Source: an uncultured Acidobacteriota bacterium (GTDB lineage: Bacteria > Acidobacteriota > Thermoanaerobaculia > UBA5066). From it: a stretch of DNA of 64,000 nt. Each line of letters opens with the position of its first letter. Position 1 is the stretch's first letter. A model generated the notes under the pieces. The model saw only the letters and a list, made by a program, of their open reading frames with translations. It did no database searches and was not told the origin of the DNA. Both the position numbers and the translations under genes were made by a program. Positions 1 to 64,000 of this stretch are shown here, one piece after another. Location: the NCBI GenBank assembly GCA_963779415.1, contig CAVZYA010000001.1:1792001-1856000 (forward strand). The letters are read 5' to 3'.

Positions 1-98
1 AGCGTGAGCGCGACGATCATCACGACGACGAGAAGGGTGAGGGAGACCATCGCCTCGACGAGAGTGAAGCCGCGCCGCCGCCTAGAACGCCGCGACAT
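1..98 (-). CDS. Prepilin-type protein (PilW-like minor pilin), 5' part only; runs off the window edge
   Basis: Manual translation from ATG 98: MSRRSRRRRG|FTLVEAMVSLTLLVVVMIVALT, a class III signal peptide with G-1/F+1/E+5; overlaps the stop of the upstream minor pilin. Confidence 0.85.
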   Translation of the reverse strand, partial: MSRRSRRRRGFTLVEAMVSLTLLVVVMIVALT

Positions 99-621
99 AG
101 TCCACCCGCTTTCCGCTGATGAAGGTCAGGCCGAAGAAGCGCCTCGTGGCGTTCACGTCGTCCGTCGGGACGGCCGTCACCGTGATGATCCAGAGGGCGT
201 TGGCCCCGCCGCTCGAGAGAGCGACGTTGTAGGAGATCTTGTAGGGGCCTGACGACTGCTCCATCACGTTGGCCCCGTCCGGGCCCCAGTAGTCCCATCC
301 CGTGTCCGACGACAGGTAGGGAAGGCTGTACGTTCCGGCCGTGAGCGTCGGGGGAACGCCGGAGTCGAAGGGAGGCGTTCCGGGAGGGTTCCGCCGCGTC
401 AGGGCGTAGCAGAAACGGATGTTCTCGACGACCTGCTGGCACTTGAAGAGAAGCTCCGTCCGCGCCGCGGCGGCCGCGCTCGAAAGGAGGGCGAGCGAGA
501 AGAGCTGCAGGATCCCCGCGACCATGATCGAGAGGATCGCGAGCGCGACGAGGACCTCGATGAGACTCGATCCCCGGCGGCGCGCCGGGTTCCTTCGCGA
601 GGGTACGGGGAGCGATCGCAT
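82..621 (-). CDS. PilV-like minor pilin
   Basis: RRRG|SSLIEVLVALAILSIMVAGILQLF prepilin motif; ATG 621 overlaps the upstream TGA. Confidence 0.8.
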   Translation of the reverse strand: MRSLPVPSRRNPARRRGSSLIEVLVALAILSIMVAGILQLFSLALLSSAAAAARTELLFKCQQVVENIRFCYALTRRNPPGTPPFDSGVPPTLTAGTYSLPYLSSDTGWDYWGPDGANVMEQSSGPYKISYNVALSSGGANALWIITVTAVPTDDVNATRRFFGLTFISGKRVDYVAAF

Positions 622-1289
622 CAGAAGTTGATCACCACCATCTGGACGGTCCATGCGGGCGAGATCCGGAGCTCGAACCCGTGTCCCGGCGTGAGGCTCC
701 CCGAAGCCATCTCGGGGAGCGTGAGCGGGAACGTGGCCGCGGCCGTGTTCTGCGGACGGGCCGTCGTCGAGAAGTCGCTCACCGCGCGGCCGAACGTGTC
801 GCAGGCGAGGAGATGATCCACCGTGACGTCCGTGGAGGCCGAGGACCAGTTCGCGGCGGCGATCTGACCCGCGACGGTCGTCGAGAGCGAGAGCGCCGTG
901 AGATCGAGCGTGTGCTCCTCGACGAGCGTGTCCTTGGTCGGGTCTACCGTCCCGTAGGGGGGCATGACGAGGGTGCCGGGGGGATTCCCGACCGGATCGC
1001 CGTTCGGATCGTCCGCCCAGAGCTGGATGACCGTGGCCCCGCCGGCCGTGGCGCTGCCGATCCGGAGGAACATCATCGCGCCCCGACGCTGGGATTCGAG
1101 GTACGCGCGCGTCGTCATGATCTGGATCGTCTGCGCCATGGAACTCAGGGCGTTTCGCCGGAGGAGCCGTCTCGCCTGGATTCCCGCGATCGTCAGGGTG
1201 ATTCCCAGGATCACGAGCACGATGAGAAGCTCGATGAGCGAGAACCCGCGCTTCGCGGAGCGACGCCTGACGGCTCGGTGGGTTCGCAT
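621..1289 (-). CDS. FimT/FimU/GspH-like minor pilin
   Basis: C-terminal part of ORF 621..3638: KRG|FSLIELLIVLVILGITLTIAG...; first gene of the FimT-PilV-PilW order. Confidence 0.8.
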   Translation of the reverse strand: MRTHRAVRRRSAKRGFSLIELLIVLVILGITLTIAGIQARRLLRRNALSSMAQTIQIMTTRAYLESQRRGAMMFLRIGSATAGGATVIQLWADDPNGDPVGNPPGTLVMPPYGTVDPTKDTLVEEHTLDLTALSLSTTVAGQIAAANWSSASTDVTVDHLLACDTFGRAVSDFSTTARPQNTAAATFPLTLPEMASGSLTPGHGFELRISPAWTVQMVVINF

Positions 1290-1496
1290 CGGATGGACCG
1301 GCGGGAGATTAGCGAGTCTCATGCCGCGATTCGTCATTCCCCGGAAGCGATTCTCCCTCAAAAGCTTGCCGGGCGGGAAGCCCGCGCGGCTGCACCCGCG
1401 AGCCGGGGCAAGGCGACACCTTTCGTAACAGCGGCGGGCGCGGCGATCGCTGCGAACTCCCGCGCCCCGTCGGCTACCATAGCCGCGGAGAGGGAC

Positions 1497-4016
1497 GTGG
1501 TCCTCGAAAAGATCCGGAAAGGCCTCCGGAGCGAGCCTCCCTGGCTCACGCAGCTGCGTGAGCATCGCTGGAGCTCCGACGCCCAGCGAAAGGAGCTTCT
1601 CGACCGCTTCTCCTCGCAGCACGATCCCGACGTCGAGTGGGTGATCTGGACCGCCCTCGATCCGAATCCCGATCTCCGCGCGGCCGGGATCGCCCTCTTG
1701 AAGAAGCGGAGAGACCGGGAGGCGTATCCCGCAATCGCCTCGCTCCTTCACACGAAGTCGGACGCGGTCCGCCGCGCCGTCCTCCGTTTCATCAGGGATC
1801 TCGCCGGGGCCGAGCTCCCGGGCGTTCTCCTCGAGCTTGCCACCACGGGAGACGACCGTACCCGCCTCGCGACGCTCGAGCTGTCGGCCGGGTCGAGCGG
1901 CGAGGTCGCCTTCGAGGTCGCGCGTCGGACGATCCAGTCTCCGTCCCCCGCCGTCCGGGCGGGCGCGCTCCGGCTCGTCAGCGAGACGAACTTCCCCGGA
2001 GGCTCCGCCTCGGCGGCCCGCCTCGCCGTCCCGCTCCTCCAGGACGAGAACAGCGAGATCCGCCTCGCCGCCCTCGCCGTCCTCGAGCGCCACCCGAGCG
2101 AATCGACCTTCCCCGACCTTCTCCAGATGGCGCGAACGGGCGACGAACGCGTCATGCACGCGGCGTTCGGCGCTCTCCTGCGCCTCATTCCGAACGCGAA
2201 GGCGGACCACACGCCCGAGATCGTGCCTCTTCTGTCGGACGGGCTCCCGGCCGTCCGGGCGGGCGCCATCACCCTCCTCCAGGGCGCCGCCCCGGCCATC
2301 GTGGGCCGCCGTTTCGTCGAGCATTTCCACGGCGCCTTCGTCTGGGTCCGGGACCGCGCCCTCGACACGACCCGGGAAGGGCTCCCGGAGTTCGCGCCGG
2401 CGCTCATCGCCCTCTGCGAGGATCCGGACGGGACTCTCGCGAAGGCCGCGAGCGAGATGTCGCTGGCGCTCGAGGACCCGCGCGCGATCCCGGTCTGGCT
2501 TCGCCTCGTGGACGATCCGGACTACTGGGTCCGCGCCCGCGCGATCGAGCTTCTCGGCCAGAACGGGCATGGCCGCCCGGAGGTGCTGCCGAAGCTCCTC
2601 GTCGCCCTCGACGTGCCGGAGATCGCGATCCCGGCGGCCGCGGCCCTCGGAGAGATGGGGGATCCGCGGGCGGCCGGGCCGCTCCTCGAGGCGTTCAAGA
2701 AAGCGCAGGCGAGGGCCGACCTTCAGGTCGAGCTGATCGAGGCGATGGGGACTCTCGCCCGGGTGGAGCCCCGGATCGTTCCCCTCCTCGGCAAGATCGC
2801 GCAGACGCCGCAGATCGACGCCAAGGTGCGCGAAAAGGCACGCCGGACGGTGGAGCTGGCCCAGTCCGCGGCCGAAGGGGCCTCGGCGTCGATCGAGGAC
2901 GACGAGGAAGGTCCGGAGCTTCCCCGGGCCGAAGGGGAGGAGGCCGGGCTGAAGCAGATGCTCTCCGATGCCGTACGGGCCGGCGCCTCCGATTTCCACC
3001 TCGCGACCGGCTTCGTCCCGCACCGCCGCGTCCAGGGGCGGCTCGAGCCGGTCGACATTCCCACGGTGACCCGGAAGAGAGCGCAGATCCTCGTCAAGGA
3101 GATGCTCTCCGACGCCGAGTGGAAGCAGCTCGAGGAGGAGCGCCACCTCGACGTCGCCCTCCGGATCCCGCGCGTCGGACGGTTCCGGGCGAACTTCTTC
3201 TCGCAGCGGAGCGGTTTCGACGCGGCGTTCCGGGTGATCTCCCGCGTCATCCCGAAGCTCGAGGACCTCGGGCTGCCGCCGTCGGTGGTGGACCTTCTCC
3301 GGATGACGCAGGGGCTCGTCCTCGTGACGGGCCCGGCCGGGTGCGGCAAGTCGACGACGCTGGCGGCCATGATCGACCGTCTCAACGAGACCCGCCCCTG
3401 CCACATCATCACGATCGAGGACCCGGTCGAATACGTCCACCTCCCGAAGCTCGCTCTCGTCAACCAGCGGCAGGTCCCCCGCGACACGGCGTCCTTCGCG
3501 CGCGCGCTCCGGGCAGCGCTCCGTGAGGATCCGGACGTCATCATGGTCGGGGAGCTGCGCGACCTCGAGACGATCTCGCTCGCCGTCACGGCCTCCGAGA
3601 CGGGACACCTCGTCTTCGGGACGCTCCACACGTCCCACTCGGCGGCCACGATCGACCGGATCATCAGCTCCTTCCCGCCGGGGCAGCAGGGCCAGATCCG
3701 CGTCATGCTCGCGGATTCGCTGAAGGCCGTGATCTCACAGGTCCTCCTCCCTCGCCGGGACGAGCGCGGTCGGGTGGCCGCCTTCGAGATCCTCCGGACG
3801 ACGCAGGCCGTCGCGGCCCTGATCCGCGACGGAAAGACGTTCCAGATCCCCTCGATCGTCCAGACCGGGAAGCTCCACGGAATGCAGACGATGGACCAGG
3901 CGCTTCTTCAGCTCTGCGAGGCCGAGCTGATCGAGCCGGAGCTCGCGCTCGAGAAGGCGCTCAAGGCCGAGCTCTTCGAGGGGCTCGTCGCCGAGCGCCG
4001 GCGGGAGCTCGAATGA
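1497..4016 (+). CDS. PilT/PilU-family ATPase with N-terminal HEAT-repeat region
   Basis: GTG 1497 after GGAG. Repeated 'D.d..vR.aA...L' HEAT units, then a PilT domain with [32 protein letters not shown] and AVAALIRDGK (AIRNLIRE-like). Confidence 0.9.
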   Translation: MVLEKIRKGLRSEPPWLTQLREHRWSSDAQRKELLDRFSSQHDPDVEWVIWTALDPNPDLRAAGIALLKKRRDREAYPAIASLLHTKSDAVRRAVLRFIRDLAGAELPGVLLELATTGDDRTRLATLELSAGSSGEVAFEVARRTIQSPSPAVRAGALRLVSETNFPGGSASAARLAVPLLQDENSEIRLAALAVLERHPSESTFPDLLQMARTGDERVMHAAFGALLRLIPNAKADHTPEIVPLLSDGLPAVRAGAITLLQGAAPAIVGRRFVEHFHGAFVWVRDRALDTTREGLPEFAPALIALCEDPDGTLAKAASEMSLALEDPRAIPVWLRLVDDPDYWVRARAIELLGQNGHGRPEVLPKLLVALDVPEIAIPAAAALGEMGDPRAAGPLLEAFKKAQARADLQVELIEAMGTLARVEPRIVPLLGKIAQTPQIDAKVREKARRTVELAQSAAEGASASIEDDEEGPELPRAEGEEAGLKQMLSDAVRAGASDFHLATGFVPHRRVQGRLEPVDIPTVTRKRAQILVKEMLSDAEWKQLEEERHLDVALRIPRVGRFRANFFSQRSGFDAAFRVISRVIPKLEDLGLPPSVVDLLRMTQGLVLVTGPAGCGKSTTLAAMIDRLNETRPCHIITIEDPVEYVHLPKLALVNQRQVPRDTASFARALRAALREDPDVIMVGELRDLETISLAVTASETGHLVFGTLHTSHSAATIDRIISSFPPGQQGQIRVMLADSLKAVISQVLLPRRDERGRVAAFEILRTTQAVAALIRDGKTFQIPSIVQTGKLHGMQTMDQALLQLCEAELIEPELALEKALKAELFEGLVAERRRELE

Positions 4017-5143
4017 GCAGTCAGCCCGGATCCGGCCTCTTCCCCGGCGGTGCCGCGCACCGGCGGATCGACACCCTCCTCCGCCTCGTCGTCAGCAAGA
4101 AGGCCTCCGACCTCCACCTCGCCGTAGGCCGCACGCCGATGATCCGGATGGACGGCGACCTCGAGAAGCTCAAGTGGCGGGTCCTGACCGAGGAGGAGTT
4201 CGACGCCTTCGTCGCCCCGATCACGCCGCCGCGGCTCTACGACCGGTGGAAGGAGACGGGCGACACGGACTTCGCCTACTCGCTCGGCAACGTCGCCCGG
4301 TTCCGCGTCAATCTCTTCCGCCAGGAGCTCGGCTCCGGCGCCGTCCTCCGGCTCGTTCCGCCACGGGTCCTCACGATCGAGGACCTCGGCCTCCCGTCGC
4401 TCGTCTCGTCCATCTCGCGGGTGACGCGCGGCCTCGTCCTCGTCACCGGCCCGACCGGGTCGGGCAAATCGACGACGCTCGCCGCGGTCGTCGACTGGAT
4501 CAACCGGAACCATGCGCGTCACATCGTGACGATCGAAGACCCCGTCGAGTTCATCCACACGCCGCACAAATCGCTGATCTCGCACCGGGAGCTCGGGTTC
4601 GACACTCCCGATTTCGCCGGCGCCCTGAAGGCCGCGCTCCGCGAGGATCCGGACGTCGTCCTCGTCGGCGAGCTTCGGGACCTCGAGACGATGAGCCTCG
4701 CCCTGCAGGCCGCGGAGACCGGCCTTCTCGTCTTCGGCACCCTTCACACGAACTCCGCGGCGAAGGCGATCGACCGCCTCATCGACAGCTTCCCGGCCGC
4801 CGAGCAGGAACAGGCGCGCACCGTCCTGGCCGAGGTGCTGCGCGCCGTCGTCGCGCAGGTCCTCCTGAAGCGCAAGAGGGGCGGCCGCGTCCCGGCCTTC
4901 GAGGTCCTCCGGTGGTCTCCCGCGCTCGCCAACAGCATCCGCGAGGGGAAGACGGCGATGATCACGACGCTCATCCAGACCGGGCGCAGCGCCGGGATGG
5001 TGTCGCTCGACCAGTCGCTCGCCGATCTCGTCGTGGAGGACGTCGTCGCCTACGACGAGGCTTTCGAGAAGGCTCTCGAGAAGGACGGTTTCAAGGCTCT
5101 CGTCGAGAAGCGCCGGGGCGGCGCCTCCCCGCCCGGACACTAG
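4013..5143 (+). CDS. pilT: Type IV pilus retraction ATPase PilT
   Basis: [44 protein letters not shown]; ATGA overlap with the previous gene. Confidence 0.93.
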
Positions 5144-6621
5144 GGAGACGGTGGGGGCGGCGTCCGGGGAACCGAGAGGACGAACCGCGCCCCACCGAGC
5201 GAGGCGGAGCGCCCCACGGAGACTTCGCCGGCGTGGAGCCCGACGATCTTCGCGACGAGCGCGAGGCCGAGGCCGGTGCCGGACTCCTTCGTCGAGAAGA
5301 ACGGCGTGAAGAGGTTCGGGAGGACCTCCGGCGGCACGCCCGGGCCGTCGTCCTCGACGGCCACCCGGAGCGTCCCTTCCGGGCCCGTCTCGCCGCGAAG
5401 CAGAACGCGGCCCGCGGCGGCCTCGCCGGCGTTGCGGAGGAGGTTGACCAGCGCGCGTCGGAAGAGGGCGGCGTCGATCGTAGCCCGCCCGAACTCCCCT
5501 TCGACCGCGATCCCGACCGGCGGCGTCACGACCGGCGGCTCCGCGGCGATCTCCGCGACGAGCGCGCCGACGTCGGTCGGCGCGGCGTCGAGCCGCTCGG
5601 GGCGCGCGAAGAAGAGGAAATCGCCCGTGACGCGCGCGACATGCTCGGCCTCGGCTCCGACCGCGGCGAGGTGCCGGGACCGGGCCGCGGGATCGTCCGT
5701 CTGGGAGGCGAGCCGGACGTAGCCGAGGATCGTCCCGGTCGCGTTGCGAAACTCGTGGGCGATCCCGGCGGACATCTCCCCGAGCCGGGCCAGCTCGCGC
5801 TGGGAGGAGAGCTCGCGCTCGAGCCGCGTCGTCGAGAGGACGAGCGACTCCGCACGGACGGCGAGCTCGTCCGCCCGCCGCTTCTCGCGCTGCCGCAGCT
5901 CCTCCAGCTCGGCACTCAGGACTTTCAGCTCTTCGATCGTCCGCTGGAACGTCGCGATCGCCCGTTCGGTCTCGTCCCCCGAGGAAGGCTCGCCCGGGAC
6001 GACGACGCCCGCGTCGCGCGCCGTCTCCGTCAGCGCGTCGATCGGACGCATGAACCTCCGGAAGAACGGAAAAACGAGGAGGACGAGGAGGAGCGAGGCG
6101 AGCGGGACGATCCACGACACGATGAGGACGTTCCGGCGCGCGGCGGCCCGGGCCGAGCCGTCGTACACGACGCGAACGATCTGGTGTCCGCCCGTGAGCG
6201 ACACGAAGACGACCACTCGCGCCGCCCCGGGACGGGACTCTTCCTCGACGAGCGCCCCGCCGTCACGCGGGCGCGCCGGAGCCGGGAGCTTCGCCGGCGA
6301 GAGTCCGGCTTCGGGGAGAAACGTCGCCTCGGCGAGGCGGCTTCCGGCGTCGTCGTAGACGGCGGCCCCGAGGGCCTCCACGTCCCGGAGGACCAAAGCC
6401 ACGGCCGCGTCGGCTCCGAGCGCGACCGTCGGGTTTCCGCCGCGCTCCAGCCGTTCGGCCACGCGTCGCGTACGGGAGACGGCCGCGGCCCGGCTCTCGC
6501 CGATTCCCCACGAAGCGACGTTGCGGAGAACGACGAGCGACAGCGCGGCGAGGAAGAGGAGGAAGAGGACGCCGCCGACCACGGCAAGGCGGACCTGCCG
6601 CTCGAACGAGCCGACCCTCAA
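5140..6621 (-). CDS. Membrane sensor histidine kinase (NtrB/PilS-like HisKA + HATPase)
   Basis: TTG 6621 overlaps the pilD stop. Two TM helices, HAMP-like segment, H-box [14 protein letters not shown]-box [25 protein letters not shown]. Confidence 0.9.
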
Positions 6622-7779
6622 GGCAGAAGCCTCGACGGGGACGGAACGGGGAGCCCCGACAGAAAGAGAAGGAAGCGCCCCGCCGCAAAGCTGACGAGAG
6701 CGCCCACCGCGAGGAATACGCCGAAGGGGATGTCGGCCCGGTCCAAAAGGACGAGGCAGGCGTCGCCCGCGCCGATCGCGCGAGCCGAGAAGACCCGGAA
6801 GAAGGCGTCGCCGTCGTCCACGACGAGCCGGCCGACGTCCAGCGGGGCCGGCGATCCGGCGCGCCGGCGCGCGAGGCGTGCCACGGCCACGACGGGCCGC
6901 GCGGTACGCGACGACCCGCGCAGCGGCTCCCCCTCCCTCGCCGCCCCCGGAATCCCGTTCCAGTCCGGACCGGAGGCTTCGATCCGGCCGTCGGCCGCGA
7001 CGAGAAGGCCCTGACGGCGCGCGGCGGCCGCGGCGGCGCCGGGATCGCGCGCCACCTCGCCGGCCACCCGGCGCCACGAAAGGCGCCGGACCACCGCCGC
7101 CGCCAGGCCGGTGACGCTCCCGCAGAGAGATCCGACGAAGATCGCGAGCAGCACTCCGGCGACGCCGGTGAAGGCCCCCACCATCGCGATCATCTTCACA
7201 TCCCCCAGACCAAGGCCCTCCGCGCCCCGGAGACGCTCGTAGGCGGCTCTCACGGCGAAGAGGAGTCCTGCGCCGAGGGCCGCTCCGAGGAGCGCATCGG
7301 CGGTCCGGCCCGAAGCGAAGGAGCCGCCGGTTCCCCGCGCGAGATCTTCCCCCGCGGCGAGAAGAAGCGCGACGACGAGGCCGCCCAGCGTCACCTCGTC
7401 CGGAAGGATCCGGTCGGAGAGGTCCGTCCCGACGAGCAGAACGGACGCCGCGGCAAGAAGGGCTCCGCGAAGCGCGTCGAAGCCCGGCCCCCAGATCAGA
7501 GCCGCACCGAGAAAAAGGAGCGCCGTGGCGGCTTCGACGAGCGGGTAGCGGGGAGAGATCGGCGAGAGGCAGCTTCGGCATCGGCCGCCGAGAAGGAGAA
7601 AGGAGACGACCGGAATGTTGTCGTAAAACGCGATTCGCCCGTTGCAGGTCGGGCAGTGCGATCGGGGGCGAGACCACCGACTCGCCGCGCGGAAGACGAT
7701 GGATGCAGACGTTCGCGAAGGACCCGACGACGGCGCCCAGCGCGGCGGAGAAGAACAGGAAGAGCGCGAGCGCGCTCAC
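6618..7779 (-). CDS. pilD: Prepilin peptidase/N-methyltransferase PilD; one frameshift at ~7665 and a large C-terminal insertion
   Basis: [16 protein letters not shown], then (after removing one base in the G5 run 7664-7668) SHCPTC...YDNIP...[21 protein letters not shown] and IPFGVFL. Confidence 0.9.
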
Positions 7780-9995
7780 GGACGCCCCGGAGCCGGAGGT
7801 CCCCCGGCAAGGACGGCGGCGACGAGGATCAGGAGCGAGATACCGGAGAGCGCGAGGCCGGGCTTGTAGAGAGGGGGCTCGTACGAGAGGGAGAGGCGAT
7901 GTTCCCCCCCCGGAACGAGAGCCCCGAGAAAGGCGATGTCGACGCGGAGAGGCGTGACCGGAAGGTCGTCGATCCGGATTCGCCATCCCGGGTCGAAGCT
8001 CCGGGTCAGGACGACGAGACCCCCTTCCGAGGCCGAGATCGCGATCTCCCCCCGCTCCGGGTCGTCGCGGAGGACGCGGGCGAGGGCGAAGCCGCGGAGC
8101 GTCCGCCGCGGCGGGAGAGGAACGGGAGAAGAATCCAGATAGGCGATCTCCTCGGGCTCGAAGCCCTTCTGGCGGAGCGCCTCGAAGGCCACGTCGTCGC
8201 CCGCCACGATCGCCTCGCGGGGAAAGAAGATCCGGCCCATCCCCGAGGGGAGACGGTAACGAAAGACGCCGCCGGAGGCCGCCACGAGCCAGGCCCCGGG
8301 GATGGTCGTCGGGAGGGGCGTGACGAGCTCGCGAACGTCCGCAAGGGCGAGGAGGGTCCGCGGGTTTCCGCCCGCGAGGGCGGCGCCGAGAAGTCGCGCG
8401 CGCCTCGGGTCGTCGAGCGGTGACGCCGTCCCCGCCGTCGCGATTCCGAGCGGGAGGTTTCCGTACCCCGCGAGCGCGTCGTGAAGCCTCCGCACCGTCT
8501 CCTCCGAGAAGCGGCGCCCCCCCTTCGCGAGCCACTGGGAGAGGAGCGGTCCGTCGTGGACGGCCACGAAGAGACGCCCCGGCGCGGTCCCGGTGCGCCC
8601 GGCGAGGACGGGCGGAACCCGGACGAGATCCGCCGCCGGGACCGATGCGAGCGCGTCGGAAGAGAACCAGAGGAGCGGCCCCGCGAGGACGGCGAGGAAG
8701 GCCGCCTCGGCGGAGGGCCTCCGTGTGAGAAGGCCGATGCCGGCCGCAGCCGAGAGGAGCGCGGCGGCCGCCCGGAGCGCGCCGTCGCCCCGAAGCCTCG
8801 AGGGCTCGAGAAGGGCGACGACCGAGAACGCCCCGAGAACGACGGCCGCCCCGACGGCGAGGGTGCGACGCCGCGCCGGCAGGCTCGCCCGGAGAGCGTC
8901 GACGCCCGCGCCCGCCAGCGACGCGAGGACGAGATGCGTCATGACGAACCATCGGGCGGGGAATCGGGTTCCCCGAAGCGGGCCCTCGCCGACGAGAAGC
9001 GGCGCGAGCCCGCCTCGCGCGCCGAGGGCGAGAAGGAGCCCGACGGCCGCGATGCCGAGCAGAACGAGGCCTTCGCGGTCCCCCTTCAGGCCGGGAGCGC
9101 CGGCCACCGCGAGGAGGAGCGCAAGCGGCCCGAGGGCCAGCGTCACGAGATACGAGCCGCGCCCGGCCCCTCCCGCTCGGGTCATCCCCTCAGGCGGGGG
9201 GACGACGAGATCCGAAAGGTCGGAGAGGCCCACCGGCCGGCGAAGCGCCTCTTTCTCCGTCAGCCCGGTCAGGCGCCCCGACTGGCGAAGCTGGACGGCG
9301 AAGGGGAGAGCCACGGCGGAGGTGAGCCCGGCCGCGAGGAGAGCGCCCGCGACGAGGCGAGCCGCCGCGCGGAGGGAAGGCCTCGCTCCGGACGGCCCGC
9401 CCGAGGCCAGGGCCGCGGCCGCCGCCGCGATCGCTCCTCCGGCGGCGAGCGCCGGCTCTCCGGCGAGGAACGCGAGCGCGGACGCTCCGGCGAAGGTCGC
9501 GATCCCCTCCCCTCGTGCCGCCCGGAGAGCGCCGAGGAAGATCCACGGGAGAAAGGACGCCGTCGCGAAGTTGGCGTAGACGGGAACGAGCGACAGGAAC
9601 GCCCCGCCGGCGACGAAGACGGCGGCGCCCGAGAGCGCGGCGAGGCGCGAGCGGCCTTGCGCGGTGAGCCACGCCGCCATTCCCGTCGCCGCGACGAGGA
9701 GGTGGAGCGCGATGGCGACGTGCGGGCCGAGGGGCCATGGGAGGAGGAACGGGGCATCCCCCGGATAGAGGACGCCGGTCTGAAGGCGCGCGAGCCACGG
9801 CTCGCCGCAGCCCGACAGCGGGTTCCAGAGCGGCGGCGCGCCCGCGCGCCACCGCTCGGCCGTGTACGCCTTCATCGGCCAGAAGAAATCGGCGAGGTCC
9901 CCCCGCGCGGGGACGCGGGAGGTCAGAAGCATCGGGAGGAGCGCCGCCGCCGAAAGGGAGAGCCCGAGGAGCGCCGCCGCCGCGCGAACTTTCAT
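7776..9995 (-). CDS. YfhO-family polytopic membrane protein (putative GT-C glycosyltransferase)
   Basis: GDLADFFWP...[18 protein letters not shown] and C-terminal FDPGW...[14 protein letters not shown] are typical YfhO signatures. Confidence 0.8.
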
Positions 9996-10076
9996 CTCCG
10001 AACGCGCGGAAGCCGCGCCCTTTCGATCCTCTCTCCCGATGACGGCATCGGCTTCATTCTACGGAGGGCCGAAACC

Positions 10077-10108
10077 AAAAAAAGGGCCCCGCGTCTGCGG
10101 GGCCCTTT
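10077..10108 (-). terminator. Rho-independent terminator after the pilin gene
   Basis: Minus strand AAAGGGCCCCGC-AGAC-GCGGGGCCC-TTTTTTT: perfect GC stem followed by a U7 tract. Confidence 0.9.
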
Positions 10109-10154
10109 CCGGGAATTCGGTAATCGCGCTGCGTTTCGCGATCTTCTCTCCCTG

Positions 10155-10658
10155 TTACTGCTGCGTTCCTTCCGGATACGCGATGAACTGGCCGTCGGCG
10201 AAGATGATGTCGAGGTTGAACATGGTCGTTGGGCCGAGCTCCGGGCTCGCATCGATCGTGCCGTCCTTCCCGGTCGAGGCGAGGACGTAGTCGAGCTTCA
10301 CCGAGTTCGTCCCGTAGTGGAAGTACGAGTTCCAGCCGTCCTTCATTGGCATCGTCCGGATGTACGTCGGAGACAGGGCGAGGGCCGCCGATCCACCGAT
10401 CGTCGTGTCCGGAACTGCCGTGATGCCCGACGGCCAGATGTACGAGCCGGCGGCGGCGGGATACTTGTTGTAGTCGACGGCATAGGCCTCGAGGGCCGTC
10501 CCGATCGACCGCATGTCCGCCATCGTCCTCTTCTGCTTGGCGCGCTGGATGGCGTTGAGCAGGTTCGGGATCGCGATGGCGACGATGATGCCGATGATGG
10601 CGACGACGATGAGGAGCTCGATGAGGGTGAAGCCTCTCTTGTCCCTTCTGATTCGCAT
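10155..10658 (-). CDS. GspG-like pilin, probable major pilin
   Basis: GGAGG RBS; KRG|FTLIELLIVVAIIGIIVAIAIPNLL; DGW motif (GspG DPW-like); has its own promoter and terminator. Confidence 0.88.
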   Translation of the reverse strand: MRIRRDKRGFTLIELLIVVAIIGIIVAIAIPNLLNAIQRAKQKRTMADMRSIGTALEAYAVDYNKYPAAAGSYIWPSGITAVPDTTIGGSAALALSPTYIRTMPMKDGWNSYFHYGTNSVKLDYVLASTGKDGTIDASPELGPTTMFNLDIIFADGQFIAYPEGTQQ

Positions 10659-10683
10659 CTGTTTGCCTCCTTGCCTGTGCGCA

Positions 10684-10699
10684 ATCAACATCTGTGCCA
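10684..10699 (-). promoter_or_regulatory. Candidate sigma54 (-24/-12) promoter of the pilin
   Basis: TGGCAC-AGATG-TTGAT versus consensus TGGCAC-N5-TTGCW (GA instead of GC at -12), 25 nt upstream of the ATG. Confidence 0.6.
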
Positions 10700-10761
10700 C
10701 GAGACGAAGATGTTCTTTTGCAATAGATTAAGTAGCCACGCTGATTCTGCTCGAAAACGAA

Positions 10762-10776
10762 CGACAATTTTTGTCG
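10762..10776. promoter_or_regulatory. Palindromic operator / candidate enhancer CGACAA-TTT-TTGTCG
   Basis: Perfect 6-bp inverted repeat in the AT-rich intergenic region ~65 bp upstream of the -24 box; half-site copy 33 bp away (10796-10808). Confidence 0.55.
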
Positions 10777-10842
10777 GTCCACTCGGGTCGCAACTCTCAG
10801 GGTTTGTCGCCGCCGAGCGCCGGGGGGACGGGCCTCTGGAGG

Positions 10843-11340
10843 TCATTTCTGGAGCCCTTCCGGGAACTGGACGAAGCTCCCGTTGACGAGAATGATGTCG
10901 TCCGTAAAGAAGTGTGTCTCGCCGAGCGGAGGGGAGGAGTCGGGGGTCCCGTCGGCACCGTTCGACCGGATCGCGTAGTTCGCCCGGGAGGAATCGGTCC
11001 CGTAGGTGAACCACGAGTTCCACCCGTCCACGAGTGGAACGGTCCGAAGGTAGGTCGGGGAAATCTCGGAAACGATGGCGCCAATCGTGGCCGTCGGCAG
11101 GGAGAGCCCCGAAGGGAGGGCGTAGCCGGCCGCCGCCGGGAACCCGTTCACATCGGTCTCGTAGGAGTCGATGCCGAGGGCGATCGTCCGAATGTCGGCC
11201 ATCGTCCGCTTCTGGCGCGCCCGGTTCATTACGTTCCGGAGATTCGAGGCCGCGATCGCGACGAGAATCCCGATGATCGCGCTGACGATCAGGACCTCGA
11301 TCAGCGTGAAGCCGCGGCGTCTCCTCGGGGGCCCGGCCAT
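10843..11340 (-). CDS. Second GspG-like pilin (paralog of 10155..10658)
   Basis: RRG|FTLIEVLIVSAIIGILVAIA, ARQKRTMADIR, DGWNSWFTYGTDS; collinear with the neighbouring pilin. Confidence 0.85.
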   Translation of the reverse strand: MAGPPRRRRGFTLIEVLIVSAIIGILVAIAASNLRNVMNRARQKRTMADIRTIALGIDSYETDVNGFPAAAGYALPSGLSLPTATIGAIVSEISPTYLRTVPLVDGWNSWFTYGTDSSRANYAIRSNGADGTPDSSPPLGETHFFTDDIILVNGSFVQFPEGLQK

Positions 11341-11399
11341 TTCGTGACTCCAGAATACAAGAACCGTGCCCTCCCCCGCCGACTTGAGATACTTCCCGT

Positions 11400-12959
11400 G
11401 TGACCCCCGGGGCGCCAAGTTCCGCCCCCCTGTCGACGGAGCGGGAACTCGAGGAGTTCGAGCGGCTCAAGCCGCGCCTCCGTGAGGTCTGGAACGCCAT
11501 CGCGCTCCGGGACGAAGAGCCGCACACGTCGGTCGTCGTCCCGTCGCTCACCCTCGACCAGACGGAGCTCAAGAAGCTGGACGGCGTCAGCTTCTACGAG
11601 GAGCGCCTCCTCTTCCTCCTGATCCGACTCCGCAATCCACGGGCCCGCATCGTCTTCGTCACGTCGCAACCGGTCCACCCGCTGATCCTCGAGTACTACT
11701 TCCAGCTCCTCGTCGGAATCCCCGCGAGCCACGCGCGGGGCCGGCTTACGCTCCTGTGCGCCTACGACTCCTCGCCCCGGTCGCTGACGGAGAAGATCCT
11801 CGAGCGGCCGCGCCTCATCGAGCGGATCCGCGAGGGGATCGCCGACCCCTCCCGCGCGTACCTCACGGTCTTCAACTCGACGCCGCTCGAGCGGCGCCTC
11901 GCCGTTCTCCTTGGCATCCCGCTCAACGGCGTCGACCCCGCGCTCTCCCATCTCGGGACGAAATCGGGGTGCCGGAAGGTTTTCCGCGAAGCCGGCATCG
12001 ACTCCCCGGAGGGATTCGAGGACCTCGGCGGCGAAGGGGACGTCATCGAGGCCCTCGTCGGGCTGAAACGGAAAAGGCCGGCCCTCCGCCGCGCGGTCCT
12101 CAAGCTGAACGACAGCTTCTCGGGCGAAGGAAACGCTCTCTTCCGGTATCCAACGGAGGGAGGCGACCGTCCCGCCGCCGTCCGGGAAGCCCTCCGCTCC
12201 CTGGAGTTCTCGGTCGGCTGGGAGACCGTGGACGCCTATATGGGAAAAGTCCGGAGCATGGGGGGAATCGTCGAGGAGTGGATCGAAGGCGCCGAGAAGA
12301 GATCGCCCAGCGTGCAGGTCCGGATCGACCCGGAGGGGACCGTCGTGCCCGTCTCCACCCACGATCAGCTCCTCGGCGGTCCGAGCGGACAGGTCTATCT
12401 CGGCTGTCTCTTCCCGGCCCATGACGACTATCGGAGCCAGATCCAACGAGCCGGAATCCGGATCGCCGAAGTGCTCGCCGCCAAAGGGGTCGTGAGCCGG
12501 TTCGGGATCGACTTCCTCGTGGCCCGCGAAGGGCCGACGGAGCCATGGCGCCTCTTCGCCATCGAGATCAATCTCCGGATGGGAGGGACGACGCACCCCT
12601 ACCTCGCGCTCCAGTTCCTCACCGGCGGACAGCTCGACCCCAAGACCGGCCTCTTCCTCTCGCCGCGCGGCCGGCCGAAGTACTACCACGCGACGGACAA
12701 CCTCCGGTCCGAGAGCTATCGCGGCCTTCTCCCCGAGGATCTGATGGACATCCTCACGATCAACGGCCTCCATTACAACCACAACTCCGAGTCGGGCGTC
12801 CTTTTTCACCTGATCGGCGCCCTTTCGCAGTTCGGCAAGCTCGGGATGAACGCGATCGGCAACAGCCGCGAGGAGGTCGAAGCGCTCTACCGCCGCACCC
12901 TCGACATCCTCGCGCGTGAGACGGGCGGAAGCGGCGAGGGGCACGAGCCCCGCTTCTGA
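11400..12959 (+). CDS. PGM1-related ATP-grasp peptide ligase family protein
   Basis: VVVPSLTLD...YEERLLFLLIRLRNP pre-ATP-grasp region, KLNDSFSGEGN, SPSVQ, STHDQLLGG, EINLRMGGTTHP. Confidence 0.8.
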   Translation: MTPGAPSSAPLSTERELEEFERLKPRLREVWNAIALRDEEPHTSVVVPSLTLDQTELKKLDGVSFYEERLLFLLIRLRNPRARIVFVTSQPVHPLILEYYFQLLVGIPASHARGRLTLLCAYDSSPRSLTEKILERPRLIERIREGIADPSRAYLTVFNSTPLERRLAVLLGIPLNGVDPALSHLGTKSGCRKVFREAGIDSPEGFEDLGGEGDVIEALVGLKRKRPALRRAVLKLNDSFSGEGNALFRYPTEGGDRPAAVREALRSLEFSVGWETVDAYMGKVRSMGGIVEEWIEGAEKRSPSVQVRIDPEGTVVPVSTHDQLLGGPSGQVYLGCLFPAHDDYRSQIQRAGIRIAEVLAAKGVVSRFGIDFLVAREGPTEPWRLFAIEINLRMGGTTHPYLALQFLTGGQLDPKTGLFLSPRGRPKYYHATDNLRSESYRGLLPEDLMDILTINGLHYNHNSESGVLFHLIGALSQFGKLGMNAIGNSREEVEALYRRTLDILARETGGSGEGHEPRF

Positions 12960-12963
12960 ACGA

Positions 12964-15900
12964 TCAGCCGGAAGCCGGAATTTCCCGTCCCCTCCAGAGA
13001 AAATAGACCGCCGGGTAGACGAGAAGCTCGAGCGCGAACGAGGTCACGAGGCCGCCGACCATCGGGGCGGCGATCCGCTTCATCAGGTCGGCGCCGGCAC
13101 CCGTGGACCACATGATCGGAAGAAGCCCCACGAACGCCGCGCAGACGGTCATCGCCTTCGGCCGGACGCGCTTTACGGCGCCGTGGATGATGGCCTCAAT
13201 CAGGTCGGCGCGGTTTCTCAGCAGCCCCTTCGCCTTCGCTTCGTCGTGGGCGAGATCGAGAAACAGCAGCATGAAGATGCCGGTCTCGGCGTCGAGTCCC
13301 ATCAGGGCGATCATCCCGACCCAGACGGCGATCGAAATGTTGTATCCGAGGAGCCAGAGGAACCAGACGGCTCCGATGATCGAGAACGGAACGGCGAGAA
13401 GGACGATCATCGTCTTCATCGCAGACTTCGTATTGGCGTACATCAGGAGAAAGATCAGGACGAGGGTTATCGGGATGACGACCTTGAGCCGCTCCTTGAC
13501 GCGGAGCATGTTCTCGTACTGACCGCTCCAGACGAGCGTGTATCCGGGGGTAATCTTCACCCGCTCGGCAACCGCCTTCTTCGCTTTTTCGACGTACCCC
13601 CCGATGTCCTCCCTGGCCGTGTCGAAGTCGACGTAGACGTATCCCGAGAGGAGGCCGTTTTCGTTCCGGATCATCGCCGGTCCCTGGATCTTCCGGATCG
13701 CGGCGAGCTGTCCGAGCGGCACCTGCGCTCCGCCCATCGTCCGGACGAGGACGCGCTCCAGACGATCGAGTGTCCTCGCGCAGCTCACGGGGGTAGCGGA
13801 CGTTGACGGAGTACCGCTCGCTCCCCTTGATCATGGTGGTCACCGTCTCGCCCCCGATCGCCGACATGATGACGGCGTTCACGTCGTCCACGGTCAGGCC
13901 ATACCGGGCCAGCTCGTCGCGGTTCAGGTCGAAATCGATGAAGTAGCCCCCCGCGGCGCGCTCGGCGAATGCGGAACGGGTCGCGGGAAGGGTCCGGACG
14001 GCCGCCTCCACGTCGGTCCCGATCCGCTCGATCTCGGAGAGGTCCGCGCCGAAGATCTTCACACCCACCGGCGTCCGGATTCCGGTGGAGAGCATGTCGA
14101 TCCGGTTCTTGATCGGCATCGTCCACGCGTTCGTCGTTCCCGGGATCTTCAGGGCCGCATCCATCTCGTCGACCAGCTCCTCGTAGGAGATCCGGTCGCG
14201 CCAGACGTGCCGGAAGATCGACGCGAGCCACCTGGGCGCCCAGGGCGAGTACCAGCGGTCTCTCCTTCGCCACCCGGACTCGGGCTTCAGGATGACGGTC
14301 GTCTCCATCATCGAGAACGGCGCCGGGTCCGTGGACGTATCGGCTCTCCCCGCCTTGCCGAAGACTCGCTCCACCTCGGGGAACGTCCGGAGGATCTTGT
14401 CCTGCACCTGCAGGAGACGCTCGGCTTCCGTCACCGAGATGCCCGGGAGCGTCGTCGGCATGTAGAGGATGCTCCCCTCGTAGAGAGGCGGCATGAACTC
14501 CGAGCCGAGCTTCAGGAAGACCGGCACCGTCGAGGCCATGGCCAGGAGGGCGACGGCGATCGTCGCCTTCGGGTGGCGAAGGACCGCGCGGCACGGGCGT
14601 TCGTAAAGGCGATGGAGAACCACGCTGATCGGGTGCTTCTCCTCGGCGTAGTACTTCCCGACGGCGATCTGGTTCGCGATCCAGGCTAGCCACTTCGGCC
14701 GGAAGGTGAAATCGTCCATCCGGACGAAGAGCATCCGCACGGCGGGGTTGAGCGTGATGGCGAGGAGGGCCGCGATGGCCATGGCGAGGTTCTTCGACCA
14801 GGCGAGCGGCCTGAAAAGGCGTCCTTCCTGGTCGACGAGCGTGAAGATCGGCAGAAACGCCACGGCGATGACGAGAAGGGAGAAGAAGACCGACGGGCCG
14901 ACCTCCATCAGGGCATCGAGGCGCACCCTGTGGAAGTCGCCGGGACGCCCCGAGTCGTTCCAGAGCTGGAGTTTCTTGTAGGCGTTCTCGACCTCGACGA
15001 TGGCCCCGTCCACGAGGACCCCGATCGAGATGGCGATCCCTCCCAGCGACATGAGGTTGATGTTCAGCCCGAGGAGCTGGAACGGAATGAACGCGAGGAT
15101 GATCGAGACGGGGATCGTCAGGATCGGCACGATCGCGCTCGGGACGTGCCAGAGGAAAAGCAGGATGACGAGGGAGACGGCGATGATCTCCTCCGTCAGC
15201 TTGTCCTTCAGCGTCGTCACGGCTCGCTCGATGAGGTCGGACCGGTCGTAGGTCGTGACGATCCGGACCCCCTTCGGAAGCGACGGCTCGATCTCCTTCA
15301 GCTTCGCCTTGACCCGGTCGATGACGTTCAGGGCGTTCTCCCCGCTCCGCATCACGACGATTCCGCCGACGACGTCCCCCTTCCCGTCGAGGTCGGAGAT
15401 GCCGCGCCGGATCTCGGGGCCCAGCGAGACCTTCCCGATGTCGCCGACCGTCAGAGGCGTTCCCTTCTCGTTCGTCTTGACGACGATCCTCTCGATGTCC
15501 CGGACGTTCTTCAGGTAGCCCCGGCCGCGGACCATGTACTCCCGGCCGGAGAACTCGATGAGCCGCCCCCCGACCTCGTTGTTGCTCTTCCGGATGGCGT
15601 CCACGACCCCGTCGAGCGAAAGGCCGAAGGCGGCCAGCGTGTTCGGGTCCACCGTCACCTGGTACTGCTTCTGGAAGCCCCCGATCGAGGCCACCTCGGC
15701 CACGCCAGGAACCGACTCGAGGGCGTACCTGAGGAACCAGTCCTGGTACGAGCGGATGTCGTCGTTGGCGTTCCGGCCGCTCTCGTCGACGAGGGCGTAC
15801 TGGAAGACCCAGCCGACGCTCGTCGCGTCGGGCCCCAGCTCGGTCTTCACGCCGGCCGGGAGACGCGACTGGATCTTCGACAGGTACTCGAGGACGCGCG

Positions 15901-16246
15901 AACGCGCCCAGTAGATGTCGGTGCCGTCCTCGAAGATGACGTAGACGTACGAGAAGCCGAAGTCGGAGAAGCCACGGATCGTCTTGACCTTCGGCGCGCC
16001 GAGGAGGGCCGTCACGATCGGATATGTGACCTGGTCCTCGAGGATGTCGGGGCTCCGGTCCCAACGGGAATAGATGATGACCTGCGTGTCCGAGAGATCG
16101 GGGATGGCGTCGAGCGGGATCTGCCGGATCACGCCGACCGAAAGGACGATGGCGATGGCATAGAGGACGAGGACGAGGAACTTGTTCTCGGCCGAGAAGC
16201 GGATGACCCTCTTGATCCATCCGCCGCCCTGATTCGGCTCGCTCAC
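12964..16246 (-). CDS. cusA: CusA/CzcA heavy-metal RND permease (frameshift at ~13772)
   Basis: LDAIPDLSDTQVII, LGPDATSVGWVFQY, GSEFMPPLYEG, DPAPFSMMET; C-terminus RVRPKAMT...MKRIAAPMVGG lies in the adjacent frame. Confidence 0.93.
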
Positions 16247-16256
16247 GCCGGCCCCC

Positions 16257-17699
16257 TCACTGCGCCGGGCCGCCCGGGGGCGGCGCTGCGGTCGTCGGCG
16301 CTCCGGAAGTCATGGCGGAGAGGGCGGCCTTGAGGCGCGACTCCGAATCGACGAGGAAGTTCGCCCCCCGGGCCACCACATCGCCCTTCTGAAGGCCGCT
16401 CCTGACCTCGTAGACCCCATTGCCGTGATCGCCGACGGTGATGTCCCGCGGCTGGAAGCGCCCGTCCCCGAGCGCGACGAAAGCGACCTTGCGCGTCCCG
16501 CTGTCGAGCACCGCATCGTCCGGAACGCCCAGCACCTCTCGCGTATTCCCGCGGATCGTGACGTCGGCGAACATCTCGGGCTTCAGCTCGCCCTTCGGGT
16601 TGTCCAGCTCGATCCGGACCTTCACCGTCCGTGTCTTTTCGTCGACGGCGGGATAGATGTACGTCACCGTGCCGTGCCAGCTCCTCGCCGGCCAGTAGGA
16701 GAGCGTCATCGTGGCCGCCTGGCCCACGGAGAGGCGCGGCAGCTCGTATTCGTAGACGTCCGCGAGGATCCAGACGTGCGAGAGGTCGACGATGTCGAAG
16801 AGGGTGTCGGCCGGCGTCACTTTCATGCCGTGGTAGGCCGTCCGCGCCCAGATGTAGCCGCTGATCGGAGCGTAGAGGTCGAGCGTCTTCAAGGGCTCGC
16901 CTTTCTCCTCGATCCGGGCGATCTCCCTGGGGCTGATCTCCCAGAGAAGAAGGCGCTGGCGGGCGGCATCCAGGAGGTCCTGCCCCCCCTGCGAGACGCT
17001 CGGAACCGTGGACCCGGCGAGGGAGCGCGAGGCCTTAAGCGCGAGGAGGTACTCCTGCTGCGTGGCGTAGAGGTCGGGGCTGTAGACCGCGGCCAGGGGC
17101 TCCCCTTTCCGGACGTACATCCCCGTGAAGTCGCCGTAGACGTGCTCGACGTAGGCCTCGAACCGCGTGTGGACGTGATGGACCCGCCGATCGTCGGCGG
17201 TGACCCGTCCCACCGTGTGAATCGAGGTGGCGAAAGGGAGACGCGAGACCCGGACGGTCTTCAGCCCGATGAGCTGCTGTCGTTCCGGGTCGATCCGGAC
17301 GGTCGCGAAGCCCTCCGGGACGGCGCTGGCACCCTCGACGTCCTCCGCGTAGACGGGAACGAAGTCCATCCCCATCGAGTCCTTCTTCGGGACAGGCGAC
17401 GTCTCCCGCGGATTCATCGGAGACCGGTAGAAGAGGATCTTTCGCTCCCCGGCGGAGGCCGGCGTTCCGGCCGCAGGGGCGGCGGCCGTCCGGGTCTCGA
17501 CGGGGACGAGCTTCATTCCACAGATCGGACAGTCGCCCGGATGGTCCCGCACGATCTGGGGGTGCATCGGGCACTGGTACTTCTTCGCGGCCTCGGCCAC
17601 CGGCACCGGCTTCCGGCATCCCGCCAGAGCCAGCACACCGGAGACCGCAGCCAGGAACGTTCCGAGCAGCACGAGGAGAACCAGGGAGTTCTTCTTCAT
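16257..17699 (-). CDS. cusB: CusB-type RND periplasmic adaptor with heavy-metal-binding domains
   Basis: YQCPMHPQI...CPICGMKL, YRSPMNP...KDSMGMDFVPVY, LKPEMFA, FLVDSESRL. Confidence 0.9.
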   Translation of the reverse strand: MKKNSLVLLVLLGTFLAAVSGVLALAGCRKPVPVAEAAKKYQCPMHPQIVRDHPGDCPICGMKLVPVETRTAAAPAAGTPASAGERKILFYRSPMNPRETSPVPKKDSMGMDFVPVYAEDVEGASAVPEGFATVRIDPERQQLIGLKTVRVSRLPFATSIHTVGRVTADDRRVHHVHTRFEAYVEHVYGDFTGMYVRKGEPLAAVYSPDLYATQQEYLLALKASRSLAGSTVPSVSQGGQDLLDAARQRLLLWEISPREIARIEEKGEPLKTLDLYAPISGYIWARTAYHGMKVTPADTLFDIVDLSHVWILADVYEYELPRLSVGQAATMTLSYWPARSWHGTVTYIYPAVDEKTRTVKVRIELDNPKGELKPEMFADVTIRGNTREVLGVPDDAVLDSGTRKVAFVALGDGRFQPRDITVGDHGNGVYEVRSGLQKGDVVARGANFLVDSESRLKAALSAMTSGAPTTAAPPPGGPAQ

Positions 17700-17707
17700 G
17701 GTGCTGC

Positions 17708-19116
17708 CTACATTCTCCCGGCCACGGAAGTGATGGATGAAGACGAAGCCGGCGGCGACGACGGACCCATGGCAGACGCGGAGCCCGCATCGACAGAGAA
17801 CTCGTAGAGGTCGGCCTCGGCGCGGATCAGGCTGGCGAGGCGCGCCGAGGGCATCCCGGCGGTCCGTGAAGTACGTGCTGAGCGCTTCGAGAACGGTGAC
17901 GAACGGGACCGAGCCGGTCCGGTAGCTGGCGAGGGCGGCATCCACCGAGAGCCGGTCCTGGACGAGGATGCCTTCGGCGTCGAGCTTCGCTTCGGCGGCA
18001 AGGGACTCGATCCGGATCAGCCTCTTCTTCGGTGAGAGCCTGGATCTGCCGCCGGAGAGAGGTCTCCTTCGAAGAGGCCGACTCGAAAAGGCTCTCCGCC
18101 TCGACGATGAGGGGCCGCTGCTTCGCCCCGGCCCAGAGAGGGATCGAGACCCCGAGGGCCGCGGACCACATCAGTGGAAGTCCGCCGCGGTTCATGTACC
18201 CCGCCGAGGCGACGAAGTCCGGTTTCAGGTTCCTGCGGGCGAGGTCGGCCGAGAGCTTCGCCCGTTCTTTCGCGAGTCGGCCGCCTCCTTCAACTCCGGG
18301 GTGATCTCCAGAGCCTTCTCGAGGAGCTGTCCGGACGCAAGGGAGGGCCGGAATCCGTCCGGCCTCGAGCCGGCCCCCCGTCGGAAGCGGCGCATCGGGC
18401 GGCCTGAACAGGAGCCGTCGGAGCTGGCTCGCCGCCGTCCTCTCGGCTGCTTCATCCCGTCTTCGCTGCTGGAGGAGACGGGTCCTCTCGCTCTGCGCTC
18501 GGAGGATGTCCTGCTGGGTTCCGAGCCCCGCGGCATAGCGGGCGCGAATCACCCCTTCGATCTCGCCCCATGTCCCTTGCTGCTCGTCGACGAGCCGGAG
18601 ATCCTCGCGAGCTTCGAGAAGGTCGGCGTAGGCGCGCCGAACGGCGGATTCGATTGTCAGAGCGACCCGCTCGGGCCCCGTGCCGGCCCGGGCCGCATCC
18701 GCACTTGCGACCTTCTCGGCGAGGCCGAGCTTTCCCGGAAACGGAAACGCCTGCTGCGCCACGAAGGCGAGGCGCGTCATCGGTTCCGTGCCGAGCGACG
18801 GGGCGACTCCATCGTTCTCGTAGGCGATCGTGACCATCGGGTCCGGGAGCGCTCCGGCCGGGCGGATGCGTGCGGAGGCGGCGGCCGCCTCCTGTCGCGC
18901 GGCAGCCAGGTCCGGGTTCTTCGCGAGCGCCTCGGCGACAAGAGCGTCGACCTCGGCCGCGGGCACGGCCGGTTCCGTCGCGAGCAGCGCGCCCGCAATC
19001 GGGACCGTCTCGGCTGCCCGGGCCCCCGCCGAAGCGAGACACCAGACGATACAGACGCCGGCGGCCGCCGCTCGGGACCCTCTAAGAAAATCGTTCTTCT
19101 CTTCTGGTGCAAACAT
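17708..19116 (-). CDS. TolC/CusC-family outer membrane factor (several frameshifts)
   Basis: ALAKNPDL, GALPDPMV, QAFPFPGKL, SIPLW and ASYRTGSVPFVTVLEA spread over three frames. Confidence 0.85.
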
Positions 19117-19147
19117 CGTCTCACCTCGCGCAGAAAAGCCTCACGGA

Positions 19148-19165
19148 GCCGCCCTGACGGGCGGC
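19148..19165 (-). promoter_or_regulatory. GC-rich hairpin between the leader ORF and the TolC-family gene
   Basis: GCCGCCC-GTCA-GGGCGGC, a perfect 7-bp stem. Confidence 0.45.
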
Positions 19166-19188
19166 AGGAGAACGACTTCGGCGAACGA

Positions 19189-19542
19189 TCAGACGAGGAG
19201 GACCGAGTAGAGGAGGTGAAGCGGAGCCGATCGCGCGCGCGGCGCGACGCGGGCCGGGAGACCGGCCACGGCGGGAGCCTCGACGGCGACGGCGGGCAGC
19301 GGCGCCTCGGCAGGGACGACGCTTTGAGACGCCGTCTCCGCGATCGACGGCGAAGGCGCGATCGGGCCGAGCGAACAGCGGCACGGAGCGGGCGTCGCCC
19401 TGCCGTGGCTCTTCCCGGCGCAGCACGCCATCGGAGCGCCCGTGCTGCAGGGCGAGGCCGCATGGAGCTTCGCTCCCGGCCCGGCGACAAGCGCGGCGGC
19501 CACGAAGAGGAGCGAAAACGCCGAGACCCGACGGCTCTTCAC
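19189..19542 (-). CDS. Small Cys-rich secreted/leader protein (DUF2946-like) upstream of the efflux operon
   Basis: Hydrophobic N-terminus, PC...MACC...PCRC, Pro/Ala linker, C-terminus PRARSAPLHLLYSVLLV; TATCCT 6 nt before GTG 19542. Confidence 0.7.
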   Translation of the reverse strand: MKSRRVSAFSLLFVAAALVAGPGAKLHAASPCSTGAPMACCAGKSHGRATPAPCRCSLGPIAPSPSIAETASQSVVPAEAPLPAVAVEAPAVAGLPARVAPRARSAPLHLLYSVLLV

Positions 19543-19548
19543 GCTACG

Positions 19549-19560
19549 AGGATATACCAT
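19549..19560. promoter_or_regulatory. Back-to-back -10 boxes for two divergent leaderless genes
   Basis: TATCCT on minus (19549-19554) and TACCAT on plus (19555-19560), each 6 nt from a start codon. Confidence 0.6.
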
Positions 19561-19566
19561 CGCCCC

Positions 19567-21066
19567 ATGTCGGTTCGCGCCGCGGGCATCCTTCTCCACC
19601 CGACATCGCTCCCGGGCCGCTTCGGCGTCGGCGACCTCGGCCCGGCCGCCGATGCCTTCCTGGACTGGCTGGCTTCCGCCGGGATCGGGCTCTGGCAGGT
19701 GATGCCCCTCGGCCCGACCGGCTACTGGAACTCGCCTTACAACAATCTCTCGGCTTTCGCCGGCAACTCGCTCCTGATCTCGCCCGAGCAGCTCGTCCTC
19801 GACGGATTTCTTCCAGCGTCGGCTCTCGACGCCGCACCGCCGTTTCCGGAAGACCACGTCGACTTCGGCGCCGTCATCACGTGGAAGCGCCGCCTCCTCC
19901 AGACTTCGTGGAAGCACGCGCTCGCGAACCGCCCCTCTCTCCGGGAGGAGCTGCGCGCCTTCGAGGAAGAGCCGGCCCAGAAGCGCTGGCTTTCCGACTG
20001 GACGCTCTTCGCGTCGCTCGTGGGGCGGAACCGGACCGTCACCTGGGCCGAATGGCCGCGCGAGATCATCGAGCACGAGCCTGCCGCACTCGAGGCGGCC
20101 CGGCGCGATCTGGCCGGGGAGATCGAGTTCCGGACCTACCGGCAATGGATCTTCTTCTCGCAATGGGAGCGGGTGAGGCGCGAGGCGCACGCACGAGGGA
20201 TACGGATCGTCGGGGACCTGCCGATCTACGTCGCCTTCGGGAGCGCCGACGTCTGGGCGAATCGAGACTTCTTCACCGTGGACGCGGACGGACGGCCGGA
20301 GACCGTGGCCGGCGTTCCCCCCGACTATTTCAGCCCGACCGGGCAGCTCTGGGGCAACCCGCTCTACCGCTGGGACGTCCTTGCGAAGGACGGATACGGC
20401 TGGTGGATCGACCGCCTTCGCCACAACTTCCGCCTCGCCGACATCGTCCGGATCGACCATTTCCGCGGCCTTTCGGCGTACTGGGAGGTGAAGGCGGGCG
20501 AGCCGACGGCGCGGAACGGCCGGTGGGTGAAAGGGCCGGGAATGGAGCTTCTTTCGGAGGTCCGCCGCGCTCTCGGCGAGCCGGCGATCATCGCCGAGGA
20601 TCTCGGTTCGATCGACGACGACGTCAAGGCCCTCCTCGCGGCCACGGGCATTCCCGGCATGGAGGTTCTCCAGTTCGCCTTCGACGGCGAGGACAGCCTC
20701 TTCCTTCCCCACCACCACACGCCGAACTCCGTCGTCTACACCGGGACGCACGACAACGACACCGCGCGAGGCTGGTGGGCGGCGCTCGACGAGACGACCC
20801 GCAGCAAGGTCCGGGACTATCTCGGCACTGACGGACGCGAGATCGCGTGGGACCTGATCCGCGCGGCGCTCACGTCCGTGGCCGATCGCGCCATCGTTCC
20901 GATGCAGGACGTCGCCGGCCTCGGGAGCGAGGCGCGGATGAACACGCCCGGCCGGGCCGAAGGGAACTGGTCGTGGCGCGCCCGGCCCGAGCACTTCTCG
21001 GAGGACGCGGCCTCGCGTCTCCGGCGGCTCGTCCGCCTCTCGGGGCGCCTCGCCGGCGCCCCCTGA
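19567..21066 (+). CDS. malQ: 4-alpha-glucanotransferase (amylomaltase, GH77)
   Basis: GILLHPTSLPG, SAFAGN, GDLPIYV, GVPPDYFSPTGQLWGNPLY, RIDHFRG, IIAEDLG, YTGTHDNDT. Confidence 0.96.
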   Translation: MSVRAAGILLHPTSLPGRFGVGDLGPAADAFLDWLASAGIGLWQVMPLGPTGYWNSPYNNLSAFAGNSLLISPEQLVLDGFLPASALDAAPPFPEDHVDFGAVITWKRRLLQTSWKHALANRPSLREELRAFEEEPAQKRWLSDWTLFASLVGRNRTVTWAEWPREIIEHEPAALEAARRDLAGEIEFRTYRQWIFFSQWERVRREAHARGIRIVGDLPIYVAFGSADVWANRDFFTVDADGRPETVAGVPPDYFSPTGQLWGNPLYRWDVLAKDGYGWWIDRLRHNFRLADIVRIDHFRGLSAYWEVKAGEPTARNGRWVKGPGMELLSEVRRALGEPAIIAEDLGSIDDDVKALLAATGIPGMEVLQFAFDGEDSLFLPHHHTPNSVVYTGTHDNDTARGWWAALDETTRSKVRDYLGTDGREIAWDLIRAALTSVADRAIVPMQDVAGLGSEARMNTPGRAEGNWSWRARPEHFSEDAASRLRRLVRLSGRLAGAP

Positions 21067-21113
21067 GCCGCGCCGGATCGCGCCGTCCACCCGCTCGCGG
21101 TATCGTTCCTGAC

Positions 21114-21695
21114 ATGGACGGCGGGTTCGTCCGTCGGATCCCGACGCCGGAAGAAGAGCGTGAGCGGCTTGCCCGGCCGGTTCCGTCCTATCCGCCGGGG
21201 CACGAAGAAGATGTCGTCCTGAAAGACGGGACCTCCCTTCACCTCCGTCCGATCCGCCCCGACGACGGTCCCGAGCTCCTGAAGCTCTACGACAAGCTCT
21301 CGAACACCAGCCTCTATCACCGCTTCTTCGTCGTCCCGCCGAAGGACGCCTCGAAGGCCGACTATCTCGCCCACGTCGATTACGAGAACCAGTTCGCCCT
21401 CGTGGCCGCGGCGAACGGCGAGGTCGTGGCCGTGGCGCGATACCACCGCGACGACTCCCGTCACGAGCACGCCGAGGTCGCCTTCACGGTCGCGGACTCC
21501 CTCCAGAGGAAGGGAATCGGGTCGATCCTCCTCTCGCGCCTCGCGGCCATCGCGCGTGAACGCGGCGTCACCGTCTTCGACGCCGAGGTGATGTCGGACA
21601 ACGCCGGGATGATCCGGGTCTTCGAGAAATCCGGCCTCGCCCTGACACGGCGGACCGAGGGGGAGATCCTGCGGTTCGAGATCGCCCTAGGATGA
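21114..21695 (+). CDS. GNAT N-acetyltransferase (similar to the GNAT domain of protein lysine acetyltransferases)
   Basis: LRPIRPDD, SLYHRFF, VDYENQFALVA, AEVAFTVAD..QRKGIGS, NAGMIRVF. Confidence 0.88.
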   Translation: MDGGFVRRIPTPEEERERLARPVPSYPPGHEEDVVLKDGTSLHLRPIRPDDGPELLKLYDKLSNTSLYHRFFVVPPKDASKADYLAHVDYENQFALVAAANGEVVAVARYHRDDSRHEHAEVAFTVADSLQRKGIGSILLSRLAAIARERGVTVFDAEVMSDNAGMIRVFEKSGLALTRRTEGEILRFEIALG

Positions 21696-21729
21696 GGCCC
21701 CGGGCCGCCCCCTATACTCGAATCGCCGG

Positions 21730-22860
21730 ATGACCTCCGAAGCCCTTCCATCGAGCATCGGCCGCTATCAGGTCCGGCGACTCCTGGGCCGGGGCGGGAT
21801 GGGAGAGGTCTATCTCTGCGCCGATCCGGCGCTCGGCCGCCAGGTCGCGATCAAGATCCTGCCGGCGGCACTCGCGACCGACGAGAAGATGCGGGGACGG
21901 TTCCTGAACGAGGCGCGGGCCGTGGCCGGGATCAACCACCCGAACGTCATCACGATTCACGACGTCGGCCTCACGGACCCGCGGGACGTCGGGCTCCCCC
22001 CCGGCCTCCTCTACCTCGTCCTCGAGTACCTCGAGGGGCTCGCCGTCGACGAGATCATGGAGAAGCGCCGCCTCACCCTGGACGAGTGCCTCGACATCGG
22101 CATCCAGATGCTCGACGGCCTCAAGGCGGCGCACCAGAAGCGGATCCTCCACCGCGACGTCACGCCCGCGAACGTCATCGTCCGGCCGGACGGGCGGGTG
22201 AAGCTGCTCGACTTCGGTCTCTCGAAGCTCCTGAAAGAAGGGGCGAAGGACACCTCGACGGCCCCGCGCCAGACCGGAGAGGGGATGATCGTCGGAACGC
22301 TCGACTACCTGAGCCCCGAGCAGGCGCTCGGAAACCCGCTCGACGAGCGCTCGGATCTCTTCTCTTTCGGAATCGTCCTTTATCAGATGCTGACCGGCAC
22401 GCACCCCTTCGCGAGCAAGAGCGTCACGCAGATGGTTGCCCGGATGATGACGCAGTCCCCACACCCGATCACGGAGTCGATGGCCGTTCCCGAGAGTCTC
22501 CGGCAGATTCTCGCCCGTGCGCTCCAGAAGGAAGCGGCCGACCGCTACGGAAGCGCGGCGCAGATGATGCTCGATCTGATGGAGGCGCGGCGCGAGCTGG
22601 GCGTCGCCTCCGGCGGCCCCTCTTCGGTCCACCTGCCGGGATCGGTCACAGCGCCGCCCGCCGTCCCGAGGACGGGCCCCCTCGCGCCGCACTCTCCCCG
22701 GGACGGCGCCTCCGTCCCGAAGCCCGCCGTCCGTGACGGGACGACGGGGCCGATGCCGAAGCTCCGCCGGCCCCTGCCGCGCGCCGCCCTGGGAGCCCTC
22801 ATCGTCGGGGCCCTTCTCGTGATGGCGGCGGTCGTCTTCTTCCTCTCCGTCCGCTTCTGA
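21730..22860 (+). CDS. Hanks-type Ser/Thr protein kinase with C-terminal TM anchor
   Basis: LGRGGMGEVY, VAIK, HRDVTPAN, DFGLSK, GTLDYLSPEQ, SDLFSFG. Confidence 0.93.
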   Translation: MTSEALPSSIGRYQVRRLLGRGGMGEVYLCADPALGRQVAIKILPAALATDEKMRGRFLNEARAVAGINHPNVITIHDVGLTDPRDVGLPPGLLYLVLEYLEGLAVDEIMEKRRLTLDECLDIGIQMLDGLKAAHQKRILHRDVTPANVIVRPDGRVKLLDFGLSKLLKEGAKDTSTAPRQTGEGMIVGTLDYLSPEQALGNPLDERSDLFSFGIVLYQMLTGTHPFASKSVTQMVARMMTQSPHPITESMAVPESLRQILARALQKEAADRYGSAAQMMLDLMEARRELGVASGGPSSVHLPGSVTAPPAVPRTGPLAPHSPRDGASVPKPAVRDGTTGPMPKLRRPLPRAALGALIVGALLVMAAVVFFLSVRF

Positions 22861-22909
22861 CCGGGCCCGCCCTCCGTCCGTTCCCGCATCGAGCCGGAGA
22901 CGCCGAAGG

Positions 22910-23599
22910 TCATCTTCCGAGGAGCTCGAGAATCCTTTCGTACTCTTCCGGGAGCCGGGCTTCGATGTCGAGGCCCATCTCCCGGATCTCGATCCTCTCC
23001 GCATGCAGCAGCGGCCGGGTCAGGCGCGCGAGCGCCTCCCGCTTCTTCGGGTCTTTCACGCCGTGCCAGCGCGCGACGCCGCCGTAGAAGTCGTCCCCCG
23101 CGATCGGGTGCCCCTTCGCCGCGAGGTGGACGCGGATCTGATGCGTCCGTCCGGTCTCGGGGGTGAGCCGGAGGTCCGCGAGCGACGGATAGCGCCGGAC
23201 CGTCTCGTAGCGGGTCGAGGCCGGCTTGCCGTCACGGGCGACGCGCATCTTCCGGCCGTCCTTCGGGTCCCGCGCGAGAGCGAGGTCGATCCTCCCTCGG
23301 GCCGGGACCGGATGGCCCCAGACGATCGCGCGGTATGTCTTCCGCGCCTTCTTCTCCTGCAGGGCGCGGGAGAGCGCCCGATGGGCCGTCTCCGTCTTCG
23401 CGAGCAGAACGACGCCGGTCGTTCCGACGTCGAGACGGTGGACGAGGCGCGGGAGCGGCTCTTCGACGGAGAGACCGCACGCATGCAGAAGCCGCCGCAC
23501 CGCCTCCTCCGCCGAGCCCGGGCGCGAGGACGTCGCCATCGAGACCCCGGCCGGTTTGTCCAGAGCGAGGATCTCCTCGCTCTCGAAGAGGAGCCTCAC
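22910..23599 (-). CDS. RluA-family pseudouridine synthase
   Basis: DKPAG, VHRLDVGTTG, ETGRTHQIRVH, HPIAGD, LLHA. Confidence 0.93.
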   Translation of the reverse strand: MRLLFESEEILALDKPAGVSMATSSRPGSAEEAVRRLLHACGLSVEEPLPRLVHRLDVGTTGVVLLAKTETAHRALSRALQEKKARKTYRAIVWGHPVPARGRIDLALARDPKDGRKMRVARDGKPASTRYETVRRYPSLADLRLTPETGRTHQIRVHLAAKGHPIAGDDFYGGVARWHGVKDPKKREALARLTRPLLHAERIEIREMGLDIEARLPEEYERILELLGR

Positions 23600-24420
23600 C
23601 CGTTAGGCGTCTGGGCGTCCTTGAAGATCGACGGCGGCGGCGTCTTCTTCGGCTTCGGCCTCTCGACCTGGTCCGTCGTCTTCCCGTCGAACGGTTTCTG
23701 GAGCGGCACGCGCGCCGCCACATGGTCGCCAACGGCGAGCCCCTCGGGAACGGGGGCGCCGTCCGCGATCGAGAGAACCCGCTTGCGCCCGCTCGATTCG
23801 ACGATCGTGATCGACACCCCCTTCGAAAAAGCGGTCACTTTGCCGGTCACCATCATGAAGGCCGCGCCGAGGACGGCCTTGCCCCGCGGCGGCGGCGGTC
23901 CCGGCTGCGTCGTCGCGGGGGGCGCCGAGACGCTTCCGGAAGGCGGGGCGGCGCCCGGCGGAGCCTGGGTAGGTGGCGGCGCGGCCGGGGCGGGGGGCGC
24001 CGCCGTCGGGGCGAGGGGCGGCGCGGACGGAACGCCGGTCGTGAGGCCGGTCACGCGGAAGCGGCCGTCGCTCGTCTGCCGGACGAGGAAGTTGATCGTC
24101 CCGCCGGGGCGGAGGTCGGGCGGAAAGATGATGGTCGACGGCACCGGCACCACGCGCGTCGCCCCGTTCGGGAGGAGGACCGTGATCGACCGTCCGTCCT
24201 CCCACTGGATGACCTGCGCCTGGACGGAGAGCTCCGGCCCCGTCACCTCGGAGTTCACGATCTCCTGGCCGCCGATCCGGATCTCCTGGTTCCCGGAATA
24301 GCCGGGCCATCCGGGGACGACGACGGTCTCCGTCGCCGTCCTGTCCGCCGACTGCTGCGCGTTGGCGTGAGCGGCGAGAACGAGAGCGAGCAGTATGGCG
24401 GTGGGGCACGATCGGTTCAT
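23596..24420 (-). CDS. Secreted hypothetical protein with two related beta-rich (OB-fold-like) modules and a Pro-rich linker
   Basis: TAGAAT and GGAGG upstream of ATG 24420; signal peptide ending AHANA; internal duplication. Confidence 0.7.
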   Translation of the reverse strand: MNRSCPTAILLALVLAAHANAQQSADRTATETVVVPGWPGYSGNQEIRIGGQEIVNSEVTGPELSVQAQVIQWEDGRSITVLLPNGATRVVPVPSTIIFPPDLRPGGTINFLVRQTSDGRFRVTGLTTGVPSAPPLAPTAAPPAPAAPPPTQAPPGAAPPSGSVSAPPATTQPGPPPPRGKAVLGAAFMMVTGKVTAFSKGVSITIVESSGRKRVLSIADGAPVPEGLAVGDHVAARVPLQKPFDGKTTDQVERPKPKKTPPPSIFKDAQTPNG

Positions 24421-24443
24421 GGCGGAATGCCTCCGGGGGAATT

Positions 24444-25730
24444 CTATTCCGCAGCCGTCTTCCGCCGCCCGACCGGAAGCCGTGCCGCCGCGGCGAGCTG
24501 GACGACCGCGAAGACGAGAAGCACCCCAAAGACCGGGAGGAGCGCTTGCCGGAGCGCCGTCCGGACTCCGGGCGGCACGACGGCGTCGGGGCGAAGGAGC
24601 GCCGCCGCCGAGTCCGGCGCGACGCCGAGCCGGGCGAAGAGGAGAGCGCCGAGGCCGACGACGCCGGCCGACCCGCCCACCGTCCGGAAGAACGGGACGA
24701 GGCTGGTCGCCATGCCGCGCCGAGCCTCGGGGACCACGTGCTGGACGGCGAGGAGCTGCGCGAGCGACGACGGCCCGAGGCCGAGCCCCACGAGACCGCA
24801 CGCGATGCTGATCACCGGCGTCGGCGCGCCGAGCCGCACGGCGACGACGAGGCCGGCGAGACCGAGAGAGACGAGGACCGCTCCGGAGAGGGCGGTCCTC
24901 CGGAAGCCGTGGCGCGGCAGCGTCCGGCCGGCCACGACGGCGGAGAGCGCCCAGGCGAAGACGAGGGGCGTCACGACGGCGCCGGCCGCGTGCGCGGTCC
25001 CTCCGAGCGCCCCCTGCACGTAGAGGGGGACGTAGGCCGTCACGCCGTAGATCGTCGTACCGAGAAGGACGCTCGCGAGGTACGCGGCCGCGGTCCCCTC
25101 CTCACGGAAGAGCCCCGAGAAGGCGGGAGACGCCGTTGCCGGGATTCGCGTCGTCTCCACCATCTGCGTGGCGACGAGGAGTCCCGCGAGAAGGCCCAAC
25201 GGGAGGATCGGGGCGAAGACCCAGCGCCAGCCGAGCGAGGTGGTCACGAGCGCCCCCGCCACCGGCCCGATGAGGCTCGCCGCGCCCCAGACGCCGCTGA
25301 AGAGGCCCTGCACCCGCGCCCGCTCTTCGAGCGAGAAGAGGTCCCCCGCGACCGTCATCGAGACGGGGACGAGCCCCCCGGCGCCGAGGCCCTGAAGAGC
25401 GCGCGCCGCGACGAGGAAGCTCATCGAATGCGCCGCGGCGCAGAGGAGGGACCCCCCTGCGAAGAGGACGACGGCGGAGAGGAGCGTTCGGCGCCGCCCG
25501 TGGAGATCGGCGAGCCGGCCGTAGAGCGGCATCGTCAGCGTGGAGGCGAGAAGGAAGACGGCGAAGACCCACGGGTAGAGACGGAGCCCCTGGAGCTCTC
25601 CGACGATCGTCGGCAGCGCGGTCGCGACGACCGTCGACTCGAACGAGGCGAGCGCCGTGACGAGAAGGAGCGCGAAGGTGACGCGCCGGCGCCTCCGGGG
25701 GTCGAACCGAGGAGCTTGCGTCGCCGACAT
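24444..25730 (-). CDS. MFS drug:H+ antiporter (DHA2-like, shortened)
   Basis: ESTVVATALPTI, YGRLADLHGRR, ARALQGLGAGG, GPVAG...WRWVF. Confidence 0.88.
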   Translation of the reverse strand: MSATQAPRFDPRRRRRVTFALLLVTALASFESTVVATALPTIVGELQGLRLYPWVFAVFLLASTLTMPLYGRLADLHGRRRTLLSAVVLFAGGSLLCAAAHSMSFLVAARALQGLGAGGLVPVSMTVAGDLFSLEERARVQGLFSGVWGAASLIGPVAGALVTTSLGWRWVFAPILPLGLLAGLLVATQMVETTRIPATASPAFSGLFREEGTAAAYLASVLLGTTIYGVTAYVPLYVQGALGGTAHAAGAVVTPLVFAWALSAVVAGRTLPRHGFRRTALSGAVLVSLGLAGLVVAVRLGAPTPVISIACGLVGLGLGPSSLAQLLAVQHVVPEARRGMATSLVPFFRTVGGSAGVVGLGALLFARLGVAPDSAAALLRPDAVVPPGVRTALRQALLPVFGVLLVFAVVQLAAAARLPVGRRKTAAE

Positions 25731-25792
25731 CGGGGCGCAGCCTAGCAGCCGGCACGCCCGCCCCGGTCTAGAATTGCCGCCCGCGAGGGACC

Positions 25793-26503
25793 ATGGAGCT
25801 GAAGGATCGCGTCGTCCTCGTCACGGGAGCTGGTCGCGGCATCGGCCGCGCCCTCGCCCATGCCTTCGCCGCCGAAGGGGCGCACGTCGCGCTTCAGGGG
25901 AAGACGAAGAAGAACATCGAGAAAGTCCAGCGCGAGCTGAAGGGGACCGGCGTACGGACGGTCCTTCTCGCGGGCGACGTCGCCGACGAGGGAGCCGTGT
26001 CGCGCTGCGTCGCGGCCGCGGAACAGCAGCTCGGCCCCATCGACGTCCTCGTCAACAACGCGGGGATCTTCGCGACGGGCCCCGTCGACCGGATGGACGC
26101 CCTCGTTTTCGACCGGGTCCTCGCCGTCAACCTTCGCGGGCCTTTCCTGATGTCGCGCGCCGTCCTCCCCGGCATGAAGGCCCGCAAGCGCGGGCACATC
26201 GTGAACATCGCCTCCACCGCGGGGCGCCGCGGCTTCCCGGGCGGCGGGGCATACTGCGCGTCGAAATTCGGCCTCGCCGGGCTTTCCGAGGCGATGCGCT
26301 ACGACACCCGGGCCTTCGACGTCCGCGTCACCTGCGTCTTCCCCTCCTCCGTCGCGACGGACCTCGCGCGCGAGCACGATGCCGGACTGAACGAGGCGCG
26401 GGCCATCCAGCCGGAGGACGTGGCTCGGGCGGTCGTCGCGCTCGTCCGGATGGACGACCGCGCGATGACGACGAGTCTCGAGATCTGGCAGACGAATCCG
26501 TGA
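25793..26503 (+). CDS. SDR-family oxidoreductase
   Basis: TGAGRGIG, NNAG, YCASK. Confidence 0.93.
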   Translation: MELKDRVVLVTGAGRGIGRALAHAFAAEGAHVALQGKTKKNIEKVQRELKGTGVRTVLLAGDVADEGAVSRCVAAAEQQLGPIDVLVNNAGIFATGPVDRMDALVFDRVLAVNLRGPFLMSRAVLPGMKARKRGHIVNIASTAGRRGFPGGGAYCASKFGLAGLSEAMRYDTRAFDVRVTCVFPSSVATDLAREHDAGLNEARAIQPEDVARAVVALVRMDDRAMTTSLEIWQTNP

Positions 26504-27204
26504 GCCTGCCGCGCCACCGGCATTCGGAGCAGCACTTCGAGGGATCGGAGATCGTCCGGGACGTCGTTCTCGGGATGTCCGACGGCCTCACGGTCCCGTT
26601 CGCCCTCGCGGCGGGTCTCTCGGGCGCCATCGCAAGCTCGCGCGTCGTCCTGATCGCCGGCGCGGCGGAGCTGGCGGCCGGCGCCATCGCGATGGGGCTC
26701 GGCGGCTATCTCGCGGCCCAGAGCGAGGCCGACAGCTACCGGAGCGAGCGGAAACGCGAGTACGACGAGATCCACGACATTCCGGAGGAGGAGCGCGAGG
26801 AGGTCCGGAAGATCTTCGCCTCGTGGGGCCTCGAGGGCGAGACGCTCGAGGACGCGACGGGAGCCGTCTGCGCCGAGCCGACGCGCTGGGTCGACTTCAT
26901 GATGCGCGAGGAGCTGCATCTGACCGAGCCCGACCCGGGCCGGGCCCGCGTCTCGGCGATGACGATCGGCGGCGCCTACGTGGCGGGCGGGGCGATCCCG
27001 CTCGCCCCGTATCTCTTCGCCGGCACGGTCTCGACGGCCCTCGCCGCCTCCTGCGCCGTGACGCTTTCGGCCCTGGCCCTGTTCGGGGCGGTCAAGGGGC
27101 GGCTCACCGGCCGCCCCGTGCTCCGCGAGGCGGTTCGGACGGTCCTCGTCGGCGCCATCGCGTCCGGAGCGGCCTTCCTTCTGGCGAAGCTGATCTCGGG
27201 ATGA
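26500..27204 (+). CDS. VIT1/CCC1 iron/manganese transporter
   Basis: RDVVLGMSDGLTVPFALAAGL, AGAIAMGLGGYLA, WVDFMMREEL; GTGA overlap with the SDR stop. Confidence 0.92.
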   Translation: MSLPRHRHSEQHFEGSEIVRDVVLGMSDGLTVPFALAAGLSGAIASSRVVLIAGAAELAAGAIAMGLGGYLAAQSEADSYRSERKREYDEIHDIPEEEREEVRKIFASWGLEGETLEDATGAVCAEPTRWVDFMMREELHLTEPDPGRARVSAMTIGGAYVAGGAIPLAPYLFAGTVSTALAASCAVTLSALALFGAVKGRLTGRPVLREAVRTVLVGAIASGAAFLLAKLISG

Positions 27205-27220
27205 GCGCGCCGGCCGCGGC

Positions 27221-28420
27221 TCAGCGCGCGCCTCTCATCTCGTAGACGAAGCCCATGCCGGGCGTCTTCTTCGCCGCGAGCGCGGAGCGGAAGGCCTTCG
27301 CCTCCTCGGCCGTCCGGAACTCGCCGACGACGACCCGGTACCAGATCCCCTTCCCGCCCAGATCCACCTCGACGGCCCGGGCGGGTCTTTCGAACTCCGA
27401 CGCGAGCTTCGCGGCGTCGGCCGCCGCGGCCGCACGGTCCTGATGCGACGCGAAATGGACGATGAAGACGGGAGAACGCCCCGCCCAGTCCCGGGTGACG
27501 AACGAGGCGACGCGTCCCGGTGCGGGCGTGGAAGCGGCCCGGGTCTTCGCCGCGGGGCGCGGTGCGACCCTCGGCTTTTCGGGAGCCGGTTTCGTCGGTG
27601 CCGGCTTTGGCGGGACGGAGACCCCGGCGGGCGTCGTCACCGGGGTCGGAACGGCCGCCGCGACCGGCGTGCTCGCCGGAGGAAGAGCCGGCGGCGCCGG
27701 CAGCTCGACCTTCGTCGCCGAAGCGTTTCTTCCCCCCGCCGGGAGGGGCGCCAGGAGCCGGGCGACGACCCAGACGAGACCGGCCCCGACGACGACGATC
27801 GCGGCGATCGCGAGAACCCAGAGGCTTCGCCACGCGGCGGCGTCCCGCGGCTCTTTCGGTTCCGTTGGTTCCGACGCTTCCGGCACGCTCTCCTCGGGCG
27901 CCTCGCTGAGGTCGAACTCCGCCGCGCCCGTCGTGGCAGGCATGGAAACGTCCCATTCCGGCTCCGCGGGCGCGGACCCTACCGGCGCCACGACCGCGGC
28001 GGGGACCTCGCCGCTCGACCTCTCCCAGCCGAGGTCGTCGCTCGTGGCTGCGGCGAACGGCTCCTCCGGAGGTTCGTACAGAGCCGGCAGGACCGGTTCG
28101 ACGGCGGCGGGAGGCTTTTCGGGGAGCGGAGGCGGGCCGGGAGGCGCCTCGACGAAGAGATCCGGTTGCTTCGGAGTCACGCCCTCGGGGCGAAGCGCCC
28201 GGTACCGCTCCCCGGCGCGCGCGACGAGCTCTTCGAGCGGGGCGGCCTCGAGCCCCTGCTTCACCCTCGCGAGTTCCTCGGTGACGACTTCGCGCGAGAC
28301 GCGGTAGAGAGCGGCGGGATCGGCCGAGACCCGACGGGAGAGCGCCGCGGCGACCTCCGCGACAGACGGGAGAATCCGCCTCGCCCCGCCTCGCCGATCG
28401 CCCGGAGGTGTCGCGCTCAA
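27221..28420 (-). CDS. Bitopic SPOR-domain protein with a small N-terminal cytoplasmic helical domain
   Basis: One TM (SLWVLAIAAIVVVGAGLVWVV), Pro-rich linkers, C-terminal FIVHFAS...GIWYRVVVGEFRTAEEA (SPOR). Confidence 0.85.
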   Translation of the reverse strand: MSATPPGDRRGGARRILPSVAEVAAALSRRVSADPAALYRVSREVVTEELARVKQGLEAAPLEELVARAGERYRALRPEGVTPKQPDLFVEAPPGPPPLPEKPPAAVEPVLPALYEPPEEPFAAATSDDLGWERSSGEVPAAVVAPVGSAPAEPEWDVSMPATTGAAEFDLSEAPEESVPEASEPTEPKEPRDAAAWRSLWVLAIAAIVVVGAGLVWVVARLLAPLPAGGRNASATKVELPAPPALPPASTPVAAAVPTPVTTPAGVSVPPKPAPTKPAPEKPRVAPRPAAKTRAASTPAPGRVASFVTRDWAGRSPVFIVHFASHQDRAAAAADAAKLASEFERPARAVEVDLGGKGIWYRVVVGEFRTAEEAKAFRSALAAKKTPGMGFVYEMRGAR

Positions 28421-28487
28421 TCCGCCCCCACGGGCCGCCCCGGGCCGACCGGCCGATGGTCACTCACCGACGGATCCGGGAAGGCCT

Positions 28488-29270
28488 TCACGCACTCTCA
28501 CGCGAGAGGTTAGCACCGGGCGCCCCGCTTCCGGTCTGGAGAAGCCGTCGCGTCGCCGGGTGTCCGGGGTGCGCGAGCACCTCCCCGGGCTCCCCCTCCT
28601 CCACGATCCTCCCCTCCGCGAGGACGGCGACTCGCGTCGCGACTCGATGTGCGAACTCGACGTCGTGCGTCGTGACGAGGAGAGCCCGCCCGTCGGCGCC
28701 GAGCCGCCGGAGCGACTCCCCGAGTTCGCCCCGCCTCGCGGGATCGAGCGACGCGGTCGGCTCGTCCATCAGGAGAAGGGGTGGGTCCATCGCGAGGCTT
28801 CGGGCGATGGCAACCCGCTGCGCTTCGCCCCCGGAAAGCTCCCGCGGGAGGGCTCTCGCGCGTCCCTCGACGCCGAGCGAGGAGAGGAGCCGCATCGCTC
28901 TCTCCTCAGCCTCGCGTCGTGGCGCCCCAAGGACGTGTACCGGAGCGAGCGTCACGTTTTCGAGCGCCGTCAGGTGGTCGAAGAGAAAGTGCTGCTGGAA
29001 GACCATCCCGACCTGCCGGCGGAGCGCCCGCGCGGCGGCCCCGACCGGAAGCCGGCCGGCGACGAGGGGGACGTCCCCGACCGAGACGGTCCCGGAGTCG
29101 AACGGCGAGAGCCCCGCGACCGCCCGCAGGACCGTCGTCTTGCCCCCTCCGGAAGGCGCCATCAGCATGACGATCTCGCCGTGCGCAAGCTCCAGAGTGA
29201 CGCCCGAGAGGATCTCGAGGCTGCCGCGCCGGAGCCTCAGCTCCCGGATCGAAAGGGGAGGAGCGCTCAC
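28488..29270 (-). CDS. Polar amino-acid ABC transporter ATP-binding protein
   Basis: APSGGGKTT, GMVFQ, LSGGEAQRVAIARSLA, MDEPTASLDP; GTG 29270 overlaps the permease stop. Confidence 0.92.
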   Translation of the reverse strand: MSAPPLSIRELRLRRGSLEILSGVTLELAHGEIVMLMAPSGGGKTTVLRAVAGLSPFDSGTVSVGDVPLVAGRLPVGAAARALRRQVGMVFQQHFLFDHLTALENVTLAPVHVLGAPRREAEERAMRLLSSLGVEGRARALPRELSGGEAQRVAIARSLAMDPPLLLMDEPTASLDPARRGELGESLRRLGADGRALLVTTHDVEFAHRVATRVAVLAEGRIVEEGEPGEVLAHPGHPATRRLLQTGSGAPGANLSRESA

Positions 29271-30811
29271 GGGGACGGGGCCTTCCAGCGCGCCTCGAGC
29301 CGCCTCGCGAGGCGCGCGAGCGGGAGCGACATCGCGAGGTAGATCGCGGCGCAGAGAGCACCGGGAACGAGCCACGTCCCGGCATTCACCGCGAAGATCG
29401 AGGTCTGCTTCGTCAGCTCCACGACCGTGATGACCGAGACGAGCGAGGAGTCCTTCAGGAGCGCCACGAAGTCGTTCGTCATCGGCGCGAGCGCGAGCCG
29501 GAACGCCTGCGGCGCGCGGACGAGGCGAAACACCTGCATCTCCGAAAGCCCCAGCGTCCGCGCCGCCTCGAGCTGTCCCTCCGGCACGGCTTCCAGCGCT
29601 CCCCGGTAGATCTCGCTTTCGTAGGCGGCGTAGTTGAGGCCGAGGCCGAGGAGGGCCGCGACGAAGGCCGGGAGCTTCACGACGGAGGAGAGGCCGTAGT
29701 AGAGGACGAAGAGCTGCAGAAGGACGGGCGTCCCCCGCGTCGCCTCCACGTAGAGCGTCAGAGAAGCGCGGACGAGAGCGCCGCCGTAGATCCGCCCCGT
29801 CGCCAGAAGGGTGCCCGCGGCGACCGCGAGCCCCATCGCGAGGCACGAAAGGAGGATCGTGACGAGGGCCGCCCTGAGGATCGAGGGGAGATATCGGGCG
29901 ACCATCGAGGTCATCGGCGGCCGTTCGGTCCCTCTCGCCGATCCCGACTCCTCGACGGACCCCGGGTCCCCGGCGACGCGCGCAAAGAGTCGCTGCTGCC
30001 CGTCGTCCCAGACTCCCCATCTCTCGAAGATCTTTCGGAGCGTTCCATCCCGCATCTTCTCGCGGAAGATCGCGTCGATCCGGTCGCGGAGAGCCCCGTT
30101 CCCCGGGGCGAGGACGCCGACGTAATGCCCCACGGCGACCGTCCCCGGCTGGATCGAGAGCCCCGGATTCTGCCGGATCGACCGCTCCGCGAGGATGTGA
30201 TCGAGGAGAACCGCGTCGATCCGCCCCCCCGCGAGGTCGGAATAGGGGTTCACGTCGTCGTCGTACGAGACCGGCACGACCCCATCGGCGGCCTTCGCCC
30301 GAAGGAGGATCTCGTAGGCGATCGTCCCCCCGAGCGTTCCCACCTTCCGCCCCCGGAGCTCCGCGAGAGAGGCGAAGCGGGCCCGATCCGCTTCGCGAAC
30401 CGTCAGCACCTCTCGAAACTCGAAGTAGGGGACCGTCACGGCGAGCGCCGCGCGCCGGGCGGGGGTCTCCTCGATGCCGCTCATCCCGATGTCGAAGTCG
30501 CCCCGGACGACCGACGCGTCGATCGACGTGAAGCCCACCTGCACGAAACGGGGAGTCCGCGAGAGTCCTCTCGCCAGCTCCGACGCGATGTCGACGTCGA
30601 AGCCCCGGACCTTCGACGGGTCGGCCGGGTCCGCCTCCACGATCGGCGCGCCCCCCTCGGCGTCGCCGCCCCAGCGCAGCTCCGCTGGCGGCGGCTCGGC
30701 GCGCAGCGCGCGCGCCGCCGCCAGCACCAGAGCCACGGCGCCTGTCATGGCGACGCACAGGACCAGGAGAGATTTCTTCTTAGAGGGAAAGAGGGACATC
30801 GCGCGAATCAC
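29267..30811 (-). CDS. Fused amino-acid ABC substrate-binding protein/permease
   Basis: SBP_bac_3 region (GFDVDIA, GDFDIGMSG) followed by RGTPVLLQLF, NYAAYESEIYRG, LLKDSSLVS. Confidence 0.92.
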   Translation of the reverse strand: MIRAMSLFPSKKKSLLVLCVAMTGAVALVLAAARALRAEPPPAELRWGGDAEGGAPIVEADPADPSKVRGFDVDIASELARGLSRTPRFVQVGFTSIDASVVRGDFDIGMSGIEETPARRAALAVTVPYFEFREVLTVREADRARFASLAELRGRKVGTLGGTIAYEILLRAKAADGVVPVSYDDDVNPYSDLAGGRIDAVLLDHILAERSIRQNPGLSIQPGTVAVGHYVGVLAPGNGALRDRIDAIFREKMRDGTLRKIFERWGVWDDGQQRLFARVAGDPGSVEESGSARGTERPPMTSMVARYLPSILRAALVTILLSCLAMGLAVAAGTLLATGRIYGGALVRASLTLYVEATRGTPVLLQLFVLYYGLSSVVKLPAFVAALLGLGLNYAAYESEIYRGALEAVPEGQLEAARTLGLSEMQVFRLVRAPQAFRLALAPMTNDFVALLKDSSLVSVITVVELTKQTSIFAVNAGTWLVPGALCAAIYLAMSLPLARLARRLEARWKAPSP

Positions 30812-30944
30812 AGGTCTGACCGTTTCCGCGATGGCCTCGCGGACAGTTTGTCTTTCACCCTCCAGGAAAAATACCAGCTATCGACGATGTCGTTCCGATC
30901 CATCTTGTCGGGCGGACGGGGCGTAACCTCCGGTTGCCCCATCG

Positions 30945-30973
30945 TTGACAGAAATCTGCCTATTACATATGCT
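30945..30973 (+). promoter_or_regulatory. Sigma70 promoter of the vapBC operon
   Basis: TTGACA (30945-30950), 17-nt spacer, TATGCT (30968-30973), then ATG 7 nt downstream (leaderless). Confidence 0.8.
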
Positions 30974-30980
30974 GATCTGC

Positions 30981-31241
30981 ATGCGCACGACGCTCGCTCT
31001 CGACGATGACCTCTACCGGGAAGCCAGGAAGGCCGCGCTGGACGCCGGGACGACCGTGACCGCCCTGATCGAGACCGCTCTCCGGGAGAGCCTCCGCCGC
31101 CGGCATGGGCCCGCGATCCCGCGCAAGAGGAGCCGCCTGCCGACATTCCGCGGCCGCGGCCTGATGCCGGGCGTCGACCTCGACGACTCCGCTTCGCTCC
31201 TGGACCTCATGGAGGCCCATCATCCGGCTGCTCGACGTTAA
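30981..31241 (+). CDS. vapB: VapB-like ribbon-helix-helix antitoxin
   Basis: MRTTLALDDDL...TVTALIETALR...LPTF.G.GL.PGVDLDDS; directly upstream of a PIN-domain gene. Confidence 0.85.
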   Translation: MRTTLALDDDLYREARKAALDAGTTVTALIETALRESLRRRHGPAIPRKRSRLPTFRGRGLMPGVDLDDSASLLDLMEAHHPAARR

Positions 31242-31656
31242 CGTCCTCGTCTACGCGCATCGCGAGGACGCCGAGAACCACGCGCTCTTCCGGGACTGGC
31301 TGAGAACCGTCGTGGACGGGGACGAGCCCTTTGGCGTTCCCTCGCTCGTCTTCAGCGGGTTCCTCCGGGTCGTGACGCACCCGGGCATCTTCTTCGTTCC
31401 CTCCCCGCTCACGAGAGCGCTCGGCTTCGTCGAGGGAGTCCGCGGTTCCGTCGCTTTCGTCTCTGTCGAGCCCGGGCCGCGCCACTGGACGATCTTCCGG
31501 AGGCTCTGCGAAGAGGCGGGGGCAAAGGGAAACCTGATCGCCGACGCCTATCTCGCCGGCATCGCGATCGAGCAAGGGTGCGAGTGGATCACCACGGACC
31601 GCGACTATTCGCGGTTCGGGGGTCTGAAAACGCGCCACCCTCTGAGAACGACGTGA
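31219..31656 (+). CDS. vapC: VapC PIN-domain toxin (no canonical start codon)
   Basis: In-frame IIRLLDVNVLVYAH...GFLRVVTHP...DAYLAGIAIE...TTDRDYSRF; the frame begins with ATC after GGAGG. Confidence 0.88.
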   Translation: MIRLLDVNVLVYAHREDAENHALFRDWLRTVVDGDEPFGVPSLVFSGFLRVVTHPGIFFVPSPLTRALGFVEGVRGSVAFVSVEPGPRHWTIFRRLCEEAGAKGNLIADAYLAGIAIEQGCEWITTDRDYSRFGGLKTRHPLRTT

Positions 31657-31666
31657 CCAGACGAAA

Positions 31667-32518
31667 TCAGAAGCTTCCGAGACGTTCGCCCACCTTCACG
31701 GGGCCGAGCGCGCGCGTCGGTCTCCATTCGTTCCTTCGCGATCCGCCGACGAGCAGGACCACCGTCGAGCCGAGCTCGAAAGCGCCGAGGTCGTCTCCCG
31801 GCGCGCACGGCAGCGCGCCGACGCCGAGCCTTCCCCGCGACGGGAGCGTCCGTCCTTCGAGCCAGCGTTCGTCGAGGACCACGCCGCCGACGTGCGTCGC
31901 CCCGACGAGGACGACCGCGGCGGCGAGGCCCCCGCACACCCCACTCCCTTCGGCAATCCAGTACGCCCGCCGGTTCCGGACGTAGAGTCCGCGGGTGAAC
32001 GCCGTCGAGGCGTCGTTCACGGGCCAGAGCTCCCCTTCGACCCGCCCCACGGCCACGCACTCCCCCGGCAGAGGAACGTGGATCCGGTGGTAGTCCTTCG
32101 GCGCGAGATAGAGCGTCAGGTAGTGCCCCCCGTCGAAGAGCCGGGCGAGCGGGTCGCCGTCCAGGAGTTCGTCGAGCCCGTACGGCAGCCCCTTGGCCTG
32201 GATGAGGGCCCCGTCCGTCACGCGCCCCGCGGCGATCAGCCGCCCGTCGACGGGTGAGTTGATTCCCCCCGGGCTCTCCGGGGTCTGCGGGCGAAGGCCC
32301 GGTTTGAGCCGCCGCGTGAAGAAGTCGAGGAAGCTCGCGTAATCGCCGATTTGCCGGTCGGCCTCCTCGAGGTCCACGCCGTACGCCCGCGCGAACCGTC
32401 CGTAGACCGGGGCGCGGAGGGCGCGCGGCAGTGTCATCCGCGAAAGAGCCCCCGCGACTGCCGAACCCGCCTTCTTCGGGTAGAGCGAGAGGAGCTGGAG
32501 GGAGAGCGGCATACCCAT
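31667..32518 (-). CDS. psd: Phosphatidylserine decarboxylase proenzyme
   Basis: FFTRRLK, SPVDG, QAKG, YLAPKDYHRIH, FELGSTVVLL (LGST cleavage site). Confidence 0.92.
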   Translation of the reverse strand: MGMPLSLQLLSLYPKKAGSAVAGALSRMTLPRALRAPVYGRFARAYGVDLEEADRQIGDYASFLDFFTRRLKPGLRPQTPESPGGINSPVDGRLIAAGRVTDGALIQAKGLPYGLDELLDGDPLARLFDGGHYLTLYLAPKDYHRIHVPLPGECVAVGRVEGELWPVNDASTAFTRGLYVRNRRAYWIAEGSGVCGGLAAAVVLVGATHVGGVVLDERWLEGRTLPSRGRLGVGALPCAPGDDLGAFELGSTVVLLVGGSRRNEWRPTRALGPVKVGERLGSF

Positions 32519-32560
32519 CCTCCCCCGAAGCTACCAGACGGGACGCGGGCGGAGTGAGTC

Positions 32561-33508
32561 TCAGACCTTTGCCTTGAACTCCTCCGTCGCCTCGACGAGC
32601 GCGGAAGCGATGCCCGGCTCGTCGGCGGCGTGTCCCGCGTCCCCGATGAACCGGAGGCGCGAGCCGGGCCAGGCGCGGTGGAGATCCCACGCGGACTGCG
32701 CCGGGCAGACGAGGTCGTATCGCCCCTGGATGATCAGGGACGGCACGTGCCGGATCCGCCCGACGTTCCGGAGGAGCTGGTCGTCCGGGTCGAAGAACGA
32801 GTCGTTCACGAAGTAGTGCGCCTCGATCCGCGCCAGCGCGATCTCCTTCGGGACGTCCTCCTCCTTCACCGGCTCGAGATTCGGGAAGAGGTGGCTCGCC
32901 CGCTCCTCCCAGAGGTTCCAGGCGAGCGCCGCCTCTCTCGAAATCTCGGGCTCGGGCGCCGAGAGTCGGCGAAGGAAGGCGTGCAGGACGTCTCCCCGCT
33001 CGCGCGGAGAGAGCCTCTCGACGAAGGCCTCCCACCCGTCGGGATAGATCCGGCGGCAACCGTCGGAGAAGGTCCAGTCGATCTCGGAGCGGCGGCCGAG
33101 GAAGATGCCGCGGAGGATCAGCCCCTGCACCCGCTCGGGATGCGTCTCGGCGTAGGCGAGGGCGAGCGTGGAGCCCCAGGAGCCTCCGAAGACGAGCCAC
33201 TTCGGGATGCCGAGCCGCTCGCGGATCCGCTCCGTGTCGGCGACGAGGTCCCAGGTCGTGTTCTCCGCGATTTCCCCGAGCGGCGTCGACTTCCCGCACC
33301 CCCGCTGGTCGAAGAGAACGATGCGCCAGAATGCCGGATCGAAGAACCGTCGGTGGATCGGCGAGATTCCCGCCCCCGGTCCGCCGTGAAAGAAGAGAAC
33401 CGGCTTTCCTTCCGGATTCCCCGCTTCCTCGACGTGCAGATCGTGAAGGTCGGAGACGCGGAGGCGGAACGTCCGGTACGGCTCGATCTCCGGGTAGAGC
33501 GGCGGCAT
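32561..33508 (-). CDS. pip: Proline iminopeptidase
   Basis: HGGPG, DQRGCGKS, GGSWGS, GRYDLVCP, AGH. Confidence 0.95.
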   Translation of the reverse strand: MPPLYPEIEPYRTFRLRVSDLHDLHVEEAGNPEGKPVLFFHGGPGAGISPIHRRFFDPAFWRIVLFDQRGCGKSTPLGEIAENTTWDLVADTERIRERLGIPKWLVFGGSWGSTLALAYAETHPERVQGLILRGIFLGRRSEIDWTFSDGCRRIYPDGWEAFVERLSPRERGDVLHAFLRRLSAPEPEISREAALAWNLWEERASHLFPNLEPVKEEDVPKEIALARIEAHYFVNDSFFDPDDQLLRNVGRIRHVPSLIIQGRYDLVCPAQSAWDLHRAWPGSRLRFIGDAGHAADEPGIASALVEATEEFKAKV

Positions 33509-33551
33509 GCCGGAAGTTTAAGCCGGAGGCCCGGCCGCGGGCGGACGGCCT

Positions 33552-35081
33552 CTACTCGATCCCGAAAAAGCCGCGGATCTTCGAGAGGAGCGAGCCCTGC
33601 TCCGCCTCGAGCCGGGCGCGCTTCGCCTCCTCGGAGAGCCCCTCGCGGACGGCCGCCAGCTCCACCTCGCGCGCGGCGAGAATCTGCGAGATCTCCCCGG
33701 CGAGGGACGGGCGGGCGGCGAGAATTCCCTGAAAGGCCTCCTTCGTCACGCGCCAGCACTCGACGTCATCGCTCGCGACCACCGTGGCACGCCGCGGTTC
33801 GCCGAGGAGGAGCCCCATCTCCCCGAAGACGACCGGGGCCGTGAGCGTCGCCACGGCGCGCGCCTCGGACCCTTCTACTGATACCCGAACCTCGGCGGTC
33901 CCCTTCGTCAGGACGTAGAGGTGCTTTGCCGGAGCTCCCTGCGCGACGACCGTCTCCCCGGCCCCGTATGGCGCGAAGAGGAGCCCTTCGGCCAGCCGGG
34001 TCTTCTCCTCCGGCGTGAGCGGCGAAAAGAAGGGAACCTGTTCGACGGCCGCGAGGCGGCGGGAGCCGTCTTCCTCCCGCGTTCTCCGCTCCCGCGCGTC
34101 GTCCTCGGCGGTCAGGAGCACGTTCTGCTTCGGGACGGCGAGCGGGATCCCCGCCCGCTTCAGCGCGAACCAGACGCGAGTCCGGACCGCCGAGTCGGTC
34201 GGATCCGGAGCGAGAAAATCCGTCAGCCAGTAGCGCGCGGCGTACTCCGCGGCGCTTCCACGCAGGTCGATGAGAACCACGTCCGGCCGTGGCTCGGACG
34301 ACACGTTCGGGATCGGCTCCCGGCGAAGGGCGTTCGTGACGGCCGCGATCACGGCCGTCGGCGGCACGCGGTTGTCCACCTGGAAATGGACCCAACGGCG
34401 GTCTTTGACCGGCCCTCCGACCGCCCTCCGGCCGAGGAGAAGGACGGGGCTGCGCATCATCTGGTTGTTCGGGATCGAGAGCGTGTCGCCGTTCAGCGTC
34501 TCGACCGAGGTGGTACGCCACGACACCTCGCGGACGACCCCCGTCACGTCGCCGAACCGGATCCAGTCCCCGACTCCCACCGACCGGTCGAGCTGGAGCG
34601 CCAGCCCTCCCATGACGTTCGTCAGGAAATCCTGGAGCGAGAGGCCGAGGACGGCGGTGAGGACCGCCGACGTCGCGACGAGCCCCGCCACGTCCACGCG
34701 GCGGGTGGAGAGGAGCCAGAGGAAGAATGCGACCGCTCCGAGGGCGACGGCCACGTCGCGGAGGATCTTCGAGGGGCGGAGACGGAGAAACGGCAGAACC
34801 GACCCGAACAGGAAGGCGCCGACGAGGCTGATGAGGGCGATCCCCTGAACGAGCTTCGCCACGAGATGGCCGACTTCCGCGGCGCCGGCAAGCCCGGCAG
34901 CCTCCACGACGGCCATCGCGCCCTGCACGACCAGGGACCCGAGGTAGAGCGCGACGAGGCGGAGAACGTGGCGCCGCTCGCGGGGCACGATGGCGAGGAC
35001 CACGAGCGAAAGGAGGACGAACGACGCCCCGAGACGGAGGTCGCCCGCGTCCAGAAATCCCCAGATCCGGATGGAGTCCAT
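33552..35081 (-). CDS. MscS-family channel with C-terminal cyclic-nucleotide-binding domain
   Basis: GLSLQD..NVMGG, VGDWI, IPNN, then FGEMGLLLGEPRRATV. Confidence 0.92.
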   Translation of the reverse strand: MDSIRIWGFLDAGDLRLGASFVLLSLVVLAIVPRERRHVLRLVALYLGSLVVQGAMAVVEAAGLAGAAEVGHLVAKLVQGIALISLVGAFLFGSVLPFLRLRPSKILRDVAVALGAVAFFLWLLSTRRVDVAGLVATSAVLTAVLGLSLQDFLTNVMGGLALQLDRSVGVGDWIRFGDVTGVVREVSWRTTSVETLNGDTLSIPNNQMMRSPVLLLGRRAVGGPVKDRRWVHFQVDNRVPPTAVIAAVTNALRREPIPNVSSEPRPDVVLIDLRGSAAEYAARYWLTDFLAPDPTDSAVRTRVWFALKRAGIPLAVPKQNVLLTAEDDARERRTREEDGSRRLAAVEQVPFFSPLTPEEKTRLAEGLLFAPYGAGETVVAQGAPAKHLYVLTKGTAEVRVSVEGSEARAVATLTAPVVFGEMGLLLGEPRRATVVASDDVECWRVTKEAFQGILAARPSLAGEISQILAAREVELAAVREGLSEEAKRARLEAEQGSLLSKIRGFFGIE

Positions 35082-35117
35082 GTCCTGGTCCGATTATCTA
35101 CGTCGCCACGTCGGTTC

Positions 35118-36270
35118 TTACGCGGCTTCCCGGAGGAGCTGAACCACCGGGCGGCGGGAGAGGGTGAGGGCGGGGACGGCGCCGGAGACCACGGCGAGAA
35201 GGAGTCCGAAGAGAAGGACCGTCAGGTCGGAGAGGAGGTCCGGGCGGAGGAGATCGCCGAGCCCCTGGAGCTGCGTCTTGTTGAGCCCGAAGCTCGCCAG
35301 CGCGGAGAAGGCGCGGACGAAGAGCATCCCGATCGCCCCTCCGAGGACCCCGTAGAGCGCCGCTTCCGCGAGAAGGATGGCGAGCACGGCACGGCGGCCG
35401 AAGCCGAGGACGCGGAGGACGGCCGTCTCGCCGCGCCGCTCGCGCGCCCCCATCGCGAGGGTATTGCTCGTGATCAGGATGAGGGCGAACGCCGTCGCGA
35501 GGCCGATCGAGCCGATGAGCGCCTTCACGTTCCCGAGCATCTGCATGAACATCAGCTGGTACTGCTTCTCGGTCATGGCGCGGATCGGGGCCGGAGCGTT
35601 CTCGAACCGACGTTCGATTTCGGCCGTCATCGGCGCGACGGCGTCGCGGCTCGTGGCGAGGATCCAGAACATCGCGACGCTCCCCTCGTCCCCGGTCAGC
35701 TGCTCGAAGTACCGGCGGTGGAGGTAGACGCCGTTGTCGAGGTGGTAACCCATGACGGCGCGGACGGTCGCCTCGATGACGCCCCCTCGCACTGGCGCCT
35801 TGAGGACGATCCGAGTCCCCGGCTTCCACCCGAACCGGTCGGCGAGGATCCAGCCGATGAGGGCCCCCGTCGGATCCTCCTTCCACGCGGCGACCTGCTC
35901 TTTCGGAACGTCGGCCTCGGCGTAGACCTTCAGGAACGGGTCGACGTCGGCCTCGAGGACCGGGATCTGGTTCTCGGGCCGGTTGTCGCGGTAGAAGGCC
36001 GACGAGGAAGTCGAACGGCGCGACCTCGCGGACCCCGGGGACCTCCGCGATCTTCGGGAGATACGCCATCGGTAGCTTCTCGAAGAACGACGACTTCGCC
36101 ATGACCATGGCCCGCTGCGCCTGCATGGGGGACCAGTCCTGCTTCAGGGCGTCCGAGAGAAGAAGGAGGAATCCCATCAGGCCGACCGAGAGGCCTATCG
36201 CGAGAATCGTCAGGATCGACCGGAGCGGCCGGGCCAGAAGATGCCGGTGGACGAGGAGGAACGGCGGCAC
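35118..36270 (-). CDS. FtsX/MacB-type ABC permease (frameshift at ~35997)
   Basis: RPLRSILTILAI N-terminus; NTLAMGARERRGETAVLRVLGF...LLAEA; C-terminal PA.....PVV.LLRE. Confidence 0.85.
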
Positions 36271-36277
36271 GGGCCCT

Positions 36278-37366
36278 TTACGCGCGGCCCGGCGCGGCGG
36301 GGATCTTCAGCCGGCAGCCCGGGATCGACTCGATGAAGCCGGCCCCGAACGCCTGCGCGGGGGTCCAGGCTCCCGCCGAAACCTCGCCGGCGACCACTCT
36401 CTTCGCGATCGCGACGGCGGTCTCGGCCGTCAGCGAGTAGCCCTCGGGCGTCTCGAGCGTTCCGGTCACTTCGTGCGTGCCGTCCGAGACGCGGCCCCAG
36501 AGGACAGACCGCTCGCGACGTCGGTCCTCTTCCGTCGGGCCCCGGACGTTCCGGTCCACGCGGGCCTTGAGGAAGCTCTGGACGAATCCGAGCCCGAGGA
36601 CCGGGGCGAGAAACGCGGAGCGCCTCGCGGCCGAGACCGCCGATGGCGGCACCGCCATGTAGACCTCGATGTTCGGAATTCCGGTCGACCGGAAGGCCGT
36701 CGAGACGTCGCCCCACGGGATCGTCATCGCGAGCCTCGGCTTGTCGGGGAAGGGAACGGTCATGGTCTTCCAAGCGGCCGGAACGCGGACGATCTTCCCG
36801 TCCACCCGTGCCGCGCCCCCCTTCGGGATCCCCTCGATCATCGTCTTCATCGTCCCGGCGCTCGACTTGAAGCCCCGGAAGGCGAGCTGAAGGTGCGTGG
36901 CTCCCGGAAGTGCGGCCGCGAGGGAAGCGGCGAGGCAGTCCGAAGGGACGACGTCGAACCCCGTTCCCGGTATTACTGGGATGCCGGCCTTTACGGCCTC
37001 CCGTTCCCTGGCGAAGCAGGCCTCGAAGACATCGATCTCGCCCGTGATGTCGAGGTAGGCCGTCCGGGCGCGGAGGCACGCCTCGAGCGCCGGAGCGCTC
37101 GTCCGCGAGAAGGGCCCCGCCGCGAGGAGGAGCGCTCCGAACGGTTCCAGCATCCGCGTGACGAGGTCGGGATCGGAGAGGGGGAAGCAGAGGGTCTCCC
37201 ACCCGAGCGGCTTCGCGACCGGATCCACCGTCTCCGGACGCCGGCCGCCGAGGACCGCGCGGAAACCTTCCCGGCGGAGAACCTCCGCGATGAGCCGCCC
37301 CGTGTAGCCGCCCGCGCCGTAGAGGAGAAGTCCCCCTTTTTTCCGCGCCGTCGTCATCCGGAACAT
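36278..37366 (-). CDS. Saccharopine dehydrogenase-like oxidoreductase
   Basis: YGAGGYTG, AGPF, YLDITGE, GFDVVPSD, WGDVSTA. Confidence 0.88.
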   Translation of the reverse strand: MFRMTTARKKGGLLLYGAGGYTGRLIAEVLRREGFRAVLGGRRPETVDPVAKPLGWETLCFPLSDPDLVTRMLEPFGALLLAAGPFSRTSAPALEACLRARTAYLDITGEIDVFEACFAREREAVKAGIPVIPGTGFDVVPSDCLAASLAAALPGATHLQLAFRGFKSSAGTMKTMIEGIPKGGAARVDGKIVRVPAAWKTMTVPFPDKPRLAMTIPWGDVSTAFRSTGIPNIEVYMAVPPSAVSAARRSAFLAPVLGLGFVQSFLKARVDRNVRGPTEEDRRRERSVLWGRVSDGTHEVTGTLETPEGYSLTAETAVAIAKRVVAGEVSAGAWTPAQAFGAGFIESIPGCRLKIPAAPGRA

Positions 37367-37467
37367 AGTCTCGCACGACGGCGCCGCGCTCCCCCCTCCC
37401 CCGACGGCCCCACGCCGGCGAAAAAAGGAGCGCCATCCCCGTCCGGCGCCGATAACATCCGCGTCCG

Positions 37468-39423
37468 ATGAGCAGCAACGCGCCCGCGCGCGCTCCGCGC
37501 GCCCCGAAAGCCGCCTCCCGGACCCGAGCCCCCGAGAAGTTCGCCGACGCCGAGAAGCTCTACGGCATCGAGAACTGGGGAAAGGGATTCTTCTCCGTCT
37601 CGGACGACGGAAACCTCCTCGTCCATCCGACGCGCGAGAGCGTCCGGTTCATCGATCTGAAGAGCGTCATCGACGACGTCGCCCTGCGCGGCATCTCGAC
37701 GCCCGTCGTCGTACGGTTCCCGCAGATCCTCGCCTCGGCCGTGCGCGAGCTGAACGACGCCTTCGTCGACGCGATCAAGGAGTACGACTACGACGGCGCC
37801 TACCGCGGCGTCTTCCCGATCAAGGTGAACCAGAAGAAGGTCGTCGTGAACGAGGTGATCCATGCGGGGCGGAAGTACTCGTACGGCCTCGAGGCCGGCT
37901 CGAAGCCGGAGCTCCTCGCCTCGCTCTCTTCCGACCTCGGCCCCGACGCGCTCATCACGGCGAACGGCTACAAGGACGAGGCCTTCATCCGGCTCGCGCT
38001 GAACGGCACCCGGATGGGAAAGACCGTCGTCATGATTCTCGAGAAGGTCTCCGAGCTGGAGCGGATCCTCGACGTCGCCAAACGCCGAGGGGTCCGTCCG
38101 CTTCTCGGGATGCGGTCGAAGCTCTACGCGCGCGGCTCGGGAAAGTGGGCGAAGTCCGGCGGCGAGTCGGCGAAGTTCGGCCTCACGACGACCGAGATGC
38201 TCGAGGCCGTCGAGATCCTCAAGTCGAAGAAGATGCTCGACTGCCTCGTCATGCTCCATTTCCACATCGGCTCCCAGATCACCGACATCCGGAAGATCAA
38301 GCAGGCGATCCGGGAGGCGGGGCGCGTCTACGCGAAGCTCCGGCGTTCGGGCGTCGACATCGAGTACCTGAACCTCGGCGGCGGTCTCGGCGTCGACTAC
38401 GACGGGTCGAAGACGGCCTTCGACTCCTCGATGAACTACACGGTCCAGGAATACGCCCGCGACATCGTCTACACGATCAAGACGATCTGCGAGGAGGAGA
38501 AGGTTCCCGTCCCGATCCTCGTGACCGAGTCCGGGCGCGCCGTGACGGCCTTCCACTCGGTCCTCGTCACGAACGTCGTCGACGTGGCGGACCGGCTGGA
38601 GCAGGACCGGACGGTGAAGCTGGACGGCGACGAGAACCACGTCGTCCGTGAGCTGTACGACATCTGGCAGAGCGTGACGGCGAAGAACGTCCGCGAGAGC
38701 TACCACGACGCGATCCAGTACAAGGAGGAGCTCTTCACCCTCTTCAACCTCGGCTACGTCTCGCTCGAGGACCGGTCGAAAGGGGAGATTCTCTTCTGGC
38801 ACGTCTGCGACAAGATCCGCCGGCACCTGAAGTCGCTCAAGGAGATCCCCGAGGAGTTCGAGGACCTCGAGACGATGCTCTCGGACACCTACGTCATGAA
38901 CTTCTCGGTCTTCCAGTCGCTCCCGGACATCTGGGCGATCGACCAGCTCTTCCCGGTCCTCCCGATCCACCGGCTCCGCGAAAGGCCGACCGAGACCGCC
39001 ACGATCGCGGACATCACGTGCGACTCGGACGGGAAGATCGAGAAGTTCATCGACCTCCGTGACATCAAGGAGGCGCTGCCGCTCCACGAGTTCAAGCGCG
39101 CGCACCCCTACTACATCGGCTTCTGCCTCATCGGGGCCTACCAGGACGTCCTCGGCGACCTTCACAACCTCTTCGGGGAGGTGCACGAGGTCCTCGCGAG
39201 CGTGGACGAGGAAGGGCGGACGCGGATCGCGGACGTCCTTCCCGGCGAGAGCTGCGAGCGGGTCCTCTCCTACATGAACTACGACCGCGACGAGATTCTC
39301 GACGGCATCTGGCGCCAGCTCCGCCGCGCGACCGAGCGGAAGAAGGTCAAGGAAGCGGAGGCCAAGGCCATCGCCAAGGACTTCGAGCAGACCCTGACCC
39401 GGTACACGTACCTGGAGGAGTAG
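37468..39423 (+). CDS. speA: Biosynthetic arginine decarboxylase
   Basis: VFPIKVNQ, GLEAGSKPEL, NGYKD, HFHIGSQI, GGGLGVDYDG, TCDSDG, GAYQ..LGDLHNLFG. Confidence 0.96.
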   Translation: MSSNAPARAPRAPKAASRTRAPEKFADAEKLYGIENWGKGFFSVSDDGNLLVHPTRESVRFIDLKSVIDDVALRGISTPVVVRFPQILASAVRELNDAFVDAIKEYDYDGAYRGVFPIKVNQKKVVVNEVIHAGRKYSYGLEAGSKPELLASLSSDLGPDALITANGYKDEAFIRLALNGTRMGKTVVMILEKVSELERILDVAKRRGVRPLLGMRSKLYARGSGKWAKSGGESAKFGLTTTEMLEAVEILKSKKMLDCLVMLHFHIGSQITDIRKIKQAIREAGRVYAKLRRSGVDIEYLNLGGGLGVDYDGSKTAFDSSMNYTVQEYARDIVYTIKTICEEEKVPVPILVTESGRAVTAFHSVLVTNVVDVADRLEQDRTVKLDGDENHVVRELYDIWQSVTAKNVRESYHDAIQYKEELFTLFNLGYVSLEDRSKGEILFWHVCDKIRRHLKSLKEIPEEFEDLETMLSDTYVMNFSVFQSLPDIWAIDQLFPVLPIHRLRERPTETATIADITCDSDGKIEKFIDLRDIKEALPLHEFKRAHPYYIGFCLIGAYQDVLGDLHNLFGEVHEVLASVDEEGRTRIADVLPGESCERVLSYMNYDRDEILDGIWRQLRRATERKKVKEAEAKAIAKDFEQTLTRYTYLEE

Positions 39424-39446
39424 GGCTCTCCGGCTGGCGCGCGAAG

Positions 39447-40181
39447 TCAGGAGGGCGCGTACGGCAGGGGAAGCGACTGCAGGATCGCCCTCGGGTTCTG
39501 GCCGAAAAGGCCCATCGCGGCGTCCATCCCCCACCCTTTTCGCACCCACTCGTGCGCCGCGGCGAGGCGCGGGGGGCGCCGGAGAAGGGAGTGGGCGTCG
39601 GACGCGACGACGTGCACGATGCCGAGCCGAAAGAACTCGTCGCAAGCCCTCCGCGCCGTCCGACCGAAGTCACCAAGCAGGCTTCCGGCGGTGATCTGCA
39701 CGGCGGCCCCGCGGCGCACGAGCTCGGCCAGCCGCTTCGGCTCACGGGCGAATACGAGATTGCGCTCCGGATGGGCGACGATGGGACGGACGCCGAGTAC
39801 CGCGAGTTCGTGAAAGACGGCCGCCGCCGTCGGCGACACGAAACCCGCCTCGAACTCGACGAGAAGGTACGACCCCCGGGCGAGGCCGGTGAGCGGGTTC
39901 CTCTCCTTCCGTTTGACGAAGGCGATCAGCTGATCGGAGAAGAGAACCTCGCATCCGGCGAACACCTGGGGCGAGCCCTTCAGACGAGTGTTGAGCGCCG
40001 CGAGCAGCCGGTCCCGCACGACCGGATTCCCGTTGATCCAGGGATCCCGGAAGACATGCGGCGTCGCCACGATCTTCTTGGTCCCGTCGGCCGCCGCGGC
40101 CCGGCAAAGCGCCACGGCATCTTCCCAGCTCGCCGGGCCGTCGTCGATTCGCGGCAGACAGTGAAAGTGCAGGTCGATCAA
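39447..40181 (-). CDS. CpsB/CapC PHP-family tyrosine phosphatase
   Basis: MIDLHFHCLP.IDDG, ATPH, AHPERN, ASDAH. Confidence 0.92.
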   Translation of the reverse strand: MIDLHFHCLPRIDDGPASWEDAVALCRAAAADGTKKIVATPHVFRDPWINGNPVVRDRLLAALNTRLKGSPQVFAGCEVLFSDQLIAFVKRKERNPLTGLARGSYLLVEFEAGFVSPTAAAVFHELAVLGVRPIVAHPERNLVFAREPKRLAELVRRGAAVQITAGSLLGDFGRTARRACDEFFRLGIVHVVASDAHSLLRRPPRLAAAHEWVRKGWGMDAAMGLFGQNPRAILQSLPLPYAPS

Positions 40182-40217
40182 GACGTGGCGACCTCATCCC
40201 CGGCCGGCCGTGCCGCT

Positions 40218-41057
40218 CTAGAAGAACGACTCCTTCACGACGACGATGTCGTCGGCTTTCAGGACCGGGTCCGGGTCCTTGCCGGCCAGGATGCGGTTGT
40301 ACTCGTACACGGTCTCGACATCCTTTCCCGAGGCGTCCCGGCGCTTGACGCGAATCGTCTTCGAGGCCCTGTCCGTCAGACCGCCCGCCTTCGCGAGGAC
40401 CGACAGGAGCGAGATCCGGTCGTCCGCGGCGAGCTCCACCGCTCCCGGGATCTTGACTTCGCCGATGCAATAGATCCGGACCAGGGTCTTCCCCGGGATG
40501 TTGACGACGTCGCCCGGATAGATCGGAATGTTCCAGACCTGCGTCGCATTGCGGAACAGGTCGTCGGTCGAAACCTCCAGCGTGTCCGAGAGCCCCTTCT
40601 CACCCCTCCGCAGGATGTAGATCTTCCGGCCCGCTCCCTCCGTGAGGCCTCCGGCCGCCGAGATCGCCTGAAGGAGGAACCAGCGTCCCGAGATGTTGAG
40701 CGAGCCCGAGTGCTGGACGGCACCCACGATGGAGACCGGCTTGTTGGCAAAATCCTTGATCACCACCGACACGTCGGCACGATTGACGTACTTTGACTTC
40801 AGGAGAGCGTCGAGCTGGTTCCGGATCTCCGCCGCCGTCAGCCCGGAGACCGGGAAGTCCCCGATCATCGGAAGCGAGATCGTCCCGCCGTCGCTCACCC
40901 GCCGCTCCACGTTCAGCTCCGGAATCTCGATGACCTTGATCTCGAGGAGGTCTCTCGGTCCGACGCGATACTCGCCCGTCACGTCCTCGGCGAGGACTCC
41001 GGCCGAAGCCACCAGCAGCGCGAGCAGAATCGCCAGTATTGAGGTGCCTTTCGTCAT
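40218..41057 (-). CDS. wza: Polysaccharide export protein (Wza/OPX, with SLBB domains)
   Basis: YRVGPRDLL, GTISLPMIG, AISAAGGLT, GEVKIPG, AKAGGLT. Confidence 0.88.
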   Translation of the reverse strand: MTKGTSILAILLALLVASAGVLAEDVTGEYRVGPRDLLEIKVIEIPELNVERRVSDGGTISLPMIGDFPVSGLTAAEIRNQLDALLKSKYVNRADVSVVIKDFANKPVSIVGAVQHSGSLNISGRWFLLQAISAAGGLTEGAGRKIYILRRGEKGLSDTLEVSTDDLFRNATQVWNIPIYPGDVVNIPGKTLVRIYCIGEVKIPGAVELAADDRISLLSVLAKAGGLTDRASKTIRVKRRDASGKDVETVYEYNRILAGKDPDPVLKADDIVVVKESFF

Positions 41058-42343
41058 TGAAGCAGGTTCCCACCGAACCCCAGTGACACGGCCCAGCGGA
41101 AGAAGGAACGGTCGTTACCCGGCACGTTGGAATTGTAGCGACTTTCCGTGGTGACGAAGCTCAAGCGGAACCTGGACGTGATGAGGAAATCCAGGCCTCC
41201 CCCGTACTCCCTGACATCGTCCTTCCGATAGACGCTCTGGCCGTCGGGAAGCAGGGTGAGAGTCGTGTAACTGTCGTCGCCCAGATCGCCGAAGCCCCGC
41301 AGCTTCAGCCGCCAGCCAATGTTGAAGGTGATCCCTCCTCCGTACCGCGTCGAGATGAAGTAGGGGCTGCTCGTGCCGTAGTTCAGGGTCCGGCCACCGA
41401 GAGCGTTCAGGTCGAGCCAGGGAAAGAGCGAATACGTGGCGGCGCCGCCGCCGGTGAAGCCGGTAAAGGGCGGGATCGTGGAGCCATGGATCGGCTTTCC
41501 TTCCCGGTATCCGCCGGAGAAGTTCAGGAAGAACTTCGGCTGACTGAAATAGACGCTGCCGATGATCGCCCTCGTCTGGTTGTCGTACTGCTCCGGCGAG
41601 TAGACGAATTCGGCTTTCGTCTCTTCGGCCCCTGCGGCGATCGTCAGGCCTTCGAGCCACTTGTATCGAAGCTCGGCGCGGACGAGATAGGTCGTCCGAT
41701 CGGTCACGAAGGGGTCCAGGACCGCCCCCGGGGCTCCGGGGCCCGTGTATTGAAACCATTGGACGCGGCCCCCGCCGTAAAGGTAGAGCCGGGTCAGGAG
41801 ACGGTACTCCGCGCCCAGCCCCGCCGTCGACAGGTTCTGGATCACTCGCTGCTGGTTCTCCGTCGAGAAGAGAACGTCCTGTTTGGAGTACCCACCCCCC
41901 CCTTCGACCGTCAGCCGGTTCGCGAAGAGAATGAACGACCCGTCATATTCGCCGCCGAAGAATCGCCGCTCCTGGAGCGTCGCGTACCACGTGTACGCCG
42001 GAAGAACCGTGGCGCGGATGAAAAAGTTCCGCGAAACCGGGGCGATGAGTCCCAGCCCGGCCGCGATCGTCATCCGGAAGTCTCCGACCGGATTCTCAGT
42101 AGTCCCACCGACATTGTTGTCGTACGTCGCGTCCGTGACGTAGAGGCCGGGAGTGAGCCGGACGGGGCCAAGGCTGTAGCGGCTCGCGGCCAGCTCCCCG
42201 TCGATGGACTCCCGAGCCGTGACGACACGCTCGGTGGCGATCTCGTCCGTCGGAATCTGACCGGAAACCGTCCGACACACGACAAGGAGGAAGAGCACGG
42301 CCAGAGCGCGGCAACCCGTCCACGCCGCTCTCCACGATTTCAT
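41054..42343 (-). CDS. Outer-membrane beta-barrel protein of the polysaccharide export locus
   Basis: Signal peptide, YDNNV motif, alternating aromatic beta-strands, C-terminal ..SRYNSN.....F.....SLGF; ATGA coupling to wza. Confidence 0.75.
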   Translation of the reverse strand: MKSWRAAWTGCRALAVLFLLVVCRTVSGQIPTDEIATERVVTARESIDGELAASRYSLGPVRLTPGLYVTDATYDNNVGGTTENPVGDFRMTIAAGLGLIAPVSRNFFIRATVLPAYTWYATLQERRFFGGEYDGSFILFANRLTVEGGGGYSKQDVLFSTENQQRVIQNLSTAGLGAEYRLLTRLYLYGGGRVQWFQYTGPGAPGAVLDPFVTDRTTYLVRAELRYKWLEGLTIAAGAEETKAEFVYSPEQYDNQTRAIIGSVYFSQPKFFLNFSGGYREGKPIHGSTIPPFTGFTGGGAATYSLFPWLDLNALGGRTLNYGTSSPYFISTRYGGGITFNIGWRLKLRGFGDLGDDSYTTLTLLPDGQSVYRKDDVREYGGGLDFLITSRFRLSFVTTESRYNSNVPGNDRSFFRWAVSLGFGGNLLQ

Positions 42344-42977
42344 TGAAGGGGTCGTCCGGTCTTGCCGACCAGAGCCTGTGCTGCCTTTTCGACGTCGGCC
42401 CGCTTTCGGAACTCTTCCGGAATCTTGGGCCACGAGCCCTGGGCCCCCTTCCAGTCCTTCGTTTCGACCTGACAGACGAAGAGGTCGGCAAAGAGTTCGG
42501 GATGGCTCGTCCAATCCTCGCTCGGCACCTTCGCCAGCTTGTCGAGCAGCTCCCGGCAATGGTGCAGGGCGGCGCTCGCCAGCGAAGGGATCGAAATAAT
42601 CGTCTCGACGGGCACGCGAGCGAGGAGAACAGCCTCGAATTCCCGCCGCGATTCCCACGGGAGGTTCGCCTTCGCATAAGGAGCGAAGCGCCTTTCCGCT
42701 TCCAGGAAGCGATTCAGCGTCGCCTCGACGTCGGCCGGCCGCCTGGCGGCGTCGAGCGCCAGGGTGAGGTTGACGAGGCACTCCGAGAGGGGCTCGGCCT
42801 GATCCAGGAGACCGAAGCAGGCGATCCGGAGCTGGTCGATTGCCTCCGGAATCGCTTCGCCCGAAGAGCCTCCTCGCCTGCGCGGAGACGTTCGAGAGAG
42901 AAGTCGTCCGCGAAGAGAGATACCCGCGGGACCGCGAGAACGATTCCGAGGACAAGGGCCTGCAGGCGACGGCTCAT
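42340..42977 (-). CDS. Secreted TPR-like helical protein (frameshift at ~42848)
   Basis: Signal peptide, LERLRAGEEALRAKRF then EAIDQLRIACFGLLD..., joining ORF 42340..42615. Confidence 0.6.
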
Positions 42978-43054
42978 CGTGAAAGAGTCTCCGAATGACG
43001 ATCCTGGCGGCTGCGCGAAAGGGATTATGCCTTAGTGGACTAATCTATCCGAAA

Positions 43055-43735
43055 GTGAAACGAACCTCTTTGGCGCCCCGCAGCCGCGTCTGTCTCCTCT
43101 GGAAGCACCCCCTCGTCCTCGCGGAAGTGAGGCGGGTCCTCTCGGACGAGCCCGTCGAGCTTCTTCCGGTGAAGATCGACTCTTCCTTCTCGTCGTCCCT
43201 CGACGGCCTTCTTCCCCCGGAGACGCTTCTCTACGTGATCGACAGCGACATCCTCGGCTCGCGGACCGCCGCGCTCGTCACCGATGTTCTCGCGGCGAAC
43301 CCGGGAGCCAGACCGATCGTCATAGGGGACGATTTCAGCGAAGCGACGGCCTTCTCCCTGCTGCGTCTCGGCACGAAGGGAATCATCACGTACGCCGAGG
43401 TCACGGAGCGACTGCCGCGCATTCTCCAGGAGGTGAACGCCGGCGGCTTCTGGGTCCCGCGAACGCTCCTTTCACGCTTCGTGGACTCGACACGCCGGGA
43501 AAGCGTTCCTCCGCGTCCTCTGGGAAGGGAGCCGGCCCTGACGCCACGCGAGCGGGAGATCCTGAACGACCTGCTGCAGAACCTCTCGAACAAGGAGATC
43601 GCCCAGAAGCACCATATCTCCAGCCGTACCGCCAAGTTCCACGTCTCGAACGTGCTGGCGAAGCACGGCGTCAAGCGGCGTGCGGACCTCTTCCTCCTGA
43701 CTTTTCCCGAAAGAGGGGCATCTCAACCGACTTGA
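43055..43735 (+). CDS. LuxR/NarL-type regulator with atypical receiver domain (CsgD/VpsT-like)
   Basis: LTPREREIL...LSNKEIA...TAKFHVSNVLAK HTH; start uncertain (42995 or GTG 43055 after TAATCT). Confidence 0.88.
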   Translation: MKRTSLAPRSRVCLLWKHPLVLAEVRRVLSDEPVELLPVKIDSSFSSSLDGLLPPETLLYVIDSDILGSRTAALVTDVLAANPGARPIVIGDDFSEATAFSLLRLGTKGIITYAEVTERLPRILQEVNAGGFWVPRTLLSRFVDSTRRESVPPRPLGREPALTPREREILNDLLQNLSNKEIAQKHHISSRTAKFHVSNVLAKHGVKRRADLFLLTFPERGASQPT

Positions 43736-45665
43736 CCGGGGAATCCAGCCGGGCCTCGGGCAGGAATTCGCTCAGGATGGCCCGAATCTCCCTTCCGTCC
43801 CCGAAGAAGGCCCTGTCCTCGAGCCGCACCAGAACGCCGATGAGCTTCTCGACATCCACGGGGGCGATCTTGCCGATGAGAATCCTCGGATGGCGGGTCT
43901 TTTCGAGCTGTTCCCCGCCAAGCTCGAGTTCTTCGGCCAGCTTCTCTCCCGGGCGGAGGCCGGTAAAGACGATCGGCATCTCCTCGAAAGGTTTCAGCCC
44001 CGTCAGCCTGATGAGGGCCGTCGCGACATCGAGGATCTTCACCTGCTCCCCCATCTCGAGGACCAGGATCTCGCCCCCCCGGCCGAGGGCACCGGCCTGC
44101 AGAACGAGCTGCGCAGCTTCCGGAATCGTCATGAAGTAGCGCTTCATTTCCGGGTGCGTGACCGTGACCGGTCCTCCGCTGGCGATCTGCTCCCGGAAGG
44201 TCGGGAGCACCGAGCCGGCGGAATCCATGACGTTCCCGAACCGGACGGCCATGAAGCGGGTCCCGTTCCGGCGGGCGAGGTCCTGGATCACGAGCTCGGC
44301 CACCCGCTTCGAGGCCCCCATGACCGAGCTCGGTTTTACCGCCTTGTCCGTCGAGATCAGGACAAAGGTCTCGACCCCGTGCTCGTGGGCCAGCTCGCCG
44401 AGCCGGCGCGTGGCGATGACGTTGTTCTTGATCGCCTCGGCCGGATTCGCCTCCATCATCGGGACGTGCTTGTGCGCCGCCGCGTGGAAGATGACGCCCG
44501 GCCGGTAACGTTCCAGGATCTGAGCCATCCGCGTCACGTCTCCGACGTCGGCCACGAGCGGTTCGACCGGGACGTCGTTGAACGTCCGGAGCCGGCGTTT
44601 CAGCTCCTGCTCGATCTCGAAGAGCGCGAACTCGGCCCTCTCCACGAGGAGGATCCGTGCCGGCCGGAAACTGGCCACCTGGCGCGCCAGCTCCGATCCG
44701 ATGGAGCCTCCGGCTCCCGTGACGAGGACCGTCTTCCTTTCGAGGAATGCGCTCACGAGCATCTCGTCCAGCACCACCGGTGGCCGCTCGAGAAGATCCT
44801 CGACCTTCACGTCCCGGATTCGCGTCACCTTCACCTTCCCCTCGAGGACCTCGGAGAAGCCGGGAATGATCCGGCAGGACACAGGAATCAGCTGGCACAG
44901 CTCGATCAGCTTCAGGATTTCCTTACGCGAGATCTGGGCGATGGTGATGATGACCTGCGAGATCCCGAGTTCTTTTACGAGGCGCGGAAGGTCGGCACGG
45001 GTCCCGAGGACGGGGATGCCGTAGATGACCATTCCCTGTTTCCTGGGGTCGTCGTCGAGGAAGCCCCGGACGTCGAGGTTGGTGTCGGTCCGCCCTTCGA
45101 TTTCACGCGCCGCGAGGACACCCGCCTCCCCGGCTCCGAAGAAGAGGGTCGGCGCGCGCTCCCCTGATGTGGACCGCACGCGGCGCCGCTTCCTATCCTC
45201 CGCCTCCCAGAGGGCCCGCCGCGCCACCCGGAGGCCCAGAACCCCCAGGAAGCCGAGGATCGTTCCCATCAGAATGACGGATAGGGGGACGCGCCAGTCG
45301 CCGAACCGGTTCGGCAGCGCAAGACGGAGAGCCGTGAGGACGACCGACGACCAGAAGAACGCGATCAGGAAGGAACGCACCTCCCTCATGCCGACATAGC
45401 GCCAGATGAAGCTGTAGACGCCAGCCAGAGAGAGTGCAACGACCTGTATCAGAACCACATAGGGGAGCTGGACGAGGGCGCCCATCAGGACCTTTTCCGG
45501 TATCACGAACTCGAATCGCACGAGGTACGCGACCAGGAAACTCGCTGGCAGAACCAGCAGATCGAGGACGAACTGCATCTTCCGGGTCAGAAAGCCCAGT
45601 GGAATATTTCCCCCATCGAGGGAGAAAAATCTTCCCCAGCGGCCCTTCGGCGAGACCGGGGGCAC
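43671..45665 (-). CDS. Membrane-bound UDP-GlcNAc 4,6-dehydratase (CapD/WbpM/PglF family)
   Basis: Four TM helices, GAGEAG, TGAGGSIGSEL, HAAAHKHVP, STDKAV, MGASKR, RFGNV, LRPGEKL; start uncertain (alternative ATG 45578). Confidence 0.93.
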   Translation of the reverse strand: MPPVSPKGRWGRFFSLDGGNIPLGFLTRKMQFVLDLLVLPASFLVAYLVRFEFVIPEKVLMGALVQLPYVVLIQVVALSLAGVYSFIWRYVGMREVRSFLIAFFWSSVVLTALRLALPNRFGDWRVPLSVILMGTILGFLGVLGLRVARRALWEAEDRKRRRVRSTSGERAPTLFFGAGEAGVLAAREIEGRTDTNLDVRGFLDDDPRKQGMVIYGIPVLGTRADLPRLVKELGISQVIITIAQISRKEILKLIELCQLIPVSCRIIPGFSEVLEGKVKVTRIRDVKVEDLLERPPVVLDEMLVSAFLERKTVLVTGAGGSIGSELARQVASFRPARILLVERAEFALFEIEQELKRRLRTFNDVPVEPLVADVGDVTRMAQILERYRPGVIFHAAAHKHVPMMEANPAEAIKNNVIATRRLGELAHEHGVETFVLISTDKAVKPSSVMGASKRVAELVIQDLARRNGTRFMAVRFGNVMDSAGSVLPTFREQIASGGPVTVTHPEMKRYFMTIPEAAQLVLQAGALGRGGEILVLEMGEQVKILDVATALIRLTGLKPFEEMPIVFTGLRPGEKLAEELELGGEQLEKTRHPRILIGKIAPVDVEKLIGVLVRLEDRAFFGDGREIRAILSEFLPEARLDSPVKSVEMPLFREKSGGRGPHAA

Positions 45666-45688
45666 CGGCTTTGATCCCGACCCGAACC

Positions 45689-45703
45689 TGACAGAAATTG
45701 TCG
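45689..45703. promoter_or_regulatory. GACA-N5-TGTC palindrome upstream of the capD-like gene
   Basis: Minus strand CGACAATTTCTGTCA, 13/15 identical to CGACAATTTTTGTCG at 10762-10776. Confidence 0.5.
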
Positions 45704-45812
45704 TTTCCTCCAGTCAGGAACACTAAATCTTGACAGGCGGAACCTCTCTCCGCCCCGATACGCGGTACCTGGTCTAGCTTACACGAAAGATCCGTGCCAG
45801 ATGAGATCCCTT

Positions 45813-46514
45813 CTACGTTTGATGTCTGTCGGGGACCCGCCCGGTTTCAAGGTCCTCCTTCGTGACGTCGGGGATACAGACGAGGTTTACGACGGCCAGA
45901 AGCGTTCTTGCGATGACGGCGAGGTCCGTCCAGGCGGTCCGGTTCTGGATGTAATCCATGTAGCCGTGTAACTTGAACGGCTGGAGCTTCTCCCGGTAGA
46001 ACCGCTCGCGGTCACCCGCCACTCCGGCCAGAAGCGCTTCCTCGTTCTTCAGCGCCAGCGCCACCGGGTCGGTGATTCCCGGCCGAACGCTCAGGACACG
46101 CCGCCATGTCTCGCTTGCGAGGTCGACGAAAGCCGGAACCTCGGGACGCGGCCCGACGAACGACATCTCTCCTTTCAGGACGTTCCAGAGCTGCGGCAGC
46201 TCGTCGAGCTTCAGCCGGCGTAAGACGCGTCCGACCCGGGTCACCCGGGTATCTCCGGCCGCCGTCACTTCCGGCCCGTCGCCCGCCCTCATCGTCCGGA
46301 GCTTCCAGAGAAAGAACCGTCGGCCGCCGCGGCCGACCCTCTCGTGACGAAACAGCGCCGGCCCCGTGGAATCGAGAACGACCGCGAGGCCGGCAACGAG
46401 GAGAAACGGCGACGCGAGAACGAGACCTCCCAGCGACAGGACGACCTCCACACCCCGCGGGAGACCTCCTCGCATGGGCTTCTCAGGCCCCGGGCGGGCG
46501 AGCGTTCCAGTCAC
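45813..46514 (-). CDS. Initiating phosphoglycosyl transferase (bacterial sugar transferase, PglC-like)
   Basis: [46 protein letters not shown]. Confidence 0.92.
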
Positions 46515-47800
46515 TTCCCGGCCCGGAAGGCTCCGGACGTTGCCACCACAGCCCTGCGTCGGAATCGTCTGCAGAGTTCCCGGACGGTCCCGACGACGTG
46601 GCCCACTTCGCGCCTGCGCATGCCCGGGAAGATAGGAAGGCTCACGAGCCGGGGCCAGAGGGCCGTCGCCACGGGGAGGTCCCGCGCGCGCCAGCCGAAG
46701 ATCTTCTGGTAGTACGGATGGAGATGAAGCGGCCGCCAGTGAACGGAGCAGCCGACGCCCGCCTTCTTCAGTTCCTCCATGAATCGATTGCGGTCTATGG
46801 AGAGCCGCTCGAGGCACAGCCGGATCGGAAAGAGGTGCCAGGCGTGGATCCGGTCCGCCGGGTCTGGAGGAAGCTCCAGCTCTTCGATCGCGGTCAGCTC
46901 CTCGCGGTACCGGATCGCCACGGCCTCCCGCGCACGCCGCATCTCCTCGGCCCTTTCCAGCTGGTGAATCCCGATCGCCGCCGCGATATCCGTGAGGTTG
47001 TACTTGAAGCCCGGCGCCAGGATCCGGTAGTCCCAGCTTCCGCTCCCCGAGTACCTCCCCCACGCATCGTGCGAGAGCCCGTGAAGGGACATGAGCCGCA
47101 TCCGGTCGGCCAGGGCCCGGTCAGCCGTCACGGACATCCCCCCCTCGCCCGTCGTGATCGTCTTGTTCGCGTAGAAGGAGAAGCAAGACACGGCTGACGT
47201 GTTCTCGCCGCATCGCCGCCACCGAGAGCGATTCGATCCCCGGTAGGCCGCGGGGAAGGCGTGAGCGGCGTCCTCCACGACCCAGAGATTCCTGCTCTTC
47301 GCCCACGCCGAGACGGCGTCCATGTCGAGCATCAGCCCGCCTACGTGCACCGGGATGATTCCGACGGCCTTCGCATCACGCGGCAGTTTCGGCGAGAGGC
47401 GACTCGACCGAAGATTCTCCAGTTTCCGTGATGCATCTGTCAGGTCGAGGTTCCCGGTCACCGGATCGCAGTCGACGAGAACCGGCACGGCCCCCAGATA
47501 CCGCACTACCTCTGCCGTCGCGGCGAACGTCATCGTCGGGACGAGAACCGCCTGCCCGGCCTTCAGACCCAGGGCTTCCACGGCCAGATGGAGAGCCGCT
47601 GTCGCCGAGTTGACGGCGACGGCATGCCGGCCGCCCACGGCGGTGCAGAAGTTCTCCTCGAAGCGTTTCGCGCGCGGTCCCGTCGTCAGCCAGCCCGACT
47701 TCAGGGTGGCGACGACCTCGTCGATCTCTCCCGCCAGAAGGTCGGGACGGAAAAAGGGAACCGAACTCTTCTTCACGCTGCCCTCACGTACGACCCCCAT
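46511..47800 (-). CDS. DegT/DnrJ/EryC1/StrS sugar aminotransferase
   Basis: GWLTTGP, VNSATAALH, EDAAHA, FSFYANKTITTGEGG, GFKYNLTD. Confidence 0.94.
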   Translation of the reverse strand: MGVVREGSVKKSSVPFFRPDLLAGEIDEVVATLKSGWLTTGPRAKRFEENFCTAVGGRHAVAVNSATAALHLAVEALGLKAGQAVLVPTMTFAATAEVVRYLGAVPVLVDCDPVTGNLDLTDASRKLENLRSSRLSPKLPRDAKAVGIIPVHVGGLMLDMDAVSAWAKSRNLWVVEDAAHAFPAAYRGSNRSRWRRCGENTSAVSCFSFYANKTITTGEGGMSVTADRALADRMRLMSLHGLSHDAWGRYSGSGSWDYRILAPGFKYNLTDIAAAIGIHQLERAEEMRRAREAVAIRYREELTAIEELELPPDPADRIHAWHLFPIRLCLERLSIDRNRFMEELKKAGVGCSVHWRPLHLHPYYQKIFGWRARDLPVATALWPRLVSLPIFPGMRRREVGHVVGTVRELCRRFRRRAVVATSGAFRAGK

Positions 47801-49092
47801 CGGGACGTCCCTCTCGGCGGAAGAGCCTCACGCTGCGCGCCAGTTCAGTTCGCACAGGAAACGACGCCGGCACAATTGCGAAGGAGAGAGCGATCACCGG
47901 CACGACGTACCGCACGATCGAGAGGGAGACGAACGCCATCGTCCAGAACAAGACGCAGCATCCCACGAGCAGCGAAGCGAGCCGGGCTGGTTCGGGTCCC
48001 TGTGCCCATGCCCTGTATCCAGACCACGCCAGCAGAGCCAGATACGGAATCTGGAGCAGTGCAATGGCCGTTTCATGGCGACGGCTGTCCGTCGCATACC
48101 AGACGCGAACCGCTTTCCAGGCGAGGAGTTTCGCCACCGCGAGCGGCTGTTTCACTGCTTCACGCGCCGAGAGCGATCCCACGTCCCCGAGGGTCCTCAG
48201 CTCCCGATAATGCTCTTCGATTTCAGCGGTCAACTCTGCGACGTCTGTCGGGCACCGCCTTCCTCTCCCTCCAGTCCTTTCGTGTGCCCGCAAACACCAG
48301 GCCATCACGAACTGTAGCGACGCCACCCGTGCTCAGCGGAATCACTCTTCCAGTCTGGGTGAAGGCCCACACTTCCCACGGCAAGACGACGAGAACATTT
48401 CCCAGAAGGAGAATTCCCGCGATCAAGGCGCCATGCCAGCGCGAACCGCGGCCCCACGACCACGCGAAAGAGGCGAAAAGAAATCCCGCCCCGATCGCGA
48501 TCGGACGGACGAGCATGGAGAGCCCCGTCAACATGCCGGCCGTGAGAGCGAGACCGTACCGACTCTCCGCCTCCAACGCGACTCCAGAACGCGAGCACGC
48601 GGCCGAGAAGAGCGCCAGAAACGGTAGATCACTGCTCGGCTGCTTGCACAACCAGAGAAGAAGCGGATAGGTCGCAACGAGCGCCGGGGCCAACAGCGCC
48701 CGCCTCCCCGGCCAGACCTCCTGGAAAGCTCGAAAACACACAAAGCTGCCAGACCGACCGAGATCGCCGAAAGCACTCCGATCGCCTGCGGCTCGGAGAT
48801 TCTCGATGCGCCAGCCGATCAGGAATGTCCCTGCCACGATCACGGATAGCCGGGCGGATACCGCAACGCGGGGCTGCCGTCCGCCAGCACGAGACCACGC
48901 CCTCGAGGAGATTTCGCGCGACGGTTCGTAGAACGACGTAAAGTCCGAATTCTCGTTCACGGCCTTGGCGCCCGGAAGGGCCGCACGAAAACCCAACACG
49001 GCAAGCACAGCTAGGACGAACACAACGACGCCGACGAGCCGGGGCGCGGCGCCGTGTCCGGACAAGGGCCAGGGGTCATGAACGCTTCTCAC
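47784..49092 (-). CDS. Polytopic membrane protein, GT-C/ArnT-like (multiple frameshifts)
   Basis: SDFTSFYEP, PSSDLPFLALF, LVRP, VLPWEVW...IPLSTGG and ..RYVVP fragments across frames. Confidence 0.6.
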
Positions 49093-49094
49093 AG

Positions 49095-50176
49095 TTAAAG
49101 CCTCTTCGATCCGACGATGATGTCCACGATCCGGACGCTCGCCTGGCCGTCCCAGAGCGGCACTTCCCGGGCAGCATTCCACCTCCCGTCCAGGATCTCT
49201 TTCGCGCTCGCCTCGATAGCCTCGGCCGATGTCCCCACAAGGCGGTTTGTCCCATGTGTCAACGTGACCGGCCTTTCCGTGTTCAGGCGCAGGGTCAGAC
49301 AGGGGATGCCGAGTGCGGTCGTCTCCTCCTGAATTCCACCGGAGTCGGTCAATACGAACCGGGCCGGCGCCATCAGACCAAGGAACGCTACATACGGCAA
49401 CGGTTCGCAGAACCGCACGTCGTCCGTCGCAACGATGCCCGCCACTTCGAGGCGGGTTTTCGTTCTGGGATGTACCGGAAAGAGGATTGGAATGCTCGCT
49501 GATACGCCCTTGACCGCCTCCATGAGACCCGTAAGCGCTGCGGTTGAATCGACGTTCGAAGGACGGTGAAGGTTAACAGAGCATAACCGTCAGGCCTGAG
49601 CCCGAAATCCGCCCACGGCGCGCGCTCCAACGCGACCGAGACGTGTTTCTTCAGAGTATCGACCATGCAGTTGCCCACGAAGTACACACGTTCCCGGGGA
49701 ATCCCTTCTAGCGCGAGGTTTTCGTTGGCGCTCTCTTCCGTCGTGAACAGGTAGTCAGAAAGGTGGTCCGTGACGACACGGTTGATCTCTTCCGGCATGG
49801 TCCGGTCGAACGAGCGAAGTCCCGCCTCAACATGCCCCAGCGGGATTCTCTCTTTCGCTGCGACGAGCGCGACGGCGGCTGTCGAGTTCACATCTCCTCC
49901 GACGAGGATCAGATCGGGGCGCCGTTCGCGGCAAACGTCCTCGAAGGCCATCATGATTCGCGCAGTCTGGCGTGCGGGCGTGTCAGATCCGACGTCTAAG
50001 TCCACGTCCGGCCGGGGCATTTCAAGTTCGTCAAAGAACACGCGGGACATGTTGTCGTCGTAATGTTGCCCCGTGTGGACGAAGTAATGCCCGATCCCTC
50101 GCTTCCGGATCTCCCCGACGACCGGCGCCATCTTCATGAAGTTGGGCCGGGCCCCCACGACACTGCAGATCAGCAT
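49095..50176 (-). CDS. wecB: UDP-N-acetylglucosamine 2-epimerase (frameshift at ~49572)
   Basis: VVGARPNFMK, HTGQHYD, HVEAGLRS..MPEEINR, TDSGGIQEE, TERP. Confidence 0.93.
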
Positions 50177-51396
50177 GCCCCAAGACTCTCCAGATGGTGG
50201 ATGAAGGCATCGGCGATCGTCCGGCGGTCGAAGTCTCGGAGGGCCGCCGCGCGGCCGGCACGACCGAGTTCAGCACGATTACTTGCACTCGAAGAGAGTT
50301 CGCGCAGCGCCGCCACGATACCGTCGATGTCGCCCGGTGCGACGACCCGGCCCGCGCCCGAGTCGCTCACGAGCGTTGCTGCCTCGCCCTCTGCCACCAG
50401 CAGGATGGGTACTCCGACCCCCATAGCCTCGTAAATTTTAGATGGAACCGCCCCGGGCAGCGATACTCCGAGAGGTACGAGCGCGATGCCAGCCGAGGCG
50501 AGGAGCTCCGGTATCGCCTCCCGCGGGAGGGCCTCGACGAAGTGCACTCGCTGGAGGTCCAACGTCTGGCTCCGGGCCATCAGACGCTCCTTTTCGGGAC
50601 CGTCTCCCACGAAAACAAATTCCAGCCCGTCGACGTCTCGCAACCGTGCCGCGGCTTCGAGAATCTGCTCGAGGCCCTGTGCAATCCCGTGCAGCCCCGC
50701 GTACATGGCAACGCAAGCATTCTTCTTCACTCCTCCAACCAGAAGCCTTTTCCAAACCGTTTCGGACCGGCTGGCCGGACTGAAAAGCTCCGTGTCGACA
50801 CCATTCGACAAATGATACAGGGGGACTGACGGGAACCGGCCCCGGATATTCGCCATGATCTCCCGACTCTGCCCAGTCACAAGCCAGGCATTGCGGTAGC
50901 AGAACGCTTCCAGGGTATGGGCGAGCTTGAGACCCCATCCGTCCGACACCACGCCCAAACGAACGGCACTCTCGGGCCAGAGGTCCGAGACGTTGAAGAT
51001 CCAGCGCGCCCGCGTCCGAAGCGCGAGCAGCCATCCGGAGATCCCGAGAAAAAGAGGGGGGCTCTCGGTCATCAAATAGTCAAGCCGCCCGAGACAGAAA
51101 AGGCCGACCCCCAGGGAAGAGAGAACGAATGAGAGATAGGATGCCAGACGCGGCCGAAGGCGAGCGCTCTGCGCAGTGTATAGCCAGCAGCGAATCACGG
51201 AGACTCCGTCGCGCGTTTCCCGGCGTAGAAAACCGCGATAGCCTGGAAATATCCGACCCCGCGGATAGTTCGGCATCGCCGTAAGCACGACCACCTCGTG
51301 CCCGTGCCGCACGAACTGGCCGGCAAGATGCGAGAGCCTTGCCTGCGGCGCTCCCATCTCCGGCGGGTAGTACTGGGTCAGGATTCCTATTCTCAT
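50170..51396 (-). CDS. GT4 glycosyltransferase (WbuB-like)
   Basis: TQYYPPE, PNYPRG, SPPLF, DLWPES, PSKIYEAMG. Confidence 0.92.
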   Translation of the reverse strand: MRIGILTQYYPPEMGAPQARLSHLAGQFVRHGHEVVVLTAMPNYPRGRIFPGYRGFLRRETRDGVSVIRCWLYTAQSARLRPRLASYLSFVLSSLGVGLFCLGRLDYLMTESPPLFLGISGWLLALRTRARWIFNVSDLWPESAVRLGVVSDGWGLKLAHTLEAFCYRNAWLVTGQSREIMANIRGRFPSVPLYHLSNGVDTELFSPASRSETVWKRLLVGGVKKNACVAMYAGLHGIAQGLEQILEAAARLRDVDGLEFVFVGDGPEKERLMARSQTLDLQRVHFVEALPREAIPELLASAGIALVPLGVSLPGAVPSKIYEAMGVGVPILLVAEGEAATLVSDSGAGRVVAPGDIDGIVAALRELSSSASNRAELGRAGRAAALRDFDRRTIADAFIHHLESLGAC

Positions 51397-51433
51397 GCCC
51401 TAAGTCCGGCCACGCCCTTCTCGATGGCGCCCG

Positions 51434-52853
51434 TCACCGAATACCCCGCTCCTCCGGACTCAGATTGCAGACCTGTACGCGGAACTTCCCGGCCGGTGTC
51501 CGGGCGATCTCGTCGACCAGATCTACGACCACCTCGACGTTGGTGCCGAGTCTCGCCTGGACGCCTTTCTTCATGTCGAACACGATCAGCATCCGAGAAT
51601 CCAGTTACGGGAACCGACCCGAATCCGGATGAGATTCCGGCGTTCCTGGACGATCTGCGCCTCTCGCATGTGGAGACCCGAATGAAAGATCGTGTCGAGT
51701 CCCCCGACCGGACTTCCTGCCGGCGTGTAAAGGAGATCGGCCGTGCGTCCTTCGAATCCTTTCAGAACGGGAAGGCGACGGCTGCATGGGCAGACCGACC
51801 GCCGAATCGGCCGCGAATCCGCGGTCACCGATTTCATAGCGAACCAGTGGCATGGCTTCATTTAGAAGTCCTGTACTCACGAGCCGGCCTACGCGCCCCG
51901 GCTCGACTGGCTCGTCCACATCATCCTTCGATCCATTCGGTGACGCCGATATCCGGCCAGAGGTGCATCACCCCTGCCGTACACTCACTGGCGGCGGCGA
52001 CGATTTCGGCCTGGCCGTACGTATCTCGAACCGGAGCTTGAAATGCGCGAGCGATGACATCGCGCTGATAGTCGAAAAGCGGCTCCGCATTGCTGAGGAC
52101 GACGGCCATCGGCGGCGCGACCAAGCCGCGCTCGATCACCCCGGCGGCAAGCGCCGCGAGGGCGGACGGATAGCCCAGCAGATATCGGATGTCATGGCGA
52201 GCCAGTGCCGAGACGTACGACGCCACGTTGCCGGGAGAGACGTGGTACGACGAGAGATAGAGTTGGTGAAGGGCGTGATTCCACACCCAGAACGGCGGCC
52301 GCTTCCGGTTTCCGGGCGTGACGCGCTGTCCGCCGCAGTTTGCCCAGCGGTCATGTCGCGAAACACCGTTCCAGGCCCTGAGGCGAGCCTCAATATGGCG
52401 AACCAGCCATGCTCGGTTCTCGCGAGAATGCCATAAGCTCAAGCGGCTTACCCGTGGTCCCGCTCGTCTCATCGAGAAGCAGCCCCCTGATGTCCGCAAT
52501 CGTCCGCGACAAAGGTTCGCGGACTTCTTCTAACCGACTCCTTTGAGAGAAGAGGCCAGTTCGCCAGGTCGTCCCAGGGCGCCCGATCTCCCGCCCGGCG
52601 GCGATGCGCCCACTGCTCCCGGTAGAACGGGACCCTCGTTGCCGCACGATGGAGAACCGTCCCAGATCGCTCCGCCTGCCACCGCGTCCATCTCTCTGGA
52701 GAGAACCCGTCCCTTTCGAGTGCCTCCGCTACGAGTCGGTCCGTCTCGCGGCCCATACCGCCATCGCCGTAGCCGATAGCCATGAAGGCTTGCGGCCAAT
52801 GTCTTTGCCGGATAAGGTGCCATCCGGTAGAGAGCGTGCGCCAGCCCGCTCAA
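51434..52853 (-). CDS. CapK / phenylacetate-CoA ligase-family adenylate-forming enzyme (multiple frameshifts)
   Basis: VPFYR, TSGTTGKP, GYPSAL, DTYGQAE, MPLVRYEIGD, GRTAD, GKFR across frames. Confidence 0.82.
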
Positions 52854-53968
52854 CACTCGCCACCCGCCGCACGTCGAAGCAGCGCCTCCCACATCGGAAA
52901 AACGAGGGACCAGTCACATCGGGTGACCCGTTCGCGGCCATTCCGCGAGAGGCTCGCCGCGAGATCCGGTTCCGACAGAACGCGTCGCACCGCATCCGCC
53001 ATCGCGTTCGGGTCGTTGGGCGGGACGAGAATCGCCTCCTTTTCGTTCTCGACCAGGTAGGGCATCCCGCCAGCCGAAGTCGACACGACACAAAGACCGC
53101 ATGCCATCGCCTCGAGCACGCTTACCGGGGCGTTGTCGACATTCGTCGTGTTGAGGAAGATGTCGCCTTCGTTCAGCCAGCGGCCGACTTCTACCTTGGG
53201 AACGCCCCCCGGAAACACGATGCGATCCGAGACCTGCAGCTCTACCGCAAGGCGCCTGGTCTCTTCCAGGCTCCCGTCGTGTTTATCGCGTCCCACCATC
53301 ACGAGTGAGATGTCGGGTACGTCCTGGGCGAGCTGCTGCACCACGCGTGGCGCCATCGCCGGGTTATAGATCCGATGGAACGCCCGCAGCCAGACGAGTC
53401 TTGGTGCTGCGGCACGACGAAGTCGGAAGGGGTAAAGAGATAGGTCCAGCGGATTCTCGAGGAGCTGAAGGTCTTCCCGGTAACCTCTCATTGCCTCGAA
53501 CAGGTACCGGGAGGGAACGGTGACGGCGGCTGCTCTCCGAAGCAGAGCCTGCACCCGGCGCCGTGCCGTCGCCGAGAAAGAGGGAAGGTCGCCTCCGCGG
53601 AGGGTGAAGACGACGGGCTTCCCTAGCATGTATGCCGTCCAGCCGACTGCCTCCCCCCACAGGAAGGCCGGTCCGCTGAAGAGGTCCACCACGGCTACGT
53701 CGTAGCTAAATCGCCGAAACAGCGCCGTCGTCACCATGTCCCAGCCGCGGGCGATCCGTCCGACCCGTCCTGAAGTCGTGACCAGTGACCAGCCGTGGCC
53801 CTCCAGACGCAGCGCGAGTTCCTCCATCACGGCCCGGCTTCCGCCTTCGTTTGACAGGAACGTCGCCACGAGAAGCAATCGGGGATTCTGGCCGCTGGTC
53901 GAATTTAGCCCCATTTTCGAGTCCCCCGCTTCCGGGCCTTCCGTTCCCCGTGCAGCTGCCTCCATCAA
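52850..53968 (-). CDS. GT4 glycosyltransferase
   Basis: LRGGDLP, DNAPVSVLEAMACG, GGMPYLV. Confidence 0.9.
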   Translation of the reverse strand: MMEAAARGTEGPEAGDSKMGLNSTSGQNPRLLLVATFLSNEGGSRAVMEELALRLEGHGWSLVTTSGRVGRIARGWDMVTTALFRRFSYDVAVVDLFSGPAFLWGEAVGWTAYMLGKPVVFTLRGGDLPSFSATARRRVQALLRRAAAVTVPSRYLFEAMRGYREDLQLLENPLDLSLYPFRLRRAAAPRLVWLRAFHRIYNPAMAPRVVQQLAQDVPDISLVMVGRDKHDGSLEETRRLAVELQVSDRIVFPGGVPKVEVGRWLNEGDIFLNTTNVDNAPVSVLEAMACGLCVVSTSAGGMPYLVENEKEAILVPPNDPNAMADAVRRVLSEPDLAASLSRNGRERVTRCDWSLVFPMWEALLRRAAGGEC

Positions 53969-54029
53969 TTCCTTCGCAACACTTCACCGCATCCTCATCC
54001 AAACGAACACCGAAACCTTCCGGCCCGCG

Positions 54030-54846
54030 TTACCCCGGACTTCTGATGAGGATCTTTCCATCGTCAACGGATACCGCTCGTTCCTTGAAGAATTCTAGCA
54101 GCTCCTCGTCATAAAACGCTCCGTACTTCTGGGCCCGGTTCAGGTGAAGATAGATGCGGCCGCCACGCTCAAGCAGGTTCTCCATCAAGTCGTCAAGCAG
54201 AAACTTCCATTCCCGACAACCCCAGGTGTTGTCTTCTGCATTACTGTCGCGTCGCCAAATTGAATGTCGTCCGAAATGCCGTGATCAGGTCAAACCGCCC
54301 TCCGAAAACCTCGGAAGCTTCTCCAGCGGTTTGATTCGCCACGCAGTCCGGCGAACGTTCAACGCCCTCACCATCTCATTGAATACCGCGAAATCCGGCA
54401 CATCGATCCCCTGCATCTCATGCCCAAACACGCTGCATACGTACGCGAAGTAGCCGGCCCCGCAGCCGATGTCCAGTATCCGGAGCGCCGGACCGCGCTG
54501 AAGCCCCAGGGAATAACAACGATACAAATTATAAAGCAGAAAGTAATTTGGCCGCAGGTACTCTGAATACTTCTCACGTTCCCGGACGTACCCGACCCGT
54601 ATTCGTCTCAGTGCGTCTCGATCCGCCCTTCGCCACATCAGAACGTAATCCCTGGCGAACGCGAAGGGATTCTCTTTCAACAGAAACGTAATCGCCTTTA
54701 TGATCTTCCGCAAAAAAGCTCCTTCTATTCTCGGACGCAGTCCCCATCCTTGAAGCACTCAAGATGCGACGTCTCCTGGTGAGCGAACGCGCTCGGCCGC
54801 AGCTTTCCGTCTCTTCGGGATCGGCCCGGGTGCCCAGTCGTTTCAT
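54030..54846 (-). CDS. Class I SAM-dependent methyltransferase (frameshifted, lower GC)
   Basis: RILDIGCGAGYF, then FDLITAF and W..REWKFLLDDL...GGRIYL in other frames, ending at TAA 54030; 5' boundary uncertain. Confidence 0.7.
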
Positions 54847-54987
54847 TCTGACACTTCATTAACATTTCGCAGCATTCGTGGGCCCCAGTCCGATAGCGCT
54901 CCAGTGTCGTCGTGCGGCGAAAACTCCCCACAACGAGAACTGCCGGGAATCCGGATCCTCCTGACGCAATTTCCAGCTTCGGTGCCG

Positions 54988-56349
54988 TCATCTTCGCCGT
55001 TCCTTCGGCTGCCCGGAAGATCGACCGATCCGGCACTGCGTCAACCCCATGGCAAACGCAGGCGCGGCGAGCCGCATCCCCGCGTGAAACATGAACAGAA
55101 AGGCCCACACAGCGAATGCGACCGCAAGCGCTCTTTCGAGGGGGCGTCGGTGATGCCCACCGGCCCTCCAGGCCATCATGATGAGACAAATAGCGGCACC
55201 GAAACCGAGCAGACCGTGTTCCGCCACGAGGCGCGTCCATTCCGTGTGGGCGGACGGTGCCCAGCTCAGCAAAGCAAACCGATTGGCAGCGCCCATCCCG
55301 GGCCCGACGCCGAGGATCGGATTCTGTTTCCAGATCATGAGGTCAGCCATTGCAATTTCATAACGACCCGACGTGTCCAGGTCCTGAAACCGGGCTTCCA
55401 GAGTACCCCCTGTGAACGACTTCAGGCCGGGAAGCACGAGAAAGACGGCGAGCCCGAGAGCAAAGGTCCCGCCGAAGAACAGGCGCCGGCGGGCACCCCG
55501 CTCTCGCACCAGAAATACCAAGGCAGCAGCCGCGGCGCCCGCGGCCGTATAGAGTCCGCCACGGGAGAACGTCAGAGCGCTCTGACACGCCAGGACGACC
55601 ATGAGCGAGAAGAAGATCGCTCTCAGCCATCCGGCACTGCGTATCGTCACCAGGAACAATAGCGACACGAGTGCTCCGAGCCCGAGAACCGACGACACCT
55701 GATTCGGCCCGTACCCACCGCTTGTGGCAAAATTCGACGCATCCGCGAAATCAAGTTCCGCAGCAGAAAATAGTCCCGAAAGCGCGATAGAACCAACGCT
55801 GATGGCGGGTCCCAGCATCGCCAGGAGTACAGCAGAGTACGTCGAGGCCGGCAACGTGAGCCGCGAGAAGAACCACGCGCATAGAGTGAGCGCCAACGGC
55901 CCCGACAGGTTGAAGCTGAGCCCGTTGAAGGCGATCCGCGGCCCGAGATTCCAGACGACGAGAAGGGACGACGGGAGCAAAAGCCCCAGGTAGGCGAATG
56001 GCAGCGCCATTCCGCGAAGCCGCCCCGAGCGGGCGATAGCAAGAGCAAGAACAAGGGCGAGGGCATACTTGGCGAACTCCCACGGTACCGACGCTCGCGT
56101 CATCCTCCAGAGGACGTCGCAGACGGCCACGTATCCGCCCCAGGCTGCGACACGGTCTTCGTGGCCGGCGACAGCCCAAACGAGCCCCAGAGCGAACACG
56201 AGAAAGGCATGAAGCGTCGAGACGAGCGGGTAGGCCCGCATGGCAAGACCCAGCGGGACGTGGACGAGCAGGAAGGCCGTCGCCCAGGCGGGCGTCACTC
56301 CGAAACTGCGCGGGGTGGGACCTGCCCCAGGTCGGTGGATCGTCGTCAT
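54988..56349 (-). CDS. O-antigen ligase/Wzy_C-family membrane protein (probable Wzy polymerase)
   Basis: About 12 TM helices, GPNQ, TFSRGG, NPILGVGPG, AHTEW..L.AEHG. Confidence 0.85.
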   Translation of the reverse strand: MTTIHRPGAGPTPRSFGVTPAWATAFLLVHVPLGLAMRAYPLVSTLHAFLVFALGLVWAVAGHEDRVAAWGGYVAVCDVLWRMTRASVPWEFAKYALALVLALAIARSGRLRGMALPFAYLGLLLPSSLLVVWNLGPRIAFNGLSFNLSGPLALTLCAWFFSRLTLPASTYSAVLLAMLGPAISVGSIALSGLFSAAELDFADASNFATSGGYGPNQVSSVLGLGALVSLLFLVTIRSAGWLRAIFFSLMVVLACQSALTFSRGGLYTAAGAAAAALVFLVRERGARRRLFFGGTFALGLAVFLVLPGLKSFTGGTLEARFQDLDTSGRYEIAMADLMIWKQNPILGVGPGMGAANRFALLSWAPSAHTEWTRLVAEHGLLGFGAAICLIMMAWRAGGHHRRPLERALAVAFAVWAFLFMFHAGMRLAAPAFAMGLTQCRIGRSSGQPKERRR

Positions 56350-57504
56350 GGTGCCGGCGCCGCCGTACCCTCGGGCAGATCGAGCAGGGACCGCACGGCC
56401 TCGACGAAGCGCGAGTACGAGAAGAGTCCCGCCGCGGCGACGGCCCGCTGCGATTCGTCCTTCCATTCCGCCGGATGCCCCAGATACCATCTGACGGCGT
56501 CGACGAACGCCTGTTCGTCAGCCGCGGGATAGGCTCGACCTGTGCGAAATCGTTCCAGGTACTGAGGTATGCAGCTGACCCGTCCGGCCAGGGGGACGGC
56601 GCCATACGCCATACCTTCGCTGAGCACCTTGGGCCAGCCCTCCGACACCGAGGGCAGAAGGATAAAATGAGCCTGTCCCAGCAACGGCGTGAGTTCCGGT
56701 CGCGTACGCCAGCCGTGGAACCGCACGGAGTGGCGAACGTCGAGTTGATCGGAGAGGGCCTCGAAGGTGCCTCGCTGCGGACCGTCCCCGACGAGATCGA
56801 GGCTCGCGGCGACGTTCGAAGCGCGGAGCCGCTCCAGAATACAAATGGCGTGGCCGGCTCCCTTCTCCTTCTCGAGTCGCCCGACGAAGACAAGTCTCAC
56901 CGGGCCGCCAAGCGTCTTTTCCGCTGCTGCGCGACGGCCTTCCTCGAGTTCGGTATCCGTGAGGCAAGGGTTCAGAAACGAGCGCACATGTGCCGGCTGG
57001 TCTGGCCATTCGCCGTTCACCGTCACGAGACTTCGGGTTCGGCCCGAAAGCAGCCATCGCCGCTGAAGGCGATACGACCAGGGTTCGCGCCCGTCCGGCT
57101 TCCAGTTACCCGCATACTTGATCCAGCGCTTCACGACCCCGCGAACGAACGGCAGAAGCGCCACGGCGACCAGACTGATTCCCGCCGGGCAACGCACGTG
57201 AAGGACGTCGGCGTCGGTCGTCTCCCTCAGGATCGTCCGCACCCATCCGGGCGCCCGGAGCAGAATCCCAAGCTTTTCCCTCACTCCCTCTCCTCCGGCC
57301 GGCCGCACCGCCACGACGCGGACGCGTGCAGACGAGTACGGCAGGGCGCTTTCGGGTGCCGCCGCTCTCGTGAAGAGGCGCGATGTGCACGATCTCCCGA
57401 AAAAGCTCGGCGAGATGGTCGATTTCCCGCACGGTCGGTCCCCAGCCGACGGTCCCGATTGCCGACCTGTAGTGATGCGTATGAGAGACCACGACGAGTT
57501 TCAC
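56346..57504 (-). CDS. GT4 glycosyltransferase (frameshift at ~57350)
   Basis: MKLVVVSHT.H, HVRCP, FVGRL..EKG, SEGWPKVLSEGMAYG. Confidence 0.88.
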
Positions 57505-58662
57505 GCGCGCTCTCCCTGGGTAGCGACGACTTCGCGCAAAAGACGGTCGAACAGGAAGACGCTCCGATCCCAGGTCTGCTGCGAGATAGCGCGCGCACGC
57601 GCGGCGGCACCCATCGCCCGCCGCTTCCCGGAATCCGCGAGAAGATTCTGAATCGCCGCGGCCGTCGCGCCCACGTCGTTCTCGGGCACGACGATTCCGG
57701 TCCTTCCATCCTCAATTGCCTCGGCCAGACCCGAATTGCCCGTCACCACGGCCGGCCGACCGCAAAGGGCGGCTTCCACGACGGCGATGCCATACCCCTC
57801 GAAGTCTCCGCTCTCGTCGTGCCGGCTCGTCATGACGAAGAGGTCGCAGGCATTCATGAGCCCAACGAGGCGGGCGGAGCCCACGCGTCCGAGAAAGTGA
57901 ACGCGCTCCGCCACGCCCAGCTCGCGAGCCAGAGCGCTGAATTCACGTTCCTTCGTCGGCAGGCCGGCCATCACGTAATGGACGGCACCGGCGTCCCGAA
58001 GTTCTGCGAGCGCACGAATGACGATGTCCTGCCCCTTCCGCTCGCTCACGTGCCCCACCGTGAGAAGGATTCGCGCGTCAAACAGCCCGAGCGACTCTCG
58101 ACAACTGGCGATCTCGGCCTCCGGAAGCAACATGAACGTCGACGCGTCTCCTCCATTCGGAATGACGCGGCCCGCACGAGGAGTAATTCCCGCGCCGCAC
58201 ATCGCGTTCCAGGTGTACTGGCTGACGCACACGACAGCGTTCGTACGCTTGTAGGCACGGCGTGTCAGCGTCCGCTGGAGGCCCCGCACGCCGAATTCCG
58301 AGCCGTGCCCAATTGCGATCCACGGCCCCCTCCAGATCGGAGCGAGAAGCCCACAGAGCCATACCGCTCGAAGGCCTGTCGCGATGACCACGTCGGGCTC
58401 GACTTTCCGAAACTCTGCAATGCCGTCAAGAAACGTAGGAACGCCTGACCGGCCGCCATCGGAAAAGATTCCATGCGCACGATGCGAAACGACTGGCAGC
58501 GCATTGAATCGCGTCGACCTCATCCTCGGTCGCATAGTCCTGGCACGTGAGGACCGTGGCTTCCCAGCCAAGGGATGCGAGACCCTTTACGACGGAAAAG
58601 GCATGCGTCCCGATTCCTCCCGGCCCCGGCGGAAACTCGCTGGAGACGACGAGGAGACGCAT
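57501..58662 (-). CDS. GT4 glycosyltransferase (frameshift at ~58500)
   Basis: MRLLVVSSEFPPGPGGI, HGSE, RKGQD, EGYGIAVVEA. Confidence 0.88.
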
Positions 58663-60329
58663 CAATCGTCCCCGGTCGTCCTGTCGACGAAGAAGTGAAG
58701 GGATCCTCGGAAACTCCGACAGCATCTGCTCCGATGCGCGAGCCCGGGCCCTCAGCGTCCTGACCGTATCCGGGAGAAGGAGCGTGGAAAAGAGCAGCTT
58801 CAGGATCCTGCGGAGCTTTCCTCCTCTGAGACCGAATGTGCCGAGGACGGTAATCCAGAACGCTCTCGCGTACCTGTCCGGGCATGAAGTATCGCCGTTC
58901 GAGATACATCTCCGTCACCGAGGGCAGCGCCCGATGAGTCAGGCGGGATCGGCTGCTCGCATAGGTCATCACGCGTGCTCCGTGCTTTCGCAGGCCCCCC
59001 TGTGGAGCGTGATGATGAAGCACGGAGATCGCGGGGTCCAACACCATCAAGGCGCCCGAGAGGTAGGTTCGCATTCCCAGATCGTGGTCGGCGCGCGGGC
59101 CGTGGTCGAACGCCAGGTCGAAGAGTCCGGAGCGGACCAGAACCTCCCGATCCACGAGCGTGTTGTTCGTGGGGAAGACGTCGCTCGTGCGGACGAAAGT
59201 GAAGGCTTCGGGCAGCGGGCCGGCTCCGACCTCGTCGGCGACGCCGCTCGATACCTCACAGCGAAAGCGGCAAAGGTTCATCATGTGCCGCTCGATCAGT
59301 TCCGGCGGGATCTCGTCGTCGTCGTCCAGAAAGAGGATGTAGTCGCCGGTTGCGGCCTGAAGGCCTGCATTCCGCGACCGGCACTGTCCGGCCTCGTCCA
59401 TCGTGATGACACGAAGGGGAAGAGCGGGAAATCGGGACTCGAGATCCGTGATTCGGTGTTCCCGAGCCGTCTGGTCCACGACGATGACCTCGTGCGGCGG
59501 AATAGTCTGCTTTCCGATCTGATCGAGCAGTTTCAGAAGGTAGGGATAGCGATCCACCGTCGGTATGAGTACGGTGACGCGGGCGGTTGGGGGCGCCCCT
59601 TCGCCTCCGGACTCCGTGCGGCGATATGTCGGCAGCGGTTGCAACGCCCGAAGGTCGGCAAACCGACGGGAGGCTGAAATCGCGTCCACAGCTCCCACCG
59701 TTCCCGACAGAACGGCGCGGGTGAGCGCCCAGCGGGCCCAACGGCGACCGAAACCAAGCGCAACGAACCGCAGCTCATCCTCGAGAGGAAGGATCAAGGG
59801 TCCCGAGGATGACGACGCACCCGGCCCCAGCAGCGTGGGAACGTGCCGAACGAACGCGCCGCGAGATACGAGCCGGTGTCCCAGCTCGAGCGCAGCTCCC
59901 GCTATCGTCAGGAAGTCCGCTCTCACTCCTCCGAGCTGGAGAAGAGCGTCGGTGCGCGCCAGACATGCGCCGAGAGATAACCGCCAGGATGTCGCCTCGA
60001 TTGCGACATCGGGGTTCCGGTTCAGCATCCATGTCGGCGCAACGAAATCGATGAGCTTCGGAACGTCCCCCATGCCCAGCGCGAGGCCTGCGTGCCACAC
60101 GTCCCCCGGTCTGCTCAGCAACCGGTCGAAACTCCCGATGCCCGGGACGGGTCCCGAAGCCGGCATCCAGAAGAGAATCCACGGGGCGCGATCCCGGTTG
60201 CCGGCTATTTCGTCAAGAACCCTCGCGACATCGGCGGGAGACGGGTTCGCCACGAGGACCGAGCCATGCGCCCAAGCCGGGCGATTCCGCCGCGGGCCCG
60301 AGCCAGACGAGGTCAATCGGCGCCGTCAT
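58660..60329 (-). CDS. GT2 glycosyltransferase with N-terminal degenerate GT-A-like domain (frameshifts near both ends)
   Basis: VTVLIPTVDR, EVIVVDQ, SRNAGL, ILFLDDD, GLFD, ADHDLG; likely start ATG 60329 (MTAPIDLVWLG). Confidence 0.82.
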
Positions 60330-61553
60330 GCGCCCATGAGCCTCGCGTAAGCCTGGTCGAACGCCGCAATCTGGTCCCCGATGCGGAACAGCTCCAGCAC
60401 TCGTCTCCGGCCTGCCCTTCCCATCCGCTCCCGAAGCGAGGGATCTGCCGCCAGGCGGGACACACCCCGTGCGAGCGCCTCCGGATCCCTTCGCGGCGCG
60501 ACGAAACCCGTTACACCGTCCGCGACGTTCTCCACCAGGCCGCTGGCATCGGTGCAGACAATCGGGAGCTGCATCGCCTGCGCCTCTATGACCGCGTTGC
60601 AGAAGCCCTCCGAAACGGCGGCATGGAGGAACAGGTCGGCCCAGAGCATCTCGCCCCTCACCGCGGCGGGCGAGACGGCACCGAGAAGGCTCACGGAATC
60701 GTCGAGGCCCATTTCGTGACGTGAGTAAGCAATGGCGTCAGAATAGTATCCATCGCCCACGATCCGGTACTCGACGCAGATCCCGGCTCTCCGCAGCAGA
60801 CGAACCGCCTCCAGGGCGTCTTCGTATCCCTTTTGCCACACGAGCCGCCCGACGCCGAGGATCCGGAGGGGTCGCTCCGGCGTTCCAACAACGCTCGCCG
60901 TCTGACGTTCACCCGGATCGAAAAAAGCCGTATCGATTGCCGGAGGGATCAGGACATGCTCCTTGTCGGCAGGGCATCCCCGCCGCACCGCCCTTCGCCA
61001 GAGATCCTCCCCCAGGCAATGGACGAGATCCACTTCCCGAAAGACTTCTGCGTAGTAATGCGGCTCTTCGAGTCCCGCGAAATTCACGTCGAAGCCGCGA
61101 AAACTCGCCGACATCCGGCAACCCAACAGTTCCTTCAGATACGTCTTCCCGACGGCCAGCGTGCCGAATTCGAAATGAACGAGGTCCGGCGAGAGCCGTA
61201 TCAGGATCGCATCCAGGTAAAGCCGCTTCAGACTGCTCCAGCCGTCTCTCAGAGCACCGCGGAGCAGAAATCCGCCCCGTGGCCCGCGGGTTGTACAACA
61301 TGCACGAACCGATGGCCGCGGGCGCCAAAGCCGCGGCAAGCATTCGGCGTCCGGCGGGCCACGCCACATGCACGCGTCCCTCGAGAGCCGCCGCCACACT
61401 GCTCGGGAAGTGCCGCCACTCCTCGCGATCGCTTCTGCGGCAAGCGATGTGGACATCCCAGCCGGCCTCGAGAAGTCCTGTCGCCTTCGAAACAATGAAG
61501 GTCTCGGACAGCTTCGGGAAAGCGTGTAAGACGAGAATCAGGCGTGCCCGCAC
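60326..61553 (-). CDS. GT4 glycosyltransferase, WcaL-like (frameshift at ~61270)
   Basis: FPKLSETFI, HFEFG, SFRGFD, VGRLVWQKG, SEGFCNAVIEA. Confidence 0.88.
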
Positions 61554-62755
61554 TTGCGCACTTCCTCGAGGAGCTCCGTGAACCTCTGAACCTGGCTTGC
61601 CAGCGTGAATTCCCTCAGGATGCGATCCCTCGCGGCCGCCCCCATCCGGACGCGAAGTTCCGCATCCGCGGCAAGACGCTCCAGCGCCCTGGCCATCTGT
61701 CTCACGCCGCGTACGGGCACCACGAACCCTTCCACGCCGTCCGAGACCGCCTCGCGCATACCACCGCAATCCGTCGTGACGATCGGAAGCCCGGTCGCCA
61801 TCGCCTCGAGGGCGGCGTTCGAGATGCCCTCGCTTACGCTCGAGAGGAGGAACAGATCGGCGTTCCGCAGCCGCTCGGCAACGTCCTCGGGAGGCAGTTC
61901 CCCGGAAAGACGGACGCGTCCCGAAAGCCCAAGATCCTCGATATCGAATAGAAGACGCTGACGGTCGGCTCCTTCTCCCAGGATCTCGAGCTCGATGTCG
62001 GCTCCCGAGTCTCTCGCGGCACGCAGACTTCGAAGCGCGTACTCGAAGCCCTTCCTCCATGTAAGAGAGCCGACGGCGATTACGCGCAGCGGCCCGGCCG
62101 CGGTGCGCCGCCCGGCCTGCGGGAAGAACTTCCCGGGATCCACCGCGGGCCGGATGACTCTCGACTTCGCCGGGTCCAGGCCGTACGAACTGGCTTCGGC
62201 CTCGATCGCTTTCGAGACGCAATGGACGGCGGCCGCACGGGAGAAGGTGGCTCGCAGCCCGTCCCGAAGATCCTGGCGGTCCGGGTCGAGCGGCCCGATG
62301 TTCACCTGAGATCCCCGGCAGCTCAGGAGGACCGGGACCCCGAGATCGAAAAGGGCAGAGTGGAGAATCGCCGCAGAATTCCACGGAAAGTAGATCACGT
62401 CAGCCTTTCGTCCGACGTACGGAAGAAGCTGATTCCAGGCCCGAAGCCGAGGCACGCCTCGCGGGAGGGCAGCGACGTGCGGTCTGAGAAGGCTGAGATC
62501 TTGGCGGCCCCCGATAGTGGCCTCCAAGGCCATCTCTGCGAGATGGAGCAGGCGACGCGGGATCGGGTCGTTCCAGGCAGGCGAGCGCAGCCATCTGACC
62601 CCGTTCGTCCGCAGCCATGTCGAGTCCGGCGCCACGCGCAATGCAAGCATGATCTCCACGCCCGCGCCCGCGAGCCCCTCGAAGAGACGCTCGAGAAACG
62701 TCTCGAGAGGCCACGAGCAACCTGCGACGAGGAGGCGGAGAGGCCGCTCAGCCAT
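61538..62755 (-). CDS. GT4 glycosyltransferase, WcaL-like
   Basis: WPLETFL, SCRGS, VGSLTWRKG, SEGISNAALEAMATG. Confidence 0.9.
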   Translation of the reverse strand: MAERPLRLLVAGCSWPLETFLERLFEGLAGAGVEIMLALRVAPDSTWLRTNGVRWLRSPAWNDPIPRRLLHLAEMALEATIGGRQDLSLLRPHVAALPRGVPRLRAWNQLLPYVGRKADVIYFPWNSAAILHSALFDLGVPVLLSCRGSQVNIGPLDPDRQDLRDGLRATFSRAAAVHCVSKAIEAEASSYGLDPAKSRVIRPAVDPGKFFPQAGRRTAAGPLRVIAVGSLTWRKGFEYALRSLRAARDSGADIELEILGEGADRQRLLFDIEDLGLSGRVRLSGELPPEDVAERLRNADLFLLSSVSEGISNAALEAMATGLPIVTTDCGGMREAVSDGVEGFVVPVRGVRQMARALERLAADAELRVRMGAAARDRILREFTLASQVQRFTELLEEVRKCGHA

Positions 62756-64000
62756 AAGTCTCCAGCCACGCCGAGAACGTCAGGAGCATCGACACCGTGT
62801 ACCCGCGCCCTTTTACGAATGGCGCGGCGAAGAAATCGTCGAGTAAAGCGGTGACGGCCGCCCGGGGAACGAGATCGTGAAGCTTCAGGCCGGGCGCGAG
62901 CAGCCACCTTTCGAGGCCAGCTCGTCCGGAAGCCGAGAGAAACTGCACTTCCCAGTTCCGTTCGACGACGTGGCGTCCTGTCGCAAGCCGGACGAGCTTG
63001 TTAAGCGCCCTCTTCGGCAGAAGCAGCGCCTCGGGTCTCGTCGCCCAGTAGAGGCTGGCGCCGCGAGCCTGCCACGTGATGCGTGCGAGATCCGGCGCAT
63101 GACGCTTCAGATAGTCGATCTGAAGTCGCCGGCCGGCAACAAATTCCGACGGGACGGTCGAGAAGAAGTCGGCCATGCGATTGTCATAGAAGGGAAGACG
63201 CGGGAACGCACCGGCCTGGAACATCCGCAGGCTGGCCAGTGTCCAGCGAAAGGACCACTGGTCGGTCTTGAACGCCTTCACGCGGAAGTCGGGGTCCTCA
63301 ATCGCCGGGAGCCGTTCCAGTTCCCGCCGGACGAACCCCTCGAGGACCGCCTCCACATCGCCACCGTCCTCCCGGTGGCCCGCACACACGTTCCGCGTCA
63401 GCCACTCTCCTCCGGCCTTCCGCATTTTCTTCAAAGCGTGCGCGACGATTTCATCTCCGTTCGCAGCGGCAGCGCCAACGAGACCCATGTCATCCAGCCA
63501 GACGTCGCCCCAGTGCGCCGCGACGACCCGGTCTGCCCGCTGCGCCAGTCGGGAGGACACCGCGGCCTGCCGGCACTGTGTGATGTCCTGAAATCCCTCG
63601 ATGCAGGACAAGACCTCGTCCAGTCGTTCGAAGAGGTAGGGGCGGATGGTCAACGCCTCGAACGAGAGCTGCCGGGCCGCCGCGACGCGGGATGCGATCC
63701 GGGTTTCGACCGAGTCCTCCGAATAGCCGTACGAATAGGCCCAGAAGTTCCCCGGACCGGACCTCGCGCCGTTCTGCTCCGTGAGGACGGCCACCGTCGT
63801 GCGGGAGTCGAGCCCGCCCGAGATCGGAACCGCGAGCCGACAGCCCGCGGCGTGCTCGGTGAGAACCTCTCGCAGAACCTCGCCAAACTGGACCACCGTT
63901 TCGTCGTAGGATCGATTTCCGTCCGGCTCATGCTGCCAGGTCCACGTTCGCTCCTCACGTAGCGGCCGGCCGCCTGCGTCGAATACTCTTCGCGTGCCCG
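62748..64000 (-). CDS. Asparagine synthase-like amidotransferase, C-terminal domain (5' end outside the window)
   Basis: PISGGLDSR PP-loop, YSYG, E...A..VA, RLPFYD. Confidence 0.82.
   Translation of the reverse strand, partial: GTRRVFDAGGRPLREERTWTWQHEPDGNRSYDETVVQFGEVLREVLTEHAAGCRLAVPISGGLDSRTTVAVLTEQNGARSGPGNFWAYSYGYSEDSVETRIASRVAAARQLSFEALTIRPYLFERLDEVLSCIEGFQDITQCRQAAVSSRLAQRADRVVAAHWGDVWLDDMGLVGAAAANGDEIVAHALKKMRKAGGEWLTRNVCAGHREDGGDVEAVLEGFVRRELERLPAIEDPDFRVKAFKTDQWSFRWTLASLRMFQAGAFPRLPFYDNRMADFFSTVPSEFVAGRRLQIDYLKRHAPDLARITWQARGASLYWATRPEALLLPKRALNKLVRLATGRHVVERNWEVQFLSASGRAGLERWLLAPGLKLHDLVPRAAVTALLDDFFAAPFVKGRGYTVSMLLTFSAWLETYG

Follow-up and report, generated by a model that had tools for sequence, protein, structure and literature searches.

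We find that a PilT-family ATPase fused to an N-terminal HEAT-repeat solenoid, together with a second PilT-like ATPase encoded directly behind it, is, judged by sequence comparison, an old, conserved and co-inherited motor module of two genes that is widespread in Acidobacteriota and Myxococcota. The pair was analysed in a stretch of 64,000 nucleotides from an uncultured Acidobacteriota bacterium (Thermoanaerobaculia; UBA5066), which we refer to as the window. On balance, we lean towards reading the two proteins as an accessory two-ATPase retraction module whose HEAT arm acts as a tether or scaffold. According to this proposal, the pair would work at a type IVa pilus machine with a logic analogous to that of PilT with PilU. 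Six HEAT arms on flexible tethers would extend from every ring that the fused protein forms, and together they would serve as a scaffold by which the motor is either docked to some other component of the cytoplasm or kept away from it; in most lineages, that component would not be encoded nearby.

The fusion gene occupies positions 1497-4016 of the forward strand, from a GTG start to a TGA stop, and its translation is uninterrupted over 839 aa. A Shine-Dalgarno-like stretch, GGAGAGGG, lies 5' of the GTG, and the position of the start is backed by relatives, whose proteins open with MVLEKLRG at the same site. The initial annotation had described many HEAT-like units, an acidic linker and a complete PilT domain in this protein; the peptides quoted for them (DPNPDLRAAG, KSDAVRRAVL, DENSEIRLAAL, DPDYWVRARAI and IEDDEEGPE) are all present in the translation, and profile searches and structure prediction bear out the layout. 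The HEAT-repeat alpha-solenoid spans residues ~11-459 (1527-2873, forward strand) with 28 helices in ~14 repeats, as delimited by Pfam HEAT_2/HEAT and AlphaFold2 (AF2) models. It is followed by a flexible acidic linker at residues 461-480 (2877-2936, forward), which includes IEDDEEGPE and falls in variable columns of a 39-row alignment, and by the PilT-family ATPase at residues 485-839 (2949-4013, forward), with its N-terminal and C-terminal ATPase domains. Scores for HEAT_2 (E 2.3e-29 in 3 stretches, 101.9 bits) and HEAT (E 5.4e-11, 42.1 bits) exceed the respective gathering cut-offs of 27.7 and 23.5 bits, and Pfam T2SSE matches residues 485-760 with E 6.1e-46. The NCBIfam model TIGR01420 (pilT_fam, curated cut-off 319.1 bits) matches residues 485-823 with 433.5 bits and covers profile positions 2-340 of 343. 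AlphaFold2, run on the fusion protein with the 39-row alignment, gives a mean pLDDT of 85.2; it places 28 helices across residues 2-459, drops below 50 at 461-480 and then builds a PilT-like alpha/beta fold.

A fusion of this kind could in principle be spurious, with separate genes for a HEAT region and an ATPase run together through a mistake in sequencing or assembly, a possibility already raised in the initial annotation. Across the protein databases there are traces that could be taken for it: 4 of 70 family clusters have HEAT without T2SSE (P0025, P0031, P0061 and P0068, of which three were re-scanned), and one 365-aa PilT-only entry shares a 90% cluster with an 845-aa protein. The other 66 of the 70 clusters have both HEAT and T2SSE. 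Among 401 sampled Acidobacteriota genomes, 21 carry a single fused, uninterrupted ORF of 821-841 aa, and the score distribution is bimodal, with carriers at E <= 2e-139 and the next-best genome at 2e-37. Of 401 Myxococcota genomes sampled, at least 54 give near-full-length matches to the HEAT profile, and the ATPase follows in the HEAT frame at all 30 Myxococcota loci examined. These are independent assemblies from two phyla, the GC content of the fusion loci ranges from 32 to 73%, the Acidobacteriota members keep to one overall length, and in the model a short disordered segment of ~20 residues serves as the linker. Cross-genome conservation of the fused ORF thus refutes the error, which we regard as almost certainly not the explanation.

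Further searches show how widely the architecture is spread. The ESM Atlas holds five T2SSE + HEAT_2 clusters of 51-131 members each, in which the commonest taxa are Myxococcota or Acidobacteriota. A HEAT-profile search of protein representatives is dominated by giant multi-HEAT proteins, with ~9 single-stretch family members of ~825-845 aa among the 150 matches listed, and a related-locus search with the single protein P0219 returns 2 loci. The claim that the architecture is undescribed stands in one respect, as our search of the full-text literature for a description of a HEAT-PilT fusion found none, and fails in another, since the proteins are common in sequence databases under a generic name. 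There they are labelled "PilT/PilU family type 4a pilus ATPase" or "twitching motility protein PilT", and because annotation pipelines use these simple labels the architecture has stayed hidden.

A second PilT gene almost always accompanies the fusion. In the window, the partner PilT paralog lies at 4013-5143 of the forward strand (376 aa plus stop), and the ATGA start/stop overlap with the fusion gene that had been reported can be read directly from the sequence at 4013-4016, forward strand. Of the 17 partner genes that were called in other Acidobacteriota, 9 show the same 4-nt overlap, and a second PilT sits directly downstream at 18 of 19 other Acidobacteriota loci. In Myxococcota, it is present at all 27 assessable loci (19/30 within short flanks and 8/8 with longer flanks), a count that leaves out the 3 of 30 loci at contig ends; a longer Myxococcota subfamily likewise has it in 5 of 5 loci.

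We now consider what kind of motor the fused ATPase is. Its core aligns end to end with P. aeruginosa PilT (3jvu) at 324.7 bits, compared to 227.1 bits with PilU (9n32), and its closest relatives among solved structures are without exception PilT retraction motors. All four motor motifs that had been claimed are located in the protein, on the forward strand: Walker A GPAGCGKST at residues 612-620 (3330-3356), the Asp box EDPVEY at residues 641-646 (3417-3434), Walker B DPDVIMVGELRD, which includes VGELRD, at residues 678-689 (3528-3563), and the His box at residues 701-712 (3597-3632). In the alignment E686 corresponds to E204 of P. aeruginosa PilT, and H704 and H711 correspond to H222 and H229, so the window's protein has both histidines. 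Both the ATPase core and these four motifs are shared with the solved PilT proteins (P. aeruginosa 3jvu/3jvv, Aquifex 2ewv and Geobacter PilT4 6ojx). The extension ATPases PilB and GspE (N1/MshEN) resemble the fusion in having an extra N-terminal domain flexibly linked to a PilT-like hexamer core. Their C-terminal domain carries a tetracysteine motif that binds zinc. An assignment to this class was rejected on profile scores, with 152.9 bits for PilB (cut-off 675.65) and 150.9 bits for GspE (cut-off 630.25), and Pfam reports no MshEN domain in the fusion protein.

Canonical PilT measures ~345-400 aa, has no large additional domain, is typically encoded beside pilB and pilC, and carries the motif AIRNLIRE in its C-terminal region. 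The fusion differs from it on each count. It has 839 aa, of which a 460-aa N-terminal HEAT solenoid and the linker are additions, its gene does not adjoin pilB or pilC (the pilB-pilT-pilC set of the genome is ~460 kb away), and at the AIRNLIRE site it reads AVAALIRD, which is identical at 4 of 8 positions and lacks the canonical motif. Its Walker A has Cys where canonical PilT has Ser, and this fifth-position Cys is found in 33 of 39 aligned family members.

Phylogeny places both genes apart from canonical PilT. In an ATPase tree of 61 rows with a PilB outgroup, the fusions form one clade (100/97), the partners another (100/99), and the two together a third (100/99), while the canonical AIRNLIRE PilT of the same genomes is a separate clade with 100/100. 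The distinct motor subtype proposed in the initial annotation, a subfamily of the hexameric PilT-type ATPases, is upheld by the fusion clade and by the recurrence of the architecture in two phyla. The fusion and partner clades are sisters whose internal topologies mirror each other. Both ATPases descend from one PilT-like gene that was duplicated in tandem, and they have stayed together in inheritance since. The neighbour had been taken for a normal pilT. The tree tells against this, as both clades stand apart from canonical PilT; the partner is also without AIRNLIRE, with a different sequence at the motif site, and has an altered His box. It scores 426.8 bits against TIGR01420 and 350 bits against solved PilT, and it retains an intact Walker A, an intact Asp box and an intact Walker B.

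A pilT-pilU pair, an arrangement that the initial annotation had called common, was rejected too. Both proteins score far better against PilT than against PilU (325 vs 227 bits for the fusion and 350 vs 229 bits for the partner, the latter also with 9n32), and the two are each other's closest relatives in the tree. PilT-PilU systems (P. aeruginosa, V. cholerae, Acinetobacter) are nonetheless also tandem PilT-family paralogs that presumably act together; the mark of a PilU-type protein is a C-terminal extension, in contrast to the N-terminal HEAT arm of the fusion. In excerpts of two published studies, PilT is described as bridging PilU to the pilus machine (bioRxiv 10.1101/2025.10.30.685630) and PilU as augmenting a PilT H229A mutant (PMC12607626). 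By analogy with this two-motor precedent, as far as those excerpts describe it, one paralog of the HEAT-PilT pair may link the other to the machine.

Closer inspection of the His box reveals that the two paralogs have changed in opposite ways. In the partner of the window the box reads ETGL...TLHT, where ETGL replaces ETGH and the first histidine is missing; this histidine is absent from 18 of 18 partners, all of which keep the second. All fusion rows, 20 from Acidobacteriota and 14 from Myxococcota, keep the first histidine; the second is replaced by N, S, D or Q in 9 of the former and 6 of the latter. Taken as sequence patterns, these opposite changes suggest that the paralogs divide the work between them and are not redundant. 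A stronger version is that HEAT-PilT and its partner are an obligate two-ATPase motor, built as mixed hexamers or stacked rings, whose His boxes are complementarily degenerate and whose six HEAT arms tether it to a cytoplasmic structure or cargo. On this reading neither ring would be a complete PilT alone, precisely because the His boxes are degenerate in complementary ways. We regard it as possible but on the unlikely side; if it were true, type IV filaments would have motor modules of three kinds, PilB, PilT(/PilU) and this pair, the last of which would predate Acidobacteriota and Myxococcota or have been exchanged between them.

The same residues bear on whether the HEAT-bearing copy is a motor at all. 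It could instead be mainly an adaptor or regulatory subunit that binds nucleotide, generates little force and governs the place and time at which its plain partner or canonical PilT engages with the machine. Consistent with this, 14 of 39 aligned family members have lost the second His-box histidine (the H229 equivalent), and the catalytic Glu of Walker B, E in 35 of 39, is D in the other 4; the P. aeruginosa H229A mutant of PilT is, in an excerpt of its description, only partly functional (PMC12607626). Fused copies in lineages with either change may be weak motors or none. The fused ATPase domain also evolves slightly faster than the partner, with a mean pairwise identity of 55% vs 59%, and HEAT solenoids are typical scaffolds. 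Against a mainly regulatory role, none of the 39 aligned members departs from the Asp-box residues E, D, P and E or from the Lys of Walker A, and the window's protein and its whole subclade retain every catalytic residue, so that the fused ATPase looks catalytically competent from its sequence. Moreover, since the partner has lost its own His-box histidine in 18 of 18 cases, it is not obviously the "real" motor that an adaptor would control. We therefore consider a regulatory subunit unlikely, and keep the accessory retraction module as our preferred reading.

Which machine would such a module serve? In the window, the pair is flanked by pilus genes. Upstream and divergent from it is a minor-pilin-like gene with an N_methyl motif (621-1340, reverse strand), whose syntenic counterpart in the same-order relative L041 matches GspH, and then a second such gene, also with an N_methyl motif (82-654, reverse), next to which, just outside the window, a PilX_N gene is found (L055). 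Downstream are a convergent sensor histidine kinase (HisKA + HATPase_c; 5140-6594, reverse), which has syntenic PAS-containing kinases in same-order relatives, a prepilin peptidase (A24_N_bact + Peptidase_A24; 6618-7775, reverse, stop-to-stop coordinates) and a pilin (N_methyl + T2SSG; 10155-10661, reverse) with a second copy at 10843-11343 (reverse). The window and 6 same-order genomes agree in placing the pair between minor pilins (GspH-like, PilW, PilX) and the prepilin peptidase and kinase; PilY1 is encoded at two of the same-order loci, and pilins are present where the contig reaches. In genome L051, pilC and pilB come after the fusion gene. Outside the window's order, the pair lies amid unrelated housekeeping genes, and a search of 19 Acidobacteriota and 16 Myxococcota contexts for a conserved third gene found none beyond that order. 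What links the pair to pili there is, on sequence, its family membership and nothing else. As to regulation, a scan with the familiar sigma-54 promoter consensus found no site upstream of the fusion gene (28 matches window-wide vs a chance mean of 29.9), and a sigma-70 promoter scan of positions 1-7000 found nothing.

The rest of the genome complicates the choice of machine. It encodes six PilT-like ATPases above the family cut-off, more than it has machines, along with two platform proteins, two secretins and two PilB-like ATPases. The AIRNLIRE-bearing PilT is at G000:C1:1334437, beside pilB and pilC, and there are three further PilT paralogs besides the pair; because a canonical set and these paralogs already exist, the pair may be conditional or redundant. 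The surplus of ATPases, the duplicated machine parts and the lack of linkage between the pair and pilus genes in most lineages would also fit a different task, in which the pair powers or disassembles the second type IV filament or T2SS-like system of the genome, or else some substrate other than a pilus that the HEAT arm holds. The embedding of the pair in a cluster of minor pilins, PilY1 and prepilin peptidase in the window's order, the pilC and pilB of L051 and the retraction motors that are its nearest solved relatives all argue the other way, and we find a different machine distinctly improbable. An accessory retraction module at a type IVa pilus remains our preferred reading.

The HEAT arm is the part on which a tethering role would depend; the initial annotation had suggested that it may recruit partners or cargo, or give a mixed hexamer its location. 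Modelled alone with AF2, the domain reaches a pLDDT of 89.4 and a pTM of 0.75. Its top Foldseek matches are the PP2A A subunit, alphaRep, karyopherins and CAND1, with 6ef4 as the best (E 1.1e-9). What it has in common with these scaffolds (PR65, karyopherin-beta, CAND1 and PBS-lyase-type HEAT_2/alphaRep) is an alpha-solenoid of paired helices; TM-scores of 0.27-0.41 and identities of 12-23% limit the likeness to the type of repeat. None of these scaffolds is joined to a secretion-type ATPase, unlike the fusion protein. The best-conserved part of the arm is its C-terminal half (residues ~270-420). The conservation profile yields no distinct binding motif in the domain, as the conserved positions (Arg, Ala and Leu in alternate helices) are mostly the structural consensus of the repeat. 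A complex prediction of the HEAT domain with the partner PilT, run without controls, scored 0.00 in both runs.

The nearest studied case is in Myxococcus xanthus, which has five PilT paralogs and whose PilU is MXAN_1995. Excerpts of a recent study describe MXAN_6705 and MXAN_6706 as PilT paralogs "highly conserved across Myxococcales" and report that deletion of MXAN_6706 causes a partial S-motility defect, that MXAN_6705 has a longer N-terminus predicted to be intrinsically disordered, and that all M. xanthus PilT paralogs retain the four motor motifs (Rahman et al., J Bacteriol 2026, PMC13584747). The consecutive locus numbers suggest that the two form a tandem pair. As far as these excerpts go, the HEAT-PilT pair has the same layout, PilT paralogs in tandem with the upstream one N-terminally extended; the likeness is one of description, and the extension described as disordered in MXAN_6705 consists of HEAT repeats in the fusion protein.

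How retraction work is divided in bacteria with many PilT paralogs, such as the six of this genome, is an open question. The module offers a clean test case for it: a co-inherited pair from one duplication, with one large arm of a protein-binding type and opposite His-box losses. Knowledge of what the HEAT arm binds would aid the reading of the poorly understood MXAN_6705/MXAN_6706 in the Myxococcus motility model, and might show by what means two large soil and sediment phyla position or switch their retraction motors.

The fusion gene (window 1497-4016, plus strand) is one uninterrupted open reading frame of 839 residues that starts with GTG downstream of GGAGAGGG, and all of the HEAT-repeat and linker peptides quoted in the initial annotation are found in its translation. 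Pfam detects HEAT_2 in three stretches (E = 2.3e-29), HEAT (E = 5.4e-11) and T2SSE at residues 485-760 (E = 6.1e-46), and finds no MshEN or PilZ-type domain. Among the NCBIfam models, residues 485-823 score 433.5 bits on TIGR01420 (PilT/PilU family; cut-off 319.1), and the PilB, GspE, DotB and VirB11 models all stay far under their cut-offs. With this score and all four motor motifs present, the PilT domain is complete, as originally read. The ATGA coupling to the next gene is also as described: the fusion stop codon and the start of a second PilT-family gene, the partner (4013-5143, plus strand), share the ATGA at 4013-4016. The partner has 376 aa and scores 426.8 bits on TIGR01420.

The fusion is real. 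When the HEAT region alone was queried against 5.8 billion proteins, 70 family clusters were retained at E <= 3.7e-55. Pfam assigns T2SSE as well as HEAT to 66 of these; most are 834-872 aa long, and a source that gives a name uses 'PilT/PilU family type 4a pilus ATPase' or 'twitching motility protein PilT'. The four without T2SSE (P0025, P0031, P0061, P0068) are shorter; the contigs that carry two of them measure 2.5-4.1 kb. Stated taxa are all Thermoanaerobaculia except for a single partial entry labelled Acidithiobacillales; the closest homologs of the window's protein (87-90% identity) are likewise Thermoanaerobaculia by name. The sample of the window's phylum comprised 401 genomes (a subsample, as for Myxococcota below), and the HEAT region matched 27 of them at E <= 1e-10. 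An in-frame PilT ATPase follows in 21, or 20 of 400 without the unpublished genome G024, and the other six hold unrelated HEAT proteins. A profile built from 20 HEAT domains splits the sample sharply, recovering the same 21 genomes at E <= 2.2e-139 with the next best genome at 2.1e-37. The 20 delimited ORFs span 821-841 aa, their loci range from 32% to 73% GC, and the carriers represent ten groups at family level, some in the window's class and some beyond it. An assembly or sequencing error joining two separate genes, countered by the same single-frame fusion in 21 of 401 genomes, is hardly credible.

Some annotations may begin the gene after the HEAT arm, because a 365-aa entry named 'type IV pilus twitching motility protein PilT' shares the 90%-identity cluster of the database representative P0282 with 845-aa HEAT-PilT proteins. 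A recurring family of open frames, about 745-800 aa long, in nine Acidobacteriota genomes (G023, G305, G216, G004, G083:C50, G040:C104, G070, G107:C20, G056) matches part of the HEAT profile only, at E 1e-26 to 1e-37; the two examined as loci (L031, L032) have no PilT domain.

The architecture occurs in Myxococcota as well as in Acidobacteriota. Five ESM Atlas clusters of 51-131 members have T2SSE in every member and HEAT_2 in 87-100%, with Myxococcota the commonest phylum in three and Acidobacteriota in two; two database representatives bear Myxococcota names, 'Myxococcales bacterium' (P0219) and 'Myxococcota bacterium' (P0283). In a sample of 401 Myxococcota genomes centred on the one holding P0219, the HEAT profile matched 65 at E <= 1e-30, and 54 of these matches are near full length (E <= 9e-71). 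The ATPase follows directly in the same strand and frame in all 30 returned loci, one of which is cut by a contig end. Besides fusions of the window's type (class-1), there is a longer Myxococcota subfamily (class-2), confirmed in five of five loci examined, with ORFs of 925-991 aa and Walker A at about residue 690-750. These fusion counts are lower bounds, because the Myxococcota genome G411 has no match at 1e-30, yet inspection by eye shows a PilT fusion of the HEAT type at one of its loci (L138), with a PilT after it. G411 also has another tandem PilT pair (L146), whose upstream member lacks HEAT repeats and instead combines a Pro/Ser/Ala-rich stretch with a PilT-N-like segment, so N-terminal extension of the upstream paralog may be a wider theme.

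The protein is a complete PilT-type ATPase flexibly tethered to a long protein-interaction solenoid. The AlphaFold2 model (39 aligned family members, mean pLDDT 85.2) places 28 helices within residues 2-459, drops below a pLDDT of 50 at residues 461-480 and continues into a PilT-like alpha/beta fold; its pTM of 0.52 is expected of two domains on a flexible link, and the HEAT domain modelled alone reaches pLDDT 89.4 and pTM 0.75. The best structural matches of that domain (PP2A A subunit, designed alphaRep proteins, karyopherin-beta2, CAND1) indicate likeness of repeat type only, because the TM-scores are low (about 0.3). Across the 39-row alignment the arm keeps a length of 447-466 residues; mean pairwise identity is 32% for the arm, 55% for the fused ATPase core and 59% for the partner. 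Conservation is highest in the motor-proximal half (residues ~270-420), and the invariant or near-invariant positions are mostly Arg, Ala, Leu and Asp of the HEAT_2 repeat consensus, together with W344 within a DWW motif; the conservation profile of this alignment reveals no separate ligand-binding signature.

What is conserved is the gene pair: the fusion is followed directly by a second PilT-family gene in 18 of 19 other Acidobacteriota contexts, the exception (L051) having pilC and pilB after the fusion gene in place of the partner. Among the 30 Myxococcota loci, a downstream PilT is seen within short flanks in 19 and in all eight re-fetched with longer flanks, and the remaining three end at contig edges; class-2 loci have the partner in five of five. 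At one locus (L154, G582:C189:6100-9200) two full PilT-like genes follow the fused gene in tandem, rather than one. The 4-nt overlap seen in the window recurs in nine of the 17 partner genes called in Acidobacteriota, and six more begin <=20 nt from the fusion gene. The fusion is co-inherited with its sister ATPase, and in most lineages the two genes overlap at stop and start or lie close together.

Pilus genes surround the pair in one order, the window's own, where six genomes keep the window's synteny on both sides. One flank holds minor pilins (GspH-like, PilW, PilX; a PilY1 domain detected in two of six), and the other a kinase (PAS-containing where that domain is called) along with a prepilin peptidase and a membrane protein of YfhO type; contigs that extend far enough show pilins further out. 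Outside that order, 13 other Acidobacteriota and 16 Myxococcota contexts have no conserved neighbour beyond the pair, only unrelated housekeeping genes. That the pair serves another machine or substrate seems to us quite improbable.

In the window the sensor kinase occupies 5140-6594 (minus strand) and the prepilin peptidase frame 6618-7775 (minus strand). The A24 domain of the latter ends at residue 223 of 385, read stop to stop, leaving about 160 residues; relatives have 392 aa in the same family versus 262-264 aa in the same order. Sigma-54-type -24/-12-like sites lie directly 5' of two pilin genes, at 10685-10699 and 11357-11371 (both minus strand; TGGCACAGATGTTGA with one mismatch, GGGCACGGTTCTTGT with two), and are suggestive by position only, because across the window these sites are no more numerous than expected by chance. 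Immediately outside the window, at L055:2383-3741 (minus strand), is a gene for a PilR-like sigma-54 response regulator. A putative CusA/CzcA-type RND efflux gene (12964-16309, minus strand) appears, judging by its translation, to be frameshifted: two overlapping ORFs in different frames (13196-16309 and 12964-13830) each hold a portion of what looks like a sensible protein. They adjoin a membrane-fusion-like gene (16257-18170).

What kind of PilT are the two proteins? The idea of a pilT-pilU pair does not survive comparison with solved structures, since both score higher to P. aeruginosa PilT than to PilU (fused core 324.7 vs 227.1 bits; partner 350 vs 229 bits). Six genes in the window's genome exceed the PilT/PilU cut-off, and one, an AIRNLIREDK carrier flanked by pilB and pilC some 460 kb away from the window, is its canonical PilT. 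At that position the fused protein reads AVAALIRDGK and the partner has ten residues not shown here. Three further paralogs (L006, G000:C1:1071855; L005, G000:C2:464647; L002, G000:C1:177728) each have orthologs in other Acidobacteriota genomes examined; among them, one has a long Glu/Gln/Arg/Lys-rich, coiled-coil-like C-terminal extension, one an N-terminal extension of about 100 aa or more, and one Walker A GTTGSGKST and a YIRDCIENKEKT motif.

The His box separates the members of the pair. Aligned to P. aeruginosa PilT, H704, H711 and E686 of the window's fusion correspond to H222, H229 and E204, so that it retains both histidines and the catalytic Glu. The first histidine is kept in all fusion rows (20/20 Acidobacteriota, 14/14 Myxococcota class-1, 5/5 class-2), and the second is N, S, D or Q in 9/20 Acidobacteriota and 6/14 class-1 fusions. 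Partners show the reverse: L, I, T, M or V replaces the first histidine in 18/18 partners and 5/5 class-2 partners, all of which keep the second. Both are present in six of six canonical PilT proteins. One study reports that P. aeruginosa PilT H229A keeps part function, aided by PilU (PMC12607626). Fusion and partner have diverged in opposite directions at one catalytic motif. The partner, which the initial annotation had called a normal pilT, is thus a specialised paralog; the AIRNLIRE PilT is encoded elsewhere in the genome. That the fused copy acts chiefly as a regulator we regard as rather unlikely. At the fifth position of Walker A the window's fusion has Cys616 (3342-3344; GPxGCGKST), as do 33 of 39 aligned Acidobacteriota fusion-family members and only 3 of 14 Myxococcota class-1 fusions; every partner and canonical PilT row has Ser.

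A maximum-likelihood tree of 61 ATPase cores, with one PilB as outgroup, comprised 20 fused ATPases, 18 partners and the other PilT-family paralogs of six genomes (G024 and the L036 partner, which has no gene call, were left out). Fused ATPases form one clade (100/97), apart from the clade of AIRNLIRE-bearing PilT genes (100/100), which bears out the proposal of a distinct motor subtype. Partners form another (100/99), and both group with one unlinked paralog (100/99). The fusion and partner clades branch alike at family-group level, as expected if a single tandem duplication was followed by inheritance of both copies together. In a quick 91-row tree with Myxococcota sequences added, all class-1 fused ATPases remain one clade (35 rows, SH-aLRT 98) in which Myxococcota rows interleave with one Acidobacteriota subclade, and a G401 Myxococcota partner falls inside the partner clade (98). 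Class-2 fusions and class-2 partners make two more clades within a superclade (67 rows, 97) that leaves canonical PilT outside.

The protein family and the concept of paired retraction ATPases are already known. Full-text searching turned up no paper on a HEAT-repeat fusion of PilT, and within the searchable literature three features are undescribed: the HEAT arm itself, the strict association with a sister whose His box is altered, and the presence in two phyla. The closest studied case, likened by description and not by sequence, is the M. xanthus PilT paralogs MXAN_6705 and MXAN_6706. According to the study of these genes, both show high conservation throughout Myxococcales, the N-terminus of MXAN_6705 is longer and is predicted to be disordered, and an MXAN_6706 deletion leaves S-motility partly defective (PMC13584747). 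We lean towards a reading in which fusion and partner would serve the type IVa pilus as an accessory module for retraction. If the usual hexamer forms, each ring would have six HEAT arms, which would dock the motor to another component or keep it in reserve, and the two rings would cooperate, by analogy with PilT, which is reported to bridge PilU to the pilus machine (10.1101/2025.10.30.685630).

Follow-up and report, generated by a model that had tools for sequence, protein, structure and literature searches.

In type IV pili and type II secretion, prepilin peptidases usually count as housekeeping enzymes with constitutive activity, and the known regulation of pili and secretion acts at the level of transcription, of the ATPases, and of c-di-GMP receptors. 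The canonical enzyme PilD/XcpA (MEROPS A24A) combines the Pfam domains PF06750 and PF01478 and contains the aspartates of its TDL.. and GLGD motifs, four cysteines, and a PFG helix, which we take to be the counterpart of the PAL helix of presenilin, another member of the GxGD class of intramembrane proteases. A soluble regulatory domain on a membrane protease is known from SpoIVFB, an intramembrane metalloprotease with a terminal cytosolic CBS domain. Among the GxGD proteases themselves, the archaeal preflagellin peptidase FlaK has an extra soluble domain which protrudes into the cytoplasm (PMC4471445, PMC4985597).

The locus described here adds a prepilin peptidase with a predicted PAS-like domain inside one of its cytoplasmic loops. 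It was found in a stretch of 64,000 nucleotides (the window) from an uncultured Acidobacteriota bacterium (GCA_963779415.1, an assembly of 3 contigs; CAVZYA010000001.1, positions 1,792,001 to 1,856,000), to which all coordinates refer; the family to which the protein belongs is known solely from metagenome-assembled genomes. The pilD-type prepilin peptidase/N-methyltransferase gene lies at 6618..7777 on the minus strand, is present in a single copy in the genome, matches the Pfam models A24_N_bact and Peptidase_A24, and would encode 386 aa in its intact form. The greater part of it is the 347-aa coding region P0003 (6621..7661), with the Zn-binding cysteine pairs (7569-7655), the first catalytic aspartate (7422-7424), the GLGD motif (7200-7211), the insert, the PFG helix and the C-terminus, all on the same strand. 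P0003 reaches 73.8 bits against A24_N_bact (PF06750, cut-off 23, E 1.2e-20) and 55.8 bits against Peptidase_A24 (PF01478, cut-off 26.5, E 6.9e-15). Both catalytic aspartates, D80 and the one in G151-L-G-D154 (P0003 numbering), are invariant in 28/28 aligned sequences, as are the Zn-binding cysteines C3, C6, C28 and C31, for which a role in methyl transfer is predicted; the fully conserved columns of this alignment are C3, C6, C28, C31, D80, G151, G153, D154, P312, F313 and G314. The last three belong to the IPFG motif (6720..6731, minus strand), which opens the last transmembrane helix and is invariant in sequences with or without the insert. Apart from the frame, which is broken in the assembly record, all sequence criteria identify the window protein as PilD.

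The break itself, which the first-pass annotation overlooked, interrupts pilD at 7662. The first 38 codons (7663-7776, with the GTG at 7777-7775 ahead) are read in a different frame from the remainder, and the A24_N_bact profile is split between the two, with positions 2-26 in one frame and positions 28-82 in the other. The N-terminal segment (7663..7777, minus strand) thus holds the GTG start, TM1 and the beginning of A24_N_bact (profile positions 2-26, E 5.7e-7) apart from the rest of the protein because of one extra base at 7662, without which the translation reads ..SPPSHCPTC.. as in relatives. An uninterrupted pilD frame is lacking in the window assembly and present in P0017, in 19/19 relatives and in three public contigs. 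P0017 is an intact protein of 386 aa which reads straight through this position and is 99% identical over the insert; the shift aside, the window protein differs from it at few residues. The public contigs spanning 7662 (3 runs) come from relatives sharing at most 0.15 of sampled words and cover the stretch patchily, and all of them are without one letter there. As the base is missing from the three contigs, from P0017 and from 19/19 relatives, the shift is taken for an indel of the assembly or a mutation private to this genome. At a distance of 6 kb, an AcrB-like gene is likewise split across two frames, and this suggests indel errors in the assembly. Most likely, the frameshift is an error of this kind or a private change; the defect belongs to the record, not to the family.

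The insert (6732-7088, minus strand; RRLSWRR...LLDRAD) is stop-free and in frame with both the core and the PFG helix. In the alignment and the AF2 model, it has the helix next after the GxGD helix on one side and the PFG helix on the other. The first-pass annotation had claimed a cytoplasmic, in-frame insertion of ~120 aa in a PilD loop that normally has about 10 residues. The insertion indeed comprises 119 residues, with coordinates and sequence exact, and the predicted topology puts it on the cytoplasmic side, the same as both catalytic aspartates (from the helix order in the AF2 model and from charge). The usual loop length is borne out by the sister families f2 and f3, in which ~10 residues separate the penultimate helix from the PFG motif (8 genes, 254-265 aa). 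In 15 further families of the class PilD is also short, with matches that reach residue ~261 of a short PilD of 264 aa. This shows that the segment is a true insertion of ~110 residues relative to these families and not a chance open frame. Its codon-position GC of 0.84/0.64/0.90 is the coding pattern of this high-GC genome (GC3 0.90), and positions 6797-7017 of the insert are also found in an independent public contig.

Homologues of the protein were found in 39/41 related genomes searched. Within the family of the window (f1, 10 genera), the matches cross the insert in 23/24 genomes, and those in f2 and f3 end at about residue 190; all 20 of the f1 loci that were aligned bear the insert. A profile built from the insert only is matched in 33/37 f1 genomes, one copy per genome, and in 0/363 genomes from 22 further families of this class. 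These genome tallies take in three genomes flagged as unpublished (G025, G030 and G155), which contributed no sequences and without which the conclusions are the same. When the profile was compared with 1.84 billion representative proteins, 13 matches at E<=1e-3 were obtained. Nine of the 11 strong ones were retrieved and all nine are PilD with the same insert, while the 2 weak ones are β-propeller repeat proteins with a common hairpin motif. The named genome records give the same taxonomic picture, as 35/35 loci lie in metagenome-assembled genomes labelled Thermoanaerobaculia, Acidobacteriota/Acidobacteria or Holophagales. In the ESM Atlas, the homologue P0026 matched PilD clusters only (score 0.80), and the next-best match of the insert in its own genome has an E of 0.12. 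In all probability the insertion became fixed a single time, in the ancestor of an Acidobacteriota family labelled Thermoanaerobaculia.

Conservation within the insert is uneven. In 52 insert-bearing sequences, its length is 107-130 residues and its net charge +4 to +13; the median number of arginines is 19.5. P277, G278, R301, R306, F327 and R347 (P0017 numbering) are invariant in 52/52, and R231, W235, G257, G283, A293, A298, R317, R328, V329 and D349 are near-invariant. The first ~25 residues are rich in alanine and arginine and weakly conserved except for R231 and W235. Conserved cysteines or histidines which could bind one of the known PAS cofactors (a heme, a flavin adduct or a chromophore) were not found in these 52 sequences.

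Eight pairs gave dN/dS values of 0.28-0.52 for the insert and of 0.14-0.29 for the core. There are strong grounds to conclude that the insert is maintained under purifying selection; that its dN/dS exceeds that of the core is, at the same time, a point which counts against a regulatory reading of the insert. The higher ratio, together with the frameshift in the assembly, could also be taken to mean that the insert is neutral ballast or that the window copy is a decaying pseudogene. Such an interpretation is extremely unlikely, as dN/dS is well below 1, and the constant length and the invariant residues are kept across 10 genera. With regard to the window copy, the extra base is absent from the three public contigs, P0017 and all relatives, the protein otherwise departs from P0017 at few residues, the gene is the sole pilD of its genome and stands beside intact pilin and ATPase genes, and the split AcrB-like gene nearby suggests assembly indel errors. 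The insert is real, family-wide, and under selection.

The fold of the insert has been predicted in two settings. AF2 modelled the full-length protein (P0017 as first row, 60 sequences) with a pLDDT of 90.7 and a pTM of 0.86 and the window insert alone (37 sequences) with a pLDDT of 92.8, with 5/5 models at 88-93, and the same elements are seen in both. The model of the insert has helices at residues 2-14, 18-26, 41-44 and 61-75 and strands at residues 27-30, 35-39, 83-91, 97-107 and 110-117. The predicted order along the chain, β2-α-β3, is the PAS order of elements. The PAS-like core (6732..7037, minus strand), delimited by the AF2 secondary structure, the fold searches and the invariant residues, is laid out as an N-cap helix, Aβ, Bβ, a short Cα, a loop with the invariant PG, Fα, Gβ, Hβ and Iβ. 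Fα has 15 residues and includes RLARRR, while FFRV lies in Hβ and LVLL.R.D in Iβ; the conserved arginines sit on Fα, Gβ, Hβ and Iβ. The helical region between Bβ and Fα is short, and a ligand pocket may therefore be small or absent. Residues 1-14 of the insert (7047..7088, minus strand), with the near-invariant R and W, are predicted to continue the TM7 helix into the cytoplasm, since AF2 has a helix at 2-14; in the full-length model the TM7 helix is prolonged to residue 244. At the other end, the last PAS-like strand stops three residues short of the invariant PFG motif.

Fold searches with these models point in one direction. When the insert model was compared with 48,161 chains by VIA-align, the best 50 rows were all PAS or Cache domains with Z 6.1-8.7, in the range of 6-9 which the tool itself calls middling. 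The list is headed by 3fc7_B, with Z 8.7 and an rmsd of 2.6 A over 87 of 98 residues, and the PAS domain of ThkA (3a0v) is matched with Z 7.9 and rmsd 2.5 over 84 of 96 residues. Foldseek returned no match at E<=1e-3 for the insert model; its top match, at E 3.6e-3 and with a probability of 0.99, is 8px4, a PAS domain from Leptospira, followed by EcDOS, PYP, PpsR, BvgS and other PAS domains. Nearly all rows listed are PAS, and the best ones have probabilities of 0.9-0.99. The matches span 80-100 of the ~105 core residues. For the full-length model, the first row of VIA-align is FlaK (3s0x, Z 12.5), which matches the membrane core, and the other 49 of the best 50 rows are PAS or Cache domains on residues 225-350, in agreement with Foldseek. 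A PAS-like fold is clearly indicated, since the list is uniform, the matches extend over most of the domain, and two aligners agree. The likeness to a PAS fold proposed in the first-pass annotation is thus upheld by the confidence of the model and by both searches, and the motifs on which it was based (GLLV.ADGRI, IPG and G.PL) are the columns which hhalign aligns to Aβ, Bβ and Cα of PAS domains.

Profile methods give a fainter picture. No Pfam model matches the insert of the window protein at E<=1, the Pfam PAS models match 0/20 family members even at E<=10, and a scan of the genome with PAS_9 finds 15 domains, the insert not among them. A sequence search of the PDB with the insert reached a best E of 0.95, and with the profile of the whole protein it yielded zinc-finger noise only and no A24 structure. 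In hhalign, the comparison of the insert with PAS domains of the same genome gives a probability of 15% with 12 sequences and 28% with 25 sequences (P 6e-4), over 29-30 columns which correspond to the motif GLLV.ADGR...IPG. This score is reached by 0/150 column shuffles, and the reversed template scores 14.2 vs 24.3; in global mode hhalign found nothing between insert and PAS. A short motif alignment that beats its shuffles means that the motifs are real, yet on its own it is weak evidence. The PAS of the syntenic histidine kinase scores better than generic PAS domains, with 45% over 74 collinear columns (7 sequences), 67% (11 sequences, P 5e-5) and 44% over 77 columns (33 sequences), and these alignments beat all shuffles. 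The PAS of the f1 kinases alone reaches 3.6%. Across four PAS alignments the probabilities are 15-67%, all <70%.

These results can also be turned against the model, which would then be over-confident, with the insert having another fold or being partly disordered and the PAS likeness reflecting a common arrangement of hairpin plus helix. For this speaks that no sequence family matches the insert, that Z values of 6-9 are middling by the tool's own scale, that the alignment behind the model consists of 37-60 fairly close relatives, and that the only other profile matches are β-propeller repeats sharing a hairpin motif. A mistaken fold is nevertheless highly unlikely, given that 5/5 models have a pLDDT of 88-93 and the same fold is obtained alone and in the full protein, that the best 50 VIA-align rows are all PAS or Cache and the rows listed by Foldseek nearly all PAS, that these matches extend over 80-100 of the ~105 core residues, and that hhalign puts the PAS strands in the same order. 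A compact PAS-like α/β fold of the insert is therefore supported as a prediction of high confidence.

Two further ideas about the insert were examined and discarded. The cluster RLARRR had prompted a comparison with c-di-GMP sites of PilZ domains, but hhalign gives 1.3% against 21 PilZ domains of the genome and its relatives, no Pfam PilZ match exists at E<=10, and no DxSxxG follows the arginine cluster. An internal duplication was likewise rejected, as the halves of the insert score 12.9 against each other in hhalign, within the range of shuffles (maximum 14.7). Prediction of a homodimer of the PAS-like core gave a score of 0.00 vs a mark of 0.42, which speaks neither for nor against dimerization.

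The genetic neighbourhood of pilD consists of pilin-like genes, a YfhO-like gene, pilD, a histidine kinase gene and then, convergently, genes for a PilT-like ATPase and a HEAT-repeat ATPase, an order which is conserved in f1 and f2. The gene directly upstream (7776..9995, minus strand; Pfam YfhO) encodes a YfhO-like membrane protein, shows conserved synteny, and overlaps with its stop the start of pilD (GTGA). The neighbours include T2SSE ATPases, and the pilin and ATPase genes are intact. Unusual leader peptides of the pilins were considered as a reason for the insert and dismissed, as two nearby pilin-like genes have ordinary leaders of 9-10 residues. The sister families, whose PilD lacks the insert, process pilins of the same kind, an observation that counts against a regulatory reading.

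The histidine kinase gene directly downstream (5140..6600, minus strand) belongs to the same operon, and its product contains only HisKA and HATPase_c of the Pfam domains. Downstream of the short-loop pilD of f2, the kinase has a PAS just before HisKA in 7/8 loci, and in outgroup families (f5, f12, f15 and f16) a PAS stands before HisKA in 4/8 loci sampled. The kinase of the window is the orthologue minus this PAS, with a clean gap of ~103 aa in the alignment. Within f1, the PAS is missing in genera g1 and g3 only, and a gap of ~300 nt in the kinase match is also present in g6, g8, g9 and g10; kinase PAS and PilD insert occur together in 12/12 loci of genera g2, g4, g5 and g7. A relocation of the kinase PAS into PilD is ruled out by this coexistence, which also implies that the loss from the kinase came later and was confined to g1 and g3. 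The PilD insert may have been born from an ancient duplication in which the neighbouring kinase supplied the PAS.

To explain what the domain does in PilD, its position must be considered as well as its fold. The reading favoured here, with a probability of about 0.5, is that the PAS-like domain is a regulatory input or coupling module, perhaps with a sensing role. The first helix of the insert would prolong TM7 in the cytoplasm, and its last strand would lead into the PFG motif of TM8. TM7 presumably comes next after the GxGD helix, and the PFG helix would correspond to the PAL helix. Judging from this adjacency in the sequence, a change in the domain could be relayed directly to the active site or to the route by which the leader peptide of the prepilin enters. 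Such a change may be set off by a small, probably anionic ligand on the Arg-rich face or by a protein partner; an anionic ligand, an acidic lipid or an acidic partner is suggested by the conserved arginines on Fα and on the last three strands. In this way, the module would make pilin cleavage, N-methylation or both conditional.

Many PAS-like folds bind no ligand. The same predicted fold could therefore serve without any sensing, as a passive brace between TM7 and TM8, as a contact to the pilus platform or the ATPases, or as a membrane anchor with its arginine face. Several features of the domain agree with this: the helical lid is short, no residue of the cofactor type is conserved, and the strong positive net charge would suit a contact with acidic lipids. 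Unrelated insertions into cytoplasmic loops occur in other lineages of PilD, and FlaK also has a small cytoplasmic β domain which is not known to have a sensing role (PMC4471445, PMC4985597). By contrast, the several invariant arginines on Fα, Gβ, Hβ and Iβ fit a binding site better than a brace, and the domain is joined to both helices which flank the active site. A purely passive role is thus an unlikely alternative, though one that deserves serious attention, and a regulatory input or coupling module is retained as the preferred reading.

A more far-reaching version of regulation can be imagined in which PilD is gated by a signal. Here, the domain would bind a cytoplasmic metabolite, a redox cue or a partner and switch cleavage, N-methylation or both on or off, and PilD would be the first protease of the GxGD class to contain a sensor. 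A duplication of the PAS of the adjacent kinase may have given rise to the domain, and this PAS would later have been lost from the kinase in the genus of the window, leaving the PAS-like module of PilD as the only one in the operon. This complete scenario is rather doubtful. If the module is regulatory in the broader sense preferred above, its place beside the catalytic helices would make pilin maturation a further step at which control may be exerted.

Compared with canonical PilD, the window protein has the same Pfam domains, both catalytic aspartates, the four cysteines and the PFG helix, and it is likewise encoded in a pilus or T2SS-like cluster with pilin-like genes and T2SSE ATPases. 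The differences lie in the 119-residue PAS-like domain, which replaces the loop of ~10 residues before the PFG motif, and in an extra family-specific loop of ~17 residues between two earlier helices of the f1 proteins. Enlarged cytoplasmic loops as such are not restricted to this family. The proteins P0034, P0035, P0036, P0039 and P0041 are PilD of 467-505 aa with extra cytoplasmic-loop sequence and the two PilD Pfam domains only, and the insert profile matched none of them. In P0035, P0036, P0039 and P0041 the extra sequence is located ahead of GxGD, unlike in the window PilD, whereas in P0034 it occupies the same loop but is of low complexity with extra hydrophobic segments.

PAS domains of sensor kinases (ThkA 3A0V, HTR-like 3FC7 and CitA PASc 5FQ1) have a like fold, with Z 7.2-8.7 and rmsd 2.5-2.6 over 81-87 residues, and a weak collinear profile similarity which is best to the PAS of the kinase beside pilD. 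They differ from the PilD insert in that the latter falls below all Pfam PAS thresholds, has a shortened helical lid, and is placed inside a polytopic membrane protease and not ahead of a kinase or other output domain. Being invisible to Pfam, the domain is absent from catalogues of domain architectures, and among the literature, judged by title, none was found that links a PAS domain to a prepilin peptidase or a GxGD protease. What is new is thus the PAS-like domain within the known enzyme PilD.

The closest structural relative of the membrane core is FlaK/ArlK (3S0X), which is aligned over 162 residues of the model (residues 100-376) with Z 12.5; a relation at the level of sequence was not found in the PDB search with the whole-protein profile. 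The extra domain of FlaK consists of four antiparallel strands, whereas that of the window PilD is predicted to be PAS-like α/β. The window PilD would be a natural example of a soluble fold of the sensor type grafted into a GxGD intramembrane protease. With SpoIVFB it shares the concept of a soluble domain of a small-molecule-binding type on a membrane protease, while the class of the protease, the kind of domain, and the terminal position of that domain in SpoIVFB set the two apart.

The order of the YfhO-like gene, pilD and the histidine kinase gene is conserved, and the upstream YfhO-like gene ends in a stop codon that shares bases with the pilD start codon, GTG (GTGA at positions 7775-7778 of the window). 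This overlap suggests translational coupling between the two genes. The histidine kinase gene (5143-6600, minus strand) adjoins pilD on its other side and lacks a PAS domain of about 103 residues that is found in its orthologues. The domain is present in the orthologues of the sister family f2, of four outgroup families and of eight other genera of the window's own family, f1, and its loss is limited to the genera g1 and g3. The pairing of pilD with a kinase is common in the class but not universal, as no kinase gene follows within about 3 kb of pilD at L108, the locus of genome G028 in the second sister family, f3, or at L117, L118 and L120, the loci of three outgroup families.

In one related MAG record (G004), the whole locus of YfhO-like gene, pilD and kinase gene is present in three copies on separate contigs (L057, L059 and L060), with PilD proteins that are 55-57% identical to that of the window. 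The bin may be mixed, or the copies may be true paralogues. The match to pilD is divided between reading frames, like that of the window's pilD, in L059 and in a further pilD locus, L063. Within the window, a gene for a transporter of the AcrB/AcrD/AcrF type (12967-16309, minus strand) also has its coding sequence shared between two frames, with the Pfam domain ACR_tran matched at positions 2-628 in one frame and at 770-1019 in another, which makes it an apparent second frameshift less than 10 kb from pilD. On the plus strand, a long open frame (564-4013) encodes HEAT repeats fused to an ATPase domain of the T2SSE type (PilB/PilT-like), an architecture that also occurs at the equivalent place in one sister-family genome.

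PilD itself carries a second, f1-specific insertion of about 17 residues (about 7278-7331, minus strand) in the loop joining two earlier transmembrane helices. Judging from the topology, this insertion probably lies in the periplasm, and the structure model shows it as a loop with lower pLDDT. Large unannotated insertions are also seen in the PilD proteins of other lineages, five of which (P0035, P0036, P0039, P0041 and P0034) are 467-505 residues long. Three of them carry a β-rich module, once or twice, immediately before the GxGD motif, one has an acidic low-complexity stretch before the same motif, and in one a hydrophobic low-complexity insertion occupies the same loop as the PAS-like insert of the window's PilD.
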